From Patescibacteria group bacterium (GTDB lineage Bacteria; Patescibacteriota; Minisyncoccia; Phycocordibacterales; PALSA-1337): a stretch of DNA of 64,000 nucleotides. Below, piece by piece: positions 1-64,000 of the stretch. Numbering within the stretch: the first letter of the stretch is position 1; every line of letters starts with the position of its first letter. The notes below the pieces were generated by a model, which had not been told where the DNA came from, did not search any database, and saw only the letters and a program-made list of their open reading frames with translations. Location: positions 46,709 through 110,708 of the forward strand of contig JAZKJN010000006.1 in assembly GCA_040384285.1 (NCBI GenBank), written 5' to 3'. The translations under genes were made by a program, and so were the position numbers.

Positions 1-585
1 ATCACCACAAATCACAAGTACGGCATTCCCTGCCTTATAGGTGGCCTCCATGTGTGAAAGAATTTTTTCTCGAGTTATTTTTTGTAAATCTCTTATTTCT
101 CCAGTATTAAATTTGCCCAGACTTGAATTGGGAAAAAGTATTTTGAAGATAGCTCGCTGAGAATACTTCTCCGCATCGGCGGTAAATACGTTAATCTCTT
201 GTTCGATTATTTTTTTCTCTCTTTCTATATCAACTTCCTTCAAAAGAGGGTGCAACAAGACCTGAGAAATATAATCGAAGCCGACTTCGACATCTTCTAT
301 CATTGTTTTTGTCCAATATTCAACAGTCTCTTTTCCAGTAGCCCCATTCCTCTGCCCACCCTTTTCTTCGATAAGGCCCGATAGCTTTTGTTCACTGGGG
401 TACTTTTCTGTACCATCAAAAACTACATGCTCCAAAAAATGGGCTCCTCCTTCAGAACCCTTAACATCATAAATACTCCCTGCAATAATTCGAAAACTTA
501 AAGAGACACTCAAGCTTTGAGGTCTTTCGATAACAATCACTTGTAATCCATTACTTAACGTAAATGATGAAATTGATTGATTCAT
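1..585 (-). CDS. M16 family (insulinase/pitrilysin-like) zinc peptidase, N-terminal part. The gene runs off the window start.
   Basis: Reverse translation from the ATG at 585 gives MNQSISSFTLSNGLQVIVIERPQSLSVSLSFRIIAGSIYDVKGSEGGAHFLEHVVFDGTEKYPSE... It carries the inverted-zincin HxxEH motif (HFLEH) typical of M16 peptidases. No stop is reached before position 1. Confidence 0.7.
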   Translation of the reverse strand, partial: MNQSISSFTLSNGLQVIVIERPQSLSVSLSFRIIAGSIYDVKGSEGGAHFLEHVVFDGTEKYPSEQKLSGLIEEKGGQRNGATGKETVEYWTKTMIEDVEVGFDYISQVLLHPLLKEVDIEREKKIIEQEINVFTADAEKYSQRAIFKILFPNSSLGKFNTGEIRDLQKITREKILSHMEATYKAGNAVLVICGD

Positions 586-612
586 ATTGGATGTATAATA
601 CACTATTTTCTC

Positions 613-646
613 ATAAAAAATGGGTGTCTATTTCTAAACACCCATC
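613..646 (-). terminator. Rho-independent terminator downstream of the small-peptide operon.
   Basis: Minus strand reads atgggtgt-ttagaaatag-acacccat (8 bp stem) followed by tttttatgag. It lies between ORF-B and the M16 peptidase start. Confidence 0.5.
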
Positions 647-671
647 GTGAACACGATAACTATTGTTGAGG

Positions 672-758
672 TTAGTCCCCGGAATCCGGGCCGCTCCCGT
701 CATCGCCATCGTCGCCACAGCAGTCGCAACCGCCGTGACAAATGATTTTGTCTTGCAT
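672..758 (-). CDS. Small Cys/Asp/Gly-rich peptide (28 aa), ORF-B.
   Basis: ATG at 758 is preceded by AAGGAGA with a 6 nt spacer. Translation is MQDKIICHGGCDCCGDDGDDGSGPDSGD*. It is below the ORF-track size cutoff. It sits in a GC-rich block that contrasts with the AT-rich genome. Confidence 0.4.
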   Translation of the reverse strand: MQDKIICHGGCDCCGDDGDDGSGPDSGD

Positions 759-920
759 ATAAGTCTCCTTGTGTGCAAAGTTCTGGTCGTATCGAGCTAT
801 CCGGCACATACCGGTAGTTCTCCCCATTTTAGGGTTAAGTATTGGCAGGCCTAGTCTTGCAGATCGACCCCTGAACCAGAAGGACCAGTACTGTCGGTGT
901 GGTTGCGGGAAGAATTTTGA

Positions 921-1046
921 TTATTCACCATTCTCTCCTTCGCACGAACCTCCGCGACCGCCGTCATCTTCTCGGCACCGGACAAATCTCAGTGTACCAT
1001 CCCACTCCCCATCGACCTCGCCCTCAGGACTTTTACGAGTTTTCAT
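921..1046 (-). CDS. Small acidic Gly-rich peptide (41 aa), ORF-A.
   Basis: ATG at 1046 is preceded by AAGGAGG with a 6 nt spacer. Translation is MKTRKSPEGEVDGEWDGTLRFVRCREDDGGRGGSCEGENGE*. It is co-oriented with ORF-B and the M16 peptidase. Confidence 0.4.
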   Translation of the reverse strand: MKTRKSPEGEVDGEWDGTLRFVRCREDDGGRGGSCEGENGE

Positions 1047-1126
1047 GCTCGCCTCCTTGTGCTCGACGCTTTACCCGACTAAAGTGTGCACACCCATGCC
1101 TACTCTGGGTATCGCTATCTATACAT

Positions 1127-1154
1127 AGCATATACTTATAAATAGCAAAGTCAA
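1127..1154 (-). promoter_or_regulatory. Putative sigma70-type promoter for the small-peptide transcription unit.
   Basis: Minus strand reads TTGACT, 16 nt, TATGCT, about 70 nt upstream of ORF-A. Confidence 0.3.
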
Positions 1155-1281
1155 TGCGCTAACTGTGGATATCTTTTCTAATTCAAAATCTTGATTCCCA
1201 AAACTAAAATACCCATAAGTATGAGGGCGAAAGATGTAAGTAATCCAAGTGAGGCCTCATGCATAATTATCAAATTATAAC

Positions 1282-1310
1282 ATTGAAAAGTGCTCTCAAA
1301 CAGGCTATGA
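1282..1310 (+). promoter_or_regulatory. Putative promoter of the yqeY-like gene.
   Basis: TTGAAA (1282-1287), 17 nt, TATGAT (1305-1310). The ATG follows at 1318. Confidence 0.4.
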
Positions 1311-1317
1311 TGGAGCA

Positions 1318-1776
1318 ATGACAACAACAATCCACGAAACTATTAAAAGCCAGATTACCGATGCTATGCGCGCAAAGGACGCTTTGAAACTCGAAACTTT
1401 GCGAGGTCTCCAAGCTCTCTTTTCAAACGAGCTCATTGCCCAAAAAAGCTCAGCTCCCCTGCTTGCCGATGACTCTGTACTTTCAATTATCAAAAAGAGT
1501 GTAAAGCAAAGAAAAGATTCTATTGAACAATTTGAAAAAGGTGGACGAAGCGATCTTGCTGACAAAGAAAAGGCAGAATTAGTAATCCTTGAAGCCTACC
1601 TTCCCGCTATGATGTCTCGTGAAGAGATCAAAAAAGTAATCGATGCAAAGATCGCCTCTGGTGCCGTACTCGACAAGACAAAGTCAGGACAATTTATCGG
1701 CATGCTTTTGAAGGAACTTAAAGGAAAAGCTGATGGAGGAGATGTGAAGGCGGTAGTTGACAGCATGCTTGTTTAG
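1318..1776 (+). CDS. yqeY: GatB/YqeY domain protein.
   Basis: 152 aa. The sequence MTTTIHETIKSQITDAMRAKDALKLETLRGLQALFSNELIAQK...EAYLPAMMSREEIKKVIDAKIA is typical of the YqeY/GatB_Yqey family. Confidence 0.75.
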   Translation: MTTTIHETIKSQITDAMRAKDALKLETLRGLQALFSNELIAQKSSAPLLADDSVLSIIKKSVKQRKDSIEQFEKGGRSDLADKEKAELVILEAYLPAMMSREEIKKVIDAKIASGAVLDKTKSGQFIGMLLKELKGKADGGDVKAVVDSMLV

Positions 1777-1826
1777 TGGTATACTTACCAACAGTAGTCA
1801 ACCGCAACACTTAACAAAGGAAAATC

Positions 1827-2054
1827 ATGAGTTCCCTTTTCTCCCACTGGCGAGAACAAGTACAACTTGCACATCGTCTCGTTGACGCAGCGCCCGCCCC
1901 AGAACTACCAAAAACGGATGCCCTCTGTCAGGCGATCTGGAAAGGAGGAGTATCTCTCACTCCTGAACAAAGAGCTGAAATCGAAGAAATAACGAAACAT
2001 CAGCGCCGAGTGCACCGAGAGAAAGTTGCCTATCTTCTGGCAACTCAAGACTAA
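1827..2054 (+). CDS. Hypothetical small protein.
   Basis: 75 aa ORF. AAGGAAA lies upstream of the ATG. No recognisable domain. Confidence 0.4.
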   Translation: MSSLFSHWREQVQLAHRLVDAAPAPELPKTDALCQAIWKGGVSLTPEQRAEIEEITKHQRRVHREKVAYLLATQD

Positions 2055-2136
2055 GAAGATGTCTCATCAGGAAGCCCTCTCGAACACAATCGGGGGGCTT
2101 TTCTTTTATAAAATTGTATTGTACAGTGTGGAAAGT

Positions 2137-2361
2137 ATGAAAAAAGGAATGTTTCCGAAAACAGCCGAGAAGCTTCACGACAAGCGTAAAGCCGAAGCTC
2201 AACAGAGAACATTCATCGATAGACTTGTCGATGAGAAAGTTGGAGAACTCATAGTCACACGACACCCACGCACCTACGTGCACCATCCTCCCCACTTTGG
2301 TGGAGTCGAAACACTCCCCGAAATTCAGGCAAAATACAACACATCAGACCGAAAGGTCTAG
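2137..2361 (+). CDS. Hypothetical protein. An alternative start is at 2026.
   Basis: ORF 2026..2361. The internal start MKKGMFPKTAEKLHDKRKAEAQQRTFIDRLVDEKVGELIVTRHPRTYVHH is preferred because it avoids overlap with the previous ORF. Confidence 0.35.
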   Translation: MKKGMFPKTAEKLHDKRKAEAQQRTFIDRLVDEKVGELIVTRHPRTYVHHPPHFGGVETLPEIQAKYNTSDRKV

Positions 2362-2371
2362 GTGTTTTTTT
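2346..2371 (+). terminator. Intrinsic terminator.
   Basis: agacc-gaaa-ggtct followed by a T7 tract, overlapping the stop codon of the 2026..2361 gene. Confidence 0.5.
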
Positions 2372-2384
2372 ATTACAAAATTCC

Positions 2385-2528
2385 CTACGCTGTGAGTGCT
2401 TGGAAAACTTCCCAGATCGCAAAACCCGTGAGAAATATTGCCGCCGGATACATTCCCCAACCGACGTAGATGATAAAGCCCACGATGACGGCGATCCCCA
2501 CACGGTGATGTAATTCAAGTTCAGGCAT
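2385..2528 (-). CDS. Possible small hydrophobic membrane peptide (47 aa).
   Basis: The ATG lies 2 nt after the histidine kinase stop codon. Translation is MPELELHHRVGIAVIVGFIIYVGWGMYPAAIFLTGFAIWEVFQALTA*. There is no clear SD, so this is speculative. Confidence 0.25.
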   Translation of the reverse strand: MPELELHHRVGIAVIVGFIIYVGWGMYPAAIFLTGFAIWEVFQALTA

Positions 2529-2530
2529 AG

Positions 2531-4129
2531 CTATATCGCAGTATCAATCTCCATAAAGAAGGTCGATCCCTTACCTTCCCCTTTTGATTCTGCCCAGACA
2601 CGTCCCTTGTGTGAGGTGACAATTTCCTTTACCACAAAGAGTCCGAGTCCCGTACCGTAGATATTCTGCTTGTTGGCATTATTTGCACGGACAAACTTTG
2701 CAAAAAGCTTTGGCATCACTTCAGGCGACACTCCCACACCGGTATCTTTAACAGAGAAAATAATCTTGTGGAGCTCTGCGTTTTTAGTAAGCGCCACCTC
2801 GATACTTCCTGATGGAGTGTATTTGAGAGAGTTGTCGATGAGATTTGCGATCACCTGCTTGAGCTTGTCGCGGTCTGCCTTTACATCAAAGTGTTCGTTC
2901 TCTCCCGATGGAACTGTCATAAAAGAGAACTTTAGTCCTGTCTTTTCAATATTTGGCTTGAGCTCAGCAATCACATCTTTTACCATGGCACGTAGATCAA
3001 GCACGGTAAATGAGTACACCATCGTACCGAGCTCGATGCGAGAAATGTTCAAATAGTCGTCCACAATGTTTGCAAGAGTTTTTGATGAGTCGTAAATACG
3101 TGTCACCGCCTCCTTCATCGTAGGCACAAGCTTGCCCATCTCACCTTCCAAGATGAGCGATGAATATCCCTTCATGGCAGTCAGAGGCGCACGAAGCTGA
3201 TGCGTCGCAAAGGAGACGAATTCAGATTTCTGCTTATCCAGCTCCTTTAGACGAGTGTTCGCGTCAGTCAGATCCTTTGCAAGCTTTTCAATATGTTCGC
3301 GTTGGTTAACTTCTTTGATGACGGAACGGATGAGAAAGAGACTAAAGATGGCCATGAGAACCAAAATTAAAAAATTTAATAGCCAATCAATTAGTTCTGA
3401 GGATTTTAATAGATTAAATAATGAAATAAGAACAAGAGCGGTTGAAAATATTTGAGCAGATACCACTTTAACGTTAAGCATCTTATACTTCAAGACCCCG
3501 TAAACCATGAATACTATGTAAAAAATAACCAGATAATTTCCAAAAGGATAAACACTAAATAATTGTGGGAAAAAATTTGTGACGCCCCCAAAATAAGCGA
3601 AGGTAGAAGCTATAAGAATATTTCTTACCTGGAACCGCACCAAACTTCCCCTTGGAGCTTTTATATATTGTTGAACCAACAACCCAAGAGTCATTACGGC
3701 AAAAATTACAAAGTAAATAGGAAAAATAATATAATAATTACCAGGATTCACCCAGTAAAAATCATACAGCATTTTCATGCCGTCTTTAAATAGATGACTG
3801 AAACTAAAAATAGAGAGTAGTAGTGCTGCTATAAACGAAAAGTACCTTGTTTTCATGCCACGCAAATGCAAGAGTTCAAGAATAAGTAGAAGAGATAGGG
3901 GAGGCAAAAAGATAGCAGCAATATCAAGAAGATACTGCCACAATAATGCAGTTTCAATATTAGATGACAATGTAACTCCGGCCAAACCAAGCGACCAGAG
4001 AGAGAAGGAAATCGATGAAAAAAACCAAGCACGATTAATTTTGTTTTTTCTATCAGACCTATAAACAATCAGCCCGAAAATTATACTACTAAAGCACAAT
4101 ATTAGACTTGAAACGCTGAAAAGATTCAT
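2531..4129 (-). CDS. Sensor histidine kinase (7TM N-terminal region, HisKA, HATPase_c).
   Basis: 532 aa. The N-terminus is multi-pass and hydrophobic. The H-box is FATHQLRAPLTAMKGY. A C-terminal ATPase region is present (GTGLGLFVVKEIV...GSTFFMEI). Confidence 0.85.
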   Translation of the reverse strand: MNLFSVSSLILCFSSIIFGLIVYRSDRKNKINRAWFFSSISFSLWSLGLAGVTLSSNIETALLWQYLLDIAAIFLPPLSLLLILELLHLRGMKTRYFSFIAALLLSIFSFSHLFKDGMKMLYDFYWVNPGNYYIIFPIYFVIFAVMTLGLLVQQYIKAPRGSLVRFQVRNILIASTFAYFGGVTNFFPQLFSVYPFGNYLVIFYIVFMVYGVLKYKMLNVKVVSAQIFSTALVLISLFNLLKSSELIDWLLNFLILVLMAIFSLFLIRSVIKEVNQREHIEKLAKDLTDANTRLKELDKQKSEFVSFATHQLRAPLTAMKGYSSLILEGEMGKLVPTMKEAVTRIYDSSKTLANIVDDYLNISRIELGTMVYSFTVLDLRAMVKDVIAELKPNIEKTGLKFSFMTVPSGENEHFDVKADRDKLKQVIANLIDNSLKYTPSGSIEVALTKNAELHKIIFSVKDTGVGVSPEVMPKLFAKFVRANNANKQNIYGTGLGLFVVKEIVTSHKGRVWAESKGEGKGSTFFMEIDTAI

Positions 4130-4799
4130 CGTTGTCTAAGTATAGCACGGACCATTTTTTTGCCTGAGCATATTTCCACAGTTCAGAAGAAGGATTGACA
4201 GCTACCGGATTTTTGGCAATCGAAAACAGATTCACGTCTGAATAATGATCAGCAAAAACTGAAAGACTTTCTTTAGAAGCTCCAGAAGTCTTGATGTATT
4301 CTTCCACTACATGCGTCTTTTTTTCACCAAACACTGGTTCCCCCAAGATTTTTCCTGTGTAAATTCCATTATTTACTTCGAGTCGCGTCGAAATTACATC
4401 ATCAATTCCCAAGTATTGCTTTGCTCGGAAAGTAATTGGATAAATAGCGGTTGAGACAAGTATGGTATGGAAATTATTCTTCTTTAAAAAATCTATCAAT
4501 TCTTTACTATTTTTATAAATTAGTGGCACACACCGTGAGGCAAAAAAAGTATCGAAAGCATCTTCCATTTCTGAGACTTTTTTATCTTTTATACACGATG
4601 TTGCAAAATTAAATACAGTTTTTAAACTTAAAAATAAATTCATTTTAAACAACAGAAACCATCCCAAAAGAGCACTGTATCTGGCTAAACTCATATATTT
4701 CCGTCTGAAGAAGAAAGCGATAAGCAATTTTTGACTCTGTCCTTGAATAAGAGTCCCATCAAAATCTAGAATTGCGAGTCTGGTATTTTTAGTGTTCAT
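4089..4799 (-). CDS. HAD-superfamily hydrolase (HAD-IB/phosphoserine-phosphatase-like).
   Basis: Motif I is LAILDFDGTLI. Size is 236 aa. Confidence 0.65.
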   Translation of the reverse strand: MNTKNTRLAILDFDGTLIQGQSQKLLIAFFFRRKYMSLARYSALLGWFLLFKMNLFLSLKTVFNFATSCIKDKKVSEMEDAFDTFFASRCVPLIYKNSKELIDFLKKNNFHTILVSTAIYPITFRAKQYLGIDDVISTRLEVNNGIYTGKILGEPVFGEKKTHVVEEYIKTSGASKESLSVFADHYSDVNLFSIAKNPVAVNPSSELWKYAQAKKWSVLYLDNDESFQRFKSNIVL

Positions 4800-5535
4800 G
4801 AGAATATCTTTTTCCAGACAAAAGACTGATTTCTTGCATGACCTTATGGGTAACAGCCTTATAATCGAGATGAGTTAAATCATTGCGTTGATGATATTCT
4901 GAAAAATAAATTGGTTCTCCTATGTGGATTTCAATATTTTTCAAAAATTTTGGTTTTTTATCGTGTACCGACATAACAGGAAAAGCACCTTTTATTCCCA
5001 CGGGAACTATCGGAACCTTCTTGAACAAACCATATTGGGCCACACCAGTAAAAGCCTTCAACATATCATTCTCATGGGGAGAGCGAGTTCCTTCAGGAAA
5101 AAGTCCAATGACGCGACGATCATCAAGATGACTGTGGACCACTGCATGTAACTCGCTTTTATCGTCAGCCCTCCTATCTACCCTTATCTGCCGTGTAGTT
5201 TTCATTAAGTGCTTCCAAAGCCAATGATTGAAAAATTTTTCAGCTGCGAGAAAATGAATGTTACGGGGGCTAATGGCTGCAAGGCACAGGAAATCAAAAT
5301 AGCTTTGATGATTCATTGCCAAAATTACCCCTCCCGTTGATGGAATATTATCTAGACCGGTCACCTTTTTAATCCAAATCATAGAGATAATTGGTCCTAA
5401 AATTTTTCTTAAGACATAATGAGTCATGTCTAACAGATTATCCTTTATTTTGATTATATGAAAAAAAATTGAGCTTCCTTCATTAAGACCTTTCTCTGAT
5501 AAGAATTTATTTTCCCTCAATTTGTGAGTATCCAT
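4789..5535 (-). CDS. plsC: 1-acyl-sn-glycerol-3-phosphate acyltransferase (PlsC family).
   Basis: NHQSYFDF (HX4D-like) and FPEGTRS motifs. Confidence 0.7.
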   Translation of the reverse strand: MDTHKLRENKFLSEKGLNEGSSIFFHIIKIKDNLLDMTHYVLRKILGPIISMIWIKKVTGLDNIPSTGGVILAMNHQSYFDFLCLAAISPRNIHFLAAEKFFNHWLWKHLMKTTRQIRVDRRADDKSELHAVVHSHLDDRRVIGLFPEGTRSPHENDMLKAFTGVAQYGLFKKVPIVPVGIKGAFPVMSVHDKKPKFLKNIEIHIGEPIYFSEYHQRNDLTHLDYKAVTHKVMQEISLLSGKRYSHEH

Positions 5536-5536
5536 C

Positions 5537-6283
5537 TTAGTTTTTATATAAATCAGAAATAGCGTTTTGGAATCCGTGAGTTATGGTCTGAGGAGACAAA
5601 AGAGAACTTACCTTAATGGGTTTACCTATATTTATAGTAAATTTATCTTTTCCCCTTATATTTTCTTCTATTTTCATGGAAATAGGTATTACTGGAACTT
5701 GGGTCTTTTGAGCCAAGAAAGCAGCACCTAGCTTAAATTTTTCTATTTGCCCAGACTTTGTGATACTACCTTCAGGATAGATAACTACATTCCCACCGTT
5801 TCCTATTATTCTTACGGCTTCACGTAAATTTTTTTCTATCCCCCGACCCTCCTCAACAACAAAAACCCCAAAGATGACATAGAGTATGTCGATAATGAAA
5901 AGTCCAGACAGAACATTTAGGTACCAAATATCAAATTTATTTACAGCCATAAATCTTAGTGGCAACTTTCCACTTGCTCTTCCCAATATGAGCCTGAAGG
6001 CAAAACTGTCATATTCAGAAATATGATTAGAAATAATTATAAAGGGTGAAGAAGTTACCATTAAATTTTCTCGTCCCTTTATCTCTAATTTGAAAAATAA
6101 ACGAAAAAAAATAAAAACAAAAGGCCATGACAAAAATTGAGTGGTTCGTGCAAAATACTTCAGTAGGGTGTAGTAAATTTCAGGCTTCGTATTTTCTTCG
6201 TGGGCAATATCTAGTAATGCTTGAACGTTCATGGTGGTATATACCATGAATTGTAACACACCCCATTCTCCTACAGTATCCAC
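5537..6283 (-). CDS. Second PlsC-family acyltransferase, in tandem with the first.
   Basis: SNHISEYDSF and IYPEGSITKSG motifs. 248 aa. Confidence 0.65.
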   Translation of the reverse strand: MDTVGEWGVLQFMVYTTMNVQALLDIAHEENTKPEIYYTLLKYFARTTQFLSWPFVFIFFRLFFKLEIKGRENLMVTSSPFIIISNHISEYDSFAFRLILGRASGKLPLRFMAVNKFDIWYLNVLSGLFIIDILYVIFGVFVVEEGRGIEKNLREAVRIIGNGGNVVIYPEGSITKSGQIEKFKLGAAFLAQKTQVPVIPISMKIEENIRGKDKFTINIGKPIKVSSLLSPQTITHGFQNAISDLYKN

Positions 6284-6296
6284 ATAAGTACTAAAA

Positions 6297-7538
6297 GTGT
6301 ATAATTTATATCACATGGGATCAGAAATACATGCCTTAATGGATTTAGCTGTGGGGTTAATTACGGCGGCACTAGGAATTGGCATATATGTTCTAGCAAA
6401 AGAATCTAGATCCGCAAAATTATTCTCATTAATATGCTTTTCTGTTTCTATTTGGAGTCTATTTGTATCGATAAACACTTTCCCTTTATTTACAGAATCA
6501 ACGGCCTTTACATTTAAATTTAGTTATTTTCTTGCAGCAACCCTTGGAACACAATTTGTAATATTCTCAATACTATACCCTCGAGATCAGAAAGTGGGTT
6601 CTAGGATTGTTTATGGAGTAATTCTGATTGAAATTATTTTATTATATTTAATTTCTTTTACAGACTTGATAATCTCTCAACCAACCATCTCCTTGGAAGG
6701 TAATCATGTGGGTTGGGGGTATGGTCCGCTGTGGTTTATATTCGATGTTTATTTTTCTGGTTGTTGGCTCTATGGAATTTATAATTTATACAAAAAAATA
6801 GGACAGGATGAAGAAAAGTTTTCTCGAAGAAACCTGCAATTTATGTTACTCGCATTCATTGTAGGACTCATACCGCCTAGTATTACTGGAATTATATTGC
6901 CTCGAATCGGAATTTTTGAATACAATTGGTCAAATCCCCTTTCAAGTTTGCTTTGGATCTCCATCATCGCCTACTCGATCATACGCTACCATCTCTTTAG
7001 CATCAAATTGATCGCCATCCAACTGGTCACCTTCTCCTTCTGGATATTCATGCTCATTCGCATTTTCTTTGCCGCAAACCGACAGGAGCTTTTCATTGAA
7101 GTCGGTATCCTCTCCATTTCAGTGATTCTTGGTATCACTCTCATTAGAAGTGTTTTGCATGAGATCAAGCAGAGGGAGCGTATTGAAGGCCTGGTAAAGG
7201 ATCTCAAAGGTGCATATGCAAACGTCAAAGACCTCAATGATCATCTTGAGCAGAAAGTGGAGGCGCAGACACGAGAAGTACGTGCTTCATACGAAGTGGA
7301 AAAGAGAGCTCGGCAGGAGCTTTTGAAACTCAATGAGACGAAGAATCACTTCATCGGCATGGCACAGCATCAGCTTCGTACTCCGGTGACTGGTGTGAAG
7401 TGGCAGTTGGAGGCGATATTGGGGGATCTTTCTCGAAAAGATAATGAGGAAATACGAGAAGAACTCGAGGCGCTAGCTGGTTCAGTAAAAATACTCACAA
7501 CTACTATAAATAAAGTAACTGATATTGCTGAAGAATAA
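6297..7538 (+). CDS. Histidine-kinase-like protein lacking the catalytic ATPase domain (7TM N-terminal region plus HisKA only).
   Basis: 413 aa. The N-terminal membrane region is similar to that of the 2531..4129 kinase. The H-box is MAQHQLRTPVTGV. The ORF ends about 70 aa after the H-box and no HATPase_c motifs are present. Confidence 0.6.
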   Translation: MYNLYHMGSEIHALMDLAVGLITAALGIGIYVLAKESRSAKLFSLICFSVSIWSLFVSINTFPLFTESTAFTFKFSYFLAATLGTQFVIFSILYPRDQKVGSRIVYGVILIEIILLYLISFTDLIISQPTISLEGNHVGWGYGPLWFIFDVYFSGCWLYGIYNLYKKIGQDEEKFSRRNLQFMLLAFIVGLIPPSITGIILPRIGIFEYNWSNPLSSLLWISIIAYSIIRYHLFSIKLIAIQLVTFSFWIFMLIRIFFAANRQELFIEVGILSISVILGITLIRSVLHEIKQRERIEGLVKDLKGAYANVKDLNDHLEQKVEAQTREVRASYEVEKRARQELLKLNETKNHFIGMAQHQLRTPVTGVKWQLEAILGDLSRKDNEEIREELEALAGSVKILTTTINKVTDIAEE

Positions 7539-7551
7539 ATTCTAGATGGAA

Positions 7552-8400
7552 CTACCCATTCTTCATCCCCAAAGCCTCCCTTGCGATAGCGATCTCTTCT
7601 GGAGTTGTCGGCGGTTTTCCATGCCATTCAAATTTACGCTCAAAAGTGGGAATTCCTTTTGAAGAAATAGTGTTCGCAATGATAACTGACGGCTTGTCGA
7701 AAACAGCGAGTGCCTGTGTATAGGCCTGGTCAATTGCCTGGAAGCTGTGCCCATCGATCTCCTGTACATGCCAGTTAAACGCTTTCCATTTATCACCCAA
7801 TGGATCAAGAGGCATGATATCCTCAGTAAATCCATCGATCTGGATGTTGTTTCGATCGACAAAGACGGTTACATTTTGAAGTTTCTCTTTTCCCGCAAGC
7901 ATAATTGCTTCCCAGTTCTGTCCTTCATCAAGTTCTCCATCGCCAGTGAGACAAATAAATTGTTTTCCTGAGGTGCGACCAAAATCAATACGATCTGCAA
8001 TCGCCATTCCCACAAGCTGTGAGAGTCCTGAGCCCAGTGGACCTGAAGAATTTTCAAGAGCCGGTAGAAATTCTCGATGAGGATGGCCTTGGAGTTTTGA
8101 CCCGAACTTTCGCAGAGTTTTTAACTCTGACAAAGGGAAATATCCTGCATGACCCATGGTTGCGTAGAGCACAGGACAGATATGTCCATTTGAAAGTACG
8201 AGACGATCACGATATGGCCAGTCAGGCTTCTTTGGATCATGTTTCATCCCATGGAAATACAGGTAGGTAAAAATATCCGCCATGCCGAGAGGTCCGGCAG
8301 TGTGTCCGCTTTTTGCCTCAATCAACATTTCGATGATTGATTGCCTGATAGCGTAGGCTTTTTCAAAAAGAAGTTGTGATTTCTCTGGGGTAAGTGCCAT
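7552..8400 (-). CDS. tkt: Transketolase, N-terminal subunit (split transketolase).
   Basis: The sequence HTAGPLGMADIF...SNGHICPVLYATMGHAGYF...GSGLSQLVGMA...LTGDGELDEGQNWEA is typical of a TPP-binding N-terminal transketolase section. It is only 282 aa. Confidence 0.85.
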   Translation of the reverse strand: MALTPEKSQLLFEKAYAIRQSIIEMLIEAKSGHTAGPLGMADIFTYLYFHGMKHDPKKPDWPYRDRLVLSNGHICPVLYATMGHAGYFPLSELKTLRKFGSKLQGHPHREFLPALENSSGPLGSGLSQLVGMAIADRIDFGRTSGKQFICLTGDGELDEGQNWEAIMLAGKEKLQNVTVFVDRNNIQIDGFTEDIMPLDPLGDKWKAFNWHVQEIDGHSFQAIDQAYTQALAVFDKPSVIIANTISSKGIPTFERKFEWHGKPPTTPEEIAIAREALGMKNG

Positions 8401-8418
8401 TACCTACATATTGTAACA

Positions 8419-9108
8419 CTAGATAGCCTTGAACTGTGCGTAGGTATCCACAACATCCCCCGCAGCATCTTCAAACTCAGCATGCGTACCAAAAAGTCCA
8501 CTTCCCACCACCAGTCGATCAACTCCTGCATGTTTCAAAAGTGATGCATTTTCAAGAGAGACTCCACCGTCGATTTGCACGAGAAGATCTGGGTACATTT
8601 CTTTTACTTTCTTTACACGATCTACGACTGAAGGGTTAAATCTTTGTCCTTGAAATCCCACCTTGTCGATTCCCATAAGTTGAACATAGGAAATCTTGTC
8701 TTTGTATTCTGCAATTGATTCAAGTGGTGTAGAAATATTTAAAGCGAGCCCAATATCAACAAGACCTGAGAGCACATCGAGTGCAGGGTGGAGATTTTTT
8801 GACGATTCAATATGAAGAACAATACGTGTGGCACCCGCAGAAAGCCACTTGCGTGCGTCATCCTCTGTTGGTTCATGGATCATGAGATCAAACTCATAGT
8901 CGATCACTTCCCAGGAGGGCATTCCCTTTTCCTCATGCAGAATTGCTTCAAAGTTTTCATCATGCTTTTTGTATGGCCATGTCGATGAAGGGACAAATTT
9001 ACCATCACAAACATCAACCTGAACTCTTTTTGAAAGTCCTCGTACAAGTTCGATTTTCTCCTCTATTTCAGCAAAATCTTTTGGCAGTATTGCGGGAAGT
9101 ATTTCCAT
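8419..9108 (-). CDS. rpe: Ribulose-phosphate 3-epimerase.
   Basis: MEILPAILPKDFAEIEEKI...VQVDVCDGKFVP...IDGGVSLENASLLKHAGVDRLVVGSGLF. Confidence 0.8.
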   Translation of the reverse strand: MEILPAILPKDFAEIEEKIELVRGLSKRVQVDVCDGKFVPSSTWPYKKHDENFEAILHEEKGMPSWEVIDYEFDLMIHEPTEDDARKWLSAGATRIVLHIESSKNLHPALDVLSGLVDIGLALNISTPLESIAEYKDKISYVQLMGIDKVGFQGQRFNPSVVDRVKKVKEMYPDLLVQIDGGVSLENASLLKHAGVDRLVVGSGLFGTHAEFEDAAGDVVDTYAQFKAI

Positions 9109-9124
9109 AAATATATTTTAGTGA

Positions 9125-9616
9125 TTATCCAATATTATCCATCTGCTCAATTCTTCGTATGTGTCGCTCGTCCTGAGAGAAAGGAGTTGCGAGCCAGAGA
9201 CGTATAGCCTCCTGTGCTTCATCGGGAGTTACGAAACCTGCACCTATGGAGAGAATATTTGCATCGTTGTGCTCGCGCGAAAGACGAATGATCTCAGGGT
9301 TTTGTCCGTAGTATACGACAGCACGTACCCCCGGAAAACGGTTTGAGACCATTGCCTCACCCTGTCCTGACTTACCAAAGATGATTGCCTTTGTGTTTTC
9401 AGGATCTTTGATCACTCGCATTGCCACAGGTACCATGATTTCAGGATAGTTGTCATCCTGCATAAAGGAATGCGCACCCATATCTTCTACGTCAAAGTCC
9501 TCATTCTTCAAGAAATCGACAATTTTGTTTTTAAGCTCAAATCCAGCGTGGTCAGATGCAAGTATGATTTTCATGCCTTTATGATACGTTGCTTTCGTCA
9601 TTTGCGCAAAAGTCAT
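9125..9616 (-). CDS. rpiB: Ribose-5-phosphate isomerase B.
   Basis: MKIILASDHAGFELKNKIVDFLKNEDFDVEDMGAHS. This is the RpiB/LacAB fold. Confidence 0.85.
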   Translation of the reverse strand: MTFAQMTKATYHKGMKIILASDHAGFELKNKIVDFLKNEDFDVEDMGAHSFMQDDNYPEIMVPVAMRVIKDPENTKAIIFGKSGQGEAMVSNRFPGVRAVVYYGQNPEIIRLSREHNDANILSIGAGFVTPDEAQEAIRLWLATPFSQDERHIRRIEQMDNIG

Positions 9617-9650
9617 CTAGGTGTACACTATTGTATGAACAGAAACCCTA

Positions 9651-10238
9651 TTGGCTCTTCGCCAATTCATCCCGGAGGTACTTACGAACAACGCACATCT
9701 GTCTTCGTCTTCAAAAATCACCCACGCCCGTTCTCGTCTCCCCTCAAACAAACAGCGCCACACCTACACAGGACCGAAGCGACGCAAGCAGAGCACTATC
9801 GCTCTCCATCACCAAAGAAAGAAGCGCCACGCGAAACATCATCGCAAACATCTCCACTCTCCCACACAACTGACGACTCATCACCGTCTTCCAAAACGCT
9901 ACGGCGGGCATGCGACGTCTGAAAATATTTCCATGGTCACCTGGATGCACCATGATGCTTGGAACGTGCTCTTTGATCGCAAGTCGGAAGCCTACAGCCT
10001 CACGAGCTATGTCGGGGTGATCGCAGAACGTCTGGCAAGCTACATCAACGCCTACATGGTCGGCTTTGACAGCTGTCAGTGGTTTATCGATCGCAAGTCA
10101 AAAGAATCTTGGGAGGTTCTTTTCGGGGGACTTACTTTGAACCAAATCATGCGTACGATCAACTCGGTGTGGCTCCCCACCACATTCAGACTCGAGATCG
10201 TCGGTCGGGTCAAAGTGCAAGTCCATGAAGTAAAATAA
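9651..10238 (+). CDS. Hypothetical protein with an N-terminal Lys/Arg/His-rich low-complexity region. The true start may be internal, around 9930.
   Basis: The C-terminal ~100 aa (MVTWMHHDAWNVLFDRKSEAYSL...RLEIVGRVKVQVHEVK) look globular. The N-terminal 90 aa come from an A/C-rich DNA stretch. Confidence 0.4.
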   Translation: MALRQFIPEVLTNNAHLSSSSKITHARSRLPSNKQRHTYTGPKRRKQSTIALHHQRKKRHAKHHRKHLHSPTQLTTHHRLPKRYGGHATSENISMVTWMHHDAWNVLFDRKSEAYSLTSYVGVIAERLASYINAYMVGFDSCQWFIDRKSKESWEVLFGGLTLNQIMRTINSVWLPTTFRLEIVGRVKVQVHEVK

Positions 10239-10262
10239 CTTTCATTACCAGAAATTTCACAG

Positions 10263-10292
10263 CCGAGCTCAGCAATGGGTCTCGGTTTTTTA
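10263..10292 (+). terminator. Intrinsic terminator.
   Basis: ccgag-loop-ctcgg followed by a T6 tract, downstream of the 9651..10238 gene. Confidence 0.5.
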
Positions 10293-10358
10293 TTGTCAAA
10301 ATTATATTGACACCAAAAGGTCACGGGTATACACTTGTAGCAATATTGTTCACGGTCA

Positions 10359-10386
10359 TTGGAGTCGCACGCCAAGCTGATATAAT
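10359..10386 (+). promoter_or_regulatory. Strong consensus-like promoter with an extended -10.
   Basis: TTGGAG, 16 nt, TGaTATAAT. No plus-strand gene follows before a terminator. Confidence 0.3.
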
Positions 10387-10415
10387 CGGCATTATCGCTG
10401 ATAGTGAATAGTACC

Positions 10416-10437
10416 AAAAGCTCCTTCGGGAGCTTTT
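10416..10437. terminator. Bidirectional hairpin terminator.
   Basis: aaaagctcc-ttcg-ggagctttt, a perfect 9 bp stem with A/T tracts on both sides. Confidence 0.5.
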
Positions 10438-10443
10438 GTGCTT

Positions 10444-10812
10444 CTACCCTCGCATAATGCTAAAGAAGTGCTTAGTACCTCCCTTCATTTGCCTTACTAC
10501 TACAATAATTTTTATATCTTGATGCGTCTGTATAAAAGACCAGAAATTAGCATTGCCTTCACTTTTATTCTTATTAAAATCTCTAAATTTTTTACTTGAA
10601 CCAACTACCGAAGGGGCATGCACAAGTAATTGCAATCGCTCAATCTGCTCTTCAATATCTCTCAGATAGTGACCCTTTCTGACAAGATGCCGAAAACCGT
10701 GCCGATTAAAATATACTTTCTCACCGTCAAAAGCAGGGCATTCTACATGCCCTATTTTCTTATATTCTGCATAATGCTTTTTAATAAATTGCTTATGCCT
10801 CTCGATATCCAT
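10444..10812 (-). CDS. Hypothetical protein.
   Basis: 122 aa ORF with protein-like composition. No recognisable motif. Confidence 0.45.
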   Translation of the reverse strand: MDIERHKQFIKKHYAEYKKIGHVECPAFDGEKVYFNRHGFRHLVRKGHYLRDIEEQIERLQLLVHAPSVVGSSKKFRDFNKNKSEGNANFWSFIQTHQDIKIIVVVRQMKGGTKHFFSIMRG

Positions 10813-10904
10813 TCCCTCACGATATCAGGGGGAGATAAAATCTAGATAAAATCGGGGTGAAAAAGGAGTTGGGAAATAGATTTTAGAAAGTGACAAGAGA
10901 TATC

Positions 10905-11507
10905 TTACTTCCGAGACTTCCTTCTCACCCCAATATAGACAAGCACCGCAACGATCGCCCCCAACGTATCTGAAAGCATATCCTTCTGCGCATCCCAAAT
11001 ATCGCCCTGGCTTCCGAGAACGGCGATGCCTGCTGTGGGATCGGAAAGTATTGCGTAGATCCATTCAAAGATTTCATAGACCGCAGCAACTGACATGATT
11101 GCAAAAAGCCCAAAGAGATATGCGATCCATCTTTTTGTGACGATTCCTTTTGCAAGAAGATATTCGATCACTGGAAATGCGTAAAAACCTACGCTAAAGT
11201 GCGCCATTCTGTCATATCCATTTCTTTCAAGTCCCAAAAGATTGGTAACAAAATCAAACGGCACGCGTTCAAAGGTAAAGTGTCCTCCGATCGTGTGGAG
11301 AATGATAAAAACAAACATTAGCGAGTATGAGAGATTTGAAAAGCGAATCCCTTTTACATACAGGAGGATGATAGAGATGAGCACCACCCAGACAGTCATA
11401 TTTTCCACAAACCACACGTCACGAGCAAAAGGATTAAACGCGCAGATCGTAAAAACGATTGCGTAGATTGCGAGAAGATATTTGGGGTAAGAAGAAGCGT
11501 TTGGCAT
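10905..11507 (-). CDS. DUF2238-like integral membrane protein.
   Basis: 200 aa multi-pass membrane protein. HTIGGHFTFERVPFD...GYDRMAHFSVGFYAFPV resembles the YjdF/DUF2238 family. Confidence 0.55.
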   Translation of the reverse strand: MPNASSYPKYLLAIYAIVFTICAFNPFARDVWFVENMTVWVVLISIILLYVKGIRFSNLSYSLMFVFIILHTIGGHFTFERVPFDFVTNLLGLERNGYDRMAHFSVGFYAFPVIEYLLAKGIVTKRWIAYLFGLFAIMSVAAVYEIFEWIYAILSDPTAGIAVLGSQGDIWDAQKDMLSDTLGAIVAVLVYIGVRRKSRK

Positions 11508-11557
11508 GGAATCTATTTGTAAATCAAAAATCTATTCCTAACGAATAGTAATTCTAC

Positions 11558-11938
11558 CTATATACCATTAGGATACTTTTCAGCAAGGCCTATCATAAAT
11601 TTCATAATAACAAACCAAAAAGATCCTGGTATAACGAAACTATATAAAATTACAGTTAAAGCACGGCTCGGATATTTTTTTAATAATTTTTCAGAAATTC
11701 CCAAAATTATACCTGCTACCAAAAAAGCTACTATTCCAAATCCTAAGAAAAGGTAACCTATAAGTGACAGGAATGGAGAGAAAATGAAGTCTAGGGTAAA
11801 ACCTGGATCAGGTAAGCCGGGGGCAACTGACTGATAGATCAATCCCAAAACCCAGAATCCCATGAGAAGAGAAATTATTTTTTGCTTTTCATTCATATTG
11901 TTGATAATTAAATTATTAAATATGTTTCCCCGCTTCAA
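11558..11938 (-). CDS. Small membrane protein.
   Basis: 126 aa with 3-4 predicted TM helices. Confidence 0.4.
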   Translation of the reverse strand: MKRGNIFNNLIINNMNEKQKIISLLMGFWVLGLIYQSVAPGLPDPGFTLDFIFSPFLSLIGYLFLGFGIVAFLVAGIILGISEKLLKKYPSRALTVILYSFVIPGSFWFVIMKFMIGLAEKYPNGI

Positions 11939-12893
11939 TCACATGTCTCACCAACGTATTCGTATACCCCATCTCATTGTCATACCACGCCAAAACCTTT
12001 ACGAGATTTCCACCGACAACTCGTGTAAATGCGAGATCTGCGATAGATGCATGTGGGTTTCCTACGATATCTCGAGAAACGAGATCCTCTTCGGTGACAG
12101 TAAAGATCCCCTTCCATCGATCACTTCCTGCTGCCTTTTTCAAGATTTCATTGACCTCCTCCGCTGTAGTATTTTTCTTTGCCACAAAAGTGATGTCGAC
12201 AATTGAGCCCACAGCTACAGGAACTCGGATAGAGATACCATCAAAAAGTCCCTCAAACTTTGGCATAACTTTTCCAACAGCGATCGCTGCACCAGTAGAT
12301 GATGGCACGATGTTCATAGCTGCCGCACGTCCTTCTCGCATATCTTTCTTGCTTGGACCATCAACAAGGGCTTGAGAGGCAGTATAGGCATGTACAGTGT
12401 TGAGCAATGCTTTCTCGATTCCAATAGCTTCATCGAGGATGGCAATCAAAGGACTGCCGGCATTTGTCGTGCAGGAAGCGTTTGAGCTGATTTTACACTC
12501 CTTCAACTTATCCTCATTCATACACATCAAAACCGTAGGAGATACATCGTCCTTTATCGGAGCCGAGATCACCACACGCTTTGCCCCAGCATCGATATGT
12601 GCCTGAGCCTTTTCAGTTGCCGTAAAAAGTCCGGTAGATTCAACAACCACATCAACATCAAGCTCTTTCCATGGAAGTTTTGTAGGATCTTTCTCAGAAA
12701 CATACTTTACACCCTTCAAAGTCGCATCACTTTTTCCATAGACCGTATCGTATTTCAAAAGATATTCAACATTTTCGATAGAGGTAAGGTCGTTGACCGC
12801 TACGATCTCAATATCTTTGTTTTCCGAAGCTACTTTATAGAAAGCTCTTCCGATACGTCCGAATCCATTGATTGCAACTTTGATTTTCTTCAT
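11916..12893 (-). CDS. gap: Glyceraldehyde-3-phosphate dehydrogenase.
   Basis: MKKIKVAINGFGRIGRAFYKVA. The catalytic ASCTTN motif is present. Confidence 0.9.
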   Translation of the reverse strand: MKKIKVAINGFGRIGRAFYKVASENKDIEIVAVNDLTSIENVEYLLKYDTVYGKSDATLKGVKYVSEKDPTKLPWKELDVDVVVESTGLFTATEKAQAHIDAGAKRVVISAPIKDDVSPTVLMCMNEDKLKECKISSNASCTTNAGSPLIAILDEAIGIEKALLNTVHAYTASQALVDGPSKKDMREGRAAAMNIVPSSTGAAIAVGKVMPKFEGLFDGISIRVPVAVGSIVDITFVAKKNTTAEEVNEILKKAAGSDRWKGIFTVTEEDLVSRDIVGNPHASIADLAFTRVVGGNLVKVLAWYDNEMGYTNTLVRHVIEAGKHI

Positions 12894-12922
12894 AGGGAAA
12901 GTGTGATTTTTAGTTTAATTAA

Positions 12923-13306
12923 TTAAAGCGTCCACATCCACGGCTGAGATACTGTGAGAAATGCCAATGCTCCCGCCATAAGGGCAATATTTTTTGTAAA
13001 TTGCACGTATTCCATTGCCCGAGCCTCTGGAGTAGGGGAATTCCAGAAGTCGTGAACCATGAACGTAATAGGGAGCAAAAAGAGAATGATCAAGAGCACT
13101 GACAGATTGACATAGACTCCGAGGATAAGGCCCAAACCTCCGAGAAGGGCAAATATTCCGCTTGTGATGACTGCGGCCTTTGGACTTGGAACATTTTTGG
13201 AAGCTGCGTATCCTGCAAGCATATCTGAATTCCTAAAGTGATTGAAAGCATTCATAATAAAGAATCCTCCAAACACCACTCGCGCTAAAAGAAAAATGTA
13301 TTCCAT
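12923..13306 (-). CDS. DoxX family membrane protein.
   Basis: 127 aa. The LARVVFGGFFIMNAFNHF start is typical of DoxX. Confidence 0.65.
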   Translation of the reverse strand: MEYIFLLARVVFGGFFIMNAFNHFRNSDMLAGYAASKNVPSPKAAVITSGIFALLGGLGLILGVYVNLSVLLIILFLLPITFMVHDFWNSPTPEARAMEYVQFTKNIALMAGALAFLTVSQPWMWTL

Positions 13307-13375
13307 AAAAGTATAGTCTTGTTAATGCCTTGTAATACCTCAATTATAGTACATATTTCAAAATTATCATATAAT

Positions 13376-14614
13376 ATGGGCATCATGAAAAAAACACATG
13401 TTGTCATCGTGGGAGGAGGTTTCGGCGGAGTCTACACAGCACGCCATCTTGAGAAAATGTTTGATACAGAGGAGATCGATATCACCCTTATCAACAAAAC
13501 CAATTACTTCCTCTTCACTCCCCTTCTCCACGAAGTGGCAACAGGTGCCCTCACTCCCGACTCTATCGTAGAACCTATCCGTGAAGTGTTCCGCCGAGGA
13601 CCAATACATTTTGTAGAAGATGTCGTGACAGAGATCGACAGCGAGAAAAAGCAGGTGATGACCGCGACACAGTCCTTCCCCTACGACTATCTCGTGCTTT
13701 CTATGGGAGCAGAGACCAACTATTTCGGCACCCCAGGCGCACAGGAAAATTCTTTTACTCTCAAGCATCTTGGCGACGCCATCACTCTTCGCAATCATTT
13801 TGTAAAAACGTTTGAGGAAGCGATGGAAACTAAAAACAAAGATCTTCTCTCTATCGCCATAGTCGGTGCAGGAGCAACAGGAGTGGAGCTTGCAGCTGAA
13901 GCGGTGGAGTACTTTAAAGATACGATGTGTGCATATTACAAAAATTCGGGCATCACACATAAAGATGTCAAAGTGACCCTCGTCACAGCAACTCCTGACC
14001 TTATCCCAATATTCCCTACCGAAATGCGCGCTATTGCAGAGAAGGAACTCGTGCGCAAAGGTGTAAGCATTATGAAAAATGCAAAAGTAGTCAAAGTCGA
14101 CCCTCATATGATTTCTTTTGATGGAGGAGCAACCCTCAAAGCCCACACCATCGTCTGGGTTGCAGGAGTAAAGGCATCAACATCAGATATCAAAGGTACA
14201 GAGACAGGTATAAAAACTACCGACAAGAGACGTCTCGAGATCAATGACTTTCTCCAGAGCACCACTCGACCTGAAATATTTTCTCTCGGTGATGTTTCAG
14301 GAACTTCTCCCATGCTTGCCCAGGTTGCAGTACGACAAGGAAAACTTGTTGCAAAAAATATCAAGGCACTTGCAAACGGAAAACCCGAGGAACTTAAGAA
14401 ATGGCATTTTGATCAAAAAATTCTCTTGATCTCTCTTGGTCAATGGTACGCCGCAGGACATTTTGGCGCCATAACCCTCAAAGGTGCACCAATGTGGTGG
14501 CTCTGGAGAACTGTGTACCTTTTCAACTTCGTATCATGGAGAAAAAAGGTTGAGATCGCCGTAGAGTGGACCATCAACCTTTTCTATCCTCGAGATATTA
14601 CGATTATTGAGTAG
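13376..14614 (+). CDS. ndh: Type II NADH dehydrogenase / FAD-dependent pyridine nucleotide-disulfide oxidoreductase.
   Basis: HVVIVGGGFGGVYTA and a second Rossmann motif IAIVGAGATGVELA. The start is set at the internal MGIMKK rather than the upstream ATG at 13319. Confidence 0.8.
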   Translation: MGIMKKTHVVIVGGGFGGVYTARHLEKMFDTEEIDITLINKTNYFLFTPLLHEVATGALTPDSIVEPIREVFRRGPIHFVEDVVTEIDSEKKQVMTATQSFPYDYLVLSMGAETNYFGTPGAQENSFTLKHLGDAITLRNHFVKTFEEAMETKNKDLLSIAIVGAGATGVELAAEAVEYFKDTMCAYYKNSGITHKDVKVTLVTATPDLIPIFPTEMRAIAEKELVRKGVSIMKNAKVVKVDPHMISFDGGATLKAHTIVWVAGVKASTSDIKGTETGIKTTDKRRLEINDFLQSTTRPEIFSLGDVSGTSPMLAQVAVRQGKLVAKNIKALANGKPEELKKWHFDQKILLISLGQWYAAGHFGAITLKGAPMWWLWRTVYLFNFVSWRKKVEIAVEWTINLFYPRDITIIE

Positions 14615-14616
14615 TA

Positions 14617-15180
14617 CTACTTCGTAACGACTCTGAAAGTAAATTTGTAAGTTCCTGAACCAATCTCCTGTCCTGCAACAGGCGCTGGAGAGACGTCGGT
14701 GAGAGTTACCATAACTGCACCCGTATCAAAGGATACTGCGGTACCGAGAGTGAAGTCAGTGGTTCGTGTACCTCCAGCAGATGTTACCACCTGCGCACGA
14801 AGACGAACTGTTCCCGCCTGGATACACTGGACATCTATTGGACAGCGACTATCTTCAAGAACCGAGAGTGGTGTAACAAAGAATGTTCCAACCTGGGCTT
14901 TTTGATTGATGCTTGCAGCGACAGTGGTTGTTCCGGAAGATGTAGAAGTCGAAGTAGGAGCTGGACATGCTGCAAACTCACAGTTTGGTCCCTGGCGCCC
15001 TACCGCAGATCCATCAGGACATATCCTTGCATCCATCGTACATGCCACAGGTTCATTGGTATTTGGAATATTCACTCTTACAGTGGGATTTTTCTCTTTG
15101 TAAACCGATATTCCCCAGATTGCGATTACTACCAAAATGATAATAAGAATAACCGGAGCGAATGTATTTTTATTTTGCAT
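14617..15180 (-). CDS. Secreted or membrane-anchored hypothetical protein.
   Basis: N-terminal TM/signal segment, Thr/Ser-rich linker, and Cys pairs. Confidence 0.45.
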   Translation of the reverse strand: MQNKNTFAPVILIIILVVIAIWGISVYKEKNPTVRVNIPNTNEPVACTMDARICPDGSAVGRQGPNCEFAACPAPTSTSTSSGTTTVAASINQKAQVGTFFVTPLSVLEDSRCPIDVQCIQAGTVRLRAQVVTSAGGTRTTDFTLGTAVSFDTGAVMVTLTDVSPAPVAGQEIGSGTYKFTFRVVTK

Positions 15181-15224
15181 ACAGATGATGACGGATTAAC
15201 CCACCCTAACCTTACATGGAGACT

Positions 15225-15374
15225 TTAAACGATAGGTCGTCCCTTGATGAGTCTGATGAGAACAGCGACAACCGCAAGGATAAGGAGGATGTGAATAAAA
15301 CTTCCGAGAGCATTGAATCCAATGAATCCAATTGCCCACAAGACAATGAGGATAATAGCGATTGTATATAACAT
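15225..15374 (-). CDS. lmo0937-family small membrane protein (49 aa).
   Basis: MLYTIAIILIVLWAIGFIGFNALGSFIHILLILAVVAVLIRLIKGRPIV*. It is not in the ORF track because it is under 60 aa. Confidence 0.45.
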   Translation of the reverse strand: MLYTIAIILIVLWAIGFIGFNALGSFIHILLILAVVAVLIRLIKGRPIV

Positions 15375-15433
15375 AGTTTTTAAATAGAATTACGAGTAAT
15401 TAATGAAAACGTTCGACTCCCTAGAGTATACCC

Positions 15434-15898
15434 CTAATACCCCGCGGGCGGTAGCGTCTTCTCCCCAAGCATCCCTAAGTTTAAGACGTTGACCTCGGCG
15501 GAAACTTTCTCAACGAAATTCTGGAGTGCCCGTCGCTGCTCTTCTGTTTTTGAAGAAAGAATATAAACAAGGGCTTTGTCGAAGTCATTTTTAAATTTCT
15601 GATTGATATCTTTCCATGCAACATCCTTCAAAAGATCACACATTCCCTGATCGTACGAGACAACTCCGGTCTTCATCAAAAAAGCGACCGCAGGATATCC
15701 GAGTGTTTCTTTCCAGTACGAAGCGTTGTCGTTTGACATGATCGCCTGCTTTGCTGGATCATACATGACGTAATAAAACTTGTTACGAGTGGAGGAATAC
15801 ACTTTTGCACTGTTGGGAGTCACAACTTCCACACGACCATCGGCAATAGCTCCGAGGCTTTCGTAGATTTTAGTTGGTGAAATCGGGAGCCATTTCAT
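15434..15898 (-). CDS. Hypothetical protein.
   Basis: 154 aa ORF. Confidence 0.45.
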   Translation of the reverse strand: MKWLPISPTKIYESLGAIADGRVEVVTPNSAKVYSSTRNKFYYVMYDPAKQAIMSNDNASYWKETLGYPAVAFLMKTGVVSYDQGMCDLLKDVAWKDINQKFKNDFDKALVYILSSKTEEQRRALQNFVEKVSAEVNVLNLGMLGEKTLPPAGY

Positions 15899-15905
15899 GG
15901 AGAAA

Positions 15906-16223
15906 TTATATCAGAGGATAAACGTCCAAAGCCACCTCTTCATAAGGATGAACTTTTTTAATTGCAGTGATCACATCTTGAAGTTTTTCTCGAGAACAAA
16001 CTGTCTCGATTCTTTCTTCATTAACCTCTTCCAATTTTCCCACTTTACCAATATGAGGCTGTGCTCCTTGTTCTGGCTTAAACCTCCCCGTTCCTTTTGT
16101 AGAAAAGGAGCAGAAAGAATAATTGCCGATTTTGCCAGCACCAGCATTTCCCATAGCCTCTCGCACAATATCAGTGTGAGTCTCTGGAACAAACACAACA
16201 ATTTTTACGTTTTTTGAATCCAT
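15906..16223 (-). CDS. PII-like / COG3323-like small protein.
   Basis: KIVVFVPETHTDIVREAMGNAGAGKIGNYSFCSFSTKGTGRFKP...HPYEEVALDVYPL matches the pattern of the small PII-fold family often linked to Nif3. Confidence 0.45.
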   Translation of the reverse strand: MDSKNVKIVVFVPETHTDIVREAMGNAGAGKIGNYSFCSFSTKGTGRFKPEQGAQPHIGKVGKLEEVNEERIETVCSREKLQDVITAIKKVHPYEEVALDVYPLI

Positions 16224-17086
16224 GTCAGTACTGTTTGAGCCAAGTCATCTTCAAAACCAATATATCCATGATTCGCATCTCCGAGAATTTTTGTTTCCAC
16301 ATGAGAACTTTGTGTGGAGGCTTTTGTGATTCTCTCCATTGTTTCCTCTATCGATACAGTGAGGCAATCATCTTCTCGTCCCATGGTTACGAAAATAGGT
16401 TGAGTGATAGTTCCAAGTACGGGAAGTTTAAAATTTGGATCAAAGAAATTAAATATTGCCACAGGAGAATCGTCCCCAAACAAACTTAGATATGTGTTTG
16501 CACTCAAGGGACATTCATCCCATATCTCATGAGAGAGCAATTCCTCACCCTTACCCGCCTTTACCAAAGTACGAGCTTCGTTTATATCTCGTTCAAATGT
16601 TTCTTTTTCATCACGGACCAATCCAAGCATATCGGAAGGTGAAAGCAGGATGAGAGATGCAACTCTTTTGTCTTGAGTTTGGGAAAGGTAGTAAGAGACT
16701 TTTGGACTACCGAGACTATGCCCAGACAAATGAATGTCATTGAACCCCCATAGAGAAACAGCGTCGATGGCTCCCTGAATATCAAGAAGTGAGTCTTCAA
16801 ATTTTTCATACGAATTGCCTGCACGAACATATTCTTTCTTTCCACCTGGAAGAGTCTTCGTCAGATATTTTAGAGATTCACATCCACGATTGTTAAAGGC
16901 AAAGAAAGCTATTCCGTTATCAGTTAAGGTTTTTGCGAGAGCATCAAGGAATCTATTTTCATAAAAATTACCAGCCATCCCGTGAACATGTACGAGAATC
17001 TTAGAAGTTTTTTCTTCAGGCTCATACAGCAAGCCAACCAATTCCAAATTATCCTTCGTGAGTATGCGGTGGAGTGATGTTTTCAT
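16205..17086 (-). CDS. Alpha/beta hydrolase.
   Basis: GHSLGS nucleophile elbow. 293 aa. Confidence 0.7.
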   Translation of the reverse strand: MKTSLHRILTKDNLELVGLLYEPEEKTSKILVHVHGMAGNFYENRFLDALAKTLTDNGIAFFAFNNRGCESLKYLTKTLPGGKKEYVRAGNSYEKFEDSLLDIQGAIDAVSLWGFNDIHLSGHSLGSPKVSYYLSQTQDKRVASLILLSPSDMLGLVRDEKETFERDINEARTLVKAGKGEELLSHEIWDECPLSANTYLSLFGDDSPVAIFNFFDPNFKLPVLGTITQPIFVTMGREDDCLTVSIEETMERITKASTQSSHVETKILGDANHGYIGFEDDLAQTVLTWIQKT

Positions 17087-17146
17087 ATCCTTAATTAAAC
17101 CTCATTTCCCCTCTCCACGCCAGAGTTTGATGTGTCAGACTCTTTT

Positions 17147-17692
17147 TTAGATCGCTGGTGTATAGACGTTTACCTCAATAGCTCCGTGCTCGGACAATAC
17201 TTTTGAAACATCTATCACCTCAGGCGCATAGACTACGACGAGCACATCTCCTGCACGCACATAGTCTTCATATCTCTGAGCATTTTCTTTTCCTACACCA
17301 AGGTTTGCGAGAGCGCCGATGAGTCCTCCTGCTGCCACTCCAGTGAGCGCACCTGCTGCCGTAGTACCCAGTGCACCTGTAAGGCCGAGGGCTGCAATGA
17401 TAGGTCCCGCCACAAAGATGGGACCGAGAAGCGGAATAATTCCTACCACAGTCGCAATACCTGCCAAGGCTCCGAGTGCCCCTCCTACCGTCGCACCTTT
17501 TGCAGCACCTTCTCCCGGTGTGTCTGAGCTGATATTTCGTGCGTGTACTTCTTTTACATTTCCTTCAGTGTTGCGGTACACAAAAGAAATATCCTCGTTG
17601 GGAATTCCAAGTCCTGAATGAAGTTGATTAATTGCTTTTTCTGCTGAATCTCGCGATTCAAAAATTCCTGTTATTGTTTTTTTCATATACAT
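17147..17692 (-). CDS. Glycine-zipper membrane / general-stress-like protein.
   Basis: Long Gly/Ala zipper (GATVGGALGALAGIATVVGIIPLLGPIFVAGPIIAALGLTGALG). Confidence 0.5.
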   Translation of the reverse strand: MYMKKTITGIFESRDSAEKAINQLHSGLGIPNEDISFVYRNTEGNVKEVHARNISSDTPGEGAAKGATVGGALGALAGIATVVGIIPLLGPIFVAGPIIAALGLTGALGTTAAGALTGVAAGGLIGALANLGVGKENAQRYEDYVRAGDVLVVVYAPEVIDVSKVLSEHGAIEVNVYTPAI

Positions 17693-17725
17693 CTATGACG
17701 GTAGGCAGGAAAAAAACTTACAGAT

Positions 17726-18646
17726 CTATTCTTTGAAAAATTCCATAAATCGCATAGGGTCAATCGAAACACCGTTCAAACGGATTGTCATATGTAAATG
17801 AGGTGATTCCGCATATCCCGTATCGCCCGAAAGACCTATAGGCTGACCTTTTTTTATACTGTCCCCCTCTTTGAGATCGCGTCGAGAAAGATGCATGTAA
17901 AATGTATGCACGCCAAGTCCATGGTCTACGACGATCGTGTTGCCGTAGATAGTATAGAGGCGAGAGATGCGCACAATACCATCATTCATAGCAAAGACTT
18001 GAGTGCCTTTTGGTGCACGTAGATCAGTCCCCTTGTGGACAATTGTCGACTGCCCCGTGGCTCTATTGTATCCATAGTCATCAGTCACAGTTACAGATTC
18101 AAGAGGAAAACGAAAGGCCTCATCCCATAATATTTTGTTTTCAGTTTGGACTTGGGCGAGTTCTGCATTTTCTTTTGCAAGATTGCTGATGACGTTTTTC
18201 TCTCCCGCAGGAGTATTGCCTCCAAGCTTTTCAGGAATTCCCAAAGGAGCTTCGATCTTTGGACGTTCATTCACGCGTATCGCCTCTGAGCTCGTTGCTC
18301 CGCTCTCCCAGGTAAGCAAGAGATGATATGTTCCAGGTTTTTCGGTAAAATCCACGGGGATCAAAACTCGTGATTGACCCTTATATACAAAAGTAGGAAC
18401 TTTTTTACTTTTATACACAACTTCTTCAGGTACTTCGGAAAAAGAAACCATCACCGGATCACCTTGGATGATATGGGTAGGAAGAATTTCTACAGTCGGT
18501 GCAGGCACGACAACTGGTGCAGGAATCTCGGGAACCACTACTACTTCTTTGGGCTCGGGAACAACTTCTTTTTTAGGCATATCAAAAGAAAGAGCGTATA
18601 CAGCGATTCCTCCGAGAATTACAATAGCAATGAGTGTTTTAAACAT
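17726..18646 (-). CDS. M23 family metallopeptidase (LytM-like).
   Basis: HKGTDLRAPKGTQV...NTIVVDHG...GDTGYAESPHLHMTI. These are the M23 HxxxD / HxH motifs. Confidence 0.8.
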   Translation of the reverse strand: MFKTLIAIVILGGIAVYALSFDMPKKEVVPEPKEVVVVPEIPAPVVVPAPTVEILPTHIIQGDPVMVSFSEVPEEVVYKSKKVPTFVYKGQSRVLIPVDFTEKPGTYHLLLTWESGATSSEAIRVNERPKIEAPLGIPEKLGGNTPAGEKNVISNLAKENAELAQVQTENKILWDEAFRFPLESVTVTDDYGYNRATGQSTIVHKGTDLRAPKGTQVFAMNDGIVRISRLYTIYGNTIVVDHGLGVHTFYMHLSRRDLKEGDSIKKGQPIGLSGDTGYAESPHLHMTIRLNGVSIDPMRFMEFFKE

Positions 18647-18679
18647 GAAATGATTCTGTAAATAGATTATACTACATAT

Positions 18680-19612
18680 ATGAAGAAGCTTGATTCTAAA
18701 TGGTTTACGATCAAATATTTAGTAGCCTATGGTTTTGCTCTTGTAGCAATCGCCTTTGTTACCCTTGCCTCATATAGCTATGCACAATTATCTCATTTGC
18801 GTGATGATGTATCTCTTCTCACAGCACATATTTCAAGCCTGGAACTCACACTTGCTTCGACCACAGGAACTCTTGCAGAAAATATTACACAAACACGCTC
18901 TTCCCTTTCAGATGCACTCATCGAAGCAGAGAAAAATGCAAACAATCTTGAAAAACAATTAGGAAAGTTTCAGAAAGAGGTAGGTAATATTTCCGGAACT
19001 GTGGATGATCTTGAGAAACTCTCAAAAACCGATCCAGAACTTTTGCAAAAGTATTCAAAAGTATTTTTCTTGAACGAGCATTACTCCCCTCCTCGCCTCG
19101 CAGAGATTCCTGATTTTTACGAATACATTGAAGAAAGAACAACAAAGATCCATGAGTCAGTCTGGCCGTACCTCAAAGAGATGATCGATGACGCAGGAAA
19201 AGACAATGTAAAAATATATGTCTCATCTGGATTCCGATCTTTCAACGAACAAGGTGCACTCAAGGGAGCGTATACCGTGACCTACGGAAGTGGTACTGCA
19301 AACCAGTTTTCTGCAGATCAGGGATATTCTGAACACCAGCTTGGAACAACTGTTGATCTCATCACGGGAGGACTGAACGGAAGTCTCGATGGTTTCGAAA
19401 AGACACCTGCCTACACCTGGCTTCTTGCTAATGCCTACAAGTATGGTTTTGTCCTCTCATATCCGCAGAACAACGGATACTATGTCTTTGAACCATGGCA
19501 CTGGAGATTTGTGGGGGTAAAGCTTGCTACCTATCTCAAGAAGCAAGGAAAAAACTTCTACGACCTCGACCAGAGAGTAATCGATACCTATCTTATTTCA
19601 GTATTTGAGTAA
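18680..19612 (+). CDS. M15-family D-alanyl-D-alanine carboxypeptidase (VanY-like).
   Basis: SGFRSFNEQ, SEHQLGTTVD and EPWHWRFVG motifs. N-terminal TM anchor. Confidence 0.75.
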   Translation: MKKLDSKWFTIKYLVAYGFALVAIAFVTLASYSYAQLSHLRDDVSLLTAHISSLELTLASTTGTLAENITQTRSSLSDALIEAEKNANNLEKQLGKFQKEVGNISGTVDDLEKLSKTDPELLQKYSKVFFLNEHYSPPRLAEIPDFYEYIEERTTKIHESVWPYLKEMIDDAGKDNVKIYVSSGFRSFNEQGALKGAYTVTYGSGTANQFSADQGYSEHQLGTTVDLITGGLNGSLDGFEKTPAYTWLLANAYKYGFVLSYPQNNGYYVFEPWHWRFVGVKLATYLKKQGKNFYDLDQRVIDTYLISVFE

Positions 19613-19672
19613 TCCCCCTTTATCTTTCTAATCGTGCTACACTGAGACTCTTATTCCCTTAATTAAAATACT

Positions 19673-19837
19673 ATGAGTTCAATGACATGCACACAATGCG
19701 GAGGCGAAGTGAAGCCAAACGAAGCAGGAGGAGTAATGAAATGCGAAGGATGTGGATGCGAGGTAAAAGTTGAAGCAACAGTGGCTACACCAGAAGCAGA
19801 AGTTCCAGCTGCTACTCCCGTAGAACCAACTGTGTAA
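19673..19837 (+). CDS. Small zinc-ribbon protein (54 aa).
   Basis: MSSMTCTQCGGEVKPNEAGGVMKCEGCGCEVKV... with a CxxC-x13-CxxC arrangement. A terminator follows. Confidence 0.4.
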   Translation: MSSMTCTQCGGEVKPNEAGGVMKCEGCGCEVKVEATVATPEAEVPAATPVEPTV

Positions 19838-19864
19838 TACACATTTAGTATCCTCAATAAAAAA

Positions 19865-19890
19865 ACCGTGGCTTTCACCGCGGTTTTTTG
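19865..19890 (+). terminator. Intrinsic terminator.
   Basis: accgtgg-ctttca-ccgcggt followed by a T6 tract. Confidence 0.5.
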
Positions 19891-19911
19891 TTGCCTTTGT
19901 GGATATTTTGG

Positions 19912-20403
19912 TTAGATCGTCTCCATCTTTTCAATTTTTGTAAAGATCATTGTACCCTCACCACCTTCAAGCATGAGTGATAGATTCCCATCGGTGAGCG
20001 TGAAGCTCTGAACTTTTGCGAGTTCTCCGGTAAATTCTGCTTCTTGTGATCCCTCACAGTACATCTTTGTCATAGCAAAGGGACCAAAGGTGAGAATGCC
20101 TTCTGTACCCACCATATATATTCCAGAGAAATTGTTGCAATCAGTTGTTCCTGAAACCTGTGTATCAGAGGCGAGTGTAATGGTAAATTTTCCGGGAACT
20201 TTTGGAGCTGTCGTTGATCCTGTAGAAAGGACTGTCTTTTCCCACACCCATTCTTTGTCTGCAACGAGAGAAATATCTATCGGAGGAGTACTGCCTGCAG
20301 GAAGCTTTGGAGTTACTTCATCTTGTTTCGGCTTGAGAAATACAATTGCGAGAACGGCGAGGATAATGAGGATAACAACACGAATGATTATTTTTGATGT
20401 CAT
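19912..20403 (-). CDS. META-domain (HslJ-like) lipoprotein/secreted protein.
   Basis: Two-Cys pattern and a FTLTDGNLSLM-like segment typical of META/DUF306. The start is chosen at MTSKII. Confidence 0.55.
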   Translation of the reverse strand: MTSKIIIRVVILIILAVLAIVFLKPKQDEVTPKLPAGSTPPIDISLVADKEWVWEKTVLSTGSTTAPKVPGKFTITLASDTQVSGTTDCNNFSGIYMVGTEGILTFGPFAMTKMYCEGSQEAEFTGELAKVQSFTLTDGNLSLMLEGGEGTMIFTKIEKMETI

Positions 20404-20426
20404 AGGGGTATAGTATACCAAAAACT

Positions 20427-20960
20427 TTATTCTCGAGGTAGATTTGACTCCCCTTCAAAATTCACTGCAACTTCCCCGAAGCGCATGCTTGGGACATCAA
20501 GCTTGAGCCAGAGACTCTTTCCATGAGATGGAGAAGTGGTGAAAGGTTCGTTTGGGAGACGTTCTGCATAGTTTATGACGACAATTCCTGGATGTACCCC
20601 TGGCTCTGTGGTCTGTGGAGCAATACGATCACCAAGAAGCACTGCATCGGTTCCCACGTATCCATCTGAAGTCTTTACCGCTCCGACGACATAGTAGAAG
20701 GTTCCGCTACCTCCCGGAGAATATGTGATGAGAAAAATCTTGTCTTCAACCCCATCGAGATCAAGATCGATTGCAAGTTCATTGCCAAAGTATTGTATAT
20801 CTCCCCCAATTGTTGCCCGTGCGCCATCAAGAAAAAATTCTGTTTCCTTATAATCAGTGGCGACAGGAGCTTGTTTTTCATTGTAAATATAACTATTAAA
20901 TGCAAAGAAGGCTCCTATGATAATCCCAAGTATGAGCACAATTATGATGAGTTTTTTCAT
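20427..20960 (-). CDS. Secreted hypothetical protein.
   Basis: N-terminal signal/TM segment. 177 aa. Confidence 0.45.
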   Translation of the reverse strand: MKKLIIIVLILGIIIGAFFAFNSYIYNEKQAPVATDYKETEFFLDGARATIGGDIQYFGNELAIDLDLDGVEDKIFLITYSPGGSGTFYYVVGAVKTSDGYVGTDAVLLGDRIAPQTTEPGVHPGIVVINYAERLPNEPFTTSPSHGKSLWLKLDVPSMRFGEVAVNFEGESNLPRE

Positions 20961-21019
20961 ATGCTTAGTGTAGCAAGTAAAGTGATTTTTGAAAATAAAA
21001 AAAGAAAGTATCGCTACTT

Positions 21020-21682
21020 TCAGTTGCGTCGAGCCTGGAGGAAGGGGTTAAGTTCCCTTCGGATCTGGCTGGTGAGAAGTTTCATTCCTAAGGCACTCAG
21101 GTGAAGTTTGTCGCCAAAGTCATACTCCGGACGAAGCGCGCCGTCCGAGCCAAGATATCGCGCATCGATGAAGCGTACGCGTGGGAGTTTGAGAATCTCC
21201 GCGTTCAGCGCATCGATCTTTTGCATAGGAAACTGGCTTGTAGGAAGAATGAGTACCACAAAGATGGGGACGTTTGTCGGGATTGCATCAATTATTTCTT
21301 TCAAAGCCTTGATGCTTCCCTGCCTCGAGACTCCGTGGTGCACATCGTTGACCCTGCCGTTTATGACGACGGCACGGGCATTTGAAAGCGAGTGGTAGTC
21401 CCTGACACGCCGAGCAAGTCCGAGGGAGTCTTCTCCGCCGATGCTGTAGTTTACTGCGGGACTGACAATCGAGTTTTCCTGCATTCGCGAGAACATACTG
21501 TCGCCGAGGAATACCACCGCATTCTCCGGAGCGTTTTTGTCCGCTTCCGCAAAGACACGACAGTCTGAACATTTCTCGGGACCACCAATGCTCACGAACA
21601 CTTTCTGAGAGAATTTTGAAGTAGCGAGGAAAAAGAGGAAGCCGACTGAGGCCACAGCCCAAAGGATTGGATTTGTTTTCAT
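21020..21682 (-). CDS. SGNH/GDSL hydrolase.
   Basis: VVFLGDSMF catalytic Ser block. Signal peptide present. Confidence 0.65.
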   Translation of the reverse strand: MKTNPILWAVASVGFLFFLATSKFSQKVFVSIGGPEKCSDCRVFAEADKNAPENAVVFLGDSMFSRMQENSIVSPAVNYSIGGEDSLGLARRVRDYHSLSNARAVVINGRVNDVHHGVSRQGSIKALKEIIDAIPTNVPIFVVLILPTSQFPMQKIDALNAEILKLPRVRFIDARYLGSDGALRPEYDFGDKLHLSALGMKLLTSQIRRELNPFLQARRN

Positions 21683-21731
21683 AGTTGCAAGCTTTCTCCT
21701 TGCATCCTATCAAAGTCTCGGAGGGAGTCAA

Positions 21732-22157
21732 TTAACCTTTACTCACCATTCGCTTTTTCATGTAGATATGTCCCAGGTACGTAAAGACGATAAACATTGG
21801 CAATGCAATGACAGTAAAGAATACATCATGTCCGATTGCTATGTTGTTGAGAAGCCCGAGGATGGTAAGAATGATTCCTACTCTCAATGAAAGTCTGTAG
21901 GTTGATTCTTTTGAGAGGTATGTTGTCACACAACCTGCCTTGAATGCTCCGAGTACCCATCCGACAAAGACCAGAATGTACGCAACCCAAGGAAGAGATG
22001 CTGTGAAGGCGTGGACAGCTTCTACATTTCGTATATCGAGATCTGTGGGAAGTGGGTAGAAGATGGAGTTGATAAATTCACAGATCATCATGACCACAAA
22101 TGCAGTGAGGAGTCCCGCAACCACCGGCCAGAGCTTTGTTTTTAAAAATGTTTTCAT
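21732..22157 (-). CDS. Membrane protein.
   Basis: 141 aa with 4 TM segments. Confidence 0.45.
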   Translation of the reverse strand: MKTFLKTKLWPVVAGLLTAFVVMMICEFINSIFYPLPTDLDIRNVEAVHAFTASLPWVAYILVFVGWVLGAFKAGCVTTYLSKESTYRLSLRVGIILTILGLLNNIAIGHDVFFTVIALPMFIVFTYLGHIYMKKRMVSKG

Positions 22158-22553
22158 GGGAGAAGTATAGCAATGAGCAGAGTAAATAAAAAGCGCGATG
22201 GGAACCCTCCCACCACGCCTGATGACTTAGCGACCTTGACTCGCTTGATGCTCTTTATAAGCCTTCCATGCCTCTTCGTACCTCGCGCGCTGTCTCGGTG
22301 TAAGCTCCTTGAGACCGTCTTCTACTTCGCGCAAAGCTCTGGCATGGAGCAGTTCAAGTTCTTCTTTCGACATGTTTGACATGCGACGATTGGACCTGAC
22401 TACTGCCTGGTTCAGCTTGTGTTTTCTTCTCCAACGATTCGACAGAAACTGCCAACTGGATCACAGACCCAGCGCGACAATTTCTGCATAGTTTGTGTAT
22501 TCATTTTTCACCTCCTTTCTTTGGATACGTTCTGGGGAAATTGTAGCATACCT

Positions 22554-22943
22554 CTATTTAATCCTCTCCAACTTCCCTTTTCTCTTCACAATATTTTTGT
22601 AATCCCACTGAATATCTCGTGATTTTTTGAGCCAGCGTGCGAGGTCTTCTGTATTGATCTGGTCTACGGAAGTATATCGAGCTTGGGCTGCTTTGAAACT
22701 TCCCTCAGTTTCCAAACCCTCTTCTTCAAAAGATTGACCGCTCCAAAAGAGTAGCTGAACAGATTCTTTGAGTTTTGCGTAACCTGCAACAGGATTGCCA
22801 TCAAGAAACCACACAGGATGTCTGTGCCAGATTTTGTTTTCTGCTTCAGGAAGAGCTTTGGTGATTTCGGTAGCAAGAAGATCACAGATTTCTCTGTTTT
22901 CTTTGGTGAGGGCTTTGTTGTAGGTGGTGATGTCGGGGTTCAT
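22554..22943 (-). CDS. DUF1801 (YdhG-like) domain protein.
   Basis: 129 aa. The KIWHRHPVWFLDGNPVAGY segment is characteristic. Confidence 0.55.
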   Translation of the reverse strand: MNPDITTYNKALTKENREICDLLATEITKALPEAENKIWHRHPVWFLDGNPVAGYAKLKESVQLLFWSGQSFEEEGLETEGSFKAAQARYTSVDQINTEDLARWLKKSRDIQWDYKNIVKRKGKLERIK

Positions 22944-22953
22944 GGTGCTGTAA

Positions 22954-24183
22954 CTATATTGTTTTTTCTTGAGTAGGCTTCACTTTCTGCAATACAAAAA
23001 GACTTATGACGAGAAGGAGCATCAGAGAGAACAGTCCCACCTGATATCCCCGCACCCCTTCTCCTACAGTTATGAGGGCGAGGCTCCAGATCAAAGGTCC
23101 TACAAATGTTGCAAATCTTTCAGCAACGACATAGTAGCTATATGAGGAAGAAAGAAGATTTGGAGGTGCAAGCTCTCCCACCAAGGCCCGACTGATTCCC
23201 CAGACCGGACCGAAAAGTATTCCGGCGAAGAGAAAGATGACGACAAGAACCTTGAAGCTTGATACGAATATCATAGCAAGGAATATAAAGCACCAGATCA
23301 CCAAAATTGTTTTCAAAACTTTTAATTTGCCTTTTTTATCAGCGATTTTTCCAAATATGACGGCTCCGAGTGCTGCAAGAATGAGAATGCTTGCAGTGAG
23401 AATTGATTTTGTTGTGTCAGTGGCATGATGAACTGTTTCGAGATACAGCGGAAAATTGTTGGCAAAGGTGAGCATGGCATCACTAAAGAGGAAGTATGCG
23501 AGCAAGAGAAATGCCAGTGGCTTATATTTCAACAAATTTTTGAGCAAAGAAAGAGGATGGGCTCGGAGCGTATCTTCAGACAGAGCGACGACAGGATCAG
23601 TGTTTTCCCGATAGAAAAGAAGCATAGGTAATACCAGGAGCCCAAAGATAATTGTTGCTGGAAAAAGAGCTTGGGCTCTGCCTGGATCTCCAAACAAAGT
23701 AATCCCATTTACAAACGGAAGCGTAATCAAAATTCCTATCACCTGTCCTATTGAGTTTGCCCCTTGGCCGATACCTGAGACGAGTGAGCGATTTTTTTCG
23801 TTTGAAAGATCATTGAGCATCGGCGTAAAGTACAAGAAACAGAGAAGGTACACGTAGGTAGTGAGCGTATACAAAATAGTAACAAAAAGTTCTAAACCAT
23901 CAGTGAGTGTGGCAAAAAGAGATGTAGCGAGAAATCCCGTAAAACAGAGAGCTGTGCACAGTCGGAGACCTCCGATCTTTCTGCGAGTAATATCCACCTT
24001 CTTACTTACCCATGGTGCAGTGAGGATAAAGAGGAGAGAAGAAATAATGAGAGCAACGTTGTACCACCAGGCAGGCTTGCCCTGATCGATCACCAACCAC
24101 TGAGAGAAGTAGAAAAGAAACGCGATAAGAACGATAGAGTTTGCAAAGTCGTAGAGTGACCACAGGAAGACTTTTTTGTTCAT
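22954..24183 (-). CDS. MFS transporter.
   Basis: About 410 aa with 12 TM segments. The start is chosen at MNKKVFLWSLYDF rather than the upstream ATG at 24270. Confidence 0.75.
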   Translation of the reverse strand: MNKKVFLWSLYDFANSIVLIAFLFYFSQWLVIDQGKPAWWYNVALIISSLLFILTAPWVSKKVDITRRKIGGLRLCTALCFTGFLATSLFATLTDGLELFVTILYTLTTYVYLLCFLYFTPMLNDLSNEKNRSLVSGIGQGANSIGQVIGILITLPFVNGITLFGDPGRAQALFPATIIFGLLVLPMLLFYRENTDPVVALSEDTLRAHPLSLLKNLLKYKPLAFLLLAYFLFSDAMLTFANNFPLYLETVHHATDTTKSILTASILILAALGAVIFGKIADKKGKLKVLKTILVIWCFIFLAMIFVSSFKVLVVIFLFAGILFGPVWGISRALVGELAPPNLLSSSYSYYVVAERFATFVGPLIWSLALITVGEGVRGYQVGLFSLMLLLVISLFVLQKVKPTQEKTI

Positions 24184-24221
24184 GAGGAAAGTATAGCAAT
24201 TTAAAGATATTTTGCGAGGTT

Positions 24222-24258
24222 TAAGAAAATAAAACACTCCCAGACTGCCGAGTCTGGG
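24222..24258 (-). promoter_or_regulatory. Terminator-like hairpin plus U-tract in the MFS leader (attenuator / riboswitch expression platform candidate).
   Basis: Perfect 8 bp stem cccagact/agtctggg with a 4 nt loop, followed on the minus strand by GUGUUUUAUUUUCUU. It lies about 40 nt upstream of the MFS ATG. Confidence 0.45.
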
Positions 24259-24435
24259 AGGTGGCCACAACTGCTACTGATGATTGCCAGACATCAGCAC
24301 TCCTTGCATGGAGACTACCAAGTCAGAGTTACGAGGCAATCCCTCTGGTTAAGTCAAAATATATCAGCAAGCCAGAATGCCGACAGGGTGATGATAGCAC
24401 GAAGTATTACGGCGGTACAAGAAATTTAAAAGGGC

Positions 24436-24468
24436 AACAAAAAAACGCCGTCTGCAAAGACGGGCGCG
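24436..24468 (-). terminator. Intrinsic terminator of the 24493..24789 gene.
   Basis: Minus strand reads cgcccgtctttgcagacggcg followed by a T7 tract. Confidence 0.5.
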
Positions 24469-24492
24469 TTAGGAAAAGTTGGAGGAAAAAGA

Positions 24493-24789
24493 TTATTCAG
24501 ACAAAACAATCACTCGATTTGGATTGCCACGAGAATTTTGAACCCTTTGACCGGCAATATTCAAGCTCGTGATCCAGGCATCGGCTTGGGCGTTGGCAGC
24601 AATTTCCTCTGGAGTAAGAGCGGAGACGATCAATTGAAGATGACTTCCGTCACCAGAAGCAGAGCCAATTAATCCTGTGCCGTCATAACGACAGAAGAGT
24701 GCTCTGTTGGCCTGGTGATCTTCGGGGGTCTCGGCGGTGTAGTCAATAACCATTGTTCCATCGGGGTGGAGTGACAATTGTGTTTTCAT
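24493..24789 (-). CDS. Hypothetical protein.
   Basis: ORF with an internal start at MKTQLSLHPDGTMVIDYTAE... Confidence 0.4.
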   Translation of the reverse strand: MKTQLSLHPDGTMVIDYTAETPEDHQANRALFCRYDGTGLIGSASGDGSHLQLIVSALTPEEIAANAQADAWITSLNIAGQRVQNSRGNPNRVIVLSE

Positions 24790-24854
24790 ACGTAAAAGGT
24801 GTGCAGGTTGTTTCACCAACACAATACAACATATATCTAGGTATTGCAAATCAT

Positions 24855-25784
24855 CTACTTCACCGCATCCTCAAGTTTCTTGATATCAAACTTCTTCATC
24901 TGCAAAAAGGCCTTTGTGAGTTTTTTGATTTTTTCCTGATCTCCACTTGCCATCACTTCATCCATCATAGTTGGCACGATCTGCCATGAGACACCAAACT
25001 TATCCTTGAGCCATCCACATTGTTCTGACTCAGGCACATGAGAAAGCTTGTTCCAATAGTAGTCGATCTCTTCCTGGTTCTCACAATTGACGATGAATGA
25101 GACTGCTTCATTGAACGCAAAGTCGTGCGACCCCGGTCCATCCATAGCAGCAAACCATTGTTCAGCAAGTTTGTAGTCGGTAAACATCACTGTACCTTCT
25201 GTATGAGGATCTATACCTGCGGGATAGAGGGCGAGAGTACCTCGTTGTGCTTCTTCTTTTGCGTCCTTGAAAACAGAAAGGTAAAAGTCAGTAGCTTCCT
25301 TGGCCTTGCCATAGGCAGTGTTTGCAAAAAGAAGTGCAGGAATGATCTGTGGTCGCTCTTCTCCAGAAGGATTAGTGAGGATCAACTGCCAGCTCAATCC
25401 GTATTTGTCCTCTATCCAGCCGTAACGCTCGCTGAAAGGATACTTGTCGAGTGGCATGAGTGCCTTTCCTCCTTCAGACAACTTTTCCCATACGAGGTCG
25501 AGATTCTTTTTTGCATCTGCGTCTTTTGAAGGATCAAAGTTCACCATCATCGAAATCGATGGATTGAATTTAAAATATGGTCCTGCACTGATTGCCTGAA
25601 ATGGAGTTCCTGCAAGTTCGAAAGAAACAATGTCGCAATCCCCCGATGGAGTATCAGTGATTTTTGAAATGGTACCGATTTTTGACGGTAGATTTGAATA
25701 GGGAAAAAGAGAGGTGTAGAAGTTTGCAGCCTCTATCGCCTGTGTATCAAACCAAAGATGGGTTGTTATCTTTTTCTTGTTCAT
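24855..25784 (-). CDS. VOC/PhnB-like (glyoxalase fold, PF06983-type) two-domain protein.
   Basis: THLWFDTQAIEAANFYTSLF and a duplicated domain with KYGLSWQL / KFGVSWQI. Confidence 0.65.
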   Translation of the reverse strand: MNKKKITTHLWFDTQAIEAANFYTSLFPYSNLPSKIGTISKITDTPSGDCDIVSFELAGTPFQAISAGPYFKFNPSISMMVNFDPSKDADAKKNLDLVWEKLSEGGKALMPLDKYPFSERYGWIEDKYGLSWQLILTNPSGEERPQIIPALLFANTAYGKAKEATDFYLSVFKDAKEEAQRGTLALYPAGIDPHTEGTVMFTDYKLAEQWFAAMDGPGSHDFAFNEAVSFIVNCENQEEIDYYWNKLSHVPESEQCGWLKDKFGVSWQIVPTMMDEVMASGDQEKIKKLTKAFLQMKKFDIKKLEDAVK

Positions 25785-25794
25785 ATTTTCTATA

Positions 25795-26250
25795 TTATCT
25801 CTCCGCCACCACCTTCAATATCTCGAGGGCCTTTGGCCACATACCATTGAATTCGTCTTTCATTTCATCCACAATGTCTACATCCACTTTCACTTCAGTT
25901 CCCCCATCCTTTTCTATGAATGTGTAGTTTTCAAAAGACGGCGTCCACTTTTTCACCATATCACTTGTTGTATCGATCACACCATCTTGGATCATCCCAA
26001 CATGCTCGATAGAGATAAATTCATGCGGACGATTGACCCGCACCATACTATACATACCTCCCGCATTCGGCTTTCCGTTATCATCACAGCCAAGAAACTT
26101 CATCGCAGACCCCGCCTCCCAGTTTCCCTCAAAATATGAGCCGGGATTAAAAGGCTTTGTCCATTCACGGTATGAAGCATCATCGAGCATCGCATGCCAG
26201 ACTTTTTCTCGAGGAGCATTGATAAAAATTGAAAAATGTAATGTTGTCAT
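25795..26250 (-). CDS. SRPBCC / AHSA1-like protein.
   Basis: FINAPREKVWHAMLDDASYREWT. Confidence 0.65.
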   Translation of the reverse strand: MTTLHFSIFINAPREKVWHAMLDDASYREWTKPFNPGSYFEGNWEAGSAMKFLGCDDNGKPNAGGMYSMVRVNRPHEFISIEHVGMIQDGVIDTTSDMVKKWTPSFENYTFIEKDGGTEVKVDVDIVDEMKDEFNGMWPKALEILKVVAER

Positions 26251-26330
26251 ATGTATTTTTTAATATATATGTTGTAAGTATAGTAGATGACGTGGTGAGG
26301 GGCAATGGGTTACGGGGAAATTATTGATAA

Positions 26331-26690
26331 TTATTTTAGAGGAATTAAATTGGCCAAATGGAACGAAAGTGATATGAACAAAACAATCGTTACAAATGTA
26401 AAGAATGTCCACCAATAAAATATTCGATCCCATTGTTTCTCATCAAGGTTAAATCTAGAAAATAATTCAGGACTCTTGTCCCTAAAAAAACTTATGTTTT
26501 TGAAAAAGATGTAGATTATAAACAGAGAACAAATTAAAAATATTAGATCACTCCTAGAATCACTGTCTTTGAGAAAAACTGAAGAAAAAGTTAGGAGTGA
26601 AAGTATTTGAATTAAATTAGGAATTTCATGTGCCCAACACTCTAGATAGTTTATGTAAATATCGAAAATAGAAGCAGTTGACTTATTCAT
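26331..26690 (-). CDS. Membrane hypothetical protein.
   Basis: 119 aa, hydrophobic. Confidence 0.4.
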   Translation of the reverse strand: MNKSTASIFDIYINYLECWAHEIPNLIQILSLLTFSSVFLKDSDSRSDLIFLICSLFIIYIFFKNISFFRDKSPELFSRFNLDEKQWDRIFYWWTFFTFVTIVLFISLSFHLANLIPLK

Positions 26691-26700
26691 ATTTTTATTT

Positions 26701-26774
26701 TGGCTGCGGGACTTGGAATCGAACCAAGATTCACGGCTTCAAAGGCCGCTGTACTACCATTATACGATCCCGCA
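26701..26774 (-). tRNA. tRNA-Gln (anticodon TTG).
   Basis: Reverse complement folds as a cloverleaf: acceptor TGCGGGA/TCCCGCA, anticodon loop CTTTGAA, T-loop TTCGATT, discriminator G, CCA encoded. Confidence 0.85.
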
Positions 26775-26856
26775 ATGTGTATATAAAGTACATTAAAAAT
26801 CACGAATATTCAAGCCGTTAACGTGGGTTTTATATTAGATCTGCTATAATCTTCTC

Positions 26857-27507
26857 ATGAAAAAGAACGCTATCCTCCCCCTCTCCATTATCATAGTCAT
26901 TGTTGTACTAGGCTCATATGTTTTTAAACCTCAAGAAAAACCTGAGACTCGAATAACTTCGGCCACCTCAACAAGCCCCACACCGATTATCGAAAAGAAA
27001 CCCCTTACACCCGATGAAATAATAATGAATTCAACAATGGTTGTTGTAGGTCCGTATGACAAAGTCCCAGAACTCCATTGTCCCGAAGGTTACGGAGCTA
27101 TCGCAATAGCGGGTAGAAATGACACACGAGCGTGGTGTAGTCCCCTTCCTGCAGTAATAGAGCGACCCGTCTATGGTCTATATGGTAAATATACTACATA
27201 CGAGAGAATAGACGAACGAATCTCATCCGAAGTAAGGACTTGTACGGCTTTCACTGTATACGAAGGGAGCAATGAAAATATCTCGGAATATATCTCAAAG
27301 ATTAAAAGAGGAAATACCGTCAATCATCTCGATAAAGATGGCCGTCTCGTTTTAAATATCAAACCAATCCAACTTCCCCTTGAGGATCATGCGCTTCTTG
27401 TTAATTCCACCTCATCGATCACACTAAAAGTAAGGAGTAGGGTTTTGGAAGGAGGAGATGCAGATGCTTGTGAAAGTTTTGTGGAATTGGTTTCTGTTGA
27501 GAAATAA
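26857..27507 (+). CDS. Secreted hypothetical protein.
   Basis: Signal/TM segment followed by a Cys-containing domain. Confidence 0.45.
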   Translation: MKKNAILPLSIIIVIVVLGSYVFKPQEKPETRITSATSTSPTPIIEKKPLTPDEIIMNSTMVVVGPYDKVPELHCPEGYGAIAIAGRNDTRAWCSPLPAVIERPVYGLYGKYTTYERIDERISSEVRTCTAFTVYEGSNENISEYISKIKRGNTVNHLDKDGRLVLNIKPIQLPLEDHALLVNSTSSITLKVRSRVLEGGDADACESFVELVSVEK

Positions 27508-27511
27508 CTCC

Positions 27512-27967
27512 ATGGACAATCCAAAAGTTACAGTGAAGGAAACAGGAAAATTTGGTAAAGGTGTCTTTGCGCATGAAAAAATTCTCAAAGGCGAAGTTAT
27601 CGCCGAGTTTGATGGAGAAATATACGGCTGGGATGATGAGAGATGGAGTCAAGAATTGTACGACCACGTTGTTCAATTTGAAGAAAAGAAATGGCGTGAT
27701 TCAAAAGGCATAGCACGTTGGATAAATCATTCTTGTAATCCTAATTGTGGAATCAAGGAACTTTTTAAAGTTACCGCGATGCGAGACATAGAACCTGGCG
27801 AAGAAATAACTTGGGATTATGAAATGACAGAGAAGCATCCATGGTGGAGAATGAAATGCGAATGTGGAAGCACTCTTTGCCGTAAGGAGATTGGAAATTT
27901 TGATGCTATGCCACAGAATATCCGAGAAAGGTATCGTGGTTATATTTCGGAATGGTTGCTAAAATAG
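27512..27967 (+). CDS. SET-domain protein (putative lysine methyltransferase).
   Basis: RWINHSCNPNC and ITWDY motifs plus a C-terminal Cys cluster (post-SET). The start is at MDNPK, immediately after the upstream stop codon. Confidence 0.65.
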   Translation: MDNPKVTVKETGKFGKGVFAHEKILKGEVIAEFDGEIYGWDDERWSQELYDHVVQFEEKKWRDSKGIARWINHSCNPNCGIKELFKVTAMRDIEPGEEITWDYEMTEKHPWWRMKCECGSTLCRKEIGNFDAMPQNIRERYRGYISEWLLK

Positions 27968-27972
27968 ATAGT

Positions 27973-28578
27973 ATGAGAAAAATTATCACATCAACTTTTA
28001 TCACCCTCGATGGCGTCATGCAGGCTCCTGGTGGACCGACAGAAGATACGAGCAACGGCTTCAAGTACGGCGGATGGCAGACATCATTTCCTTCGGACGA
28101 AATGGCAGGGTCTGTTCTCTCTGGATTCTTTCAGTCTCCCTTTGAGCTTCTCCTGGGAAAAGTCACCTATGATATTTTTGCGGGATATTGGCCACAGGCA
28201 ACCACAGACCTCGAAGTAGCAGTTCCTTTCAACACAACAAAGAAATACGTAGTGTCACATTCCTCATTTGAACCTTCATGGAACAATTCAGCGTGTATTA
28301 CGGGTGATGTTGTAGCGCAGATCGAAAAGCTTAAAACTGAAGACGGTCCTGATCTCTGGGTGTATGGCAGTGGAAACTTGATCCAGACATTACTCAAACA
28401 CAATCTCATCGATCGCATGCATGTCTGGATACATCCCATCACCATCGGTACAGGCAAGAAACTTTTTCTAGAAGGAACACAGGCGCAAAACTTCAAACTC
28501 GTAGAATCAAAAACAGGAAGCACAGGACTTATTTTAGCTACGTATGAACCGGGAGAAGAGTTGAAGGTAAACATTTAA
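27973..28578 (+). CDS. Dihydrofolate-reductase-family protein (RibD C-terminal / YyaP-like).
   Basis: MRKIITSTFITLDGVMQAPGG...LWVYGSGNLIQTLL...HPITIGTGKKLF. Confidence 0.65.
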   Translation: MRKIITSTFITLDGVMQAPGGPTEDTSNGFKYGGWQTSFPSDEMAGSVLSGFFQSPFELLLGKVTYDIFAGYWPQATTDLEVAVPFNTTKKYVVSHSSFEPSWNNSACITGDVVAQIEKLKTEDGPDLWVYGSGNLIQTLLKHNLIDRMHVWIHPITIGTGKKLFLEGTQAQNFKLVESKTGSTGLILATYEPGEELKVNI

Positions 28579-28586
28579 TAAACTCG

Positions 28587-28835
28587 ATGAAAAACTCTAT
28601 CCTAAAAATCATGGCATGGTCAGCGGTTGCATTGATTATTCCCCTTCTAGGAAATCAGTTTATTGAAGGTTGGAATTGGAGCTGGCACGACTTTGTCTTC
28701 GCATGGGTATTTTGGGTAATCATGGCTACGAGTATTGTTTTTGCTATGCGACAATTTGGTAAATATCGAATCGCTATCGGCATAGCTGTCTTTCTCGCCT
28801 TTGCTGCTGTATGGGTACTGCTTGCTACGGGATAG
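28587..28835 (+). CDS. Small membrane protein.
   Basis: 82 aa, Trp-rich, 2-3 TM segments. Confidence 0.4.
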   Translation: MKNSILKIMAWSAVALIIPLLGNQFIEGWNWSWHDFVFAWVFWVIMATSIVFAMRQFGKYRIAIGIAVFLAFAAVWVLLATG

Positions 28836-28844
28836 AATAAACAT

Positions 28845-29345
28845 ATGCAAACAAGAAAAGAATTTCCGACTGACAAATTCGTCTATAAATACCTTGCGGG
28901 TCCCGTTGAAACCTCAGAAGAAATCGAGGTCGGAGTACCTGAGGGTAATTGTCGCTTTGCCCTCCAACTCTACTTCTATCGCAACCACGGAATTTTCTTT
29001 AAGAAAGATCAGATTTACCTTCCAGGTGGATACAAAGTTCTTGGTAAATTTATTTTTCAAGAAGAATCTATTGACTTTGATGAGTTGAAATTAGGAGATG
29101 TTATATACGCACAGAACCTTCGGAACAAAGAAGGAGAAGAGGTAGATAAAAGTTTGGAGAGGTATAAAGACAAAGATGAATGGTTATACTATCTTCATTC
29201 TGCGATTTACTTAGGAAAAATAAATGATGGAACAGATAATCGATATGTCTGGCATGCAACCCACATTGACGGAGGTCCTACCCTATGGACCCTAGAAAAG
29301 TTTGAGCATTACTATAAACCAATTTCAGCCAAGAGAGTTTTGTAA
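28845..29345 (+). CDS. Hypothetical protein with a conserved Cys/His pair (possible papain-like hydrolase fold).
   Basis: GNCRFALQ ... LHSAIYLG ... VWHATH pattern. The fold is assigned from motif spacing only. Confidence 0.4.
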   Translation: MQTRKEFPTDKFVYKYLAGPVETSEEIEVGVPEGNCRFALQLYFYRNHGIFFKKDQIYLPGGYKVLGKFIFQEESIDFDELKLGDVIYAQNLRNKEGEEVDKSLERYKDKDEWLYYLHSAIYLGKINDGTDNRYVWHATHIDGGPTLWTLEKFEHYYKPISAKRVL

Positions 29346-29358
29346 AGTAGAGAAAGGC

Positions 29359-31035
29359 TTAACCCCTCGGCCCACACCCCAACAACACCCTCCCCAACCG
29401 TATATGTAAATACGAAACATTTGGCCCCACTTTGTTTTTGACCTTCGACAGGAGTACTTCATCATCTGTCTCAAGTATTTCATTGATCGCCTTCTCTATC
29501 TTCTTCCAATGAGCAAATGATATTTCTTTTTTAAGATATGCGATATCAGGTTCGACTCCTTCGGAGATGAGTTTTTCGATATGGGTAAGTATTGTCTCTG
29601 TTGTCACTCCTCGCTCGCTCGCCATGTCTTTGAGACTTTTTCGCTCCTCGATCAAAAGTGCAGTGAGCTCATGTGGTGCAAGTTTAAGTCCACTTCCCCC
29701 CTTGCTCTTTGGTACCGCCCATTCGAGAAAATCTTTTTGCTCTCCGTGAAGTTTTTCAGTATTTTTTAAAATTGTCTTACGCGCAACACTTGATTGTTCC
29801 TGGAGTTCTCGATCGAAAAGAAGAACATCTTCGTGAACCATAAGGGCAGTAGCGTTGAGACCGAGTATACTCAACCCTGCAAGCGACCTCACTCGCGACA
29901 AAGCCACATATCCCATCCCTGGCTCAAAAGCTTTTGAAAGATCCACCTCCACCGCATCCAAGCTCATCCCCTGGCTTTTGTGCACCGTGATCCCCCAGGC
30001 ATGACGAAGTGGGTACTGAGTGATCTCAGCTTTTACCTTGCCATCCTCCTCGATCTTCCATGAAGCAGGCTCGATGGTGATCTCGCGCCCTCCTGTCGTG
30101 CGTATGACGGGGTGTAAACTTTTCTTGCAGGAAACCACCATACCGAGCGTACCGTTTACATATCCTTCTTCAAAATTGTTCTTCACACACATCACCGCTG
30201 CACCAAGTTTCAATTTCAGTTTCTCTGGCGCAAGACATGACTTTTTTAAAATCTCAACAATAGGAAGATGACCTTTTGCAGACATCACATAGAGAGCCTC
30301 TTCGGGACTCTGGAGCTTTTCGAGCTCGAGTGCATTTAAAGCATCTACATCCATGTTGTGGGTAAAGAGTTTGGTAGCACGAACGCCCTTCTCTGGTGTC
30401 TTTCCCATCCGTGTCTCAAGTAGTTTTTTAGATGCATCACTCACATCCCCACTTCTGATTTCATTTAAAATATCTATCATCGAGTCATCTTTTTGGCGGA
30501 ACTGTTCGCTCAGATAGCAGACAGTAAAGTCTCCTTGTTTCCACGCCTCTCCGTGATATACAAACTGTGTCTCTTCACCCGATTCCGAAAAACCTCGCTG
30601 TACTGGAGGAAGCTGAAAGAAATCCCCCACAAGCACCACCTGCACACCACCAAAAGGGTCACTGGTACCTTTCATTGTTCGGAGCACCTGATCCACAAGA
30701 TCAAGTCGGAAATGATGGAGCATAGAGACCTCATCGATGATGAGCACTCTCACCTTTTCAAAACGTTTTGAAAGATATGGTTTCTCAGCCATGGCTTCGA
30801 GATCACTTTCATCCAAAGTATCCTTCACTCCAATCCCCGCCCAGGAATGTATGGTCATCCCTCCCATGTGCGTCGCAGCAATACCGGTCGAAGCAGTGAT
30901 CCCTGGATCAATATCGTTCTTTTTGAGATATGCAATGTAGGAATTGGTAAGATGCGTCTTGCCGCTTCCAGCAGGACCTGTCAAAAACACATTGCGACCA
31001 GTCTTTAAGATTTCTAGGGCTTCGAGTTGGGTCAT
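29359..31035 (-). CDS. PIF1/RecD-like SF1 ATP-dependent DNA helicase with a C-terminal HTH-like extension.
   Basis: Walker A VFLTGPAGSGKTHL. DExx-like LIIDEVSM. C-terminal pattern typical of Pif1 (AWGITVHKSQGMSLD). Confidence 0.75.
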   Translation of the reverse strand: MTQLEALEILKTGRNVFLTGPAGSGKTHLTNSYIAYLKKNDIDPGITASTGIAATHMGGMTIHSWAGIGVKDTLDESDLEAMAEKPYLSKRFEKVRVLIIDEVSMLHHFRLDLVDQVLRTMKGTSDPFGGVQVVLVGDFFQLPPVQRGFSESGEETQFVYHGEAWKQGDFTVCYLSEQFRQKDDSMIDILNEIRSGDVSDASKKLLETRMGKTPEKGVRATKLFTHNMDVDALNALELEKLQSPEEALYVMSAKGHLPIVEILKKSCLAPEKLKLKLGAAVMCVKNNFEEGYVNGTLGMVVSCKKSLHPVIRTTGGREITIEPASWKIEEDGKVKAEITQYPLRHAWGITVHKSQGMSLDAVEVDLSKAFEPGMGYVALSRVRSLAGLSILGLNATALMVHEDVLLFDRELQEQSSVARKTILKNTEKLHGEQKDFLEWAVPKSKGGSGLKLAPHELTALLIEERKSLKDMASERGVTTETILTHIEKLISEGVEPDIAYLKKEISFAHWKKIEKAINEILETDDEVLLSKVKNKVGPNVSYLHIRLGRVLLGCGPRG

Positions 31036-31090
31036 GGAAGTAGTATAGCAAATGGTTAAGGCGGGCGATCATGAGATCGCCCGCCAGGGT

Positions 31091-31324
31091 TTAAGTTGTT
31101 CTCTTCTTCTTTTTAGCCCCGCATAGGTTTGCGAGGTATTGGAAGACGTTTGCGAGGACCTGAAACAGATTTTTCAAGAGCCATCGCCCAAATTGGGTAA
31201 GCTTTTTAAGCTCCCATGAGAGAATCTTGTTTGCTCGTGCAGGTCCACCCATGATCAATCCTATTGCGTAGGAGATGATAAGGATTAACAAGACGAAAAC
31301 AAAGAGTGGGTTGAGGAGTTGCAT
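31091..31324 (-). CDS. Small membrane protein.
   Basis: 77 aa. Confidence 0.35.
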   Translation of the reverse strand: MQLLNPLFVFVLLILIISYAIGLIMGGPARANKILSWELKKLTQFGRWLLKNLFQVLANVFQYLANLCGAKKKKRTT

Positions 31325-31441
31325 CTGTTCCTTACCATAACATATTTATGTATATAAGTCAATAATCTTCTTGTCTTGCATTCTCTCTTTAAATCCGTAG
31401 TATTCAGTTTAGACAACAAGAACAATTAGCAACGGAAAAAT

Positions 31442-31924
31442 ATGGCAATAATGTTCCTACTCCTCAACGGTCCCAACCTCAATTTCTTGGGATTGAGAAA
31501 CACCAAAGTGTACGGGACCCTGACTCTAGAACAGATCGTCAGGGGACTCCAGAAAGACGCGGAATCTCTGGGATGCGAAATCTTTCCTCTTCAGTCCAAT
31601 CACGAAGGGGTTCTGATTGACAATATCCAGCAGGCAGCTAAAAATGGATTTGGTGGAATTATTTTCAACCCAGGAGGGTACACGCATACCAGTGTTGCTC
31701 TTCGCGATGCTGTAGAGATTGCTCGGGATCTCGGGGTGCCTACAGTGGAGATCCATATCACCGACATCACTCAGCGCGAGCCCTTTCGCCAAAAATCTTT
31801 TTTGAGTGAACAGCCCTCGGTGGTTGTAGACACGGTTATGGGCTATGGTCATATGGGATACGGTGTGGCACTCAGAAAGCTTATTGGTCATATCCTCGAG
31901 AATGCCCTACCCAAACAACCTTGA
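31442..31924 (+). CDS. aroQ: 3-dehydroquinate dehydratase, type II.
   Basis: LLNGPNLNFLGLR...HEG...IFNPGGYTHTSVALRDA. Confidence 0.85.
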   Translation: MAIMFLLLNGPNLNFLGLRNTKVYGTLTLEQIVRGLQKDAESLGCEIFPLQSNHEGVLIDNIQQAAKNGFGGIIFNPGGYTHTSVALRDAVEIARDLGVPTVEIHITDITQREPFRQKSFLSEQPSVVVDTVMGYGHMGYGVALRKLIGHILENALPKQP

Positions 31925-31934
31925 TTTCAAGTCT

Positions 31935-31973
31935 GCGCTGTTCTTGCTCTCCTCGGCAAGCACGGCTTTTTTA
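31935..31973 (+). terminator. Intrinsic terminator of aroQ.
   Basis: GC-rich hairpin gctg..cttgc-loop-gcaag..cacggc followed by a T6 tract. Confidence 0.5.
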
Positions 31974-32411
31974 TTACTATAATTTGTAAATAAAAAGACC
32001 CCTCGTTTGTACGAGGGGCTTCGGGGCACTGCGATGACTGTTTAGCCGATCTCGCAAAGATTGCGCGAGGCTACCTTTGGCGTGAGATAGATATTTGGAT
32101 AACCCGTTGATCACCGAATTTCTCCAATGGGTGGGTTTGTTATTGATGAAACCGAAGCCAGAGTCGCCTTTCGACTCCGTACCACTTTCCTGCCAGGATT
32201 TTCTAACCTGGCATATCTGTCACATCAAGCCCGCAGGCGTATCAGTGACAAGGTTTTTCTCATCCAGATAAATCTAGAAACGAAACCTCCCACAACCCCC
32301 AGATCCGCGAGAACCTAGGTTTAGGCTGTTCCCTTTTTAAGGGGGAATAATTATTCAGGAACCGCAATGCCACTGGCAAAGATATCAAACGCCTCCCGTA
32401 AAGTCAACAAT

Positions 32412-32445
32412 AAAAAAACAACCTCTGCCTGTCACGCAGAGGTTG
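32412..32445 (-). terminator. Intrinsic terminator of the MutS-like gene.
   Basis: Minus strand reads caacctctgc-gtgacag-gcagaggttg followed by a T7 tract. Confidence 0.55.
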
Positions 32446-32464
32446 GTAGAATTCAAACCTTCAT

Positions 32465-34486
32465 TCAGTTCTTCTGGAGGTTGAGGACTTTTTCCAAACC
32501 CATCTCCCGAGCAAGCTCATGGATGTCTGGCTCGCCGATACCTGAACTTATGGTATGAGCCATATCAACCTTGAAACATTTTGCACCAAGGCGATTTTGA
32601 GCATTTTCTGCAAGTGCCGGAATCTGAGTGTTGACCAGCACGGTACAACCGATCTGACGGAAACGCGCAAGTGTTGCCATGCCGAGCCGTTCACCCTGAC
32701 TTGCAGTAGTGCCAGTACCGGCTTCGTCCCAGAACACAAACGTACCGTTCATGGGATGGTTTGCAACCTCCGTTACCACGGCCCCAAGCTTTTCCAGAGA
32801 CAGCTGCATCGTCGAGCCGTCGCCATGCTCCAAATAAATGGAACCAATGACAGTCCGCAGATTCAGGCGCACATTTTTGCCAAACACGGGAAACCCACTG
32901 GCAGCATCGTGCAGAAGACCGAGGATTTCCTCCCCTGTCGTCGTCTTGCCTGCCCCATTTCCTCCTGTGAGCATTGAGATGCCCGCAGCAAGATTTCCGA
33001 GTGCAGTGATAGGACGCAAGTCTTTTGATTCGATAACCCGGCCCTTTGATCCGGAGGTCTTCCGGCCAATCAAGGCAACAGGCCAGAGAGCATCAAACGA
33101 TAACGTTGCCTGTTCCCCTTCCACAATTTCAGGAAAGGAAAGCGGTAATTGCCACCGCCGTGAACGCTCCACGAAGGTATTAGCAATCTTTGCAACATTG
33201 AGAAGCGTATACATGTGATCCGCAGCAAACTCACGGACGTCTTTCGATGCCTGGTAAGTTTCCGTCCATTTCTCCCGACAAACCGTTTCTCCATGAGACC
33301 ACTTGAATTGATCGTCAGAAGCTGGGGACGGGATAACCATTCCATTGCTTCCAAGGAGTTTTTCAAAGTTACCTGCGAACCATTGTTTGAGCCGGGGGTA
33401 GTAGTTAGTGAGCAGATGAGTGATGTACGAACGACGACGCAAGTTATGTTGCATTGTATCGATCTTTTCGAGATCGTCGGAGCGGTAATACCGGCTCCAC
33501 TTTTCGTCCATCGGTTTTGCCCACCTTTCTTCAAACTCGGGGGGAACTGTTTGCTGATCACTGAGTCCCACGAGTTTGATCTTGAGACCCTCCCCATTAT
33601 ACGAGAAGCGAATAACCAGATCCACAAACTCGCCGTCTTTTGATTCGTCAGGAAAAGGAAACAAGCTTTTTTCTTTTTTACCTTCCTCCCGAAGAATATC
33701 GTTCATGTAGTTGCAAATGTCTCGCAAGACCTCGTTCGGAAGCTCCGTCACGATGATCGGATTTGCCCACTTGCGGATCTCACGCCGGATACGGCTTTCT
33801 TCGCGCCGCCGGAGCAAGCTATAGATGCCAATTTTTTCGAAGAATTCATGTTCAAAGAATTCATGGATGGAGACCTTGTCCTTCGGTGGATTCAAGGCAT
33901 ACAATCGATGACCCACCACGTCTTTCGTCCAAGTGGCGAAATTCCACCGACCCTCCTCCTTACGTAACTGGAGGGTGACTGTACCGTCGAGGGTCGTTGC
34001 CTTCAACAATTGATCGACGACTGATTTGCCCATCGCTGCTTCGGAAGATTCCAGCCGCACCTGTTCAGTGCGAAGGTGCTCAGCCATCTGCGACAAGGCG
34101 GGGTTGCTGCGTGAAAAATCAGGAATCTGAGAGACAATCTCTTCAAATTGTTCTACCCTCGTCCAGAACTCATTCTGCTCGTGAGGGTTGAAGTAGTTCA
34201 CGAATTGCTGACCGTCTGCGGGAATCCGGACTGCCGAGCCCATGCGGGCAAAATGATCCATAAGCACGAACTCGCGCAAAGAATCATTTTCAACGAAGAG
34301 CCTAATCAGGTTTTGGCGACGAATCGCCTCTGCCCGATCAGCCGTAGCAAAGGATGAACGAAGTTCACTGTCTTTGATGCCGCGCAACGACAGATGCCGA
34401 TCACGGTTGAGCCCATCGTTGATCCAGAGGATCGGAGAAGCCTGAGAGTTCCACAAGGAAATCGAAGGCAGGGTCGAAGTGTTCAT
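32465..34486 (-). CDS. MutS-related ABC ATPase: MutS domain V only at the C-terminus, with a large uncharacterised N-terminal region.
   Basis: C-terminal MLTGGNGAGKTTT (MutS-type Walker A) and FVFWDEAGTGTTASQGERLGMA (MutS Walker B / DEx-GRGT-DG). No domain I-IV signatures or Smr domain are visible. GC is clearly higher than in neighbouring genes. Confidence 0.65.
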   Translation of the reverse strand: MNTSTLPSISLWNSQASPILWINDGLNRDRHLSLRGIKDSELRSSFATADRAEAIRRQNLIRLFVENDSLREFVLMDHFARMGSAVRIPADGQQFVNYFNPHEQNEFWTRVEQFEEIVSQIPDFSRSNPALSQMAEHLRTEQVRLESSEAAMGKSVVDQLLKATTLDGTVTLQLRKEEGRWNFATWTKDVVGHRLYALNPPKDKVSIHEFFEHEFFEKIGIYSLLRRREESRIRREIRKWANPIIVTELPNEVLRDICNYMNDILREEGKKEKSLFPFPDESKDGEFVDLVIRFSYNGEGLKIKLVGLSDQQTVPPEFEERWAKPMDEKWSRYYRSDDLEKIDTMQHNLRRRSYITHLLTNYYPRLKQWFAGNFEKLLGSNGMVIPSPASDDQFKWSHGETVCREKWTETYQASKDVREFAADHMYTLLNVAKIANTFVERSRRWQLPLSFPEIVEGEQATLSFDALWPVALIGRKTSGSKGRVIESKDLRPITALGNLAAGISMLTGGNGAGKTTTGEEILGLLHDAASGFPVFGKNVRLNLRTVIGSIYLEHGDGSTMQLSLEKLGAVVTEVANHPMNGTFVFWDEAGTGTTASQGERLGMATLARFRQIGCTVLVNTQIPALAENAQNRLGAKCFKVDMAHTISSGIGEPDIHELAREMGLEKVLNLQKN

Positions 34487-34609
34487 AATTTACTCGCTTT
34501 TGTTTGTTGTACCGTATTTGTTATTGTCAAAAAACCAGTGAGATAAAGACCTCATATAGTTCCGTCAAAAGTTACCATTATTTTTGAAAAGTGTCAAAAT
34601 TTGACGACC

Positions 34610-35644
34610 CTATTTACAGACCCCTACCACCGCCATCTCAAGTGGCAATGTTTCGAGATACGCCTTCCCTGTCGCATCATAGGCTCGTAGGAGCTCGAGA
34701 AGCACGGGTGATGTCATGTCACCAGTAGTCGAAAGCCACGCATAGTCTTCCTCTGACATTTGGTCTTTGAGTTCTTTCGCAAGACTTGGTGCATTTTTAA
34801 AGAGAAGCAAAGCTCGAGCTTTTTCGAGAACGAGAGCGTTGAAAGTTTTCATAGCGATACCTCCACTATACGCTTTTGTAATAATTGAAAGCGCTTTGTC
34901 TTTGTCTTTTACAATGAGTGCAGTGAGGAAAGTGTTTACGAGTTCACTTTTTGGAGCACCGGTAGAATCTTCGATATCTTTCAGAGAAACTTTCTCTGCC
35001 TTTGCAGAGCCGATGACTTTTTGCAAAACTCCCAAAGTATCACGGAACGATCCATCACCCAAAAGAGCAATGAGGTCAGCACCTCCTGCTTCAAGAGTAA
35101 TACCTTCTTTTTTAGAGATGGTTTGAACAATTGTTTTGAGGATTTCTCTTGTAGGCTTTTTGAAAGAAAAAACTTGGCAACGAGAAACTACAGTTTCAGG
35201 AATCTTGTCCGTCTCTGTGGTAGCGAGGATAAAGAGAGCGTGTGCGGGTGGTTCCTCGAGAGTTTTCAGAAGTGCATTGAAAGCTTCTTTGGTAAGCATA
35301 TGCACCTCATCGATGATATACACTTTGTAGCGTGATTCAAAAGGAAGGACATGCACTCCATCGCGAATCTCACGGATGTCATCAATACCTCGATTTGAAG
35401 CAGCGTCGATTTCATAAATATCGTTTTCACTGACATCGAGTGCTCGTGCAAAAATACGAGCAAGTGTCGTCTTTCCTGTTCCCCTACCTCCCGAAAAAAG
35501 ATATGCGTGTGAGATGCGGTCATTTGAGAGTGAACCCTGGAGAGAAGAGACGATATGCTCTTGCCCCAAAACAGCATCCCAATCAAGCGGACGGTACTTT
35601 CGGTAGAGGACAGAGGATGTGTGAGTTTCAGCTTTCTTTGCCAT
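34610..35644 (-). CDS. dnaX: DNA polymerase III gamma/tau subunit (short form).
   Basis: YRPLDWDAVLGQEH...GGRGTGKTT...IIDEVHML...SRCQ. Confidence 0.8.
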   Translation of the reverse strand: MAKKAETHTSSVLYRKYRPLDWDAVLGQEHIVSSLQGSLSNDRISHAYLFSGGRGTGKTTLARIFARALDVSENDIYEIDAASNRGIDDIREIRDGVHVLPFESRYKVYIIDEVHMLTKEAFNALLKTLEEPPAHALFILATTETDKIPETVVSRCQVFSFKKPTREILKTIVQTISKKEGITLEAGGADLIALLGDGSFRDTLGVLQKVIGSAKAEKVSLKDIEDSTGAPKSELVNTFLTALIVKDKDKALSIITKAYSGGIAMKTFNALVLEKARALLLFKNAPSLAKELKDQMSEEDYAWLSTTGDMTSPVLLELLRAYDATGKAYLETLPLEMAVVGVCK

Positions 35645-35677
35645 AGTAGAAGTAAGTATATCGTAAAGGGTTTATAT

Positions 35678-35717
35678 ATAAAAGAAAACTCCAGCGAGGC
35701 ACCATGCCTGGCTGGAG
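35678..35717 (-). terminator. Terminator-like hairpin with U-tract 35 nt upstream of dnaX.
   Basis: ctccagc-c-aggca-tgg-tgcct-c-gctggag followed on the minus strand by UUUUCUUUUAUAUAU. Confidence 0.45.
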
Positions 35718-35923
35718 TTGAAGTGTGCCCGCTCAGACTTGACGATGAGCAGGTGCTTCTCTTCTTGTTGTGGCCTTCTTCTTTTACTTACAGAGGACGA
35801 TCTTCATCAGTTAGTCCTTTTGCTAAAACTTCCAAGGAGAGGAGCATGAGAGGTCCAGTGATAACAAGGCAATCACTGACATGTCCGTAAATATAGTAAA
35901 GGATATTTATTTAAAAAGCAACG

Positions 35924-35964
35924 TAAAAGAAAAAGCGCCCGGCGGTATGTTGGCCGCCGGGCGC
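35924..35964 (-). terminator. Strong GC-rich intrinsic terminator.
   Basis: Perfect 11 bp stem gcgcccggcgg/ccgccgggcgc, followed on the minus strand by UUUUUCUUUU. Confidence 0.5.
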
Positions 35965-36272
35965 AAGCAAGTCTTCAGATGGTTACTTCTTCGTGTCCAC
36001 CTCCCCCCAGGTCGGATAGGTGGGCCGGGCCCGCCCAGGATCCTCGTGGCGCGCGCTGATGTTGAGGTGACTGTTGCCGGTTGTGGCTGATTGTCCAATC
36101 GCAAAGCAAAACGATGCTTCTTGCGGTGGACCCGATGACTGATGTTTACCTTTCATCTTCGGCCTTTCTTTTTTCCTGTCCGGAATCGTCCCGTCAGCAG
36201 TAGCGGGTAACCGGATGGATAAGTACAGGATACGATTATATTAAAATGTCGTCAAAAATTTTATCCCCAGCC

Positions 36273-37250
36273 CTACTTCCCCTCCTTCAAATACCTCTTC
36301 ACAATCACTTCCACCTCCCCCACATTGTTTGTCTCCATAAGTTCCACACGAAGTTCCTTTGCGCTATCCCATCCCGAAACAGACGCTTTAAAATGTTTTT
36401 TCATCAATGCAAAATTTTTCACATCTCCCAAAAGTTTGTCGAAAAGCTGTGCATGCTCGAGCATCACAGTGAGTCGCTCTGCCACAGGAAGTTCCTGTAC
36501 ATTTTTTCCACTAAAACACCACGGGTTTCCAAAAATTCCCCGTCCAATCATTGCTCCATCGCATCCACTTTCAGAAACTTTTTTACGTGCATCTTCAAGA
36601 TTCACAGCATCACCATTGCCAAGCAGGACTGTCTCGGGTGCAAGCTTGTCTCGCAGAGCCACGATCTCTTTCATATAGTCCCAGTGGGCTGGAACATCAG
36701 ACATTTCTTTTCGTGTACGCAAATGCACGGTGAGTGCTGCCACACCTTCTTCCAAAATTTGTGGGATCCAGGTTGCAATTTCAACTTTGTTGTACCCCAC
36801 ACGAGTCTTTACCGACACCGGCAAATTAGGCGCACCTTCTTTTGCTGCACGGATGACAGCACGCGCCACCTCTGGATTTTTCATCATCGCCGCCCCTGCG
36901 CCCTGCTTCTCCACTGACTTGTCCGGACACCCCATGTTGATATCGATACCATCAAAGCCGAGTTCTTGTGCCAGTGCTGCCGCTTCACGCATTTTTTCTG
37001 GATGTGCAGTGAAAAGTTGAGCAACGATAGGTCGTTCGCTTTCTGAAAATTCAAGATCTCTCAAAAGAGCCTTTTTGCCAGGAGAACAAAGTCCATCGGC
37101 CGAGACAAACTCTGTCCACGTCACGTCAGGTTTTCCATACTTTGCAATGAGACGCCGAAAAGCAGCATCTGTCACATTTGCCATAGGGGCAAGGACAAAC
37201 ATAGGCTTTTTAAGCTGTTTCCAAAAATTGACAGGATTTCCTTTTTTCAT
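36273..37250 (-). CDS. dus: tRNA-dihydrouridine synthase.
   Basis: FVLAPMANVTDAAFRRL...VDINMGCP... This is the Dus TIM-barrel with FMN-binding motifs. Confidence 0.85.
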   Translation of the reverse strand: MKKGNPVNFWKQLKKPMFVLAPMANVTDAAFRRLIAKYGKPDVTWTEFVSADGLCSPGKKALLRDLEFSESERPIVAQLFTAHPEKMREAAALAQELGFDGIDINMGCPDKSVEKQGAGAAMMKNPEVARAVIRAAKEGAPNLPVSVKTRVGYNKVEIATWIPQILEEGVAALTVHLRTRKEMSDVPAHWDYMKEIVALRDKLAPETVLLGNGDAVNLEDARKKVSESGCDGAMIGRGIFGNPWCFSGKNVQELPVAERLTVMLEHAQLFDKLLGDVKNFALMKKHFKASVSGWDSAKELRVELMETNNVGEVEVIVKRYLKEGK

Positions 37251-37265
37251 TGAAACTACATCCTA

Positions 37266-38291
37266 CTACCTCAAGGCCTCATCAAGCAAATCCAGAATAT
37301 CGTTGTCACGAGTAGCACTGCCGAGAATTACCACCGCATAGAGTCGCTGTTGTTTACCGAGATTGAAGAGTGAGATACTGGTACGATCTGCCTCTGGTGT
37401 ATACCCATTCTTTCCACCAGCGTATGAAGCGAGGTTTAGAAAATGTGTAGGATTGGTCCAAGTATGTGTACGGACTGTTTTTGATTTTAAAAGAGTAATG
37501 TCGAGAATGTCGGGATCATTTTCTTGAATCCAGTTGATGATGACGGAGAGGTCGCGGGCTGTGGAAACATTTTTTGGAGAAAGACCTGAAGGGTCAGCAA
37601 AGTATGTTCGATATGCCCCGATACTGTTTACCCATTCATTCATCTCTTTCAAGAAACTTTGACGGCCCACCGGATATTCTCCGTATGACTGAGCAAGTGC
37701 TTCTGACGCATCGTTACTTGAAACCATAAGAAGAGGATAGAGGAGCTCGCTTGCACGAAGTTTCTCCCCCACTCGGAGGCGCCCTTCATTACCATACGCA
37801 GCAAGCATCTTGCTATCGAGAGTGATGTAGGAATTTTCATTGAGAATCTTTCGCGCGACAACTGCGGTTACAAGCTTTGTGACGGAAGCGATGGGGAGCA
37901 ATCTGTCTGCATCTTTTTCAAGCACCACCGCATCACGATCAAGATCAATCACCACATAGGAAGGAGCTGAGACCGTCACCTTGCCTGTAGTAGGAAGAGA
38001 ATTTTTTGCACTTTCTATGATCTCTCGTCCGTCATCTGCGGAGTATATAAAGACGCGGGAAAAACGAGAGACGAACGTGGGATCTTCTTCACCTTCTTCG
38101 AGTACATGAGTGTCGATATCATCGGCATGGAGACTTGCAGTCATTTCCGTATCAACCTCGAGAGCCTGGGTGGCAAAGACAGAGCTTCTCGTAAACAGAG
38201 TAAAGGCGAAAATCGCACAGAAAGCAATGAAGCCCCCAGTGGCCATAGCAGTTAACATTGAAAATACAAGCGTAGTGATCTGTTTCGGCAT
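37266..38291 (-). CDS. Serine-type D-Ala-D-Ala carboxypeptidase (S11, PBP5-like).
   Basis: SVTK (SxxK), SSND (SxN) and KNGYT (KTG-like) motifs. Signal/TM segment at the N-terminus. Confidence 0.75.
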   Translation of the reverse strand: MPKQITTLVFSMLTAMATGGFIAFCAIFAFTLFTRSSVFATQALEVDTEMTASLHADDIDTHVLEEGEEDPTFVSRFSRVFIYSADDGREIIESAKNSLPTTGKVTVSAPSYVVIDLDRDAVVLEKDADRLLPIASVTKLVTAVVARKILNENSYITLDSKMLAAYGNEGRLRVGEKLRASELLYPLLMVSSNDASEALAQSYGEYPVGRQSFLKEMNEWVNSIGAYRTYFADPSGLSPKNVSTARDLSVIINWIQENDPDILDITLLKSKTVRTHTWTNPTHFLNLASYAGGKNGYTPEADRTSISLFNLGKQQRLYAVVILGSATRDNDILDLLDEALR

Positions 38292-38309
38292 GCTTTTATA
38301 TCTATACCT

Positions 38310-39170
38310 CTATTTTAGTACGTAAAAGATATTATTGCCAAAGCGAAGGTTGATATATTCAAAAATTGGAGTAGTGGAAGTTCCCAGTTTCTTGTTTTGG
38401 GCGCTATCCCAGAAGGCGGTGAGGTTTGAAGAAGTCTTTTCAAGTGACGATCGATCATCAAAATAAATAATCGCCTCGGAGAGGTCTCTGTTCTTGATAT
38501 AGAGTTCATACATTCCATCTTCTCCCACAAGCATTCCTAAAACTGAGATGCCGCGGAGAGTGAGGGATTTTACAAAAGCCTGAAATTCTTTAAAGCGACC
38601 AGTATCTACAAAATTTTTCCCTACCGGATCTACCCCTTCATCAGACCGTATATAATAGCGGACATAGACTCCACTTGAAAACTCCGGTGCGGGTGCAAAG
38701 ACGTATCCCTCATCATCAGCAAAAAAACATTTCTCCTCTGTCTCAAGAACATCTTTTTCATGAAAACCTGGACAGACGAGCACTGATGGCTTTCTCTCCT
38801 CAATCTTGATCGCAAGACCCGAGAGACCCTTACGAGAAACTGCAACTTTCTCAACTTCTTTAAATGACTCGAGTACCATCTCTTTTATCTTTGCTTTTGA
38901 AAGAAAAAGTGTGCCAGCTTTTGGAAAGACTCCGAGGTATACTCCGGCCAAAGTCTCGTGTGTACGCTCCTCCACCTCTGTTTTATCGATAGTCACCGCA
39001 CCCTCGACAACAACCTTTGAAATTCTTAGAAAAGGAGCTCGGAACAAAAGGACAAATGCCACAATCACTGAAATACCTGCAACAGAGAAAATGGAATACG
39101 TGAGGATACGCTTTTTTCTCCTTCGCTCAAGCACTTTTTTTGATTGTAAGATCTGTGAACGTTTGTTCAT
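38310..39170 (-). CDS. ftsQ: FtsQ/DivIB-like cell-division protein.
   Basis: Basic cytoplasmic tail, single TM, then a POTRA-like VVVEGAVTIDKTEVEE segment. Confidence 0.55.
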   Translation of the reverse strand: MNKRSQILQSKKVLERRRKKRILTYSIFSVAGISVIVAFVLLFRAPFLRISKVVVEGAVTIDKTEVEERTHETLAGVYLGVFPKAGTLFLSKAKIKEMVLESFKEVEKVAVSRKGLSGLAIKIEERKPSVLVCPGFHEKDVLETEEKCFFADDEGYVFAPAPEFSSGVYVRYYIRSDEGVDPVGKNFVDTGRFKEFQAFVKSLTLRGISVLGMLVGEDGMYELYIKNRDLSEAIIYFDDRSSLEKTSSNLTAFWDSAQNKKLGTSTTPIFEYINLRFGNNIFYVLK

Positions 39171-39182
39171 TCTAAAGCGATG

Positions 39183-40442
39183 CTATGCGATGACACTTTT
39201 GCCCATGTATTTCTGGAGTACTTCAGGAATCTGTATCGTACCGTCAGCCTGCTGGAAGTTTTCCACGAGAGAAACGAGGATGCGAGGTGTGGGGATAGCT
39301 GTACAGTTCAAAGAGTGGGCGTAGCGAAGCTTTCCCTCTGCGTCTCTGTAACGAATATTGAGTCGTCGTGTCTGAAAGTCATGGAAATATGAAGCAGAAG
39401 AAATCTCGCGATACTTGCCTTCCTTTGGAACCCAGAGTTCAACATCGTATTTTTTCACCTGACCAAGACCGAGATCTCCACCACAGTTGATGACGGTGTG
39501 ATATGGGATGCCGAGTGATTCGATGAATTCCTCGCTATTTCGATTCACTTCCTCATGGAATTTCACTGATGTTTCGTGATTCGCTTCACAGAGTATCAAT
39601 TGCTCAAATTTAAAGAACTCGTGCACGCGGATAAGTCCTTTGACATCCTTGCTGTGTGCGCCTACTTCACGTCGATAGCATGGAGAAAAACCGAGATATC
39701 GATACGGCAAATCTTTCATTTCCAAAACCTCATCTCCATACATAGACATGAGTGGAACTTCAGCAGTACCGGCCAGCACATCACCATCTTGAGTTGTATA
39801 AAAATCTTCTACATCACCTGGAAGATGCGCAGTACCGTAGAGTGCAACCTTGCGTACAATAGAAGGGGCAATGATAGGGATAAATTTCTTGTTTGAATAG
39901 AAGTCGAGAGCATATTGCCAGATTGCAAAAGAAAGACGAGCTCCATCGCCAGTCAAAAAATATCCTCGGAACCCGTGCACCTTTGTTCCCCGCTCAAAGT
40001 CCACCATCTTGAGCTTTGTCATGAGCTCGACATGATCTTTTGGTTCAAAAGCAAAGTTTGGCTTCTCCCCCCAAGTCTTTATCTCCTGATTGTCCTCGTC
40101 AGTATCTCCGTCGGGTACAGAAATATCAGGAATATTTGGAACCCTCAACATCAGCCCTTGCCATTCCTTCATTGTTTCTTTCAAAGTCTCCTCTTCTTTC
40201 TGAAGTGCGTCCTTGACCGTCTTCATCTCGGCAATCATAGCTTCGCGTTCCTCAGGTGTTGCCTTTTGGATCTTGTCAGAAACAAGATTTTGTTCAGAAC
40301 GCTTTTTTTCGATAGAAGCAAGAAGCTCCTTTCGAGTGTCATCGAGCTTCAAAAGAGCTTCGATATCTACATCGACATGCTTTTTCTTTGCTCCCATCGC
40401 CACCACGTCCTTGTTCTCTCGGATGAATTTGATATCTAACAT
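39183..40442 (-). CDS. serS: Serine--tRNA ligase.
   Basis: N-terminal coiled coil and class II motifs (FRGYFLTGDGARL, ...REVGAHSKD...). Confidence 0.9.
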   Translation of the reverse strand: MLDIKFIRENKDVVAMGAKKKHVDVDIEALLKLDDTRKELLASIEKKRSEQNLVSDKIQKATPEEREAMIAEMKTVKDALQKEEETLKETMKEWQGLMLRVPNIPDISVPDGDTDEDNQEIKTWGEKPNFAFEPKDHVELMTKLKMVDFERGTKVHGFRGYFLTGDGARLSFAIWQYALDFYSNKKFIPIIAPSIVRKVALYGTAHLPGDVEDFYTTQDGDVLAGTAEVPLMSMYGDEVLEMKDLPYRYLGFSPCYRREVGAHSKDVKGLIRVHEFFKFEQLILCEANHETSVKFHEEVNRNSEEFIESLGIPYHTVINCGGDLGLGQVKKYDVELWVPKEGKYREISSASYFHDFQTRRLNIRYRDAEGKLRYAHSLNCTAIPTPRILVSLVENFQQADGTIQIPEVLQKYMGKSVIA

Positions 40443-40480
40443 AGTGTGTACATGATAGCAAAAAGAAGGCGTAATTGAAA

Positions 40481-40521
40481 GAAAAAGAAACCACCCCGTA
40501 ACTACTGCTAGTTGCGGGGTG
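40481..40521 (-). terminator. Intrinsic terminator between the 40544 gene and serS.
   Basis: caccccgt/gcggggtg stem followed on the minus strand by GUUUCUUUUUCUUUC. Confidence 0.45.
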
Positions 40522-40543
40522 TGTTTGTGTGACTGAATGAGCT

Positions 40544-41029
40544 TCAGGAGATGGCTTGATCAAACTCCTTCCGGATATCGCAAGCTAAATCCGTAATGAA
40601 GGCATCCGGAGTGTAGCAACGTCCGGCATTCACGGCGAGGATGGCGACGATGGGAGTTGTCTGACCTATCTTGTGAAAATGGAAAGGTTTGCCAACTTCC
40701 AGGACAGCTTTTTCGATTTCTCCCGGAGGAAAAATGAAGCTGTTAATTTTTCCTCTCCGCCCCACACCTTTGTTCTCTTTGACGTTGGCAAGGAGCCAGC
40801 GGTGAGACACCTCATCCTGCCAAATCTTGTAGAGGTTGCCAGACGATGTGGTGAAATAAACTTCGGTGAAGGCATCACCGCCCAGCATGGCCGGGTTCGA
40901 TATGTTGGACAATTGGAATATCGCGAATCCCCGACCCAGGTATGGACCCGTCGAATTAGGGAGGCCTACGGACTTGTTGAGAGCAACCTGAAGGTTGGCT
41001 GCAGTGACTTTAATTGATTCAGCGGTCAT
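40544..41029 (-). CDS. Hypothetical protein.
   Basis: ORF 40544..41080, with the start chosen at MTAESIKV. Confidence 0.4.
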   Translation of the reverse strand: MTAESIKVTAANLQVALNKSVGLPNSTGPYLGRGFAIFQLSNISNPAMLGGDAFTEVYFTTSSGNLYKIWQDEVSHRWLLANVKENKGVGRRGKINSFIFPPGEIEKAVLEVGKPFHFHKIGQTTPIVAILAVNAGRCYTPDAFITDLACDIRKEFDQAIS

Positions 41030-41109
41030 AACAGAGTATCTCCTCAATTTCTTCACACACTCGTTAATGAGAATGTTCATGGAAATCTTTTCGCACTATA
41101 TCATATTTA

Positions 41110-42063
41110 ATGCTAATGTCAATAGATAAATATGCCCGATTTTATAAAGATTTTATCTCGCCTGTGTATGATAGGTTGGTGAAACAAAATCAAAAAGAAA
41201 CAATAATTTTAGAGAGTCAATCAATCCCCCACCTTCTGCAACATATCCCTCATCCACCAAAGAAACTTTTTCTGCAGGGCAAGCTTCCCCACCCTGAAGC
41301 AAAGATTCTCTGTGTAGTGGGATCAAGAAAATATTCAAAGTATGGAGAAGAGGTGACAAAAAAACTCGTCATGGGGCTCAAGGGATACAATATATGTATT
41401 GTCTCGGGCTTGGCACTTGGGATAGACAGTATTGCGCATCGTACAGCACTGGAAACTGGTTTGCATACTGTTGCCTTCCCTGGCTCCGGACTTGATCCTT
41501 CAGTTCTCTACCCTCCTCGACATGCCCGACTCGCAGAAGAAATACTCTACGCGGGTGGAGCTCTGATATCAGAATTTGAAATGCACGAGCGAGCCGCACG
41601 GTGGATGTTTGAAAAAAGAAATCGACTGCTCGCAGGCTTTTCTCATGCAACACTCATCATAGAAGCAGGACTGAAATCCGGCACCATGATCACTTCCAAA
41701 TACGCAAACGACTACAACCGCGACCTCGCTGCAGTTCCAGGAGATATTTTCTCGCCCCTTTCCGAAGGACCACATCAATTGATCCGTATGGGTGCAGTAC
41801 CCGTCACCTCAAGTAGAGATATTTTAGAAATGCTTGGATTTGAATTGCCAGATGAGCCTCGAGTACCTATCCAAGAAAATCTTTTACTTTCACTCACTGA
41901 AAACGAACGCAAAATTATCGAATATTTAAAAGTTGAGTCGCACACCAGCGAGGAGCTTGTCAGAAAAAGCGAACTTTCTGCACGAGAGATCAATGAAATA
42001 GTTTCGTCGCTTGAAATACAAGGACTGGTAGATACTTCGTATGGGAAAGTAAAATTGAAATAA
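41110..42063 (+). CDS. dprA: DNA-processing protein DprA (Smf).
   Basis: VVGSRKYSKYGEEV...IVSGLALGIDSIAHRTALE...GSGLD plus a C-terminal winged helix. Confidence 0.8.
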   Translation: MLMSIDKYARFYKDFISPVYDRLVKQNQKETIILESQSIPHLLQHIPHPPKKLFLQGKLPHPEAKILCVVGSRKYSKYGEEVTKKLVMGLKGYNICIVSGLALGIDSIAHRTALETGLHTVAFPGSGLDPSVLYPPRHARLAEEILYAGGALISEFEMHERAARWMFEKRNRLLAGFSHATLIIEAGLKSGTMITSKYANDYNRDLAAVPGDIFSPLSEGPHQLIRMGAVPVTSSRDILEMLGFELPDEPRVPIQENLLLSLTENERKIIEYLKVESHTSEELVRKSELSAREINEIVSSLEIQGLVDTSYGKVKLK

Positions 42064-42109
42064 AAAAAGCGATGTCCTGTGACACCGCCTTTGCAGTTTG
42101 ACCTCAATC

Positions 42110-43036
42110 TCACGACATCCAATGAGCTTGGAATTCCTCCAGCGATAGCCGTGAGGCTCTGTGGAAGATGTTGCGATATCGCTTCGTCGTGTCCTGGACA
42201 GCCTTGGATGAAAAAGAAAGTGGCTTCTTAGGGCCGCTCGCCCATTCCCTTTCGGCTTCGTCCCGAAGAGGCTGCTTGTCGAGAAACAATGAATCTTCCC
42301 CCTCCTTGATCTCGTAGAGCTCAGTAAATCGACTACTGTCAGGAGTGACAACTTCATCAGCCATATAGAACTTGCCATTATCATCGAATCCCACTTCAAA
42401 CTTGGAATCCACGAGTTCAATCCGATGACCTAAGAGCAAGTCGCGTGTACAATTGTACACGCGCGCCGACAAGGCACAAGCTTCTGGATACGCCCCCTCC
42501 ACAAAAGCAGCGGAGATAGGATCATCTGTATCTGACTTGTGGGTAGGAGTGAACACGGGCTGAGGAAAACGATGCATGAGTTTGATACCCCGCGGTAAAT
42601 CGAGACCATAGGGATCGGGCTCACCCTTTGAATAGAACTTCCTCCACAGACTACCGGCCATGTAGGCTCGGAAAATAAACTCAAAAGGAATGATGGTGAG
42701 TTTTTTCACAATGATTGCACGAAGATGCAGATCATCAGGGTAATCGAACCGATTACCTGGCAAGTATTTGTAGATCTTGAGACCATACACCATCAAGTGA
42801 TGGGGGATTCCTTTCTGTGTAAGGAGACCTGTGAACCAGAAGATGGTGAACGCAGTGAGCACATAGTCCTTTTGGGGAATTGTATTCAGATGAATCACAT
42901 CGTGGGTGGAAACCCTGCATGTCGCCACGATCAAGAGGAGGTCAGGATGGCCGGGAATTTCAAACGTATCCCGAGTCTTGCCCTGATGGACAAGTTTGAG
43001 ACTCGAGAGAGCGGGCGGAAAAGACAGTTTTTTCAT
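42110..43036 (-). CDS. purC: Phosphoribosylaminoimidazole-succinocarboxamide synthase (SAICAR synthetase).
   Basis: HQGKTRD, SKFEVG and VTPDSSRF motifs. Confidence 0.8.
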   Translation of the reverse strand: MKKLSFPPALSSLKLVHQGKTRDTFEIPGHPDLLLIVATCRVSTHDVIHLNTIPQKDYVLTAFTIFWFTGLLTQKGIPHHLMVYGLKIYKYLPGNRFDYPDDLHLRAIIVKKLTIIPFEFIFRAYMAGSLWRKFYSKGEPDPYGLDLPRGIKLMHRFPQPVFTPTHKSDTDDPISAAFVEGAYPEACALSARVYNCTRDLLLGHRIELVDSKFEVGFDDNGKFYMADEVVTPDSSRFTELYEIKEGEDSLFLDKQPLRDEAEREWASGPKKPLSFSSKAVQDTTKRYRNIFHRASRLSLEEFQAHWMS

Positions 43037-43130
43037 GAGAGGAATCTTTCGTTGTTTTACTCACAGTTTATGTCGAGGACGCCTAGGAAACGTCTGGGGT
43101 AAAATTACAACAAATCATAGAGAAAGGCAA

Positions 43131-43697
43131 TTAATACTTCCTGATCACCCCCTTCACCACCGCAGCAATATTCATCTCATATTCAGGATAAATGGCACTG
43201 TACTTTTTGTTTGCAGGTTCAAGGAAAATTGCCTTGCCTGGCTTTTTACGTAAATATTTCATGGTCCATCCACCGTCCACTTCAGCAATGACGATGTCAC
43301 CATCTTTTGGTTCCTTCACACGTTCGACGACAACAAGATCACCTTCTTGTATCGCTGCTTCGATCATTGAGTCCCCTTTCACCTCGAGAATAAAAGTTTT
43401 AGAAGCATCTCGTACGAGGTATTCCTCAAAATTCATCATATCTAAAAGCTCTTCTTCAGCCACTGTGGGCAGTCCAGCTTCCACAAGCCCCAAAAAAGGC
43501 ACTTCACCGATCATTGTTTTCGGTGTGAGCCTTCCTTGAGCATCTTTTGCTATAGCACCTTCCGCAACCAGCTTGTTCACAAGCTTGTACACTGCATTCT
43601 TGGACTTGAAACCGAGAAGATCCATGATCTCCGTATAGCTCGGCATACGTTTCTTGCTCTTATAAAAAGAAATGATTTTGTTCTTGTAGTCAGACAT
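43131..43697 (-). CDS. lexA: LexA repressor.
   Basis: N-terminal winged HTH. C-terminal S24 peptidase with GDSM and the catalytic Lys region (KYLRKK). Confidence 0.85.
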   Translation of the reverse strand: MSDYKNKIISFYKSKKRMPSYTEIMDLLGFKSKNAVYKLVNKLVAEGAIAKDAQGRLTPKTMIGEVPFLGLVEAGLPTVAEEELLDMMNFEEYLVRDASKTFILEVKGDSMIEAAIQEGDLVVVERVKEPKDGDIVIAEVDGGWTMKYLRKKPGKAIFLEPANKKYSAIYPEYEMNIAAVVKGVIRKY

Positions 43698-43700
43698 GAT

Positions 43701-43916
43701 TTAAAATACGAGAGTTGAAACGATATGATTGAGCCGGCCGAGGAAACTAAAGGATGAGCTTGGGTATCGAGTGACTGTATTGAGCTTTCGCACGAGAATC
43801 TTATGTCGCTCCCCAAGTGCCTTGTATGAACGACCTTGAATGATCCTTCGATCGATCTCTTCATTGAGCTTTTGAATCTCTTTTCGAAGCTCTTTTACAA
43901 AAGTGTGTTTGCTCAT
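43701..43916 (-). CDS. Small protein upstream of lexA, possibly DUF465/YdcH-like.
   Basis: MSKHTFVKELRKEIQKLNEEIDRRIIQGRSYKALGERHKILVRKL... Its stop lies within 4 nt of the lexA start. Confidence 0.35.
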   Translation of the reverse strand: MSKHTFVKELRKEIQKLNEEIDRRIIQGRSYKALGERHKILVRKLNTVTRYPSSSFSFLGRLNHIVSTLVF

Positions 43917-43961
43917 TGGTTTTATATAATTAATCTACTAAATCCTTATGTAGATAGTATA

Positions 43962-43979
43962 GGTGAACGCTCGTTCACC
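43962..43979 (-). promoter_or_regulatory. Putative LexA operator (Cheo-box-like, GAAC-N4-GTTC).
   Basis: Perfect palindrome GGTGAACGCTCGTTCACC about 46 nt upstream of the small ORF-lexA unit. A TATAAT-like hexamer lies beside it. Confidence 0.5.
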
Positions 43980-44001
43980 GTCAATATAAATCTGTGGATA
44001 A

Positions 44002-44343
44002 CTACTCTTTTTTCTTCTTTTTTGTTTTCACCTTTGGAAGTGGCGCATGCTCTGCAGTGATTGAGATCAATTCCCGGAGCCATTGCCGATCTTCAAGCTT
44101 GTCCGAATCAATCATCATCCAAGGTTTGGCTCCTGGATATGGTGCACCTTCTTTGTAGAGATCTTCGACAAAAGTCTTTCCTTCTTCAGTGATCTTTACA
44201 AACAGAGTATCATCGCAGACAAGGGCCACAACTTTTCCACTACAATAGAGTGCATACTCGCCAAACATTTTTCGCGATGTGACCACTTCACCTCCCGCGA
44301 GTTGATCGAGAATATAATCAATAGTCGACTGTTGCGTGGACAT
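44002..44343 (-). CDS. TfoX/Sxy N-terminal-domain protein.
   Basis: VVTSRKMFGEYALYCSGKVVALVCDDTLFVK. Lys-rich C-terminal tail. Confidence 0.6.
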   Translation of the reverse strand: MSTQQSTIDYILDQLAGGEVVTSRKMFGEYALYCSGKVVALVCDDTLFVKITEEGKTFVEDLYKEGAPYPGAKPWMMIDSDKLEDRQWLRELISITAEHAPLPKVKTKKKKKE

Positions 44344-44938
44344 GAATTGATTTTAGCACAGCCTGTCTCTCCTTGTAGTCTGGCATCACTTCCCGCACCT
44401 TATCCCAAAACTTCTTTGAATGGTTCTTCTCTACTATATGCGCAAGTTCATGTACAATCACATAGTCGACAGTCGTAAGCGGAGCCATGACAAGTCTCCA
44501 GCTAAAATTAATTGTATTTCTCGGACCACAGCTTCCCCATCGCGTCTTTGCACCATTAATACTCATTGATCGATATGTCCAACCAGTGAGCTTGCTGTAG
44601 TACTCTATTCTCTCAGTCAATATTTCTCGAGCCTTTTTCTTGTACCAGTTTTCTGTTTCTTTTTTATTCTTAAAATCGATTGTGTTTACTTCACCCAAAT
44701 ACATAAGTCTTGTATCTTTTTTCTCTACTACACGCTTACGAAAATATTCCTGCTTTTTTTCGATCCATTCACCCTTCTTTTCTACAAGCCGGTCGATGTA
44801 GCCTTTTGAAACAAACAAAGGAGCGCGGACAACCAAGGTGGCATCACGAGAGATAGTGAGGGCAATAGAACGACGACGAGAACGGATGAGGGTGTAGGCG
44901 TGGGGCATGGAGGAAGTATAGCAAAAAAACATACTCAT
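44318..44938 (-). CDS. YgjP-like (DUF45 / M48-related) metal-dependent hydrolase.
   Basis: HELAHIVEKNHS (HExxH) and WGSC motifs. It lies adjacent to hsdR. Confidence 0.7.
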   Translation of the reverse strand: MSMFFCYTSSMPHAYTLIRSRRRSIALTISRDATLVVRAPLFVSKGYIDRLVEKKGEWIEKKQEYFRKRVVEKKDTRLMYLGEVNTIDFKNKKETENWYKKKAREILTERIEYYSKLTGWTYRSMSINGAKTRWGSCGPRNTINFSWRLVMAPLTTVDYVIVHELAHIVEKNHSKKFWDKVREVMPDYKERQAVLKSIHVHATVDY

Positions 44939-44964
44939 CTCTTTTCTAAACCCATTTAAAGCCG

Positions 44965-47900
44965 CTATCTCGAAATAACGCCTAAGGGTATGAAGTTTCT
45001 ATAAACTTTTGAAACCTGAAGGTAGACTGACTCAACTACTTGTTCTAACTCCTCTTTATCCATCAGGCCCTTTTGTAATAGCAAAAGACGCACGTTTTGT
45101 CGTATTCGTGCTTTTATTGTTTCATTATTATTCCAATCAATAACAAGGTCTCTTCGAATACGTTTTACCAACTCTTTCGTGAATTCTTTAAAATCTATAT
45201 CCGATTTCTTTAGATAGGGGTCTGCCACAAGAGTGTCGTAGAAGCTTATTTCTTCGTATGACAATCCCAGGTCCTTGACCTCTCCATCAAGTTTTTTGAT
45301 TTCATCTGCAATTTCAAGAAGTCTTTTAATTATCTCTGCGGAACTAATCACGTTATTTTCGTAACTTTCGATCAAGGAGGTTAGGAGTGTGAGCATGGTC
45401 TCATATCGAGCCTTATTCATCTTCATTCGAGAGACTATTTCTTGATCGAGCAATTTGCGGACAGCATCAACTGCGAAGTTTTGAAATCTGACCTTCTTTA
45501 TTTCTTCCACAAATTTCGCATCAAATATTGAGATGCTCTTTGACTGCCCATCCTTAGCGAACAAGTCGATAACTCCTTCAGCTTGAATTGAATCCTGGAC
45601 AAGACTACGAATTGCGCTCTCTGTTTCTTCTGGAAACACAACTTTCGGCACAAGAGTTTGTTTGTTAATTCCTTCTTTAATTGCCTGCAGAAATTGCACG
45701 TCAGTTACGATATCCATTCCAGCCTGAGAAGGCATCACGAGAGCATGAAGTTTAGATAAATGATTTACTGTAGCGATATATTTCATCTTCTGATCATCCG
45801 AAAGTCGATCGTCTTTTGAAATAACCTCATTGATACACTCCTGCAACAAATTAGATAGGTCTATTCCCCTTAGATCTCTCCAACCTTTAAATTTCACTTC
45901 ACCCAAGAAAGCAATAGCTTCTCGATGGGCCTTTTTCATCTCTGAAATAATTTCATCAAGTGGTAGTAATGCATTCTTTTGAATATCAGAATCATACATC
46001 GCCAGAGCTTTCTTTAGGTTTTCAGCGATACCAATATAATCCACAATCAGACCACCTGGCTTATCTTTATACACCCGGTTCACTCGAGCAATCGCTTGCA
46101 TGAGGCCGTGATTCTTCAGGGGCTTATCGAGATACATCGTATGCGCACTTGGCACGTCAAAACCCGTCAGCCACATATCACACACAATAGCTATTTTGAG
46201 AGAGTCACTCGTTTTTTTAAATCGTTTTTCTAATTTCTTTACATCTCGCTCTGATTGAATATCACTTGCAAACTCATCACTATTTGAAATCACTACAGCA
46301 CACTCAGGTGCACCTGATATCTTTTGTATCTCTTTATACATAGATACAGCGATTCGACGACTCATAGTAACCACCATCGCCTTGCCCTCAATAGGTCGAT
46401 TATTATAGTGATTCACTATGTCTTTTGCTATCTGTTCGATACGACTTTGAGATCCGACCACTTCTTCAAGCACCGCCCATTCTTTACGAGCTTTTGCTTT
46501 TTCATCTACAATTATTTCTCCTAAGATATCATCGAACTTTGAATCAATAAATTTATCGGCGAGATGGAGTGGAACGAGCCTACCTTCATAATATATAGGG
46601 ACTGTCGCACCGTCTTCTACAGACTGCCCAATTTTGTATGAACTAATTATAGATCCGAACTCTTTCTGAGTAACTCTATTGTCTTGTGCAATAGGAGTTC
46701 CTGTAACTCCCAGGAGACTTGCGTTAGGAAGTGCTTTTCTCAATATTCCAGCAAAAATACTGTACTGTGATCTGTGTGCTTCATCGGCAATAACAATAAG
46801 ATTCTCTCTCGTTGAAAGAATGGCCACATTGTCAGGATCATCCTGAAACTTTTGTATGGTTGTAAAAATCAATTCGCCCCCAATTTTTTCTAGCTTTGAT
46901 TTTAAATCGCGAATACTATCTGCCCTCTTTGCAAATGTCTCGTATCCAGTACGTTTGAATGTTTTATAAAGTTGATCGTCTAGGTCTTCACGATCAGTCA
47001 AAAATACATACGCAGGACTTTTAAGTTCTTCAATATTTTTTGTCTTATTCACATAGAAAACCATGGAGAGTGATTTACCAGACCCCTGTGTGTGCCAGAA
47101 AACTCCAATTTTACGATCTTGTTCACCTCGTATCGAGCGTAGGGTACTTTCCACGGTCGCATTTACTCCATAGTACTGATGATATAAACACATCTTCTTG
47201 GTAAATGTTACGGCCTCACCGTCCCCGTCAGCTTCAAATACAAGGAAGTTTTGCAGTACATCCAGAAAACGCACTTTATCCAATAATCCTTTTGTTAATA
47301 TTTCTAGCTGGTTTGAGTTCTTTGGTGCATCGGTCGGAGATGTAATACCTTTCCATGTTCCATACCTTTCCCACGATGAAGAAATGGTCCCGTGTCGAGC
47401 GTTAAGAAGATCCGACAATCCAATAACTTGATTGTACAAAAACAATTTTGGAATTTCTTTTTTATAGCGCTCTATTTGTCGATACGCTTCACCAATATGA
47501 GCAGATTCTCGCACAGCACTCTTCAATTCGAATACAGTGAGGGGTAGACCGTTCACGAAGATAACGAGGTCGAGACGGGAGATAGCATCAATACCTTGTA
47601 CGGTAAATTGATTTACTGCTAGAAATTCATTTGCGGAAGGCTCCTTAAAATCTATGAGCTTCACGAGTTCTGTTTTTTCTTCTCCATCCTCTCGGAAAGT
47701 AACTTTTTTCCCATTTACAATCCATGAATACATCTCCTTGTTACCGAGCATGGGGTCACTGTGAGAGTAATCTGCTATTTCCTTTACAATGACTTCTGCT
47801 TGTTCTGCTGGTAGAGATGGGTTGATTCTTCGAACTGCCCCGAGCAGGCGATCTTTCAAAACAACGCCTTGAAAATCCTCACGTTCTGACTGAGCTTGTC

Positions 47901-48000
47901 CCGGATTGATATCTGGGCCATAGACATGCTCATACCCCTGAGCCTTAAGCCAGCCGATGAGGGATTGTTCTGTTAAATTGTTTTCATTGAAGGGGTTCAT
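44965..48000 (-). CDS. hsdR: Type I restriction enzyme R subunit.
   Basis: 1011 aa. SF2 helicase motifs (HTQGSGKS, DEAH-like VIADEAHRSQ). N-terminal nuclease region. C-terminal HsdR-C. Confidence 0.9.
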   Translation of the reverse strand: MNPFNENNLTEQSLIGWLKAQGYEHVYGPDINPGQAQSEREDFQGVVLKDRLLGAVRRINPSLPAEQAEVIVKEIADYSHSDPMLGNKEMYSWIVNGKKVTFREDGEEKTELVKLIDFKEPSANEFLAVNQFTVQGIDAISRLDLVIFVNGLPLTVFELKSAVRESAHIGEAYRQIERYKKEIPKLFLYNQVIGLSDLLNARHGTISSSWERYGTWKGITSPTDAPKNSNQLEILTKGLLDKVRFLDVLQNFLVFEADGDGEAVTFTKKMCLYHQYYGVNATVESTLRSIRGEQDRKIGVFWHTQGSGKSLSMVFYVNKTKNIEELKSPAYVFLTDREDLDDQLYKTFKRTGYETFAKRADSIRDLKSKLEKIGGELIFTTIQKFQDDPDNVAILSTRENLIVIADEAHRSQYSIFAGILRKALPNASLLGVTGTPIAQDNRVTQKEFGSIISSYKIGQSVEDGATVPIYYEGRLVPLHLADKFIDSKFDDILGEIIVDEKAKARKEWAVLEEVVGSQSRIEQIAKDIVNHYNNRPIEGKAMVVTMSRRIAVSMYKEIQKISGAPECAVVISNSDEFASDIQSERDVKKLEKRFKKTSDSLKIAIVCDMWLTGFDVPSAHTMYLDKPLKNHGLMQAIARVNRVYKDKPGGLIVDYIGIAENLKKALAMYDSDIQKNALLPLDEIISEMKKAHREAIAFLGEVKFKGWRDLRGIDLSNLLQECINEVISKDDRLSDDQKMKYIATVNHLSKLHALVMPSQAGMDIVTDVQFLQAIKEGINKQTLVPKVVFPEETESAIRSLVQDSIQAEGVIDLFAKDGQSKSISIFDAKFVEEIKKVRFQNFAVDAVRKLLDQEIVSRMKMNKARYETMLTLLTSLIESYENNVISSAEIIKRLLEIADEIKKLDGEVKDLGLSYEEISFYDTLVADPYLKKSDIDFKEFTKELVKRIRRDLVIDWNNNETIKARIRQNVRLLLLQKGLMDKEELEQVVESVYLQVSKVYRNFIPLGVISR

Positions 48001-48358
48001 GTTTTTTATATCTATCAGAAAAGACTATCACAGTGTAAAGTATAATTCCCGAAACGATAATTCCTGCACCCCATTCTATCTGATTATTAGTAAGTAAATT
48101 AACTCCGACTCCACCGCATACTACTGAAACCACGAACTTTAATATTTCATGAAAAATTAAAGTATGATTCCTACTTACCTGCACAGCATTAGTTTTATCG
48201 GCTTCATGATATTTACCTCGGTAATTCTCGAGCTCGTCCTGAGTCGTTTTTAATGATTTTTCTAATATCTTAACTTTTTCTGCCATTAACTTAAAAGCGG
48301 CAGTAGTTTTCTGCTCCTTAGGTGTAAGTCCATTTCCATTTTTATGTTTACTCGGCAT
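47984..48358 (-). CDS. Hypothetical protein with a coiled-coil N-terminus and two C-terminal TM helices, embedded in the hsd operon.
   Basis: The start is chosen at MPSKHKNGNG. The C-terminus is VVSVVCGGVGVNLL...IIVSGIILYTVIVF. It overlaps the hsdR start by 17 nt. Confidence 0.45.
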   Translation of the reverse strand: MPSKHKNGNGLTPKEQKTTAAFKLMAEKVKILEKSLKTTQDELENYRGKYHEADKTNAVQVSRNHTLIFHEILKFVVSVVCGGVGVNLLTNNQIEWGAGIIVSGIILYTVIVFSDRYKKHEPLQ

Positions 48359-48360
48359 AT

Positions 48361-48732
48361 CTATTGGAAAAATAAACTTATAGGATCTCGTTGTGACCAA
48401 GAAAAACTTTTCAGCGGCTTTAGAGGGACATGTTGTGTAAGCGGTCTAAGGGGTGCCAACTCCACAAACCCCGGAAAGGGTTTAAGTTGTTTGAATGGAA
48501 AAAGGGGGGCAGGATAATCTATAGGTTTTTCACCAAAACCCACCACGTAACCATCCCGATCCCGCATTACATCGTTCTGAATCCATCCAACATATTCACC
48601 TGAATAGTTAAAAAGGTTTTCCCCCTTGATAAAGCCTATATTTTTTCCAGAAAAAGAAACTAGCCGCCAGTCACTAAGGAGGCGTAATACTGGTGCACCG
48701 TAACGATTGTAAATTACATTAATTTCTTTCAT
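48361..48732 (-). CDS. Hypothetical repeat protein embedded in the hsd operon.
   Basis: Internal repeats of an aromatic-x-G-x-x-V-G-W/F pattern (YNRYGAPV, NYSGEYVGW, DRDGYVVGF). Confidence 0.45.
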   Translation of the reverse strand: MKEINVIYNRYGAPVLRLLSDWRLVSFSGKNIGFIKGENLFNYSGEYVGWIQNDVMRDRDGYVVGFGEKPIDYPAPLFPFKQLKPFPGFVELAPLRPLTQHVPLKPLKSFSWSQRDPISLFFQ

Positions 48733-48736
48733 GGAT

Positions 48737-49918
48737 TTAAATTAATTTTACAAGTAATCTCTCTCTCATTTTTGCTAGATTCTTTTTTTCTTTATCGAGT
48801 ACCTTAATTCTTTTCTTCATAGAATTAACCATGAGTTCAAATTTTATTAACACAGTTTCTTCTGGAACTATAATCAGAATGGAGTTAAGATTTTGTTGAG
48901 TAATCTTTGGCTGCACTCCACCTGTGATGTAAGAATCTATGTTTATATTTCTTATTGATAAATATAGAAAATAATTTGATACCTTATCTCCCGAGATTAT
49001 ATGAGCATGATTATTCACCCAAAAATCACCGTCGACCAAGTGAATGACAGGGGTATTTTTTCTTGTTTTTACACTTCCGTCCTCAGCAAATAATATATAT
49101 TCACCAGAAAATATTGACTTGTCGACATAATCAAGGACTCCATTTGCTCCATAGTAGGGGATTTTACCTCTTCGTTTATTTCTTTGCATAGAAGAGAGCG
49201 GGATCCTTTTATTGTCATGATTTTTTGAAATATTACCTAGAGAAGAGACTTCCCACCCCTGTGGAATCTTCCCCAAATCACTATCAACCATTCTTATTTT
49301 TTCCCATCCAGGAAAGCGGAAATTTATAAACCATTCATCAAAGAGGGCTTGTGCCACAGTCTCAAGGTTTTTAATTATTTTGTGATTATTTTCAATCTTT
49401 TCATCATATACATTCAAAATCTCTGCGATTCTTTTTTGAGTTGAGATATCTGGTACAGAAACGCTCACATGTTCAAAACTATCCTTAGTAATAGTATCAA
49501 AAACAGCACCGTGCACTATTTGTGTTAATTTAGGTATAGATGATTTGAGTAAATAGTATAGGTAACTTTGATCCATGTCTCTTTTAGCTCTAATACCGTA
49601 ACATGATTGATTAAACGCCATCGGACGAGATAATTGCGCCAAAGCACCCACGGTACCTCTGGCAGAAATGATAATATCGCCTTTATCTAGAACTCGCGTT
49701 GAAGAATTTTCTACCCCCACCTGAGTAATCTTTTTCTCCGCATTTGAAACCCATCTAAAATCATTATTGAAATCGACTACCGACAACCATGGAACGTCTC
49801 CATTCCAATATTCTTTTACCGTTGTCTTTGGAGTTCCACCTCCAACAAGATCAATGAACGAGGACAAGGCCCCTGTTCTCTTATTTGAAGTATTTATTTT
49901 TTCCAGTAATTTACTCAT
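48737..49918 (-). CDS. hsdS: Type I R-M specificity subunit.
   Basis: Two target-recognition halves separated by conserved helical spacer motifs. Overall HsdS pattern. Confidence 0.8.
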   Translation of the reverse strand: MSKLLEKINTSNKRTGALSSFIDLVGGGTPKTTVKEYWNGDVPWLSVVDFNNDFRWVSNAEKKITQVGVENSSTRVLDKGDIIISARGTVGALAQLSRPMAFNQSCYGIRAKRDMDQSYLYYLLKSSIPKLTQIVHGAVFDTITKDSFEHVSVSVPDISTQKRIAEILNVYDEKIENNHKIIKNLETVAQALFDEWFINFRFPGWEKIRMVDSDLGKIPQGWEVSSLGNISKNHDNKRIPLSSMQRNKRRGKIPYYGANGVLDYVDKSIFSGEYILFAEDGSVKTRKNTPVIHLVDGDFWVNNHAHIISGDKVSNYFLYLSIRNINIDSYITGGVQPKITQQNLNSILIIVPEETVLIKFELMVNSMKKRIKVLDKEKKNLAKMRERLLVKLI

Positions 49919-49920
49919 AA

Positions 49921-51714
49921 TTAAAATCCAAGTTCCTTAAGATTCTTTTCGATCTCTTTTTCAAGCTCTCGACCTTTTATAAATTGCTCCCGAAGCTCAC
50001 CTGAAAGCTTACTCATTTTTTCTTCAAATGAAATTCCATCATCTTCAATGTCCGCAAGCCCGACATATCTACCAGGAGTGAGGACGTATCCATTCTTTTT
50101 TATTTCCTCCGCATTTGCAGATTTACAGAAACCTAAAACATCTTTATATTTTGGCACTCCTGATTCCCCGCGCCATGCACTGACGGTGTCTGTAATTTTT
50201 CTAACATGATCCTCATTGAAAATTACTTGTTTACGAGAAATCTGCTCAAAGATTTCTCGAGCATCAATAAAGAGAGTCTCTCCCTTTCGTTTTCGAAAGC
50301 GGTCCCCTCCTTTATTTTTTGCCAAGAACCAAAGTGACACCGGCAGCGATACATTATAGAAAAGTTTGGAAGGACAAGATACTATCACATCTACCAGGTC
50401 AGCTTCGACAAGTTTTTGTCGAAGATCTCCTTCCTTACCCGACACAGCTAATGCACCGTTTGGCATAACGAATCCCGCCTGTCCCTTTGGTGAGAGATGG
50501 TGAATGAAGTGTTGCACCCACATAAAGTTTGCATTTCCAGATGGAGGTGTACCAAGCGTGATGCGAGGGTCATTATCAGAAAGCTTCGACGGTTCCCATT
50601 CTGCGTTAAATGGTGGGTTCGCAATGATAAAATCTGCTTGGAGGTGGGGAAATTTGTCTTGATAATAAGTATTACCTAGCTCGATCTTTCCGGAAAGTCC
50701 ACGGATAGCGAGGTTCATTTTACAAAGACGAAGAGTGGTTTGATTGCTCTCTTGACCACTAATTGCCAGCTTTGACGGATCCATCTTTTGTTCTCGTAAA
50801 TACTGCCCCATGGACACAAACATTCCTCCGCTACCACATGCAGGGTCCATTACCCTTGCATTTTCATAAGGCTTGAGGATTTCTACAAGTAATTTAACAA
50901 TAGAGCGTGGCGTGAAAAATTCGCCTCCACGTCTTCCTTCAGATGAGGCAAATTGACCCAAGAAATATTCGTAGATACGTCCCAAGATATCTTTTTCTCT
51001 ATCAAAATCATGATCAAAAGAAATTTGTGAAAATATGTTGACGAGTTCGCCTAGAACTGTGTGGTCAAGATTGGTTTTTGTGTATACGCGAGGAAGCACA
51101 TTTTCAAGCTGTAAGAGATTGTCTTTCTCAATAAGCTCCATTGCATTATCAAGAATTTTTCCCAATTCCGGACTCATCACCTTTGTTTGCAGATATTCCC
51201 ATCGGGATTTAGTGGGTACATAGAACACACCCTCAGAGGTGTAGAAGTCCTTTGTTTCAAGGATTGCCTTGCGTGCTTCCTCAGTCGTTACATAAAAATC
51301 CTCATCTTTGGGATTAGAAGTCTTTTCAGTGAGAACTTCACGACGTTTATAAAAAGAATCTGAAATATATTTCAAAAAAAGTAGCCCCAGAACAATATTT
51401 TTATATTCAGATACATCGATATTTCCCCGAAGTCTGTCGGCGGCTGCCCAAAGCTCCTTTTCAAACCCAAGATCGTGATGATTATTCTTTGTAAGAACAT
51501 TTTCCGTATTTTTCTTTTGTTCATTCTGAATACGATCTTGTATCTCCTTTGAAAGAGAAGATTTGGGTATTAGGTATGTTGGTTTTGAAGAATCTCCGAC
51601 ATTCTCAGCCTTAATTTCACCTTTTTTGATCTTTTGATGCACGGCAATACGGGTAATACCTAGCATCTTGGCTAGCTGTGTTGGAGTTACAAATTTGGAT
51701 TTATCGATTGACAT
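49921..51714 (-). CDS. hsdM: Type I R-M N6-adenine DNA methyltransferase with an N-terminal HTH extension.
   Basis: N-terminal HTH (TPTQLAKMLGITRIAVHQKIKKGEI), N6_Mtase motifs (MDPACGSGGMF, ANPPFN) and HsdM_N. Confidence 0.9.
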   Translation of the reverse strand: MSIDKSKFVTPTQLAKMLGITRIAVHQKIKKGEIKAENVGDSSKPTYLIPKSSLSKEIQDRIQNEQKKNTENVLTKNNHHDLGFEKELWAAADRLRGNIDVSEYKNIVLGLLFLKYISDSFYKRREVLTEKTSNPKDEDFYVTTEEARKAILETKDFYTSEGVFYVPTKSRWEYLQTKVMSPELGKILDNAMELIEKDNLLQLENVLPRVYTKTNLDHTVLGELVNIFSQISFDHDFDREKDILGRIYEYFLGQFASSEGRRGGEFFTPRSIVKLLVEILKPYENARVMDPACGSGGMFVSMGQYLREQKMDPSKLAISGQESNQTTLRLCKMNLAIRGLSGKIELGNTYYQDKFPHLQADFIIANPPFNAEWEPSKLSDNDPRITLGTPPSGNANFMWVQHFIHHLSPKGQAGFVMPNGALAVSGKEGDLRQKLVEADLVDVIVSCPSKLFYNVSLPVSLWFLAKNKGGDRFRKRKGETLFIDAREIFEQISRKQVIFNEDHVRKITDTVSAWRGESGVPKYKDVLGFCKSANAEEIKKNGYVLTPGRYVGLADIEDDGISFEEKMSKLSGELREQFIKGRELEKEIEKNLKELGF

Positions 51715-52053
51715 ACCTACAAGCTTAGCAAACTACTTTACACATGTAAAGTCCTATATTCATAATGAGGGTGAAAAGTTAGTAATAGTCCCCTTGACTT
51801 CCCCATTAAAAATGCCATAATCGTATCGCAAAGATGGAACAGGTTTCCAAAGACCAGGTAGTGGCGTGTGGGCTATCACAGTGCGAAATAGTTCACGCGA
51901 CATGTACGGGTGGAATAGAGACCAAGTCCTTTGCTGAGGTGGTATTGAAACACCAACAGTGACCAACGTACCTTAAGTGGCGACGTATGGACTGACAAAC
52001 ATCGAAAACTTGTTATTGTATCTCTGTTGAGCGGTCTAACCGTATAGAGAATG

Positions 52054-52087
52054 GCCACAGCGATTCGCACCGCTGTGGCTTTTTTAT
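52054..52087 (+). terminator. Intrinsic terminator in an ORF-poor spacer.
   Basis: gccacagcg-attcgcac-cgctgtggc followed by a T6 tract. Confidence 0.45.
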
Positions 52088-52270
52088 TTTTCAACTTTAC
52101 AACCCCAAACCCCATCTGCTACTATTACGAGCACATGAAGACATCACTTCATACAAAGCGAGCAGCGATTTATACCACCCTGTTTACAGTGTGGGATTTT
52201 TCGTTCAGTGCCGGCTTGTGTGATGGTGATTCGCTCTAAGGTATGAGATGAGAGAATTACGATGATAGAA

Positions 52271-52303
52271 GCGGGCTCTGAACACCAGAGTCCGCTTTGT
52301 TGT
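52271..52303 (+). terminator. Intrinsic terminator-like hairpin.
   Basis: gcgggctct-gaacacc-agagtccgc followed by TTTGTTGT. Confidence 0.35.
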
Positions 52304-52363
52304 ATGGTACGCGTGTGCGTATCATAAAGAAACAAAGGTTCTTCACTTCAACTCATTAAACGT

Positions 52364-52798
52364 ATGAATGCTGCTAGTTTTTCTCCCTGTGTGAGTCATC
52401 GGGGCTGTGGAGGTGGACCAACCGCAGAGGAAATTGCTCGTGAGTTTCTTCTGCGAAACCCAAATCCAGAAATCCATAGAAAAAAACACACAACAACCCT
52501 GCTTCCAGAACCTGGACCCAAAGTGATTCATGGGTGGATCGCCTTACCATCTCCACGGCAATGGTTTCCGGTATATCGTTTCAAGAGTGACGCTCAGTGG
52601 ATGACTATCGCCCAGTACAACGAAGCCAAGAGAGCAGGTGCGAAGGTGGGAGATTTCTTTACCACGAAACGTGGATATGGACCCGCAGACCCCGCTCGAC
52701 ACACTCACGCATGGAGGATCACCTCGGGTAAGCGCAGAGTTCCTGTTATTGCCAAGGATGGTGTATTTGTCCCACACAATCGCGCACACGAAGACTGA
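52364..52798 (+). CDS. Hypothetical protein.
   Basis: 144 aa ORF, GC-richer than average. The start is uncertain. Confidence 0.35.
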   Translation: MNAASFSPCVSHRGCGGGPTAEEIAREFLLRNPNPEIHRKKHTTTLLPEPGPKVIHGWIALPSPRQWFPVYRFKSDAQWMTIAQYNEAKRAGAKVGDFFTTKRGYGPADPARHTHAWRITSGKRRVPVIAKDGVFVPHNRAHED

Positions 52799-52819
52799 AA
52801 ATTTTTGAGTCCCCTTATC

Positions 52820-52856
52820 ACCACTATGGTTCGAGAAGTTCCATAGTGGTTTTTTA
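52820..52856 (+). terminator. Intrinsic terminator.
   Basis: accactatgg-loop-ccatagtggt followed by a T5 tract. Confidence 0.5.
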
Positions 52857-52864
52857 TTTACTTT

Positions 52865-53467
52865 TTATTTTACCGACTTCTTTGATACTTTCTTAAAAAC
52901 TTTCTTTGCCTTTGGGGCTACTTCTTCTGAAGTTTCTGCTACAGGAGTTTCTGTTGTGATTTCAATTGCTTTTGCAATGGGAGAATTTTGTGTGAGGGCG
53001 AGAGTAAGTGTATGGATTGAAGAGATGAGCTTGTCCATCTTTACGGTCATTGCTTCCATTTTCTTTTGGAGATCTCCTGTTGTGTTGGGAGTAGGAGCTC
53101 CGGCATATGATGGCTTTGGAGAATTAAAATCTCGTTTCATCTCACTTCGTCCTTCAGTTCGGAAATCTTTTCTGTTTGATCGTTCTCCACCCATAGCAGA
53201 TCGTCCGGCAAAACAGTCACGGCAATAGACTGGCTTGTCACCGTTTGGTCGGAATGGAACTTCGCATGTCTTGCCACAGCTTGCGCATACTGCACTGTGA
53301 AGAGTTATCGGGCCTCGCTCTGCGCGTGGACCATCAAATCCTGCACGTCCTCCTCGGTCTCCTCCTCGATCACCACCACGAAAAGCTCCTCCTGGTCGGA
53401 AGGCTCCACGATTGCTACCTGTTCGTTCATCTCGTCCTCCTCGGTCATTGCTTCTGAAGTTTTTCAT
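52865..53467 (-). CDS. RGG/Arg-Gly-rich protein with a CxxC-x17-CxxC zinc ribbon (zf-trcl-like).
   Basis: CASCGKTCEVPFRPNGDKPVYCRDCF. The N-terminus is a GGDRGGDRGGRAGF repeat region. Confidence 0.5.
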   Translation of the reverse strand: MKNFRSNDRGGRDERTGSNRGAFRPGGAFRGGDRGGDRGGRAGFDGPRAERGPITLHSAVCASCGKTCEVPFRPNGDKPVYCRDCFAGRSAMGGERSNRKDFRTEGRSEMKRDFNSPKPSYAGAPTPNTTGDLQKKMEAMTVKMDKLISSIHTLTLALTQNSPIAKAIEITTETPVAETSEEVAPKAKKVFKKVSKKSVK

Positions 53468-53762
53468 ATGTGTTTGTTAGTCGCACAACAGTATCATAAA
53501 AGTTATATTTTGTCTAGGTTTTCGGTTGGAAACGTCTTTTATACAAAAGAAAACCTCCCCACAAGCACAAGGCGAGTGAGGAGGAACTCATATGAGGCAA
53601 AAACGGAAAGAGCAAATAGAAATGAATGGATGAAGAGAGAGTGGATGATGTGTCGAAGCTGGGAAGCGGACACATTCACACCGTCTCATCATGGATCCAG
53701 ATCTCAAAGAACCTACGTATATATTGTATACCCGCACACAAGAAAGTCAAGCAATTTTTATA

Positions 53763-53786
53763 ACAAAAAAACAGCGTTTCCGCTGA
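53763..53786 (-). terminator. Intrinsic terminator.
   Basis: Minus strand reads cagcg-gaaa-cgctg followed by a T7 tract. Confidence 0.45.
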
Positions 53787-53790
53787 CGAT

Positions 53791-54060
53791 TTAATGCAAA
53801 AGTTCAAGGGGTACCTGGAGGATTCTCACTGAATAGAGTCCGAGGATCTTATAGTGATCAGCAGGCGGAACTGCCCCGCCTTGTAAAGCCGTGTACTCTG
53901 CTTCGCTTTTAACCACGAGAACCTCTTCAACACCCTTTCGTAAAATGATGGCGGAGAGAGTGTACGCTCCCCCCAACAATGGAAATGGTCCGTGAATGTT
54001 GAAAATTGGACAGCCATGTTGTTTTACAAAATCAGGCCCAAAATTTGAATTCGTTTTCAT
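53791..54060 (-). CDS. Hypothetical protein.
   Basis: The start is chosen at MKTNSNFGPDFVKQHG. Confidence 0.4.
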   Translation of the reverse strand: MKTNSNFGPDFVKQHGCPIFNIHGPFPLLGGAYTLSAIILRKGVEEVLVVKSEAEYTALQGGAVPPADHYKILGLYSVRILQVPLELLH

Positions 54061-54441
54061 GTCTGCAGAGAATCTACAACAAGTGTATGTAAAATACAAG
54101 ACCTCTATGCTACTCTATATATAGACAACCCCGACCCCCTAAACCTATGCCCTTTGCAAAAAACTTTGCCAGGACCTACGGAAAATTGCGATGTCCAGAA
54201 TTTCCACACTCGGGACGTCGCGAAGTTCCCCCACCCTGCTTCCGACTACAGATCAAAGATGTTGCTGAACTTCTCACGAGGTCAGTCCAACTTGTTAATC
54301 AAATAACGGCGGGAAGAAAATCTCGCAAGGCCTCCACCTCACGTCGATAGAACCCACCCGTTCATCGCCGTTTTTTTATTACAATTTTTCTCCCCACATT
54401 TGCCTCATTTCCCTCTCTCGTGTAATACTTAGCGCAAATAT

Positions 54442-56724
54442 ATGAAACTTCTCATTGTAGAGTCACCTGCAAAAGCAAAAACAATTTCCAAATATTTGGA
54501 TGGCAAATATACTGTGAAAGCTTCTGTGGGACATATTCGTGATCTGCCAAAGAACAACAAAAAGGCAATCGACATTGAAGGCGGGTTCATTCCCCACTAT
54601 GAAATCTCTCCCGGCAAAGAAGCGGTGGTAGCAGAGATCCAAGCGCTTGCAGCAAAAGCTGATGAAGTGATCCTTGCAACCGACCCCGACCGTGAAGGTG
54701 AGGCGATCGCATGGCATATCGCAGAGGCCACAGGCTTGAAGCATGCAAAGCGAGTTGTTTTCCACGAGATTACAAAGGAGGCAATTCTCGAAGCAATGGA
54801 GCATCCTCGGGCAATCGATGAGAATCTTCGCATGGCACAGGAAGCACGTCGCGTGCTCGACCGACTTGTGGGGTATGACCTCTCAGGACTCATTTGGAAA
54901 AAAGTTCGCTACGGACTTTCTGCAGGACGTGTACAGTCACCTGCACTCCGCATCATCATGGAACGCGAACGAGAGATCCGCGCGTTCAAGTCTCATGCAT
55001 TCTGGGTCATCACTGCAGATGTCAAAACAAAAGCAGGCATTGCCCTTTCACTTACCTGTTCAAAAGAACCAACTGACAAAAAAGAAGTTGATAGTATTTT
55101 GAAAAAGGCAAAAGAACATGAATGGGAAGTTGTTGATGTTGATGAAAGCACCATGAAGCGCTCTCCAAAGGCACCCTTCATCACCTCTACCCTCCAGCAA
55201 GCTGCAAGCTCACGTCTCGGCTTTGCCCCTTCTCGCACCATGTCCATCGCTCAGAGACTCTACGAAGCAGGACATATCACCTATATGCGTACCGACAGTA
55301 CCAACTTGAGCAAAGTTGCTCTTGCCCAGATCTCAACAGTGGTTGAGAAAAAATATGGCAAGAAATTCCTCGAGTTCCGCACCTACACAAAGAAAAGCAA
55401 GAATGCCCAGGAGGCTCACGAAGCTATCCGCCCATCACACATCGACAAAGATAGCGCGGGAATGAATGATGAGCAGAAAAAACTTTACAGTCTCATCTGG
55501 CAGAGAACTGTTGCCTCACAAATGGCAGATGCGGAACTCCTTCGCACAAAAATCATTGCGAATATAAAGAACGATACTATCCCCGAGTTCCATGCAAACG
55601 GATCTCGAGTCCTTTCCCCTGGCTGGCTCATGGCTGATCCAGATGCGCGAGGTGAAGATGTAGAGCTTCCAAAGCTTGGTAAGGGTGATGATCTCGACTT
55701 GAAGGAGATAAAGAGTGAAGAGAAGCAAACACAGCCACCAGGACGCTACAGCGAAGCGGGGCTCATCAAGGAGCTTGAAAAGCGAGGTATCGGACGACCA
55801 TCAACATACGCCTCTATCATCCGCACAATTGAGGAGCGCGGGTACGTAGAAAAAGAAAACAAAGCTTTGAAGCCAACAGATACTGGTGATGTGGTTTCAA
55901 CATTCCTCGAAACAAACTTCATGCACTATATTAATGACTCTTTCACCGCAGAGATGGAAGACTCGCTCGACGAGATTGCAAATGGAAACAAGCAATATTT
56001 AAAGACGCTCAAGGATTTCTATATTCCCTTTTTGAAAGATATAAAGATGCGCGAAAAGGATGCAAAGATCACCAACCTGGGGGACGCTCCAGCGGAGTTC
56101 AAATGCCCTACGTGCAACTCACCGATGATCATCAAGCTTGGCCGCAATGGAAAGTTTCTCTCATGCGCCACATATCCAGACTGCGAAGGAGCCTTGATGA
56201 TGGATGGAACAGAAATCAAAAAAGATGAGCCGATAGGAAATGATCCTGTCACAGGTCTCCCCATCTTTGTACTTGTTGGAAAGTATGGACCCTATGTACA
56301 ACTTGGTAAATATGAACCGAAACCAAAAAAAGTTGTCGGAGAAAAGAAACCTCGACGAAAGAAGGGTGATCCCATCGTTCCCAAACCACCAAAAGCTCCA
56401 AAGCCTCGTATGGCCTCCATTCCAAAAGGTGCAGACCTTTCAAATATTCCTCTTGCTGACGCACTCAAATATTTGAGTCTTCCAAAAGTTCTCGGAGTAT
56501 ATCCTCCAACAGGAAAAAATATCACTGCAAACATTGGTCGCTTTGGACCATATATAGTGCACGATGCAGACTTCCGATCGCTGAAGGCTAAAGAAGGTGA
56601 TGATCCATATACAGTCACACTCGAACGAGCAATTGCAATTTTGAATACTCCAAAAGTTGTGCGTAAAGGACGGTTTGTGAAGAAGGCTCCTGCAAAAACT
56701 GATGTTGCAGAGAAGAAGGAGTAG
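54442..56724 (+). CDS. topA: DNA topoisomerase I.
   Basis: TOPRIM (LLIVESPAKAKTI...DPDREGE). Catalytic Tyr region (GHITYMRTDS). C-terminal Zn-ribbon (CPTCNSPM...C..C) and a Lys-rich tail. Confidence 0.9.
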   Translation: MKLLIVESPAKAKTISKYLDGKYTVKASVGHIRDLPKNNKKAIDIEGGFIPHYEISPGKEAVVAEIQALAAKADEVILATDPDREGEAIAWHIAEATGLKHAKRVVFHEITKEAILEAMEHPRAIDENLRMAQEARRVLDRLVGYDLSGLIWKKVRYGLSAGRVQSPALRIIMEREREIRAFKSHAFWVITADVKTKAGIALSLTCSKEPTDKKEVDSILKKAKEHEWEVVDVDESTMKRSPKAPFITSTLQQAASSRLGFAPSRTMSIAQRLYEAGHITYMRTDSTNLSKVALAQISTVVEKKYGKKFLEFRTYTKKSKNAQEAHEAIRPSHIDKDSAGMNDEQKKLYSLIWQRTVASQMADAELLRTKIIANIKNDTIPEFHANGSRVLSPGWLMADPDARGEDVELPKLGKGDDLDLKEIKSEEKQTQPPGRYSEAGLIKELEKRGIGRPSTYASIIRTIEERGYVEKENKALKPTDTGDVVSTFLETNFMHYINDSFTAEMEDSLDEIANGNKQYLKTLKDFYIPFLKDIKMREKDAKITNLGDAPAEFKCPTCNSPMIIKLGRNGKFLSCATYPDCEGALMMDGTEIKKDEPIGNDPVTGLPIFVLVGKYGPYVQLGKYEPKPKKVVGEKKPRRKKGDPIVPKPPKAPKPRMASIPKGADLSNIPLADALKYLSLPKVLGVYPPTGKNITANIGRFGPYIVHDADFRSLKAKEGDDPYTVTLERAIAILNTPKVVRKGRFVKKAPAKTDVAEKKE

Positions 56725-56777
56725 GAGTACCATTACCCACTGAAGCAGAGCACACAATTTTAACCAAGGAGGAAGCA

Positions 56778-56933
56778 GTGGCCGTAGACACAGAAAAAGA
56801 CCTTTCAGTTATCCCGCCAGAAGAATTAACTCGAGAGGAACTCATCGAAGAAGTTAAACGCCTTCGAAAGATTGTTACGAAAACTCAAGGCAAAACAAGT
56901 TGCCAACCAGCGCGAATGATTACGGACGGATAA
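56778..56933 (+). CDS. Small hypothetical protein (51 aa, GTG start).
   Basis: AAGGAGG lies 7 nt upstream of the GTG. Translation is VAVDTEKDLSVIPPEELTREELIEEVKRLRKIVTKTQGKTSCQPARMITDG*. A terminator follows. Confidence 0.35.
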   Translation: MAVDTEKDLSVIPPEELTREELIEEVKRLRKIVTKTQGKTSCQPARMITDG

Positions 56934-56945
56934 AAATTTCATCGG

Positions 56946-56978
56946 GCAGTCTCGTCGCAGGACGGGACTGCTTTTTTT
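56946..56978 (+). terminator. Intrinsic terminator.
   Basis: gcagtctcgtc-gcag-gacgggactgc followed by a T7 tract. Confidence 0.5.
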
Positions 56979-57948
56979 ATTTCAAAAACTCTTTTGTCTT
57001 TTCTAGATAGGCCAACACATCTTTAATTCCCTGCTCTTTTCCTGTCTTGCTCCAATAAGGAAATTTTGTAGAGGCTTGGATAATGAGAGCAGCCTGAAGA
57101 ATCTTGCGATCAAGAACTAGACCTTTTTCGGTATAACCTTTTATAAGATGTTCGGCGGCCATGTCTGCAATCCCTCGTCCAAGAGCGGTAACAATAGCTC
57201 GAGCAAGGTCCATGTAGGGATGACTGAGTATTGGTACCGGATCAATAACCGTAAAAGGTTCTGTGGCGAAAATATTCTCATATGTATAATCATTGTGACA
57301 ATATGAACTTTCTTTTGACGTTCCCACAAACGCAATAAAAACTTCTCTGGCGCGTGCCAAGTCACCGTGTTTTTCTGTATCAAAGAAAGCCTCAGGATCT
57401 TCCTTGAGCTTTTTTCTATCCATTTCGTTTTCAAGCCATAGATCAAACGTAGGAGATGTACCGACTCCATTGTCCAGAGTTCCAAATCCTTTTCCTTTTG
57501 CAGAGTGCATCGTGTATAAAATACTTCCCATCTTCACAAAAATTTCCTTGCGAATCATTTCTCCTTTTTTATATGTGCCATGAAGTGTTGGAGCATCTAT
57601 ATACTCCATGAGCATGTAGTATCTCTCGCCAATCATTCCTTCTTCAAAAATATGTGGGACTTTTACCCCAACCTTCTCCCAAGTTTTTAAGAAGGTGCCT
57701 TCAGTCGTATACAGAGGCAAATTACTCAATGGAATTTTTAACACATACTTTGCATCAGGTATTTCAATGATACAAATGAGAGAAGATGCTCCTTTTTCTG
57801 GGAAAGAAACTTTTACATCTTTGTCCTTAAAAAGATTGTGGGTACTGAGAAATTTTTCGACCTGTGGGACGAGTTCAGGACGACGTTTATTATAGTCAGC
57901 TTGAACCTCATGGGGAGAAAGGGTGGGTTGATTGAGGAAGGTTATCAT
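56977..57948 (-). CDS. Protein-kinase-like phosphotransferase (APH/choline-kinase family).
   Basis: Brenner motif CHNDYTYENIF and a downstream D-x-x-x-motif. 323 aa. Confidence 0.65.
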   Translation of the reverse strand: MITFLNQPTLSPHEVQADYNKRRPELVPQVEKFLSTHNLFKDKDVKVSFPEKGASSLICIIEIPDAKYVLKIPLSNLPLYTTEGTFLKTWEKVGVKVPHIFEEGMIGERYYMLMEYIDAPTLHGTYKKGEMIRKEIFVKMGSILYTMHSAKGKGFGTLDNGVGTSPTFDLWLENEMDRKKLKEDPEAFFDTEKHGDLARAREVFIAFVGTSKESSYCHNDYTYENIFATEPFTVIDPVPILSHPYMDLARAIVTALGRGIADMAAEHLIKGYTEKGLVLDRKILQAALIIQASTKFPYWSKTGKEQGIKDVLAYLEKTKEFLK

Positions 57949-58011
57949 AGGTGAAAGTATAGCAGAGTGGAGAAATAAAAAAACCGCATGACCCAGAGGG
58001 TCAATGCAGAT

Positions 58012-58362
58012 TCAGGATTTAGGAAATTCGTAACGATTGGCAGTCTCTTGATCAAGCACCCAATCCATCTTGAGTAGGTGATCGAAATATTTTTGCGCAG
58101 AAGTCTCCATTTTCATTGATACGTATAAGGTGTTTGAAGGTGCATGATAACGGATAACGAAAGCCTTGGGAATTTCCCTGGTTGCGCTAGTTATCCACTG
58201 CGTATCAACAAGAATGGATTTTGCAAGTATTGAAGAGAGGAGGTCTGGGGTCAAATCTACCTCCTCCACCTTCCTAAAAATAGGCGGGTTGACACCTTCT
58301 GTCCAAGCAAGATCGCGAGGAGCAGTGAGAACGATACTAACGTTGATTGTGCTGATTTTCAT
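58012..58362 (-). CDS. Hypothetical protein.
   Basis: 116 aa ORF. Confidence 0.4.
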   Translation of the reverse strand: MKISTINVSIVLTAPRDLAWTEGVNPPIFRKVEEVDLTPDLLSSILAKSILVDTQWITSATREIPKAFVIRYHAPSNTLYVSMKMETSAQKYFDHLLKMDWVLDQETANRYEFPKS

Positions 58363-58414
58363 GATTCAGATTCCTGAACCGAAAATATCACACATTCCCT
58401 ACTTTTACAAACCC

Positions 58415-59413
58415 CTACACCCCAAAATTCTTTATCGAATACAATTCCTGAGGATCTTCTTCGAGTCCCTGTGTGTCCTCTACTGGTGAGCGATCGTCGA
58501 CTGGTACTTCTGAGACTTCGAGTGGAGTTGCGGCAGAAATAGTGGCTGCATCGGGAGTAACTGCAGAGATTCTAGCTTGAGAAACTTTTTCCAAAATCAT
58601 TTGTATGTCATCGTCAGTAAAGAACTCGATAGTGATCTTTCCTCCATTTTCTTTTTTCTCAATCGATACTTTTGTACCCATTGCCTCTTTAAATTTTCGC
58701 TCAAGCTCGGCAAGTGCAGGATCAATGAGTGACTTCTTGCGCACACGGTCCTGGGCAATGTAGCGGGCAGTCTTTTCTGTCTCACGCACGGTGAGTTTTT
58801 TAAATACAACTTCTTTGAAGAGCGTCATCTGCTCTTCTGGACGATCGGCAAGCATCAAAAGCGGTCGTGAGTGGCCTTCTGAAATTTTCCCAAGAGAAAG
58901 TGCATCGAGGATCTCGGTCGGAAGATCGAGAATTCGCATGGTGTTTGAAACATATTCGCGGCTCTTCCCCACTTTTTCCGCAACCTGGATATGCTTCATA
59001 CCAAATTCATCCACAAGACGCTTGAAAGCGCGGGCACGGTCGACAGAGTTGATATCTTCTCGCTGGAGGTTCTCGATGATGGCGATCTCGAGCTTTACCC
59101 GAGGATCTTCTTCACCACTTCGGATGAGGGCAGGCACCTGAGAGAGTCCCGCAAGGCGAGAGGCGCGGAGACGTCGTTCTCCTGCAATGAGTTCATATTC
59201 TACAGCAAGTCCCCCTTCTGGCTTTTCAAACTCACGACGAGTGACTACGAGAGGCTGGAGCACTCCGTACATGCGGATAGACTCTGAGAGGTCTTTTAGA
59301 CGTGCTTCATCGAACTCCTGACGAGGCTGGTAAGGGTTTGGTTTGATCTTCTCCACATCAATCCAGAAAACAGAGTTTTCGAAATAGTGTGTTGGGTTCG
59401 GTAAGTCTGACAT
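58415..59413 (-). CDS. parB: ParB/Spo0J family partition protein.
   Basis: ParB box GERRLRAS and an HTH region. Confidence 0.85.
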   Translation of the reverse strand: MSDLPNPTHYFENSVFWIDVEKIKPNPYQPRQEFDEARLKDLSESIRMYGVLQPLVVTRREFEKPEGGLAVEYELIAGERRLRASRLAGLSQVPALIRSGEEDPRVKLEIAIIENLQREDINSVDRARAFKRLVDEFGMKHIQVAEKVGKSREYVSNTMRILDLPTEILDALSLGKISEGHSRPLLMLADRPEEQMTLFKEVVFKKLTVRETEKTARYIAQDRVRKKSLIDPALAELERKFKEAMGTKVSIEKKENGGKITIEFFTDDDIQMILEKVSQARISAVTPDAATISAATPLEVSEVPVDDRSPVEDTQGLEEDPQELYSIKNFGV

Positions 59414-59469
59414 GCGATAATTGTATCATCAATTGATTTTCCAGCAATTTTTAGTACACTAGCAGTATT

Positions 59470-59551
59470 GCCGAAGTGGCGGAATTGGTATACGCACACG
59501 ACTCAAAATCGTGCGGGGAAACCCATGAGAGTTCAAGTCTCTCCTTCGGCA
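59470..59551 (+). tRNA. tRNA-Leu (anticodon CAA).
   Basis: Acceptor GCCGAAG/CTTCGGC, 3 bp D-stem, anticodon loop CTCAAAA, long variable arm, T-loop TTCAAGT, discriminator A. Confidence 0.85.
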
Positions 59552-59610
59552 CAGAAATTTATATAAAAAAACACCAAGCAGAACGCTTGGCGATGAAAAC
59601 GTAGCGGATC

Positions 59611-59976
59611 TTATCCCACCATAAAAGCATTGACACCGTACACGGTCTGGAGAGTCTCCAGGATAATTTGCGTGTACTCACGCGCTGAAATATTTTTATC
59701 GAAGAAAAAGACCATTCGATCTGGGTAAATGGAGAAATGTGTCAGCTTTCCCATCTGACTCAAGACTTCGTAGAGAGCATGCACTCGAGGATTATCTCTT
59801 TTGAGAGACGTGAGGATACCATCTTGAACAGAAACGTTGAGGGAAAGCGAGATCATGGTCCTCGTACCGAGAAGAGGCATCAGACTTCTCACCGACAGTG
59901 AATCCAAAGGAGGATCAGGAAGCACTGGGGACTCAGGCTTCCGACGAGTAGTCAGGAAAGGAAGAGTTAAGAGCAT
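59611..59976 (-). CDS. Hypothetical protein.
   Basis: 121 aa ORF. Confidence 0.35.
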   Translation of the reverse strand: MLLTLPFLTTRRKPESPVLPDPPLDSLSVRSLMPLLGTRTMISLSLNVSVQDGILTSLKRDNPRVHALYEVLSQMGKLTHFSIYPDRMVFFFDKNISAREYTQIILETLQTVYGVNAFMVG

Positions 59977-60037
59977 AACTTAGAATTGATTTGGTTTTTG
60001 TTGCACAGCTGTCCTCAAGTATTGTACAGTACCTTTC

Positions 60038-60901
60038 ATGAAGACAGAAATCGTAGCAATCGTAGGCCCTACAGCCACCGGAAAGAGTGACTTTGCTGTA
60101 GACTATGCCCTCGCCCACAATGGTGAGGTGATTTCTGCTGACTCACGACAGGTGTATATTGGGCTCGATATTGGGACAGGAAAAATTACACAAAAAGAAA
60201 TGCGAGGGGTGAAGCATCATCTTCTTGATATTCTTGATCCCAAAAAACGCCTCAGTGTAGAAGGATTCAAAAAACTTGCACAAGAAGCAATTGTCGACAT
60301 CTCTTCTCGAGGTAAACTTCCTATACTCTGTGGAGGTACTGGCTTCTATATCGACACCGTTATCAAAAACATCACCTACCCTGATGTTCCGCATGACAAA
60401 AAACTGCAGAAGAAATTGCTCGCAAAAAAATCTCCTGAGCTTTTTGCAATCCTTTCCAAACTCGATCCAAAGTTTGCAAAATCTTTAAACAATTCAGAGA
60501 GAAACAATCCACATCGACTTGTCAGATCAATAGAGATCGCAAAAGCTCTCGGCAAAGTTCCTCCTGTTAGAAAAGCTTCATCGCCCTATGACGTTACCTG
60601 GATCGGACTCACTTTTCCCGATCAGATTCTCAAAGAACGCATCAACCTTCGCCTTAAAAAACGCATCAAAGCAGGGATGCTACAAGAAGCAAAAAAACTT
60701 CATGCAAAAGGTCTGTCATGGAAACGCATGGAGGCACTCGGACTCGAGTACCGATATCTCGCACGCCACTTGCAAGGAAAAATCTCAAAAGAAGAAATGA
60801 TCGCGACTCTCGAAAAAGAAATCTGGCAGTATGCAAAGCGACAGAAGGCGTGGTTCAAAAGGAACAAGAAGATAGAGTGGGTGGAGAAGATGGGGAAATA
60901 A
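60038..60901 (+). CDS. miaA: tRNA dimethylallyltransferase.
   Basis: P-loop IVGPTATGKS. ISADSRQVY. The overall MiaA pattern. Confidence 0.85.
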   Translation: MKTEIVAIVGPTATGKSDFAVDYALAHNGEVISADSRQVYIGLDIGTGKITQKEMRGVKHHLLDILDPKKRLSVEGFKKLAQEAIVDISSRGKLPILCGGTGFYIDTVIKNITYPDVPHDKKLQKKLLAKKSPELFAILSKLDPKFAKSLNNSERNNPHRLVRSIEIAKALGKVPPVRKASSPYDVTWIGLTFPDQILKERINLRLKKRIKAGMLQEAKKLHAKGLSWKRMEALGLEYRYLARHLQGKISKEEMIATLEKEIWQYAKRQKAWFKRNKKIEWVEKMGK

Positions 60902-60945
60902 AAAGACCCGCAAGCGAACTTGCGGGCGTGTCCCCTTCACCAATC

Positions 60946-61770
60946 TCAATCAGAGTGAGGTGGCGGTTTGGTGATCCAATGAACGTTACCGACAGCGACA
61001 AGGGAATTTGTCGGGATGCAGATGGTAAGGTGAGGGTGGACAGTGACGAGCAGTCGGTTTCTGTTTCCTCTTTGAGCACCCTCGACGACCCGGAACTCGT
61101 ACCACCCCAGTGTGGGAATGCCGGTTTTGTCCTGCATTTCATAGAAGGAAGAGTAATCAATGGGGATAAAGAGGGATCGGTTGAGACCTCTGGATCCGTA
61201 CACGGGAGTAATTTCATCCAGCCAGACATACGCTTCGATCATGAGATCTTTGGCAATCTCCAAGGCATGCAGGAGTCCGAATCCAAGCCTCTGGTCACGA
61301 ATATATTTTGCCATAGCTCCAGCATCATCCCCTGTTGCAAATCTCGTGATCTCACGAAAGAAATCTGTACCCACAATTGCCTGCTTCGTTTCAAAAACAT
61401 TTGCTTTCGTTGAAGCAAGCTTGGGCTGTAGCTGATCAAGCATCTGTGCATTGCCAGGAATGGTTGATTGACTGTGCTGCTCTTTTACCTTCAGATCACA
61501 GTATGTTGCTTCATGACTTCCAAGTTCCCAACCAAGGAGGATGGGACTCACGAGGTAGGTCCGTGTCCCATGGCTTCCTGGTTGAATTCTCGCCATCGCC
61601 CCGAGAACCAGTGCCATTTGAAAATTGGCACTTGGGATACCGTACGTGAAGCCCTCAAAAAATCCAGGGTATACCCCGGCATCGAGGATTGCTTTGACGA
61701 AATTGACAGCCTCACGCGGAAGCCGTCCGTTCTTTTCATGTGTTTTCATAGGTTGCTTTATCTGCAACAA
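60946..61770 (-). CDS. Hypothetical protein.
   Basis: 274 aa ORF, convergent with miaA. Protein-like composition, no motif recognised. Confidence 0.45.
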   Translation of the reverse strand: MLQIKQPMKTHEKNGRLPREAVNFVKAILDAGVYPGFFEGFTYGIPSANFQMALVLGAMARIQPGSHGTRTYLVSPILLGWELGSHEATYCDLKVKEQHSQSTIPGNAQMLDQLQPKLASTKANVFETKQAIVGTDFFREITRFATGDDAGAMAKYIRDQRLGFGLLHALEIAKDLMIEAYVWLDEITPVYGSRGLNRSLFIPIDYSSFYEMQDKTGIPTLGWYEFRVVEGAQRGNRNRLLVTVHPHLTICIPTNSLVAVGNVHWITKPPPHSD

Positions 61771-61880
61771 ACTTAGCGCGTAGGTACAAAAGTGTCAAAC
61801 ATAAAGGCATGCTCAGACAGACGATAGAAATAAAAAAACGCTCCGGACAATCCGTGCGTTTGTAGTGCAAAAACTTCGCT

Positions 61881-62628
61881 CTATTTCATCTTCCTGAGCA
61901 TCGGCCGGATTTCAGAAACCTTCCATTGTCCTGCCACACAAGCCTTGCTCAGATATCCGTAAATGAGAGGAGCTCCTCCTACTGCAAGCAAGAGTCGTGA
62001 GACTTTGCCAAACTTGTCGCCGATAATCATCGGAGCAATCTCTACATCCGATCCTCGCAAGGCGAGGGTGGGTAAACATCCGAAGAAGGTACACACATCA
62101 TTAAAAGAATCAGGATGCAAAGCGATTTTGCAGATATTTCCGCCAACACGGTTGCACATCCTGTATGCGTCGATAGCAAGACGGGGATGCCACGGCTCAG
62201 CAAGAATATGACGGGAAATGATGACGCCGATGCCCTCCTCTTTTGCCCGAGTGACCACAGCCATGAGGGCGGGGTCCTCTACAGTCGAGGCCTCGACGTC
62301 GATGACGTGTCGCATGGTGCAAGTATTGCCAGTACCAATGAGCACGACCCGCGTTGCTCCATTCTTGATCTTTCCCTCCCTCTTTTGGATCACGAACGGT
62401 GACGATGATGGGGCGACCAAGCTTTTGAAGTTTACTAATCCCCTGTTCAGCTGTCGGGCCCGGAAAACGGTCGACGCGCCACTCGTAGATGTCAGCGATG
62501 CGTGGAGTCCGGAGTGCAACTCGAAGGTCCGCTTCTGAGGCAATCACACCAACCGTGTTGGAACGATTAAGGATATTCCGTAATTTTGTCTTCATAGTTT
62601 CAATCTGGTTCAGTTGTTCTGAGACCAT
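61881..62628 (-). pseudogene. aroD: 3-dehydroquinate dehydratase type I (aroD) interrupted by a +1 frameshift.
   Basis: The N-terminal frame (ORF 62197..62628) gives ...IYEWRVDRF...VTVRDPKEGG, i.e. the EWRVD and KEGG type-I DHQase motifs. The C-terminal part is in another frame (ORF 61881..62543): ...IDVEASTVEDP...KIALHPDSFNDV...MIIGDKFGKVSRLLL, the Lys/His active-site region. The frames switch at the run ccctccc (62374-62380). Confidence 0.65.
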
Positions 62629-62660
62629 ATAATCACGTTTGAGAATACTTGTACAGTATG

Positions 62661-62731
62661 CGGGCGATCGAGGAATCGAACCTCGGCCAGAGCGTTTGGA
62701 GTGCTCTGTTCTGCCACTAAACTAATCGCCC
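62661..62731 (-). tRNA. tRNA-Trp (anticodon CCA).
   Basis: Reverse complement: acceptor GGGCGAT/ATCGCCC, anticodon loop CTCCAAA, T-loop TTCGATT, discriminator G. Confidence 0.8.
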
Positions 62732-62756
62732 AATTGAGTGCCTCTAACTATACCGA

Positions 62757-63131
62757 CTATTCCACCGAAAGTAAATCGACCGAGGTCTTGCCCAGACGTG
62801 CTACGGCCTTACGATAAACCTTCACACCTTTATACTCCCCATACACAGAAATCATCCTCAGATCCCCTTCTGGCAGAACAGAATCAATCACGCAATGGAA
62901 ATCAGGGACCACCTGAGGAACATCAGGATTGAAAAAATAATCATGGGCAAGCTCAAGCACTGCCTGGTCAACACAGTTATCGGCAAAATATCCACTCATG
63001 AGCCGATACTTTTTCTGCACAGTAAAATCAAAGAAATGTGCTGTTTCGATCGACTGCACCGCAACAAAAGCCAGGGTAATCGATGAAACAAAGATCACAA
63101 GGGTCAGTGCAATAAATCCTTTATTCTTCAT
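62757..63131 (-). CDS. Hypothetical membrane-anchored protein, possibly a minor pseudopilin.
   Basis: N-terminal KGFIALTLVIFVSSITLAFVAV hydrophobic segment. It sits next to a prepilin-type gene. Confidence 0.4.
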   Translation of the reverse strand: MKNKGFIALTLVIFVSSITLAFVAVQSIETAHFFDFTVQKKYRLMSGYFADNCVDQAVLELAHDYFFNPDVPQVVPDFHCVIDSVLPEGDLRMISVYGEYKGVKVYRKAVARLGKTSVDLLSVE

Positions 63132-63282
63132 GGAAGTTTTTAATTAAAAGCTCATAATCACTTTCTTGAAACTGCGGTTTGTCATAGATGGGTGAGGTAG
63201 TGGTAGAAAAAATCCCGAGTATCAGAAGCGAGAGCAATCCCATATAGACAATTATTTCAATTAAAGAAAATCCTCTGTTCAT
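63121..63282 (-). CDS. Small protein with a prepilin-type N-terminal cleavage/methylation motif (53 aa).
   Basis: MNRGFSLIEIIVYMGLLSLLILGIF... (G|FSLIE). It overlaps the start of the downstream gene by 11 nt. Confidence 0.5.
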   Translation of the reverse strand: MNRGFSLIEIIVYMGLLSLLILGIFSTTTSPIYDKPQFQESDYELLIKNFHEE

Positions 63283-63284
63283 AG

Positions 63285-64000
63285 TTATTCTATAAATTTT
63301 AAAACTGAAAAGCCTCGGTGATCCCCTGTGGCGAAATAGAAGGTGGAGTAGTCACACGCCATCTTTACAGAGTCCACACCAAGCGATGTTTCAAAAAGTT
63401 TTGTGGCAAAAGTGGAATCCCATACCTGAAACTGCGCGCTCGGAGCATGCGTTAAAAGAAACACATACGGTGGCCGGAGAATTGATCCATACACCCCGCC
63501 AGGAATATCGCGCGAAAGCCTCTGCGATATATCGGTACTTGTAGGAAAAATAAATGCTTCGTGATTGCCCGACACATTGAAACCTCCCACCGTCCTCCCC
63601 AGAGTAAGTGCCCCTTCAAAATATTCCAGTGTCTTCCCTTCCTGCGTCTGCCATCCCGAAGGTGAAAAGGAATCGATGAGAACAGGAGCACTCGGAACTG
63701 AAACATCGAGCATACGTAGTTGCAAATTATTTGAGTCAGCGAGATAGGCAATATGGTCTCGCACGTAGATATCATTGATCAAGGTATTTGTCTCAAAACT
63801 TCCCACAAACGCCGGCGATGAAATATTTGAAACATCAATAACAAAGAACTCAGGACCTACCCATTTTTCCGTACCAAGATATATGAGTCCGTCTTTATAA
63901 AAAATTGCAGTGGCAAAAGGCGGAGTCGTAGAAGGTGTAGGCGTAGGCAATCGAAAACTCGCAAGAAGAGCCGGATGTGTACGATCTGCTATATCAATAA
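63285..64000 (-). CDS. LVIVD-repeat (beta-propeller) protein, C-terminal part. The ORF is open to the window end.
   Basis: Repeats such as EFFVIDVSNISSPAFVGSF and LQLRMLDVSVPSAPVLIDSF. The frame remains open upstream of the ATG at 63950. Confidence 0.5.
   Translation of the reverse strand, partial: IDIADRTHPALLASFRLPTPTPSTTPPFATAIFYKDGLIYLGTEKWVGPEFFVIDVSNISSPAFVGSFETNTLINDIYVRDHIAYLADSNNLQLRMLDVSVPSAPVLIDSFSPSGWQTQEGKTLEYFEGALTLGRTVGGFNVSGNHEAFIFPTSTDISQRLSRDIPGGVYGSILRPPYVFLLTHAPSAQFQVWDSTFATKLFETSLGVDSVKMACDYSTFYFATGDHRGFSVLKFIE

Follow-up and report, generated by a model that had tools for sequence, protein, structure and literature searches.

The block flagged by a first-pass annotation on the minus strand of a 64-kb stretch of DNA from uncultured Patescibacteria (the whole stretch is here referred to as the window) most likely represents a small operon, transcribed separately, that encodes two tiny and highly acidic peptides. 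Two real small-peptide genes are the best reading of the block, with a probability of roughly 0.6. Every sequence feature described earlier for a two-ORF mini-operon upstream of an M16 peptidase was found on the minus strand, and the proposal that the block encodes small acidic peptides is supported as the most likely one. The 28-aa gene (ORF2) is unannotated; the 41-aa ORF1 has a GenBank entry as a hypothetical protein (MES3031261.1). Sequence comparison establishes the anatomy of the block and the conservation of its promoter. It also shows that one close relative retains the start and frame of ORF1, and that one distant relative retains the initiation region of ORF2 together with its location beside M16.

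Anatomy of the block

The promoter (1114..1154, minus strand) consists of the annotated boxes TTGACT (1154-1149) and TATGCT (1132-1127), which are separated by 16 nt and match the consensus at 9 of 12 positions. Overlapping it is a 21-nt core that does not vary, TATATGCTATGTATAGATAGC (1134-1114), which includes a 16-bp near-palindrome, GCTATGTATAGATAGC, a probable operator. Next to the promoter lies a DnaA-box-like site, ATATCCACA (1164..1172, minus strand), and relatives carry a perfect box, TTATCCACA, at the same place. A hydrophobic small ORF of 28 aa, MHEASLGLLTSFALILMGILVLGIKILN (1178..1264, minus strand), precedes the block in the same direction, has a TATAAT 9 nt 5' of its ATG, and is possibly the first cistron; its codon score of 0.238 per codon is matched by only 2% of shadow ORFs. 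At the other end, the intrinsic terminator (613..646, minus strand; -15.9 kcal/mol) had been described as clean with an 8-bp stem; it is indeed present at 646-619 with a U6 run, but the scan gives a stem of 12 pairs closed by a GAAA 4-nt loop. With a conserved promoter at one end and a strong terminator at the other, the unit is self-contained, as had been suggested. There is no terminator after ORF1, and ORF1 and ORF2 are therefore probably co-transcribed. A spacer of 138 nt (783..920, minus strand; approximately 52% GC), for which no homologue was found, separates the ORF1 stop from the ORF2 initiation region. The GC content of the block, 51-55%, is only about 2 sd higher than the window mean (43.3%, sd 5.5%, 200-nt windows); since approximately 40 other windows equal this level, its description as conspicuous in an AT-rich genome was overstated.

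Both annotated ORFs are present on the minus strand. ORF1 (921..1046) encodes 41 aa with a pI of 4.7 and 2 Cys (MKTRKSPEGEVDGEWDGTLRFVRCREDDGGRGGSCEGENGE), and ORF2 (672..758) encodes 28 aa with a pI of 4.05, 5 Cys and 1 His (MQDKIICHGGCDCCGDDGDDGSGPDSGD). Both peptides are highly acidic, with many Gly, Asp, and Glu residues, and are thus probably disordered. The codon usage of ORF1 is typical of the genome (score 0.206, reached by only 3.7% of out-of-frame shadow ORFs), while that of ORF2 is poor (-0.19 per codon, below 99% of real gene segments; GC3 68%).

Each ORF is preceded by a near-consensus Shine-Dalgarno (SD) sequence, AAGGAGG for ORF1 and AAGGAGA for ORF2, located 5 nt from the ATG, or at the previously reported 6 nt if counted from AAGGAG, and the 9-mer CACAAGGAG is common to both sites. 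An SD-like motif, even a 4-mer, occurs upstream of only 7 of the 63 window genes, and many window genes have a TATACT-like box shortly 5' of the ATG. Counting both strands, the 64 kb contain only eight instances of the pattern AAGGAG-N5-8-ATG, two of them within the block, which, like the conserved promoter core, points to more than a chance arrangement. As most window genes have no SD, the two strong ones in the block are unusual rather than routine. In the ORF1 initiation region (1036..1058, minus strand), the SD (1058-1052) is followed by a predicted hairpin formed by CGAG (1051-1048), the loop CAUGAAAA with the AUG inside it, and CUCG (1039-1036). The ORF2 initiation region, AACTTTGCACACAAGGAGACTTAT (759..782, minus strand; 24 nt), includes the SD and is predicted to fold into an AAG-GAGA-CUU hairpin within an outer stem, UUUGCA/UGCAAG.

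The block is followed by the M16 (HxxEH) metallopeptidase gene (1..600, minus strand), as annotated, with its ATG at 585, an HFLEH motif and a match to Pfam PF00675 (E = 7e-25); its first 195 aa lie in the window. A -10-like TATTAT (600-595) is located 9 nt 5' of this ATG, which is the spacing of leaderless-type starts in this genome. A protein search with the M16 N-terminus gave one match, of 50% identity.

Conservation among close and distant relatives

Close relatives (L092-L094, L096, and L097) were found through YqeY, which is 87-93% identical across genomes with differing cargo. In L092, L096, and L097, no position of the promoter core differs from the window, and L093 and L094 depart from it only slightly. 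L092, whose YqeY is 92% identical, contains the 5' part of the block with 86% identity over 179 nt, compared with 71% at yqeY third codon positions, and approximately 48 nt from the -35 box into the leader are identical to the window. In this one lineage, ORF1 keeps its ATG and stays open through the 17 codons that can be compared. Non-synonymous changes come first, altering three amino acids, and codons 7-17 carry three synonymous changes and V to I, giving 3 synonymous versus 4 non-synonymous changes in 17 codons. The SD of ORF1 is weaker in L092 (AAAGGCAGG), and the stem of the AUG hairpin becomes CAGG/CUUG, i.e., one compensatory pair and one G-U pair.

In L093, L094, L096, and L097, the same invariant promoter stands ahead of a 27-aa membrane peptide, MPNGGIESLGFLAVALIGLVAFVMWIA. 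In L096 and L097, this is followed by an SD-led 38-aa acidic peptide and then a terminator; the L093 and L094 contigs end before the corresponding point. ORF1 and the 38-aa peptide both begin with MK, contain WDGxL, and end in an acidic tail rich in Gly, and this weak similarity (p approximately 0.04-0.07) suggests that ORF1 may be the counterpart of the relatives' acidic peptide. A YqeY synteny search in GTDB genomes found the block in none of the 80 loci fetched, its place being taken by RmuC.

Support for ORF2 comes from a distant relative, represented by L082, L083, L100, and L101, which are one organism and were counted as one lineage. Here, an SD, a hyperacidic ORF of 45 aa, a hairpin with a U-run, and M16 follow each other in the same order as ORF2, terminator, and M16 in the window, and the M16 proteins of the window and L100 (426 aa in L100) are 55% identical. 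The annotated placement of an acidic peptide gene directly upstream of M16 thus recurs in a second, distant lineage, together with a homologous initiation region. Between the window and L082/L100, the initiation regions agree in 21 of their 24 nt, and their local alignment score of 15 exceeds the 8.95 ± 1.06 of shuffles, with only one in 3000 shuffles reaching 15; nine other M16 upstream regions gave background scores. The SD, spacer and ATG of ORF2 are kept ahead of the acidic ORF in this one lineage. Since the conserved nucleotides lie in different reading frames in the window and L082, they indicate an untranslated initiation region, with the next ATG as the start. In L100, the SD/AUG region is predicted to fold into a CAUAAG-GAGA-CUUAUG hairpin. 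The 45-aa peptide, which has 1 Cys, is the positional and compositional counterpart of ORF2. Acidic ORFs of 18-60 aa with an SD in front are uncommon: 713 kb of related DNA yields only ORF2, the L082 type, and a small number of others with the look of in-gene artefacts.

The L082 counterpart was recognised by reading ORFs; a synteny search of M16 loci in JGI metagenomes gave no nucleotide similarity to the block by blastn or nhmmer. M16 genes that have no peptide-like neighbours in related genomes had been named as evidence against the proposal, and the picture is mixed: L082/L100 has the peptide, but L084, L085/L086, L087-L091, and L099 have none. Each of the small-ORF comparisons is backed by a single independent lineage (L092 for ORF1 and L082/L100 for ORF2).

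The peptides themselves match no family. A chimeric query of all block ORFs gave no homologue in 5.8 billion protein clusters, and HMMER with ORF1 against 1.84 billion representatives matched only ORF1 itself. Pfam and NCBIfam gave no match to the peptides at E <= 10. The four peptides align through composition, and their similarity to each other is not significant beyond it (p = 0.07 to 0.56 versus shuffles). A short basic-hydrophobic-Cys segment precedes the acidic tail as RFVRCR in ORF1, KIIC in ORF2 and KMIRCK in the peptide of the distant relative. In their size (28-45 aa), in having an SD and a start codon of their own, in being restricted to a lineage and in lacking a family assignment, the block peptides resemble orphan bacterial small-ORF proteins (<50 aa, including small membrane peptides). 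They differ from these in being extremely acidic and soluble, in being paired with a membrane peptide in relatives, and in that one type recurs beside M16 with a conserved initiation-region hairpin.

Alternative readings of the block

A structured non-coding RNA with coincidental ORFs had been put forward as an alternative, i.e., the approximately 500-nt transcript or its first 320 nt would act as a functional RNA, e.g., a highly diverged RNase P RNA of the candidate phyla radiation (CPR), and the ORFs would be incidental. The whole-transcript fold (z = -2.6) and the ORF1 AUG hairpin, which still pairs in L092, are consistent with this. The size of approximately 320 nt (1093 to 771), the own promoter, the AAAGUCC motif and drawable P1, P2, and P4 also recall class A RNase P RNA (RF00010), and hand threading gives P1-, P2-, and P4-like helices in canonical pseudoknot order on AAAGUCC, which with this anchor only 0.2-1% of shuffles do. 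CPR RNase P RNAs can, moreover, escape Rfam; thresholds had to be lowered for 10 of 35 circularized CPR genomes (PMC8172020). Against this, neither RF00010 nor RF00011 gave a match, whether 486-851 nt were scanned (E <= 10) or the entire window (E <= 3), while the RF00010 positive control, E. coli rnpB, also the source of the RF00010 consensus, scored 318.6 bits. The same helix arrangement without the anchor occurs in 88% of shuffles, so that only AAGUCC makes it unusual and the helices as such are at chance level, and the near-invariant AAAGUCC is changed to GAGGUCC in L092. P4 forms either 4 pairs in the canonical register, with no bulged U, or 8 bp with a C-A mismatch, no bulge and a shifted register, and P5 and P7 were unpairable in a by-eye check against the RF00010 consensus. 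RNase P RNA was therefore rejected: P1, P2, P3, and P4 could be threaded by hand, but the S-domain and a canonical P4 fail to form. Local z-scores over 1080-921 are positive, and local folding of the ORF1 RNA is no better than that of shuffles (z approximately +0.6 to +0.95). ARAGORN and Rfam, the latter at gathering thresholds and E <= 10 on the block and at E <= 3 across the full 64 kb, found only three distant tRNAs, and no known family, including tmRNA, SRP RNA and 6S RNA, matched the block; a tRNA with a group I intron, a group II intron, tmRNA, and SRP RNA were also unsupported on inspection by eye. As relatives, in addition, place peptide genes behind the same promoter, a functional RNA is considered unlikely.

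Decidedly unlikely, too, is a variable accessory cassette in which a membrane peptide and an acidic partner (toxin/antidote or bacteriocin/immunity-like) are controlled by the operator and the adjacency to M16 is incidental. The pairing of the 27-aa membrane and 38-aa acidic peptides behind the invariant palindromic promoter in relatives, the window's own membrane ORF just upstream, the differing cargo among genomes whose YqeY is 87-93% identical, and the end of the contigs of the closest relatives (L092-L094) approximately 200-230 nt upstream of yqeY would all fit such a cassette; however, none of the peptides matches any family, and it leaves the conserved ORF2-type gene beside M16 in L100 unexplained. 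Several other origins were rejected for the block: terminal repeats of a mobile element did not rise above chance-level short matches, six-frame fragments compared by tblastn with the relatives and with the window itself gave no match expected of a decayed gene, and blastn against phages and plasmids gave none either.

The order of short ORF, terminator and M16, kept in two lineages, could also reflect a leader-peptide attenuator, in which ORF2 and its L082 counterpart, through their Asp, Gly, and Ser codons, would control terminator read-through into M16. As in trpL, hisL, and pheL, a biased short ORF dominated by few amino acids is closely followed by an intrinsic terminator, the ORF2 stop codon lying 25 nt ahead of its stem, and then by a gene. 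Unlike in those systems, no antiterminator was evident (in thermodynamic predictions for two sequences, a fold without the 3' arm pairs at most 3 nt of the 5' arm competitively), a separate -10-like box precedes M16 at leaderless-gene spacing, and the peptide of the relative is longer (45 aa). ORF1 and the relatives' 38-aa peptide, moreover, have no M16 after them, and attenuation is regarded as very unlikely.

The annotation had suggested either a precursor-peptide plus protease module or a metallothionein-like pair, and neither is borne out. In a RiPP-type module, ORF1 and ORF2 would be precursors that are modified and trimmed by M16 as the leader peptidase. An ORF2-type peptide adjoins M16 in two lineages, the peptides have cysteine, and a short acidic Cys peptide gene beside an HxxEH M16 gene on the same strand is reminiscent of SboA-AlbE/AlbF, PqqA-PqqF, and PttA-PttP1/PttP2; the subtilosin pathway is served by the M16 proteases AlbE/F. 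Unlike these systems, the locus has no modifying enzyme such as a radical-SAM or YcaO protein nearby: CxxxCxxC is absent from every ORF of at least 150 aa in the 64 kb, in agreement with the earlier remark that no rSAM partner is visible, neighbors at 1.3-13 kb belong to housekeeping families (Pfam), and the approximately 5 kb on each side of M16 in L100 hold only Fic, L27, L9, S41 protease, and CorA, with no maturase. The NCBIfam scores of the window's M16 are far under the PqqF, pitrilysin, and YfmH cutoffs (91 bits versus a cutoff of 320 bits for PqqF), which makes it, by sequence, a generic rather than a PqqF-type protein. It forms its own unit, parted from the peptide gene by the terminator and a separate promoter, and M16 is a single gene in L100, whereas the M16 proteases of class III lanthipeptides, PttP1/P2, are a heteromeric pair (PMC10885120). 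A conserved leader or core is absent, the Cys positions are not conserved, and Pfam/NCBIfam precursor models give no match to the peptides. With a modification enzyme, a known-family precursor and a dedicated M16 peptidase all lacking in the window and in the approximately 5 kb on each side of M16 in L100, a RiPP locus is highly improbable. As for metal binding, ORF2 resembles the metallothioneins SmtA/BmtA in having 5 Cys and 1 His in 28 residues, but it is about half their length, no Pfam/NCBIfam family profile matches, and the Cys richness is not conserved (5 in ORF2, 2 in ORF1, and 1 in the L082 peptide); a bacterial metallothionein is not supported. Nothing shows the block to be an antibiotic-type (RiPP) or metal-binding system.

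Proposed mechanism and meaning

For the small operon, which is the preferred reading, we propose that a sigma-70-type promoter, overlapped by the invariant near-palindromic operator and with the DnaA box beside it, would drive one mRNA of approximately 500 nt ending, 34 nt short of the M16 gene, at the strong intrinsic terminator. On this mRNA, the 41-aa ORF1 and the 28-aa ORF2 would form two cistrons, each translated by means of its strong SD. As the SD or AUG is predicted to lie in a hairpin, translation is probably gated. The predicted SD/AUG enclosures, AAG-GAGA-CUU in the window and CAUAAG-GAGA-CUUAUG in L100, are similar to SD-sequestering hairpins such as the fourU and ROSE-type RNA thermometers; they differ from these in having no sequence relation to the described families and no Rfam match. 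The peptides would actually be made, and the ORF2-type peptide may work with, or be cut by, the adjacent M16B-type peptidase. Such a functional link is only suggested by the data; charge complementarity between the peptides and M16 was considered and finds no support, because the M16 proteins are mildly acidic. Our best guess is a cytoplasmic polyanionic peptide that serves as a substrate or partner of M16, and not a modified natural product. A more far-reaching reading, a minimal patescibacterial peptide-protease module without maturase, in which hyperacidic Cys micropeptides encoded by mRNAs gated by a conserved hairpin (with SD and AUG sequestered) are substrates or partners of a solitary M16B peptidase, is quite unlikely; if it were true, the peptides might, e.g., be cut into a signaling or cation-chelating peptide for the episymbiotic lifestyle.

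At present, the block counts as an ordinary small-ORF locus specific to its lineage and is no evidence for a natural-product pathway. It also indicates that strong, structured SD initiation regions persist at a few genes although the genome is largely leaderless. Should the peptides prove real, a poorly understood bacterial group would gain a 28-aa gene that lacks annotation as well as an orphan hyperacidic micropeptide family, and the repeated occurrence of one type beside M16 would represent a simple peptide-protease pair.

Anatomy and surroundings of the block

In the direction of transcription (minus strand), the block is preceded by a hydrophobic ORF of 28 aa (1264..1178) and a DnaA-box-like site (1172-1164), and comprises a promoter (TTGACT, 16 nt, TATGCT; 1154-1127), an AAGGAGG Shine-Dalgarno (SD) sequence with ORF1 (41 aa; 1046..921), a spacer of roughly 140-160 nt, an AAGGAGA SD with ORF2 (28 aa; 758..672), and a hairpin of 12 pairs (646-619) with a U6 run to about 613. 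A TATTAT box (600-595) then stands ahead of the ATG (585) of the M16 peptidase gene, whose product carries HFLEH. All parts named in the first-pass annotation, from promoter to M16 start, are thus present; the block is indeed GC-richer (51-55%), but only modestly so against 43.3 ± 5.5%. ORF1 is already in GenBank (MES3031261.1, hypothetical protein, Patescibacteria MAG, 143,227-nt contig), and the codon score of ORF2 is poor.

Both SD sites share CACAAGGAG, and two of the eight AAGGAG-N5-8-ATG sites in 128 kb (both strands of the window) fall in the block. SD-like motifs (any 4-mer) precede 7 of 63 window genes, i.e., most genes lack one, and many have a TATACT-like box close 5' of the ATG, as in leaderless-type starts. 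GCTATACT/TATAAT-like -10 boxes lie shortly 5' of the ATG in, e.g., 2531-4129 (-), 26857-27507 (+), 29362-31038 (-), and 56980-57951 (-). These start regions suggest that mRNAs in this genome are predominantly leaderless; as the genome largely does without SDs, the two strong ones in the block are exceptional.

The neighbours of the block are housekeeping genes. Downstream of yqeY, two overlapping ORFs without a Pfam match are found (1827-2054 (+), 75 aa; 2026-2361 (+), 111 aa), and the equivalent place in L096, a close relative's locus, holds a 47-aa gene call and then a histidine kinase. The window itself has two HisKA_7TM-type histidine kinase genes (2531-4129 (-) and 6297-7538 (+)), the second of which (413 aa) has 7TM and HisKA domains with no HATPase_c match and may therefore be truncated.

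Promoter and cargo in close relatives

Searches of 5.8 billion clusters and of 1.84 billion representatives revealed no homologue of any block ORF, a YqeY-based synteny search of GTDB genomes gave nothing resembling the block, and JGI metagenome loci fetched through M16 had no nucleotide match to it. Useful contigs were members of the YqeY 90% cluster plus one 87% relative. In five such loci (L092, L093, L094, L096, and L097) a 21-nt core, TATATGCTATGTATAGATAGC (window 1114-1134), is invariant and contains a 16-bp near-palindrome, GCTATGTATAGATAGC, over the -10 region; all of them also have TTATCCACA, a consensus DnaA box, some 30 nt 5' of the core (window site 1164-1172). The core and palindrome look like an operator-controlled promoter. 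Despite this conservation, the downstream cargo differs.

The L092 contig stops within the block but includes its 5' part, of which 179 nt align and extend about 120 nt into the transcript. Identity over this part is 86%, versus 71% at third codon positions of yqeY, which indicates constraint. The ATG and frame of ORF1 are preserved, with three synonymous changes and one V to I in codons 7-17; codons 4-6 each differ, SD1 is weaker, and the stem at the ORF1 AUG shows a compensatory change (CGAG/CUCG to CAGG/CUUG). The other four loci have a 27-aa membrane peptide behind the same promoter. In L096/L097, AAAGGAGG comes next, then an acidic peptide of 38 aa (MKNITKIPWDGPLEIIIGWPTGGEETSGGTSEQGDLGN) with a terminator behind it; the contigs of L093 and L094 stop before that position. 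ORF1 and the 38-aa peptide share an MK start, a WDGxL motif, and an acidic Gly tail, a weak likeness (p 0.04-0.07).

Unannotated single-helix hydrophobic ORFs of 27-28 aa adjoin the acidic genes (window 1178-1264 (-), L096 270-350 (-), L093 41-121 (-)); they precede the promoter in the window and follow it in the relatives. Convergent on the peptide cassette in L096 is a gene (1-75 (+)) ending in ...NITVGNMLKLAGALNMELKQMIDF, which resembles the C-terminus of XRE-type helix-turn-helix regulators; its product may be what binds the palindromic operator. The closest relatives, assembled independently (ENA, Logan, JGI), all break 200-230 nt 5' of yqeY (L092 1-232, L093 1-198, L094 1-212), either at the edge of the variable cassette or slightly within it, and Logan contig L081 (SRR26324625), whose histidine kinase protein is identical to the window's, ends at window 1503. 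These breaks may reflect strain heterogeneity at the locus.

An acidic ORF beside M16 in a distant organism

For most M16 relatives there is no neighbouring peptide gene; the pairing noted in the first-pass annotation recurs in one organism (L082, L083, L100, L101), whose M16 is 55% identical to that of the window. About 150 nt 5' of this gene, on the same strand, ACATAAGGAGACTTATG heads a 45-aa ORF (MSKFIEKMIRCKSDDEDESDESGSPSYEGDSDSSGNGDGSTGEEV, net charge -10), followed by a hairpin with U-run, TATAAT, and M16. The 24 nt before its start match those of ORF2 at 21 positions, and the alignment score of the initiation region (15) was reached by 1 of 3000 shuffles (8.95 ± 1.06); nine other M16 upstream regions scored 8-10.5. 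As the matched nucleotides fall in different frames, what is conserved is an untranslated initiation region rather than extended coding sequence. Folding predicts an AAG-GAGA-CUU hairpin at both starts, each within an outer stem; in L100 the hairpin is longer and includes the AUG (CAUAAG-GAGA-CUUAUG). Elsewhere in 713 kb of related DNA, SD-led acidic ORFs of similar size hardly occur. The match, from one lineage, is the best evidence that ORF2 is a gene and that its adjacency to M16 is not accidental.

Further 5' in L100, ahead of the acidic ORF and M16, there is also a tandem duplication (about 760-1244 and about 1398-1872; unit about 640 nt), each copy with a GC-richer stretch overlaid by a spurious-looking 58-77-aa ORF and then a helical protein of 61 or 65 aa. 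The helical proteins share MKK.N..LYK.LESLSRDDLY... and match no family.

Possible functions of the block

A precursor peptide with its RiPP protease, as first proposed, found no support: no long ORF of the window has a radical-SAM motif, no Pfam or NCBIfam model matches the peptides, and M16 scores far under the PqqF, pitrilysin, and YfmH cutoffs. The M16 leader peptidases reviewed for RiPPs are heteromeric and accompanied by modifying enzymes (PMC10885120), whereas the distant organism's 9.8-kb contig (L100) carries a lone M16 gene, surrounded by Fic, L27, L9, an S41 protease, and CorA. The metallothionein-like alternative was likewise abandoned, given the lack of model matches and Cys counts that vary among the peptides. 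Pairwise peptide similarity is no greater than composition explains, and the M16 proteins are mildly acidic. An attenuator also seems unlikely, as the predicted folds show no convincing antiterminator and a separate -10-like box precedes M16.

That the block acts solely as RNA, with the ORFs coincidental, is improbable. Folding in sliding windows reaches significance chiefly at the terminator and near the start of ORF2, and is unremarkable over ORF1 (z +0.6 to +0.95); in the block, Rfam places no family even at E <= 10, and ARAGORN detects nothing. Since CPR RNase P RNAs can escape Rfam (Lui et al., PMC8172020), the block was threaded against RF00010 (bacterial RNase P RNA class A), with the consensus taken from a run of E. 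coli rnpB. Helices resembling P1, P2, and P4 can be placed around AAAGUCC in the right pseudoknot order; however, 88% of dinucleotide shuffles give the same helix order, which is rare (0.2-1%) only if anchored on AAGUCC. P4 in its canonical register has four pairs and no bulged U, P5 and P7 cannot be formed, and AAAGUCC is GAGGUCC in L092, so RNase P RNA was rejected.

In the favored reading, with a probability of about 0.6, the block is a regulated operon for small proteins and encodes two hyperacidic micropeptides, the ORF2 type being kept beside an M16B peptidase. The weak points of this reading are the ORF2 codon score and the small comparative sample. Within it, a peptide serving as substrate or partner of M16 is a tentative and rather doubtful proposal. 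The locus adds a new orphan case to a well-known type of feature.

Follow-up and report, generated by a model that had tools for sequence, protein, structure and literature searches.

A candidate structured RNA gene of about 382 nt downstream of a MutS-like gene in a Patescibacteria genome

The gap between aroQ and a MutS-like gene in a MAG of the Patescibacteria (candidate phyla radiation, CPR) probably houses the gene of a structured non-coding RNA of about 382 nt that is transcribed independently, acts in trans, is encoded on the minus strand and belongs to no described family (estimated probability about 0.7). That the gap holds a selected, non-coding element of minus-strand polarity is well supported by comparison with a second copy from a related genome. 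A structured non-coding RNA, either divergent or novel, had been put forward in the original prediction, and this view gained from an identity of 85% between the copies against about 48% at neutral positions, a strand-specific fold, a promoter and terminator, and searches with Rfam and ARAGORN that returned no match. At the level of sequence, the two copies establish the non-coding character of the element, its strand, the conservation of a predicted promoter and terminator, and a fold with which both sequences agree; from the same material we infer its transcription, its exact ends, its action in trans and the biochemical role of the RNA.

The window, that is, the whole 64-kb stretch of DNA that was analysed, was compared with the genome represented by ENA ERZ650252 (hereafter L002), whose MutS-like protein is 76% identical and which is the only relative found to carry the element. 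Conservation and folding, and not base composition, mark the element as more than chance. The GC enrichment originally ascribed to the region proved weak, since GC content is 0.468 in the region and 0.486 in the conserved core, against 0.433 ± 0.045 in 436-nt windows, corresponding to the 78th percentile. Several other gaps in the window are equally GC-rich.

Anatomy of the predicted transcription unit

Three intrinsic terminators were recognized at the gap by a terminator scan and fold z-scores, belonging to aroQ (plus strand), to the MutS-like gene (minus strand) and to the predicted RNA itself (minus strand). The aroQ gene (31442-31924, plus strand; Pfam DHquinase_II, E 7e-46) is followed by a terminator at 31937-31972 on the same strand (hairpin 31937-31966 plus U6; -14.6 kcal/mol, z -2.7). 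This terminator is a feature of the neighbour, lies outside the RNA and sets the downstream limit of the element. The upstream neighbour is the MutS-like gene (32465-34486, minus strand), encoding a protein of 673 aa with a C-terminal MutS domain V / MutS2-like ATPase, and its terminator at 32412-32445 on the minus strand (hairpin 32445-32419, 10-bp stem, U7) abuts the predicted promoter of the RNA. The region had been described as bracketed by the terminators of these two genes. Both are indeed present, but the RNA's own terminator lies as a third one inside the span reported at the time, and the MutS-like terminator falls just beyond its reported end at 32411.

A promoter scan placed a predicted sigma-70-type promoter at 32379-32407 on the minus strand. 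It consists of a -35 hexamer TTGACT (32407-32402), directly 3' of the U-run of the MutS-like terminator, and an extended -10 element TG-A-TATCTT (32387-32379), with a spacer of 17 nt. The predicted transcription start is at about 32373, some 6-7 nt past the -10 element. Taken together, the placement of promoter and terminator predicts an RNA of about 382 nt, running on the minus strand from about 32373 to about 31992.

Within this transcript lies a conserved core of 350 nt (32022-32371, minus strand), for which the RNAalifold consensus has 110 base pairs arranged in 18 helices. The core is closed by an 11-bp helix, P1, in which the 5' strand GGCAUUGCGGU (32371-32361), beginning 1-3 nt after the predicted start, pairs with the 3' strand AUCGCAGUGCC (32035-32025), located 5 nt upstream of the terminator hairpin. 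Two pairs of P1 differ in L002, where C-G is replaced by U-A and U-G by U-A. The interior contains a central multi-branch domain of 163 nt with four hairpins (32129-32291, minus strand), represented by a covariance model; it includes an invariant UGAUACGCCUGCGGGCUUGAUG internal loop and hairpin, as well as a GGAGUCG-AAAGG-CGACUCU hairpin. The unit ends in its own intrinsic terminator (31992-32019, minus strand), with the sequence GCCCCUCG-UACAAA-CGAGGGGU followed by CUUUUU, which forms a strong hairpin (32019-31998 plus U5; fold z -4.15). The counterpart in L002 is a hairpin plus U7 with a changed stem, 69% identical (22/32) and including one G-C to C-G swap.

Conservation of the element in a related genome

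In L002, where its core spans 7092-7440 (plus strand), the element likewise follows the MutS-like gene directly on its downstream side; blastn aligns the two copies over 476 nt at 82% identity (nhmmer E 8e-94). Lack of conservation had been named as an outcome that would speak against a functional RNA; the core is instead identical at 298 of 351 positions (84.9%) between the window and L002. This value lies above the nucleotide identity of every flanking gene (0.62-0.80), whole-gene values being 0.74 for the MutS-like gene, 0.62 for aroQ and 0.80 for dnaX. The neutral background is much lower, with identical four-fold degenerate sites at a frequency of 0.48 in the MutS-like gene, 0.22 in aroQ and 0.59 in dnaX; the intergenic region upstream of dnaX, taken as a control, reaches 46% identity, and shuffled sequence 42%.

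Conservation is distributed unevenly along the unit. Both hexamers and the TG of the promoter are identical in the two genomes, the promoter block as a whole agreeing at 24 of 36 positions and its 17-nt spacer differing at about half of its positions. Directly past the RNA terminator, identity falls to 45%. The MutS-like terminator is unusually conserved (41 of 43 positions), more so than the RNA's own terminator. By these comparisons the element is the most conserved DNA of its neighbourhood, with edges that coincide with the predicted promoter and terminator. As judged from the window and L002 sequences, strong purifying selection acts on it and holds it well above the neutral rate.

Predicted secondary structure and strand specificity

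The minus-strand transcript of the window has a minimum free energy (MFE) of -149.4 kcal/mol (z -3.9), which none of 100 shuffled sequences equalled. In the same single-sequence analysis the L002 copy scored z -3.3 and the plus strand of the window z -2.6. Strand preference became more marked when both copies were folded jointly with RNAalifold and compared with 200 column shuffles that preserved the conservation pattern, giving z -6.2 for the minus strand (0/200 as good) and z -2.3 for the plus strand.

Consensus structures obtained from the two copies contain 110-117 pairs, with 0 broken pairs, 2-3 compensatory changes and 17-22 one-sided changes. In the 110-pair consensus, 19 pairs differ between the genomes and all of them stay paired (17 one-sided, 2 compensatory), while only 2 of the 19 could still pair if read on the plus strand. 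Substitutions occur at a rate of 0.095 in paired and 0.262 in unpaired columns, and the changes are 21 transitions and 0 transversions in the former versus 17 transitions and 15 transversions in the latter. The absence of broken pairs and of transversions in stems is partly circular, because RNAalifold selects a consensus that avoids broken pairs. In a less biased test, the single-sequence MFE structure of each copy was transferred to the other, yielding P = 0.16 and 0.0065 for the minus strand and 0.77 and 0.52 for the plus strand; the minus-strand transfer is only modestly significant. A base-pair shuffle control (125/500) is uninformative with two sequences. Altogether the structural case is good and statistically not closed, and the detailed fold is a plausible model drawn from two sequences. 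The covariance model of the central domain, built from the two-copy alignment with 49 pairs, scores 196.8 and 186.1 bits on the copies themselves and found no match beyond these two in 168 kb of related loci.

On the proposed model, transcription would start at the extended -10 sigma-70 promoter directly past the MutS-like terminator, and the first nucleotides of the core would pair with its last to form the 11-bp closing helix. The interior would then fold into about 17 more helices, among them the 163-nt multi-branch central domain, and the dedicated intrinsic terminator would release the transcript. Several loops and junctions, and not the stems alone, are invariant between the copies, which suggests that the RNA acts through its fold. 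With low certainty, these invariant loops and junctions point to a scaffold for the binding of protein or RNA, or possibly to a catalyst. We do not think that the RNA is a short antisense regulator or a cis-acting leader.

Relation to the MutS-like gene

The MutS-like gene is the only one with a conserved adjacency to the RNA. The 673-aa protein has no Pfam match at E<=0.01, and its C-terminal ATPase yields weak matches to MutS domain V, MutS2 and KamC. Among solved structures, MutS2 chains come closest to the ATPase domain, two of them with ribosome-style chain labels (7qv3_v and 8qpp_W), which we take to be ribosome-bound MutS2 structures. Only seven relatives of the protein were found among 5.8 billion proteins.

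The backbone Peptidase_S11 - Dus - dnaX ... MutS-like - RNA ... PIF1-type helicase is common to the two genomes. The aroQ gene flanks the MutS-like/RNA pair on one side in the window and on the other side in L002, and several small genes around the pair are genome-specific. Given the shared backbone, the adjacency represents inherited synteny and is not by itself a sign of a functional module.

This bears on the alternative that survives best, namely that the RNA is coupled to the MutS2-like ATPase, either as its partner in a ribonucleoprotein, a partnership that the original prediction had also raised, or as a product derived from the 3'-UTR by read-through of the MutS-like terminator. We consider this coupling unlikely. 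The two genes are adjacent and co-oriented with the same spacing in both genomes, and they have stayed together while aroQ, sigma_r4, the 308-aa gene and the 77-aa gene vary around them; against this, the shared backbone means that the adjacency has simply been inherited. The likeness of the ATPase domain to MutS2 chains, if these structures are indeed ribosome-bound, would make an RNA-associated role not odd, yet the AlphaFold model of the protein has a pLDDT of 44, too low to reveal an RNA-binding domain. The RNA's own conserved promoter and the strong terminator that divides the two genes also speak against the coupling. That same terminator, identical at nearly all positions, suggests a sequence-specific role at the junction, and its near-perfect conservation beside the RNA promoter keeps a possible link in view.

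The lack of a copy near distant MutS-like homologues may also speak against coupling. The pair is adjacent in both of the two close genomes (2/2), whereas no copy was found near the MutS-like homologues at loci L003-L009 and L130 (seven loci from three distant lineages, 49-58% identity), whose flanks of 0.1-5 kb were searched with blastn, nhmmer and the central-domain covariance model. The flanking intergenic regions of these distant homologues are short. A 420-nt gap upstream of the MutS-like homologue of L008 holds a tRNA and has no similarity to the RNA.

Distribution of the element

No further copy was found in the 64-kb window with nhmmer or the central-domain covariance model. Blastn searches of phage and plasmid collections gave no match to the element, three sequence-pattern scans of viral contigs gave zero or chance matches, and a MutS-like profile detected no relative in viral contigs. 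A scan of metagenomes with the pattern GATACGCCNNNNGGCTTGATG, which is too degenerate, returned at least 120 chance matches, none of those listed being genuine by nhmmer. Scanning genome contigs for the MutS-like protein revealed one distant Bacteroidetes match among the matches listed.

Closer relatives were sought through dnaX. A third close lineage (P0010) was recovered in this way, with contigs that end right after dnaX. Relatives at about 70% dnaX identity carry other genes downstream of dnaX, and the element is absent near their dnaX. Judging from these sequences, the lineage carrying the element is very narrow. A literature search on non-coding RNAs of Patescibacteria/CPR, RNase P and MutS2 found nothing relevant.

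Search for known RNA families

Rfam had been suggested as a check. The window was scanned at gathering score, which recovered three tRNAs (the same three found by ARAGORN), and 671 nt around the element were scanned at E<=10; no family was assigned to the element. With all 4227 models of Rfam 15 at E<=10 and permissive filters, no family, group I and II introns and riboswitches among those covered, matched the two copies reproducibly. The sub-threshold matches, OmrA-B (25 bits), RcsR1 (17.8), DUF3800-VIII (17.9) and SAM-III (16.8), are terminator-driven or chance, none being common to both copies.

The original prediction had reported the absence of RNase P, tmRNA and SRP signatures, and this was confirmed by Rfam, ARAGORN and a fuzzy motif search, all of them negative. 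RNase P RNA is similar to the element in its length, in a 5'/3' closing helix followed by a terminator, in a branched interior and in strong purifying selection. The P4 helix of RNase P is formed by the universally conserved CR-I and CR-V. The element differs in having neither a covariance-model match (RF00010, RF00011, RF00373 and RF02357, E<=10, either copy) nor CR-I and CR-V segments able to form P4: CR-I (GAGGAAAGUCCGG) needs at least 5 substitutions to be matched and CR-V (ACAGAAnCCGGCUUA) is unmatched within 5, on either strand. The sole CR lookalike, AGGAAAGUGG, has nothing complementary to pair with and is found some 190 nt from the 5' end.

With tmRNA the element shares a similar length, paired ends and, in the present locus, a neighbour related to MutS2; MutS2 acts in ribosome rescue, as does tmRNA. 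ARAGORN detected no tmRNA in the window and no tmRNA family matched either copy at E<=10. At its third position the closing helix has a C-G or U-A pair and not the G-U (G3-U70) of tmRNA, the T-arm motif needs 3-4 substitutions, the tmRNA 5' end is unmatched within 5, and the element has no CCA-type or tRNA-like 3' end and no alanine-rich tag frame. For SRP RNA, no match to RF00169 or RF01854 was obtained, and the GGAA-capped helix-8 motif needs at least 4 substitutions. Like 6S RNA and Ms1, the element stands alone as an RNA gene, has a closing stem and is served by a predicted promoter and terminator of its own. 6S RNA is a rod of about 150-200 nt whose large central bubble imitates an open promoter, whereas the element is twice as long and is predicted to fold into a multi-branched structure; the 6S model (RF00013) gave no match at E<=10 on either copy.

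It is therefore improbable, and clearly more so than a coupling to the ATPase, that the element is an extremely divergent form of a housekeeping RNA of this lineage (RNase P RNA, tmRNA, 6S or large SRP RNA), since no such model matches either copy at E<=10, the signature motifs, tRNA-like 3' end and tag frame are missing, and the branched fold is unlike the 6S rod. Its 350-nt core, the closing helix with the terminator behind it and the strong purifying selection do recall rnpB or ssrA, and no such RNA occurs elsewhere in the 64-kb window, but relatives at about 70% identity also lack the element in their syntenic region.

Non-coding character and DNA-level explanations

The view that the region has no credible ORF held up on re-examination, the longest ORFs between 31900 and 32470 being 63, 63, 58, 45 and 42 aa. 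Four of these, located entirely within the element (63, 58, 45 and 42 aa), were scanned and have no Pfam match, and a six-frame pseudo-protein query against 5.8 billion proteins retrieved no homologue. All six frames contain 3-10 stops per sequence in the window and L002 copies. Among differing codons, 73-88% are nonsynonymous across frames, and the longest run open in both copies is 38 codons. The indels between the window and L002 are 1, 5, 1, 1 and 5 nt long, the mismatches show no 3-nt periodicity (21, 16 and 16 in the three phases), and the ORFs of L002 differ from those of the window in frame and extent. A protein-coding frame conserved in homologues, which had been named as evidence that would refute a non-coding RNA, was looked for between the window and L002 and none was found. 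The original prediction also offered a degraded gene, an alternative to be rejected in view of the indel lengths, the stop codons and how well the element is conserved.

A broader version of this idea is that the gap holds a conserved DNA-level element or a decaying remnant, such as a pseudogene, the end of a mobile element or a protein-binding region, and not an RNA. The location downstream of dnaX, where gene content varies between relatives, would suit such an origin, and even so it is very improbable. A pseudogene would drift to the neutral identity of about 46-48% and not hold 85%. The signals are strand-specific, with changes mediated by G-U pairs tolerated on the minus strand only and alifold z-scores of -6.2 versus -2.3, and the placement of promoter and terminator fits a transcript. 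The searches described above also found no additional copy in the window, no phage or plasmid match and no relative of the MutS-like protein in viral contigs.

That the element encodes one or more small proteins is the least credible explanation of all, as the short ORFs that are present (63 aa on the plus strand at 32127-32318, 22 aa and 45 aa on the minus strand) are kept in neither length nor frame in L002, lie in a region with 1-nt and 5-nt indels and with nonsynonymous changes prevailing in every frame, and gave no Pfam match, where scanned, and no homologue in the six-frame search.

Significance

Members of the Patescibacteria are host-dependent and possess very small, streamlined genomes. 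A 380-nt non-coding gene held at 85% identity in a streamlined genome, while neutral sites are close to randomised, is unlikely to be dispensable. To our knowledge, long and intricately folded bacterial RNAs without an assigned function are few, and such RNAs have historically proved to be ribozymes, riboswitch-like sensors or ribonucleoprotein cores. A further class, from a phylum that has been little studied, would extend this list and offer a concrete biochemical target; if tied to the MutS2-like ATPase, it may hint at an RNA-dependent form of a quality-control or repair ATPase. The RNA gene is a good candidate and not yet a discovery, since the evidence is sequence-based and comes from two sequences. 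An evenly balanced conjecture is that it represents the founding example of an undescribed class of RNAs of 350-380 nt, restricted to a small lineage of Patescibacteria, under selection like that on codon positions 1 and 2 of proteins, and working through a tertiary fold as a ribonucleoprotein scaffold or ribozyme, maybe together with the upstream MutS2-like ATPase.

Comparison with leaders and large orphan RNAs

Riboswitches and other leaders resemble the element in being structured and in ending at an intrinsic terminator, and L002 does have a gene on the same strand about 120 nt further on. The element differs from them in that no same-strand gene follows it in the window and that no riboswitch model matched, the SAM-III score in one copy being due to chance. 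A cis-acting leader was considered and rejected, since the window has the convergent aroQ downstream and L002 an unrelated 308-aa gene for which the window has no counterpart. The element is conserved despite these differing downstream genes.

The closest parallels are found among the large orphan RNA classes, OLE, ROOL, GOLLD, the raiA-motif and HEARO. The element is smaller (about 350-380 nt) than OLE, ROOL and GOLLD, and it departs from the large orphan classes as a whole in having no Rfam match, in being found in two genomes of one lineage and in lacking a phage or mobile-element context. Like these classes, the candidate RNA is a long, intergenic and ORF-free sequence conserved far above its neutral surroundings, whose neighbouring genes do not reveal its function, and it shares with them a predicted architecture of many helices with invariant loops and junctions, organized as a stand-alone unit.

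Conservation of the terminator at the junction with the RNA

Across the terminator hairpin of the MutS-like gene and the 8 nt upstream of it (window 32412-32453, minus strand; 7012-7054 in L002, the related contig carrying the second copy of the predicted structured RNA), 41 of 43 positions are the same in both sequences. The RNA's own terminator shares only 69% identity between window and L002, its hairpin being nonetheless kept. Since drift is normally unconstrained in terminator stems, a sequence-specific role of the MutS-like terminator segment is possible on the basis of this comparison, be it as part of the RNA precursor, as a protein site or as a promoter UP element.

Gene content around the MutS-like/RNA pair

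The location of aroQ (window 31442-31924; L002 4295-4726) differs between the two contigs, being downstream of the pair in the window and upstream of it in L002. Its two copies are just 65% identical (0.22 at 4-fold sites), whereas neighbouring genes are 76-90% identical. The switch of sides, together with this low identity, suggests that aroQ was relocated or replaced, rather than inherited by simple vertical descent.

The gap of ~600 nt upstream of dnaX (window 35672-36275, GC 0.487) is unconserved between window and L002 (46% identity). It contains no ORF longer than 111 aa in the window, its L002 counterpart is a 130-aa gene, and tblastn of this gene against the window gave no match; the gap may represent a decayed or replaced small gene. 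A third close lineage (contigs L134 and L135; ENA ERZ28573531 and ERZ27315212) has a dnaX 88% identical to that of the window and 91% to that of L002, and its contigs stop just past dnaX, short of the region of the RNA.

In both window and L002, the gene for a PIF1/RecD-like helicase that carries an HTH_40 domain at its C-terminus (window 29359-31035, minus strand) lies downstream of the RNA, at a distance of ~1 kb. Among the helicase models of PADLOC, RecD_like and PDC-S68 matched it moderately, with E-values of about 1e-16 to 1e-17; no complete defence system was recognised.

In the related Patescibacteria contig L005, a canonical SAM-I riboswitch (1309-1427; Rfam RF00162, 54.6 bits) precedes a Cys/Met metabolism PLP enzyme gene. 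This riboswitch is ordinary, and its detection shows that Rfam models work on this lineage.

The MutS-like protein family

The MutS-like gene (window 32465-34486, minus strand) encodes a protein of an orphan family, for which 5.8 billion proteins yielded only 7 members. In more distant lineages a tRNA gene adjoins it (L003 3487-4840; L008 1428-1501), and in L003 so does a Zn_ribbon_recom recombinase gene overlapping the tRNA, which hints that the MutS-like gene may be carried on, or sit beside, integrative elements. The AlphaFold model of the protein, built from the 7-sequence alignment, has a pLDDT of 44, and the ~480-residue N-terminal part matched nothing. Resemblance to known domains is limited to the last ~170 residues and, at a level below Pfam's threshold, is to the ATPase of MutS domain V, MutS2 and KamC.

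What the first reader, a model, noticed from the sequence alone, without database searches (positions are those of the whole stretch)
44002..51714. Type I R-M island with two uncharacterised genes inserted between hsdS and hsdR, plus YgjP/DUF45 hydrolase and TfoX-N
hsdM-hsdS-[123 aa repeat protein]-[124 aa coiled-coil/2TM protein]-hsdR-[YgjP-like HExxH hydrolase]-[TfoX_N] are all co-directional and tightly packed, with overlaps of 4-26 nt. The two genes wedged between S and R are not standard hsd components. One is a beta-rich repeat protein. The other is a small membrane protein of the kind often seen as abortive-infection effectors or R-M modulators. DUF45/YgjP is known to co-occur with type I R-M loci but its role is unknown. 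The TfoX N-domain links the island to competence/DNA uptake.
Basis: partly seen in the sequence, partly recalled or inferred. Interest (0 to 1): 0.55.

Follow-up and report, generated by a model that had tools for sequence, protein, structure and literature searches.

The report
Beta-flower/2TM gene pair riding restriction operons
Two small genes wedged inside a restriction-modification operon of a Patescibacteria genome form a conserved, mobile pair (a 'beta-flower' protein and a new two-pass membrane protein) that recurs inside type I, IIG-like and III restriction systems, so it is probably an unrecognised accessory phage-defence module.

Summary
The gene layout is real. On the minus strand the order is hsdM-hsdS-ORF123-ORF124-hsdR-YgjP-TfoX_N. 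All seven genes are co-directional, with junctions from a 26-nt gap to a 26-nt overlap. The R-M genes look intact.

ORF123 is not unclassified. It matches Pfam PF21784, the '4-fold beta-flower' (E 6e-24). ORF124 matches no Pfam, NCBIfam, PADLOC or PDB family. It is modelled as a long cytoplasmic helical stalk followed by a two-helix membrane hairpin. Neither ORF is an hsdS remnant.

The main result is that the two genes form a conserved pair. In about 28 distinct loci the beta-flower gene is immediately followed by an ORF124 homologue. All loci with a named source are Patescibacteria, apart from one partial Bacteroidota-binned partner. Of 24 informative contexts, 16 sit inside or beside R-M systems or DNA methyltransferases:
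- 11 type I, spanning three HsdR C-terminal families
- 2 type IIG-like
- 1 type III, between mod and res
- 2 beside LexA-fused methyltransferases

Others lie in defence-like neighbourhoods or stand alone. The only experimentally tested PF21784 protein, Cernunnos, is an anti-phage gene.

Best reading (confidence 0.42): an autonomous accessory defence module with a membrane effector that preferentially lodges in R-M operons. The TfoX/competence link is not supported. No function was tested.

The parts
49921..51714 (-). hsdM, type I methyltransferase subunit (597 aa) with an extra N-terminal HTH_17-like domain (residues 9-55)
   Evidence: Pfam N6_Mtase 3e-103, HsdM_N 5e-25, HTH_17 5.6e-4 (below Pfam's cut-off). 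PADLOC MTase_I 1e-157. The DPACGSGG and NPPF motifs are readable in the translation.
48737..49918 (-). hsdS, specificity subunit (393 aa), complete with two target-recognition domains
   Evidence: Pfam Methylase_S 2e-43 in two stretches. PADLOC Specificity_I 2.5e-84.
48361..48732 (-). ORF123, beta-flower protein (PF21784), first gene of the conserved pair
   Evidence: Pfam Bflower 6.1e-24, 85 bits against a 25-bit cut-off, covering residues 7-116. Homologues at 47-70% identity all carry PF21784. No PADLOC, NCBIfam or PHROG match.
48523..48732 (-). ORF123 residues 1-70: four-hairpin (8-strand) beta-flower core
48400..48516 (-). ORF123 residues 73-111: Pro-rich period-3 repeat with a hydrophobic residue every third position, read here as a polyproline-II-like amphipathic stripe (inference)
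   Evidence: In one phase 11-13 of 14-16 positions are hydrophobic, against 0-4 in the other two phases, with 8-13 prolines, in 21 of 22 homologues analysed; in the 22nd (L024) the script picked the wrong segment. The repeated residue switches together between homologues (F, L, Y or I). pLDDT is below 50. Solo phage and Flavobacterium homologues carry the same tail.
48364..48399 (-). ORF123 residues 112-123: conserved C-terminal tail, W-S-x-x-D-P-I-S-L-F-F
   Evidence: W112, S113, D116, P117, S119, L120, F121 and F122 are invariant among the 7 closest homologues. pLDDT is about 80-85.
47984..48358 (-). ORF124, new small membrane protein family, second gene of the pair; starts 2 nt after the ORF123 stop and overlaps the hsdR start by 17 nt
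   Evidence: No Pfam match above cut-off, and no PADLOC, NCBIfam or PDB match. 71 clusters among 5.8 billion proteins. 154 representatives at E<=1e-3 among 1.84 billion.
48164..48322 (-). ORF124 residues 13-65: cytoplasmic helical stalk with the conserved motif S-L-K-x-T-Q-D-E-L-E-x-Y-R-x-K-Y-H-E-A-D-K
   Evidence: AlphaFold2 gives a continuous helix 13-90 with pLDDT 79-95. Hydrophobicity has a 3.5-residue periodicity: power 20.9 against 6.2 +/- 5.9 in shuffles, with 60 of 2000 shuffles reaching it. S35 and Q40 are invariant; L32, L36, E44, R47 and K55 are >=93% conserved in 45 sequences.
48005..48163 (-). ORF124 residues 66-118: two-helix transmembrane hairpin, both termini cytoplasmic
   Evidence: Two hydropathy peaks at residues 72-89 and 97-114. 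The loop between them is neutral and 2-11 aa long, and both flanks are net positive, across 16 homologues. Second helix 94-118. E71, K74, S78 and G83 are conserved.
44965..48000 (-). hsdR, restriction/translocase subunit (1011 aa), apparently intact
   Evidence: Pfam HSDR_N 2.5e-44, SWI2_SNF2 4.9e-72, T1R_D3-like, T1RH-like_C 1.5e-58. TIGR00348 6e-179, above cut-off. The nuclease motif D-x13-E-L-K, the GSGKS motif and the DEAH motif are readable in the translation.
44318..44938 (-). YgjP-like HExxH metallohydrolase (206 aa); an accessory of the operon, not part of the pair
   Evidence: Pfam YgjP-like 1.6e-52. A YgjP-like gene also closes the type I locus L010 and lies 3-7 kb from the pair in L001 and L033.
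44002..44343 (-). TfoX_N domain protein (113 aa); overlaps YgjP by 26 nt but is specific to this locus
   Evidence: Pfam TfoX_N 1e-15. No homologue was found in any of the 29 loci then held.

Best explanation
ORF123 and ORF124 are one functional unit: a mobile two-gene cassette that lodges in restriction-modification operons. The R-M system here is an intact type I enzyme.

Shown:
- The beta-flower gene is immediately followed by the 2TM gene in every locus where both ends are visible.
- Inside R-M operons, the start of the beta-flower gene overlaps the stop of the upstream methyltransferase or specificity gene, and the R gene begins 1-5 nt after the 2TM gene or overlaps it. The pair is therefore co-expressed with the R-M genes.
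- Closely related variants of the pair sit in different R-M types, and some stand alone.

Inferred mechanism:
- The pair is a self-sufficient second-line phage-defence module. ORF123 is a soluble cytoplasmic sensor or regulator. It has a beta-flower core, a long amphipathic Pro-rich period-3 tail, and a conserved C-terminal tail.
- ORF123 holds ORF124 in check, probably by binding ORF124's conserved cytoplasmic stalk.
- An infection cue releases ORF124. The cue may be restriction failing or being inhibited by a phage anti-restriction factor. ORF124 then assembles through its stalk into a membrane-disrupting oligomer that stops growth or kills the cell.
- Sitting inside an R-M operon gives co-expression and co-transfer with the first-line defence, as PrrC has within EcoprrI.
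For: Pair conservation: the two genes are adjacent (gap -8 to +9 nt wherever start codons are clear) in 34 of the 36 survey loci fetched up to that point plus the window; L029 also holds both by tblastn, and L032 has the partner alone. L038 and L039, fetched later, also carry the pair. Pairwise identities of the two proteins correlate (r 0.47; 0 of 2000 permutations reach it).

Context, by distinct locus: type I in the window, L004, L009, L010, L015, L016, L017, L022, L030, L035 and L036, with HindI-like, EcoEI and EcoR124 HsdR C-terminal domains. Type III, mod-pair-res, in L007. Type IIG-like in L006 and L033. LexA-fused Dam or Dcm methyltransferases in L019 and L026. A defence island with AIPR, DUF6119 and an OLD-family ATPase in L014.

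Operon integration: 4-19 nt start/stop overlaps with the upstream R-M gene, against gaps of 42-115 nt when standalone.

Module mobility: one partner subfamily occurs standalone, beside a LexA-Dam methyltransferase and beside a type IIG-like enzyme. Another occurs in type IIG-like, type III and helicase contexts.

Fold precedent: Cernunnos, a PF21784 protein, gave anti-phage protection in the V. cholerae integron screen (10.1101/2024.07.02.601686) and was recovered again in an independent screen (10.64898/2026.03.17.712381).

Concept precedent: PrrC is embedded in a type IC locus and acts as an 'RM guardian' (PMC12707154; PMC2610378).

Effector plausibility: a confident stalk plus 2TM hairpin with both termini cytoplasmic, and conserved polar and Gly residues in TM1.
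Against: - No function was tested. The argument rests on gene neighbourhood plus one experimental precedent for the fold.
- Patescibacterial type I operons are crowded with other embedded genes (NYN, Fic, Bro-N, DUF2130, HTH_3/M78, Hypoth_Ymh). R-M operons may simply be permissive landing sites.
- No Bflower-partner fusion was found among the 10 longer family members scanned.
- One locus has an intact partner with no beta-flower gene (L032). That argues against a strictly toxic effector needing its neighbour.
- Neither protein matches any PADLOC model.
- The survey is small: about 28 distinct loci, many on short contigs, all found by homology to this window. No background rate of R-M adjacency was computed.
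Confidence: 0.42

Rival explanations
1. The pair is a toxin-antitoxin-like addiction cassette. ORF124 is a small membrane toxin and ORF123 its upstream, translationally coupled antidote. Its role is to stabilise the R-M island or mobile element that carries it, not to sense phage.
For: Two small, tightly coupled genes, with the putative neutraliser first and the 2TM protein second. Patchy, mobile distribution, including a copy next to a serine recombinase in L025. Standalone copies in housekeeping neighbourhoods: L001, L024, L034 and L038.
Against: ORF123 has no detectable DNA-binding or protease-labile antitoxin-type domain. An intact orphan ORF124 homologue exists without a neighbouring beta-flower gene (L032). 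Solo PF21784 proteins exist elsewhere, and one of them protects against phage on its own. This rival overlaps with the best explanation, because many toxin-antitoxin pairs act in abortive infection.
Confidence: 0.2
2. The pair is an R-M accessory that tethers or regulates the restriction complex at the membrane. For example, it could position the enzyme where foreign DNA enters, or delay or limit R-subunit activity. ORF124 would be the anchor and ORF123 the adaptor.
For: The pair sits between the modification/specificity genes and the R gene in type I and type III operons, with translational coupling on both sides. The ORF124 stalk carries invariant polar residues, suggesting a specific binding surface rather than a generic coiled coil. 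DNA-uptake and SOS genes (TfoX_N, DprA, LexA) lie next to the island in this window.
Against: The same module subfamily is found with unrelated R-M architectures: three HsdR families, type III Res, type IIG-like single-chain enzymes, and lone methyltransferases. It is also found with no R-M gene at all. A specific physical partnership is therefore hard to sustain. The position is not fixed either: in L010 the order is R-M-pair-S, and in L022 the pair follows hsdR. TfoX_N does not recur.
Confidence: 0.15
3. The pair is an unrelated hitchhiker. Its function has nothing to do with defence or R-M, and it has been inserted repeatedly at the permissive junction of R-M operons.
For: Several standalone copies lie among cell-wall, tRNA-synthetase or peptidase genes: L024, L034 and L038. 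R-M operons in these genomes hold many different inserted genes. The beta-flower fold is in a clan with lipid-binding Tubby-like domains (PMC10584680).
Against: 16 of 24 informative contexts are R-M or methyltransferase loci, and 2-3 more are defence-like. That is far above what I would expect for a random gene in a genome of about 1 Mb (my estimate; not computed). The start/stop overlaps indicate selection for co-expression. The only tested PF21784 protein is an anti-phage gene.
Confidence: 0.13
4. The two ORFs are pseudogenised fragments of a second hsdS, or are spurious ORFs.
For: Only their position next to hsdS.
Against: No similarity to any HsdS, HsdM or HsdR (best E 0.2). A strong Pfam PF21784 match. 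Both are conserved as full-length ORFs across dozens of loci at 25-76% identity. Confident structure models.
Confidence: 0.01

Closest known systems
Cernunnos (single-gene anti-phage cassette of the Vibrio cholerae superintegron; PF21784 domain)
   Same: It shares the 4-fold beta-flower domain family, PF21784, with ORF123. It is the only member of that family with an experimentally shown role, and that role is phage defence.
   Different: Cernunnos is reported as a single-gene cassette. Here the beta-flower gene has a conserved 2TM partner and is usually embedded in R-M operons. Its mechanism is unknown.
PrrC / RloC 'R-M guardian' anticodon nucleases (prrC embedded in the EcoprrI type IC locus)
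   Same: An accessory gene embedded in a type I R-M locus and expressed with it. It is thought to back up restriction by abortive infection when restriction is inhibited.
   Different: No sequence or domain relationship: PrrC is an ABC-ATPase-like anticodon nuclease that targets tRNA. The pair here has no nuclease or ATPase domain and its predicted effector is a membrane protein. PrrC depends on one specific R-M partner, whereas this pair occurs with type I, IIG-like and III systems and also alone.
Beta-flower fold families PF21784, PF21785 and PF21786 (Durairaj et al. [quoted passage not shown]
   Same: ORF123 scores 85 bits on PF21784. It is predicted as four beta-hairpins and carries [DNEQ]xxG-type motifs.
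   Different: The original description gave no function or genomic context, and mentions an enclosed C-terminal hydrophobic alpha-helix in many members. Here the C-terminal half is a Pro-rich period-3 repeat plus a short conserved tail, and the family is tied to a specific partner and to R-M loci.
Small two-TM membrane effectors of abortive-infection systems (own knowledge, not tested here: for example TM effectors of CBASS, Pycsar and retron systems) and class II holins
   Same: A small protein with a two-helix hairpin, both termini cytoplasmic, and a cytoplasmic oligomerisation-type helix. It lies next to a putative sensor or regulator gene.
   Different: No sequence or structural match to any of them. 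No relatives in the phage genome collection or in IMG/VR viral contigs, so a phage lysis origin is not supported.

Membership tests
Type I restriction-modification system (HsdM/HsdS/HsdR) | An N6-adenine methyltransferase subunit with SAM-binding and NPPF motifs | tested here: met
   N6_Mtase 3e-103 and HsdM_N 5e-25. DPACGSGG and NPPF are readable in the translation.
Type I restriction-modification system (HsdM/HsdS/HsdR) | A specificity subunit with two target-recognition domains | tested here: met
   Methylase_S 2e-43 in two stretches across 393 aa.
Type I restriction-modification system (HsdM/HsdS/HsdR) | An R subunit with a PD-(D/E)xK nuclease and an SF2 motor | tested here: met
   HSDR_N, SWI2_SNF2, T1R_D3-like and T1RH-like_C. 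TIGR00348 scores 597 bits against a 285-bit cut-off. GSGKS and DEAH motifs are present.
Pfam PF21784, 4-fold beta-flower | Profile score above the curated cut-off | tested here: met
   85.1 bits against 25; E 6.1e-24; profile positions 3-111 of 116.
Pfam PF21784, 4-fold beta-flower | Eight short antiparallel strands arranged as four hairpins | tested here: met
   AlphaFold2 gives strands 3-8, 14-19, 23-26, 31-36, 39-41, 47-52, 55-58 and 63-66 with pLDDT 84-94. Fourfold symmetry was not inspected in 3D.
Pfam PF21784, 4-fold beta-flower | A semi-conserved [DNEQ]xxG motif at hairpin tips (PMC10584680) | tested here: met
   N9-R-Y-G12, E46-Y-V-G49 and D58-R-D-G61 can be read in the sequence. G12, G49, D58 and G61 are conserved in the alignments. 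The other hairpins have variant motifs.
Cernunnos anti-phage system | Contains a PF21784 domain | tested here: met
   for ORF123. The paper states this for Cernunnos.
Cernunnos anti-phage system | A single-gene, autonomous cassette | tested here: not met
   ORF123-type genes here are followed by the 2TM partner in every locus where the downstream DNA is present. Only Sucellos and Toutatis are two-gene cassettes in the paper.
Cernunnos anti-phage system | Direct sequence similarity to the V. cholerae protein | not tested
   The sequence and locus tag were not retrievable from the text or the stored supplement.
Cernunnos anti-phage system | Confers phage resistance when expressed | not testable with these tools
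   Requires an experiment.
PrrC-type R-M guardian | The gene is embedded within an R-M operon | tested here: met
   Window, plus type I, type III and type IIG-like loci.
PrrC-type R-M guardian | An ABC-ATPase-like N-domain and an anticodon nuclease C-domain | tested here: not met
   No such Pfam, NCBIfam or PADLOC match for either ORF.
PrrC-type R-M guardian | Silenced by the R-M enzyme and activated by a phage anti-restriction factor | not testable with these tools
   Requires experiments. The pair's occurrence with many R-M types and alone argues against dependence on one enzyme.
Type II toxin-antitoxin pair | Two small adjacent, co-translated genes | tested here: met
   2-nt gap in the window. 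Gaps of -8 to +9 nt across loci wherever start codons are clear.
Type II toxin-antitoxin pair | An antitoxin with a DNA-binding autoregulatory domain; a toxin of a known family | tested here: not met
   No HTH, RHH or AbrB domain and no toxin-family match.
Second or degenerate hsdS | Residual similarity to Methylase_S or to HsdS proteins | tested here: not met
   No Methylase_S hit. BLASTP against 5 HsdS proteins gives a best E of 0.2.

The most novel reading that the evidence does not exclude
The pair is a type-independent 'R-M guardian'. The beta-flower protein would sense phage anti-restriction activity or failed restriction, through its flower domain or its Pro-rich amphipathic tail, and release the stalked 2TM protein to permeabilise the membrane. 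That would make it the first membrane-acting guardian that serves type I, IIG and III systems alike. It would also give the first mechanistic role for the beta-flower fold, and an unrecognised layer of immunity in Patescibacteria.
Probability: 0.2. Interest if true: 0.8.

Novelty: new variant of a known kind. Interest (0 to 1): 0.62.

Why it matters
- **Function for a new fold:** the beta-flower fold was defined only in 2023 and has no known mechanism. A conserved partner and a consistent genomic setting give it a testable functional hypothesis.
- **More R-M accessory genes:** few accessory genes embedded in R-M operons are understood; PrrC is the best-studied case. A cassette that recurs across type I, IIG-like and III systems would widen the 'second line behind restriction' idea to a membrane effector.
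- **Patescibacteria immunity:** these bacteria have tiny genomes and few recognised defence systems beyond R-M. A compact two-gene add-on of about 750 bp would be relevant to how they survive phage. It would also be easy to test in E. coli.
- **A missing family:** the partner protein family is absent from Pfam, NCBIfam and PADLOC, so current defence-finding pipelines do not see it.

Tried and rejected
- **Fused-pair structure prediction.** I built a paired, linker-fused alignment of 18 ORF123+ORF124 pairs to predict the complex.
- **Searches with the full alignments.** The search for related loci with the full diverse alignments failed because no stretch was conserved enough. I re-ran it with closer subsets.
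- **PDB sequence search.** Only weak matches came back: coiled-coil-type proteins for ORF124 and a chance CysB match for ORF123.
- **Cernunnos sequence or locus tag.** Not found in the paper text or the stored supplement.
- **Phage origin.** Rejected for the pair. There were no relatives of either family in IMG/VR viral contigs. In GenBank phages there was no ORF124 homologue and only one distant solo beta-flower gene, in a Rhizobium phage with no partner.
- **Rosetta-stone fusion.** None was found among the 10 longer family members scanned.
- **'Standalone' L001 as a decayed R-M operon.** Rejected: its upstream HTH_17 and 104-aa proteins do not resemble HsdM or HsdS.
- **Island boundaries.** No tRNA, no Rfam match and no flanking direct repeat beyond chance.
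- **A shared third component.** The small upstream ORFs in standalone loci are not similar to each other.

Full report
**1. Observation**

The ORF map confirms seven co-directional genes on the minus strand between 44002 and 51714:

| Gene | Coordinates | Length |
|---|---|---|
| hsdM | 51714..49921 | 597 aa |
| hsdS | 49918..48737 | 393 aa |
| ORF123 | 48732..48361 | 123 aa |
| ORF124 | 48358..47984 | 124 aa |
| hsdR | 48000..44965 | 1011 aa |
| YgjP-like | 44938..44318 | 206 aa |
| TfoX_N | 44343..44002 | 113 aa |

- The junctions are gaps of 2, 4, 2 and 26 nt and overlaps of 17 and 26 nt.
- The ATG start that gives 124 aa is supported by the N-termini of homologues and by the identical NCBI protein P0010.
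- Pfam, PADLOC and NCBIfam confirm the type I subunits. HsdS has two target-recognition domains. HsdR has its nuclease, motor and C-terminal domains, and the catalytic motifs can be read in the translations. The R-M system looks intact.
- The source is a Patescibacteria metagenome-assembled genome.
- The island has lower GC than most of the window.
- I found no tRNA, no Rfam match and no flanking repeats at its edges.

**2. What the two inserted genes are**

*ORF123*
- It is a clear member of Pfam PF21784, the '4-fold beta-flower' (85 bits against a 25-bit cut-off).
- The fold was first described by Durairaj et al. 2023 (PMC10584680), with no function assigned.
- AlphaFold2 with a 7-sequence alignment gives three parts:
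  - a confident eight-strand core, residues 1-70, pLDDT 84-94
  - a low-confidence segment, residues 73-108
  - a confident conserved C-terminal tail, W-S-x-x-D-P-I-S-L-F-F
- The low-confidence segment is a strict period-3 repeat. In one phase, 11-13 of 14-16 positions are hydrophobic, against 0-4 in the other two phases, and there are 8-13 prolines. This held in 21 of 22 homologues; for the 22nd (L024) my script picked the wrong segment.
- The repeated hydrophobic residue switches together between homologues: F, L, Y or I.
- I read this segment as a polyproline-II-like amphipathic stripe. That is an inference from periodicity and proline content.
- Distant solo beta-flower proteins from a Rhizobium phage and a Flavobacterium carry the same tail.

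*ORF124*
- It has no match above threshold in Pfam, NCBIfam, PADLOC or PHROGs, and no match in the PDB by sequence or fold.
- AlphaFold2 with 45 sequences (mean pLDDT 86) gives one helix from residue 13 to 90, a three-residue turn, and a second helix from 94 to 118.
- Hydropathy and charge place two transmembrane segments at about 72-89 and 97-114. The loop between them is short and neutral and both flanks are net positive, so both termini are cytoplasmic. This holds in 16 homologues.
- The cytoplasmic stalk has 3.5-residue hydrophobic periodicity (60 of 2000 shuffles reach the observed power).
- The stalk carries invariant or near-invariant polar residues (S35, Q40, E44, R47, K55). TM1 has conserved E71, K74, S78 and G83.
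- The family is small: 71 clusters among 5.8 billion proteins, and 154 representatives at E<=1e-3 among 1.84 billion. Nearly all members are 110-150 aa long.

Neither ORF resembles HsdS, HsdM or HsdR (best E 0.2). The hsdS-remnant idea is rejected.

**3. The pair is a conserved, mobile module tied to R-M systems**

I collected 38 loci by look-up of homologues and by pattern scans of genome and metagenome collections. These reduce to about 28 distinct loci.

- The beta-flower gene is immediately followed by an ORF124 homologue wherever the downstream sequence is present.
- The one exception the other way round is L032, which has an intact partner but no detectable beta-flower gene.
- Pairwise identities of the two proteins correlate across loci (r 0.47; 0 of 2000 permutations reach it).

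Contexts of the 24 informative distinct loci:

| Context | Loci |
|---|---|
| Type I operons (11) | Mostly M-S-pair-R: window, L004, L009, L035. Also L030 and L036 with extra embedded genes; L010 as R-M-pair-S-YgjP; L022 after hsdR; fragments L015, L016, L017 |
| Type III, mod-pair-res (1) | L007/L008/L028 |
| Type IIG-like fused enzymes (2) | L006, L033 |
| LexA/S24-fused Dam or Dcm methyltransferases (2) | L019, L026 |
| Defence island: AIPR, DUF6119, OLD-family ATPase (1) | L014 |
| SLFN-like helicase / MazG / DUF559 neighbourhood (1) | L031 |
| Next to a serine recombinase (1) | L025 |
| Standalone or housekeeping (5) | L001, L024, L032, L034, L038 |

- The type I operons use three different HsdR C-terminal families: T1RH-like, EcoEI_R_C and EcoR124_C.
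- Inside R-M operons the beta-flower start overlaps the upstream gene's stop by 4-19 nt. Standalone copies have gaps of 42-115 nt.
- In the M-S-pair-R and mod-pair-res operons the R gene starts 1-5 nt after the partner's stop, or overlaps it as in this window.
- Closely related partner subfamilies occur in different contexts. One is found standalone, beside a LexA-Dam methyltransferase and beside a type IIG-like enzyme. Another is found in type IIG-like, type III and helicase contexts. The module therefore moves independently of its R-M host.
- Every named source of a paired example is Patescibacteria, except one partial partner-only cluster binned as Bacteroidota.
- No relatives were found in IMG/VR viral contigs. 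In GenBank phages there is only one distant solo beta-flower gene.

**4. Mechanism**

*Shown:* two-gene conservation, operon integration, preferential R-M and defence context, predicted architectures and membrane topology.

*From the literature:*
- The only PF21784 protein with a tested role is Cernunnos, a V. cholerae superintegron cassette that protects against phage. It was recovered again in an independent screen.
- Genes embedded in R-M loci can act as 'RM guardians'; prrC in EcoprrI is the example.

*Inferred:*
- The pair is an autonomous accessory defence module. ORF123 is a cytoplasmic sensor or regulator, and ORF124 is a membrane effector that oligomerises through its stalk.
- ORF123 may restrain ORF124 by laying its amphipathic Pro-rich tail along the stalk helix.
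- Residence in R-M operons provides co-expression and co-transfer.
- The pair occurs with many R-M types and alone. Any 'guardian' trigger is therefore more likely a phage factor or a general consequence of infection than contact with one particular enzyme.

I give this reading 0.42. The rivals are a toxin-antitoxin-type addiction cassette (0.20, partly overlapping), a membrane tether or regulator of restriction (0.15), an unrelated hitchhiker (0.13), and hsdS remnants or spurious ORFs (0.01).

**5. The other claims**

- YgjP-like genes recur with type I systems in this small sample: directly after hsdS in L010, and within 3-7 kb of the pair in L001 and L033. That agrees with the known co-occurrence but adds nothing on function.
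- TfoX_N overlaps YgjP by 26 nt here but occurs in no other locus. The proposed competence link is not supported.
- LexA and DprA happen to lie next to the island.

**6. Comparison and novelty**

- The type I system is ordinary.
- ORF123 is a new member of a known but functionally obscure fold family.
- ORF124 is a family absent from the curated libraries searched.
- I found no report of the obligate pairing or of its recurrent embedding in type I, IIG-like and III R-M operons. My literature searches were limited to PF21784/Bflower, Cernunnos, DUF45 with type I, and prrC/rloC.
- It works like an embedded R-M accessory in the manner of PrrC, and it shares a fold with Cernunnos. It fails a defining feature of each: it has no nuclease or ATPase, and it is not a single gene.
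- I rate it a new variant of a known kind.

**7. Limits**

- No experiment was done and no complex model could be made.
- The census is small and was seeded by homology to this window.
- No background rate was computed for the R-M enrichment. My view that chance adjacency would be a few per cent at most is an estimate from general knowledge of genome size and R-M content.
- Many contigs are short, so several contexts are incomplete.

Noticed in passing
window 51550-51714 (minus strand; HsdM residues 1-55): HsdM carries an extra N-terminal HTH_17/excisionase-like domain (residues 9-55; E 5.6e-4, below Pfam's cut-off). The 79%-identical HsdM in L004 has the same length of 597 aa. This may be an autoregulatory DNA-binding head on a type I methyltransferase.
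   Followed up: no
L019:913-2451 (-) and L026:178-1746 (-): DNA methyltransferases fused to a complete LexA module (LexA_DNA_bind + Peptidase_S24). L019 has a Dam-type (D12 class) enzyme. L026 has a C5 cytosine type with a Vsr gene next door. Both sit beside a Bflower/2TM pair. An SOS-cleavable methyltransferase is an unusual architecture.
   Followed up: partly
window 41110-44343: LexA (43697..43131, minus strand) lies directly downstream of TfoX_N, and DprA (41110..42063, plus strand) is 1 kb further on. SOS and DNA-uptake genes therefore flank the island. TfoX_N was not found at any other pair locus.
   Followed up: partly
L004, L022, L030, L035, L036: Patescibacterial type I operons are crowded with other embedded genes: NYN (L004), NYN_YacP (L022), Fic + Bro-N + a 102-aa ORF + HTH_3/Peptidase_M78 (L030), Fic + DUF2130 (L035), and a 167-aa ORF + Hypoth_Ymh (L036). 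These operons appear to act as landing pads for accessory and defence genes.
   Followed up: no
L037:2504-2839 (Rhizobium phage RHph_TM3_3_3) and protein P0009 (Flavobacterium): Solo beta-flower proteins with no 2TM partner carry the same period-3 hydrophobic tail, with fewer prolines. The tail is therefore a trait of the PF21784 family rather than of the Patescibacteria pair.
   Followed up: partly
protein P0206 (211 aa, from the representative library): A distant ORF124 relative in which the stalk motif (L-S-E-F-R-x-R-F-x-E-A-E-K) is repeated three times before the 2TM hairpin.
   Followed up: no
L032:7929-8342: An intact ORF124 homologue (78% identical to the L007 partner) with no detectable beta-flower gene upstream, lying between uvrB and polA-type genes. 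This is the only orphan found.
   Followed up: partly
window 51715-52860: A stretch of about 1.1 kb upstream of hsdM has only short or doubtful ORFs. It contains a strong bidirectional terminator-like hairpin at 52053-52080 (10-11 bp stem, 7 GC pairs). No tRNA or Rfam family was found there.
   Followed up: partly
window 52865-53467 (minus strand): A 200-aa protein with an N-terminal Arg/Gly-rich repeat (RGG/GDRGG) followed by a CxxC...CxxC zinc-ribbon-like motif. It was not examined.
   Followed up: no
L007:7283-7969 and L019:2584-2937: A T5orf172/MUG113 (GIY-YIG-like) gene precedes the type III mod gene in L007. By eye, the 117-aa ORF just upstream of the pair in L019 also looks GIY-YIG-like, but it has no Pfam match.
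   Followed up: no
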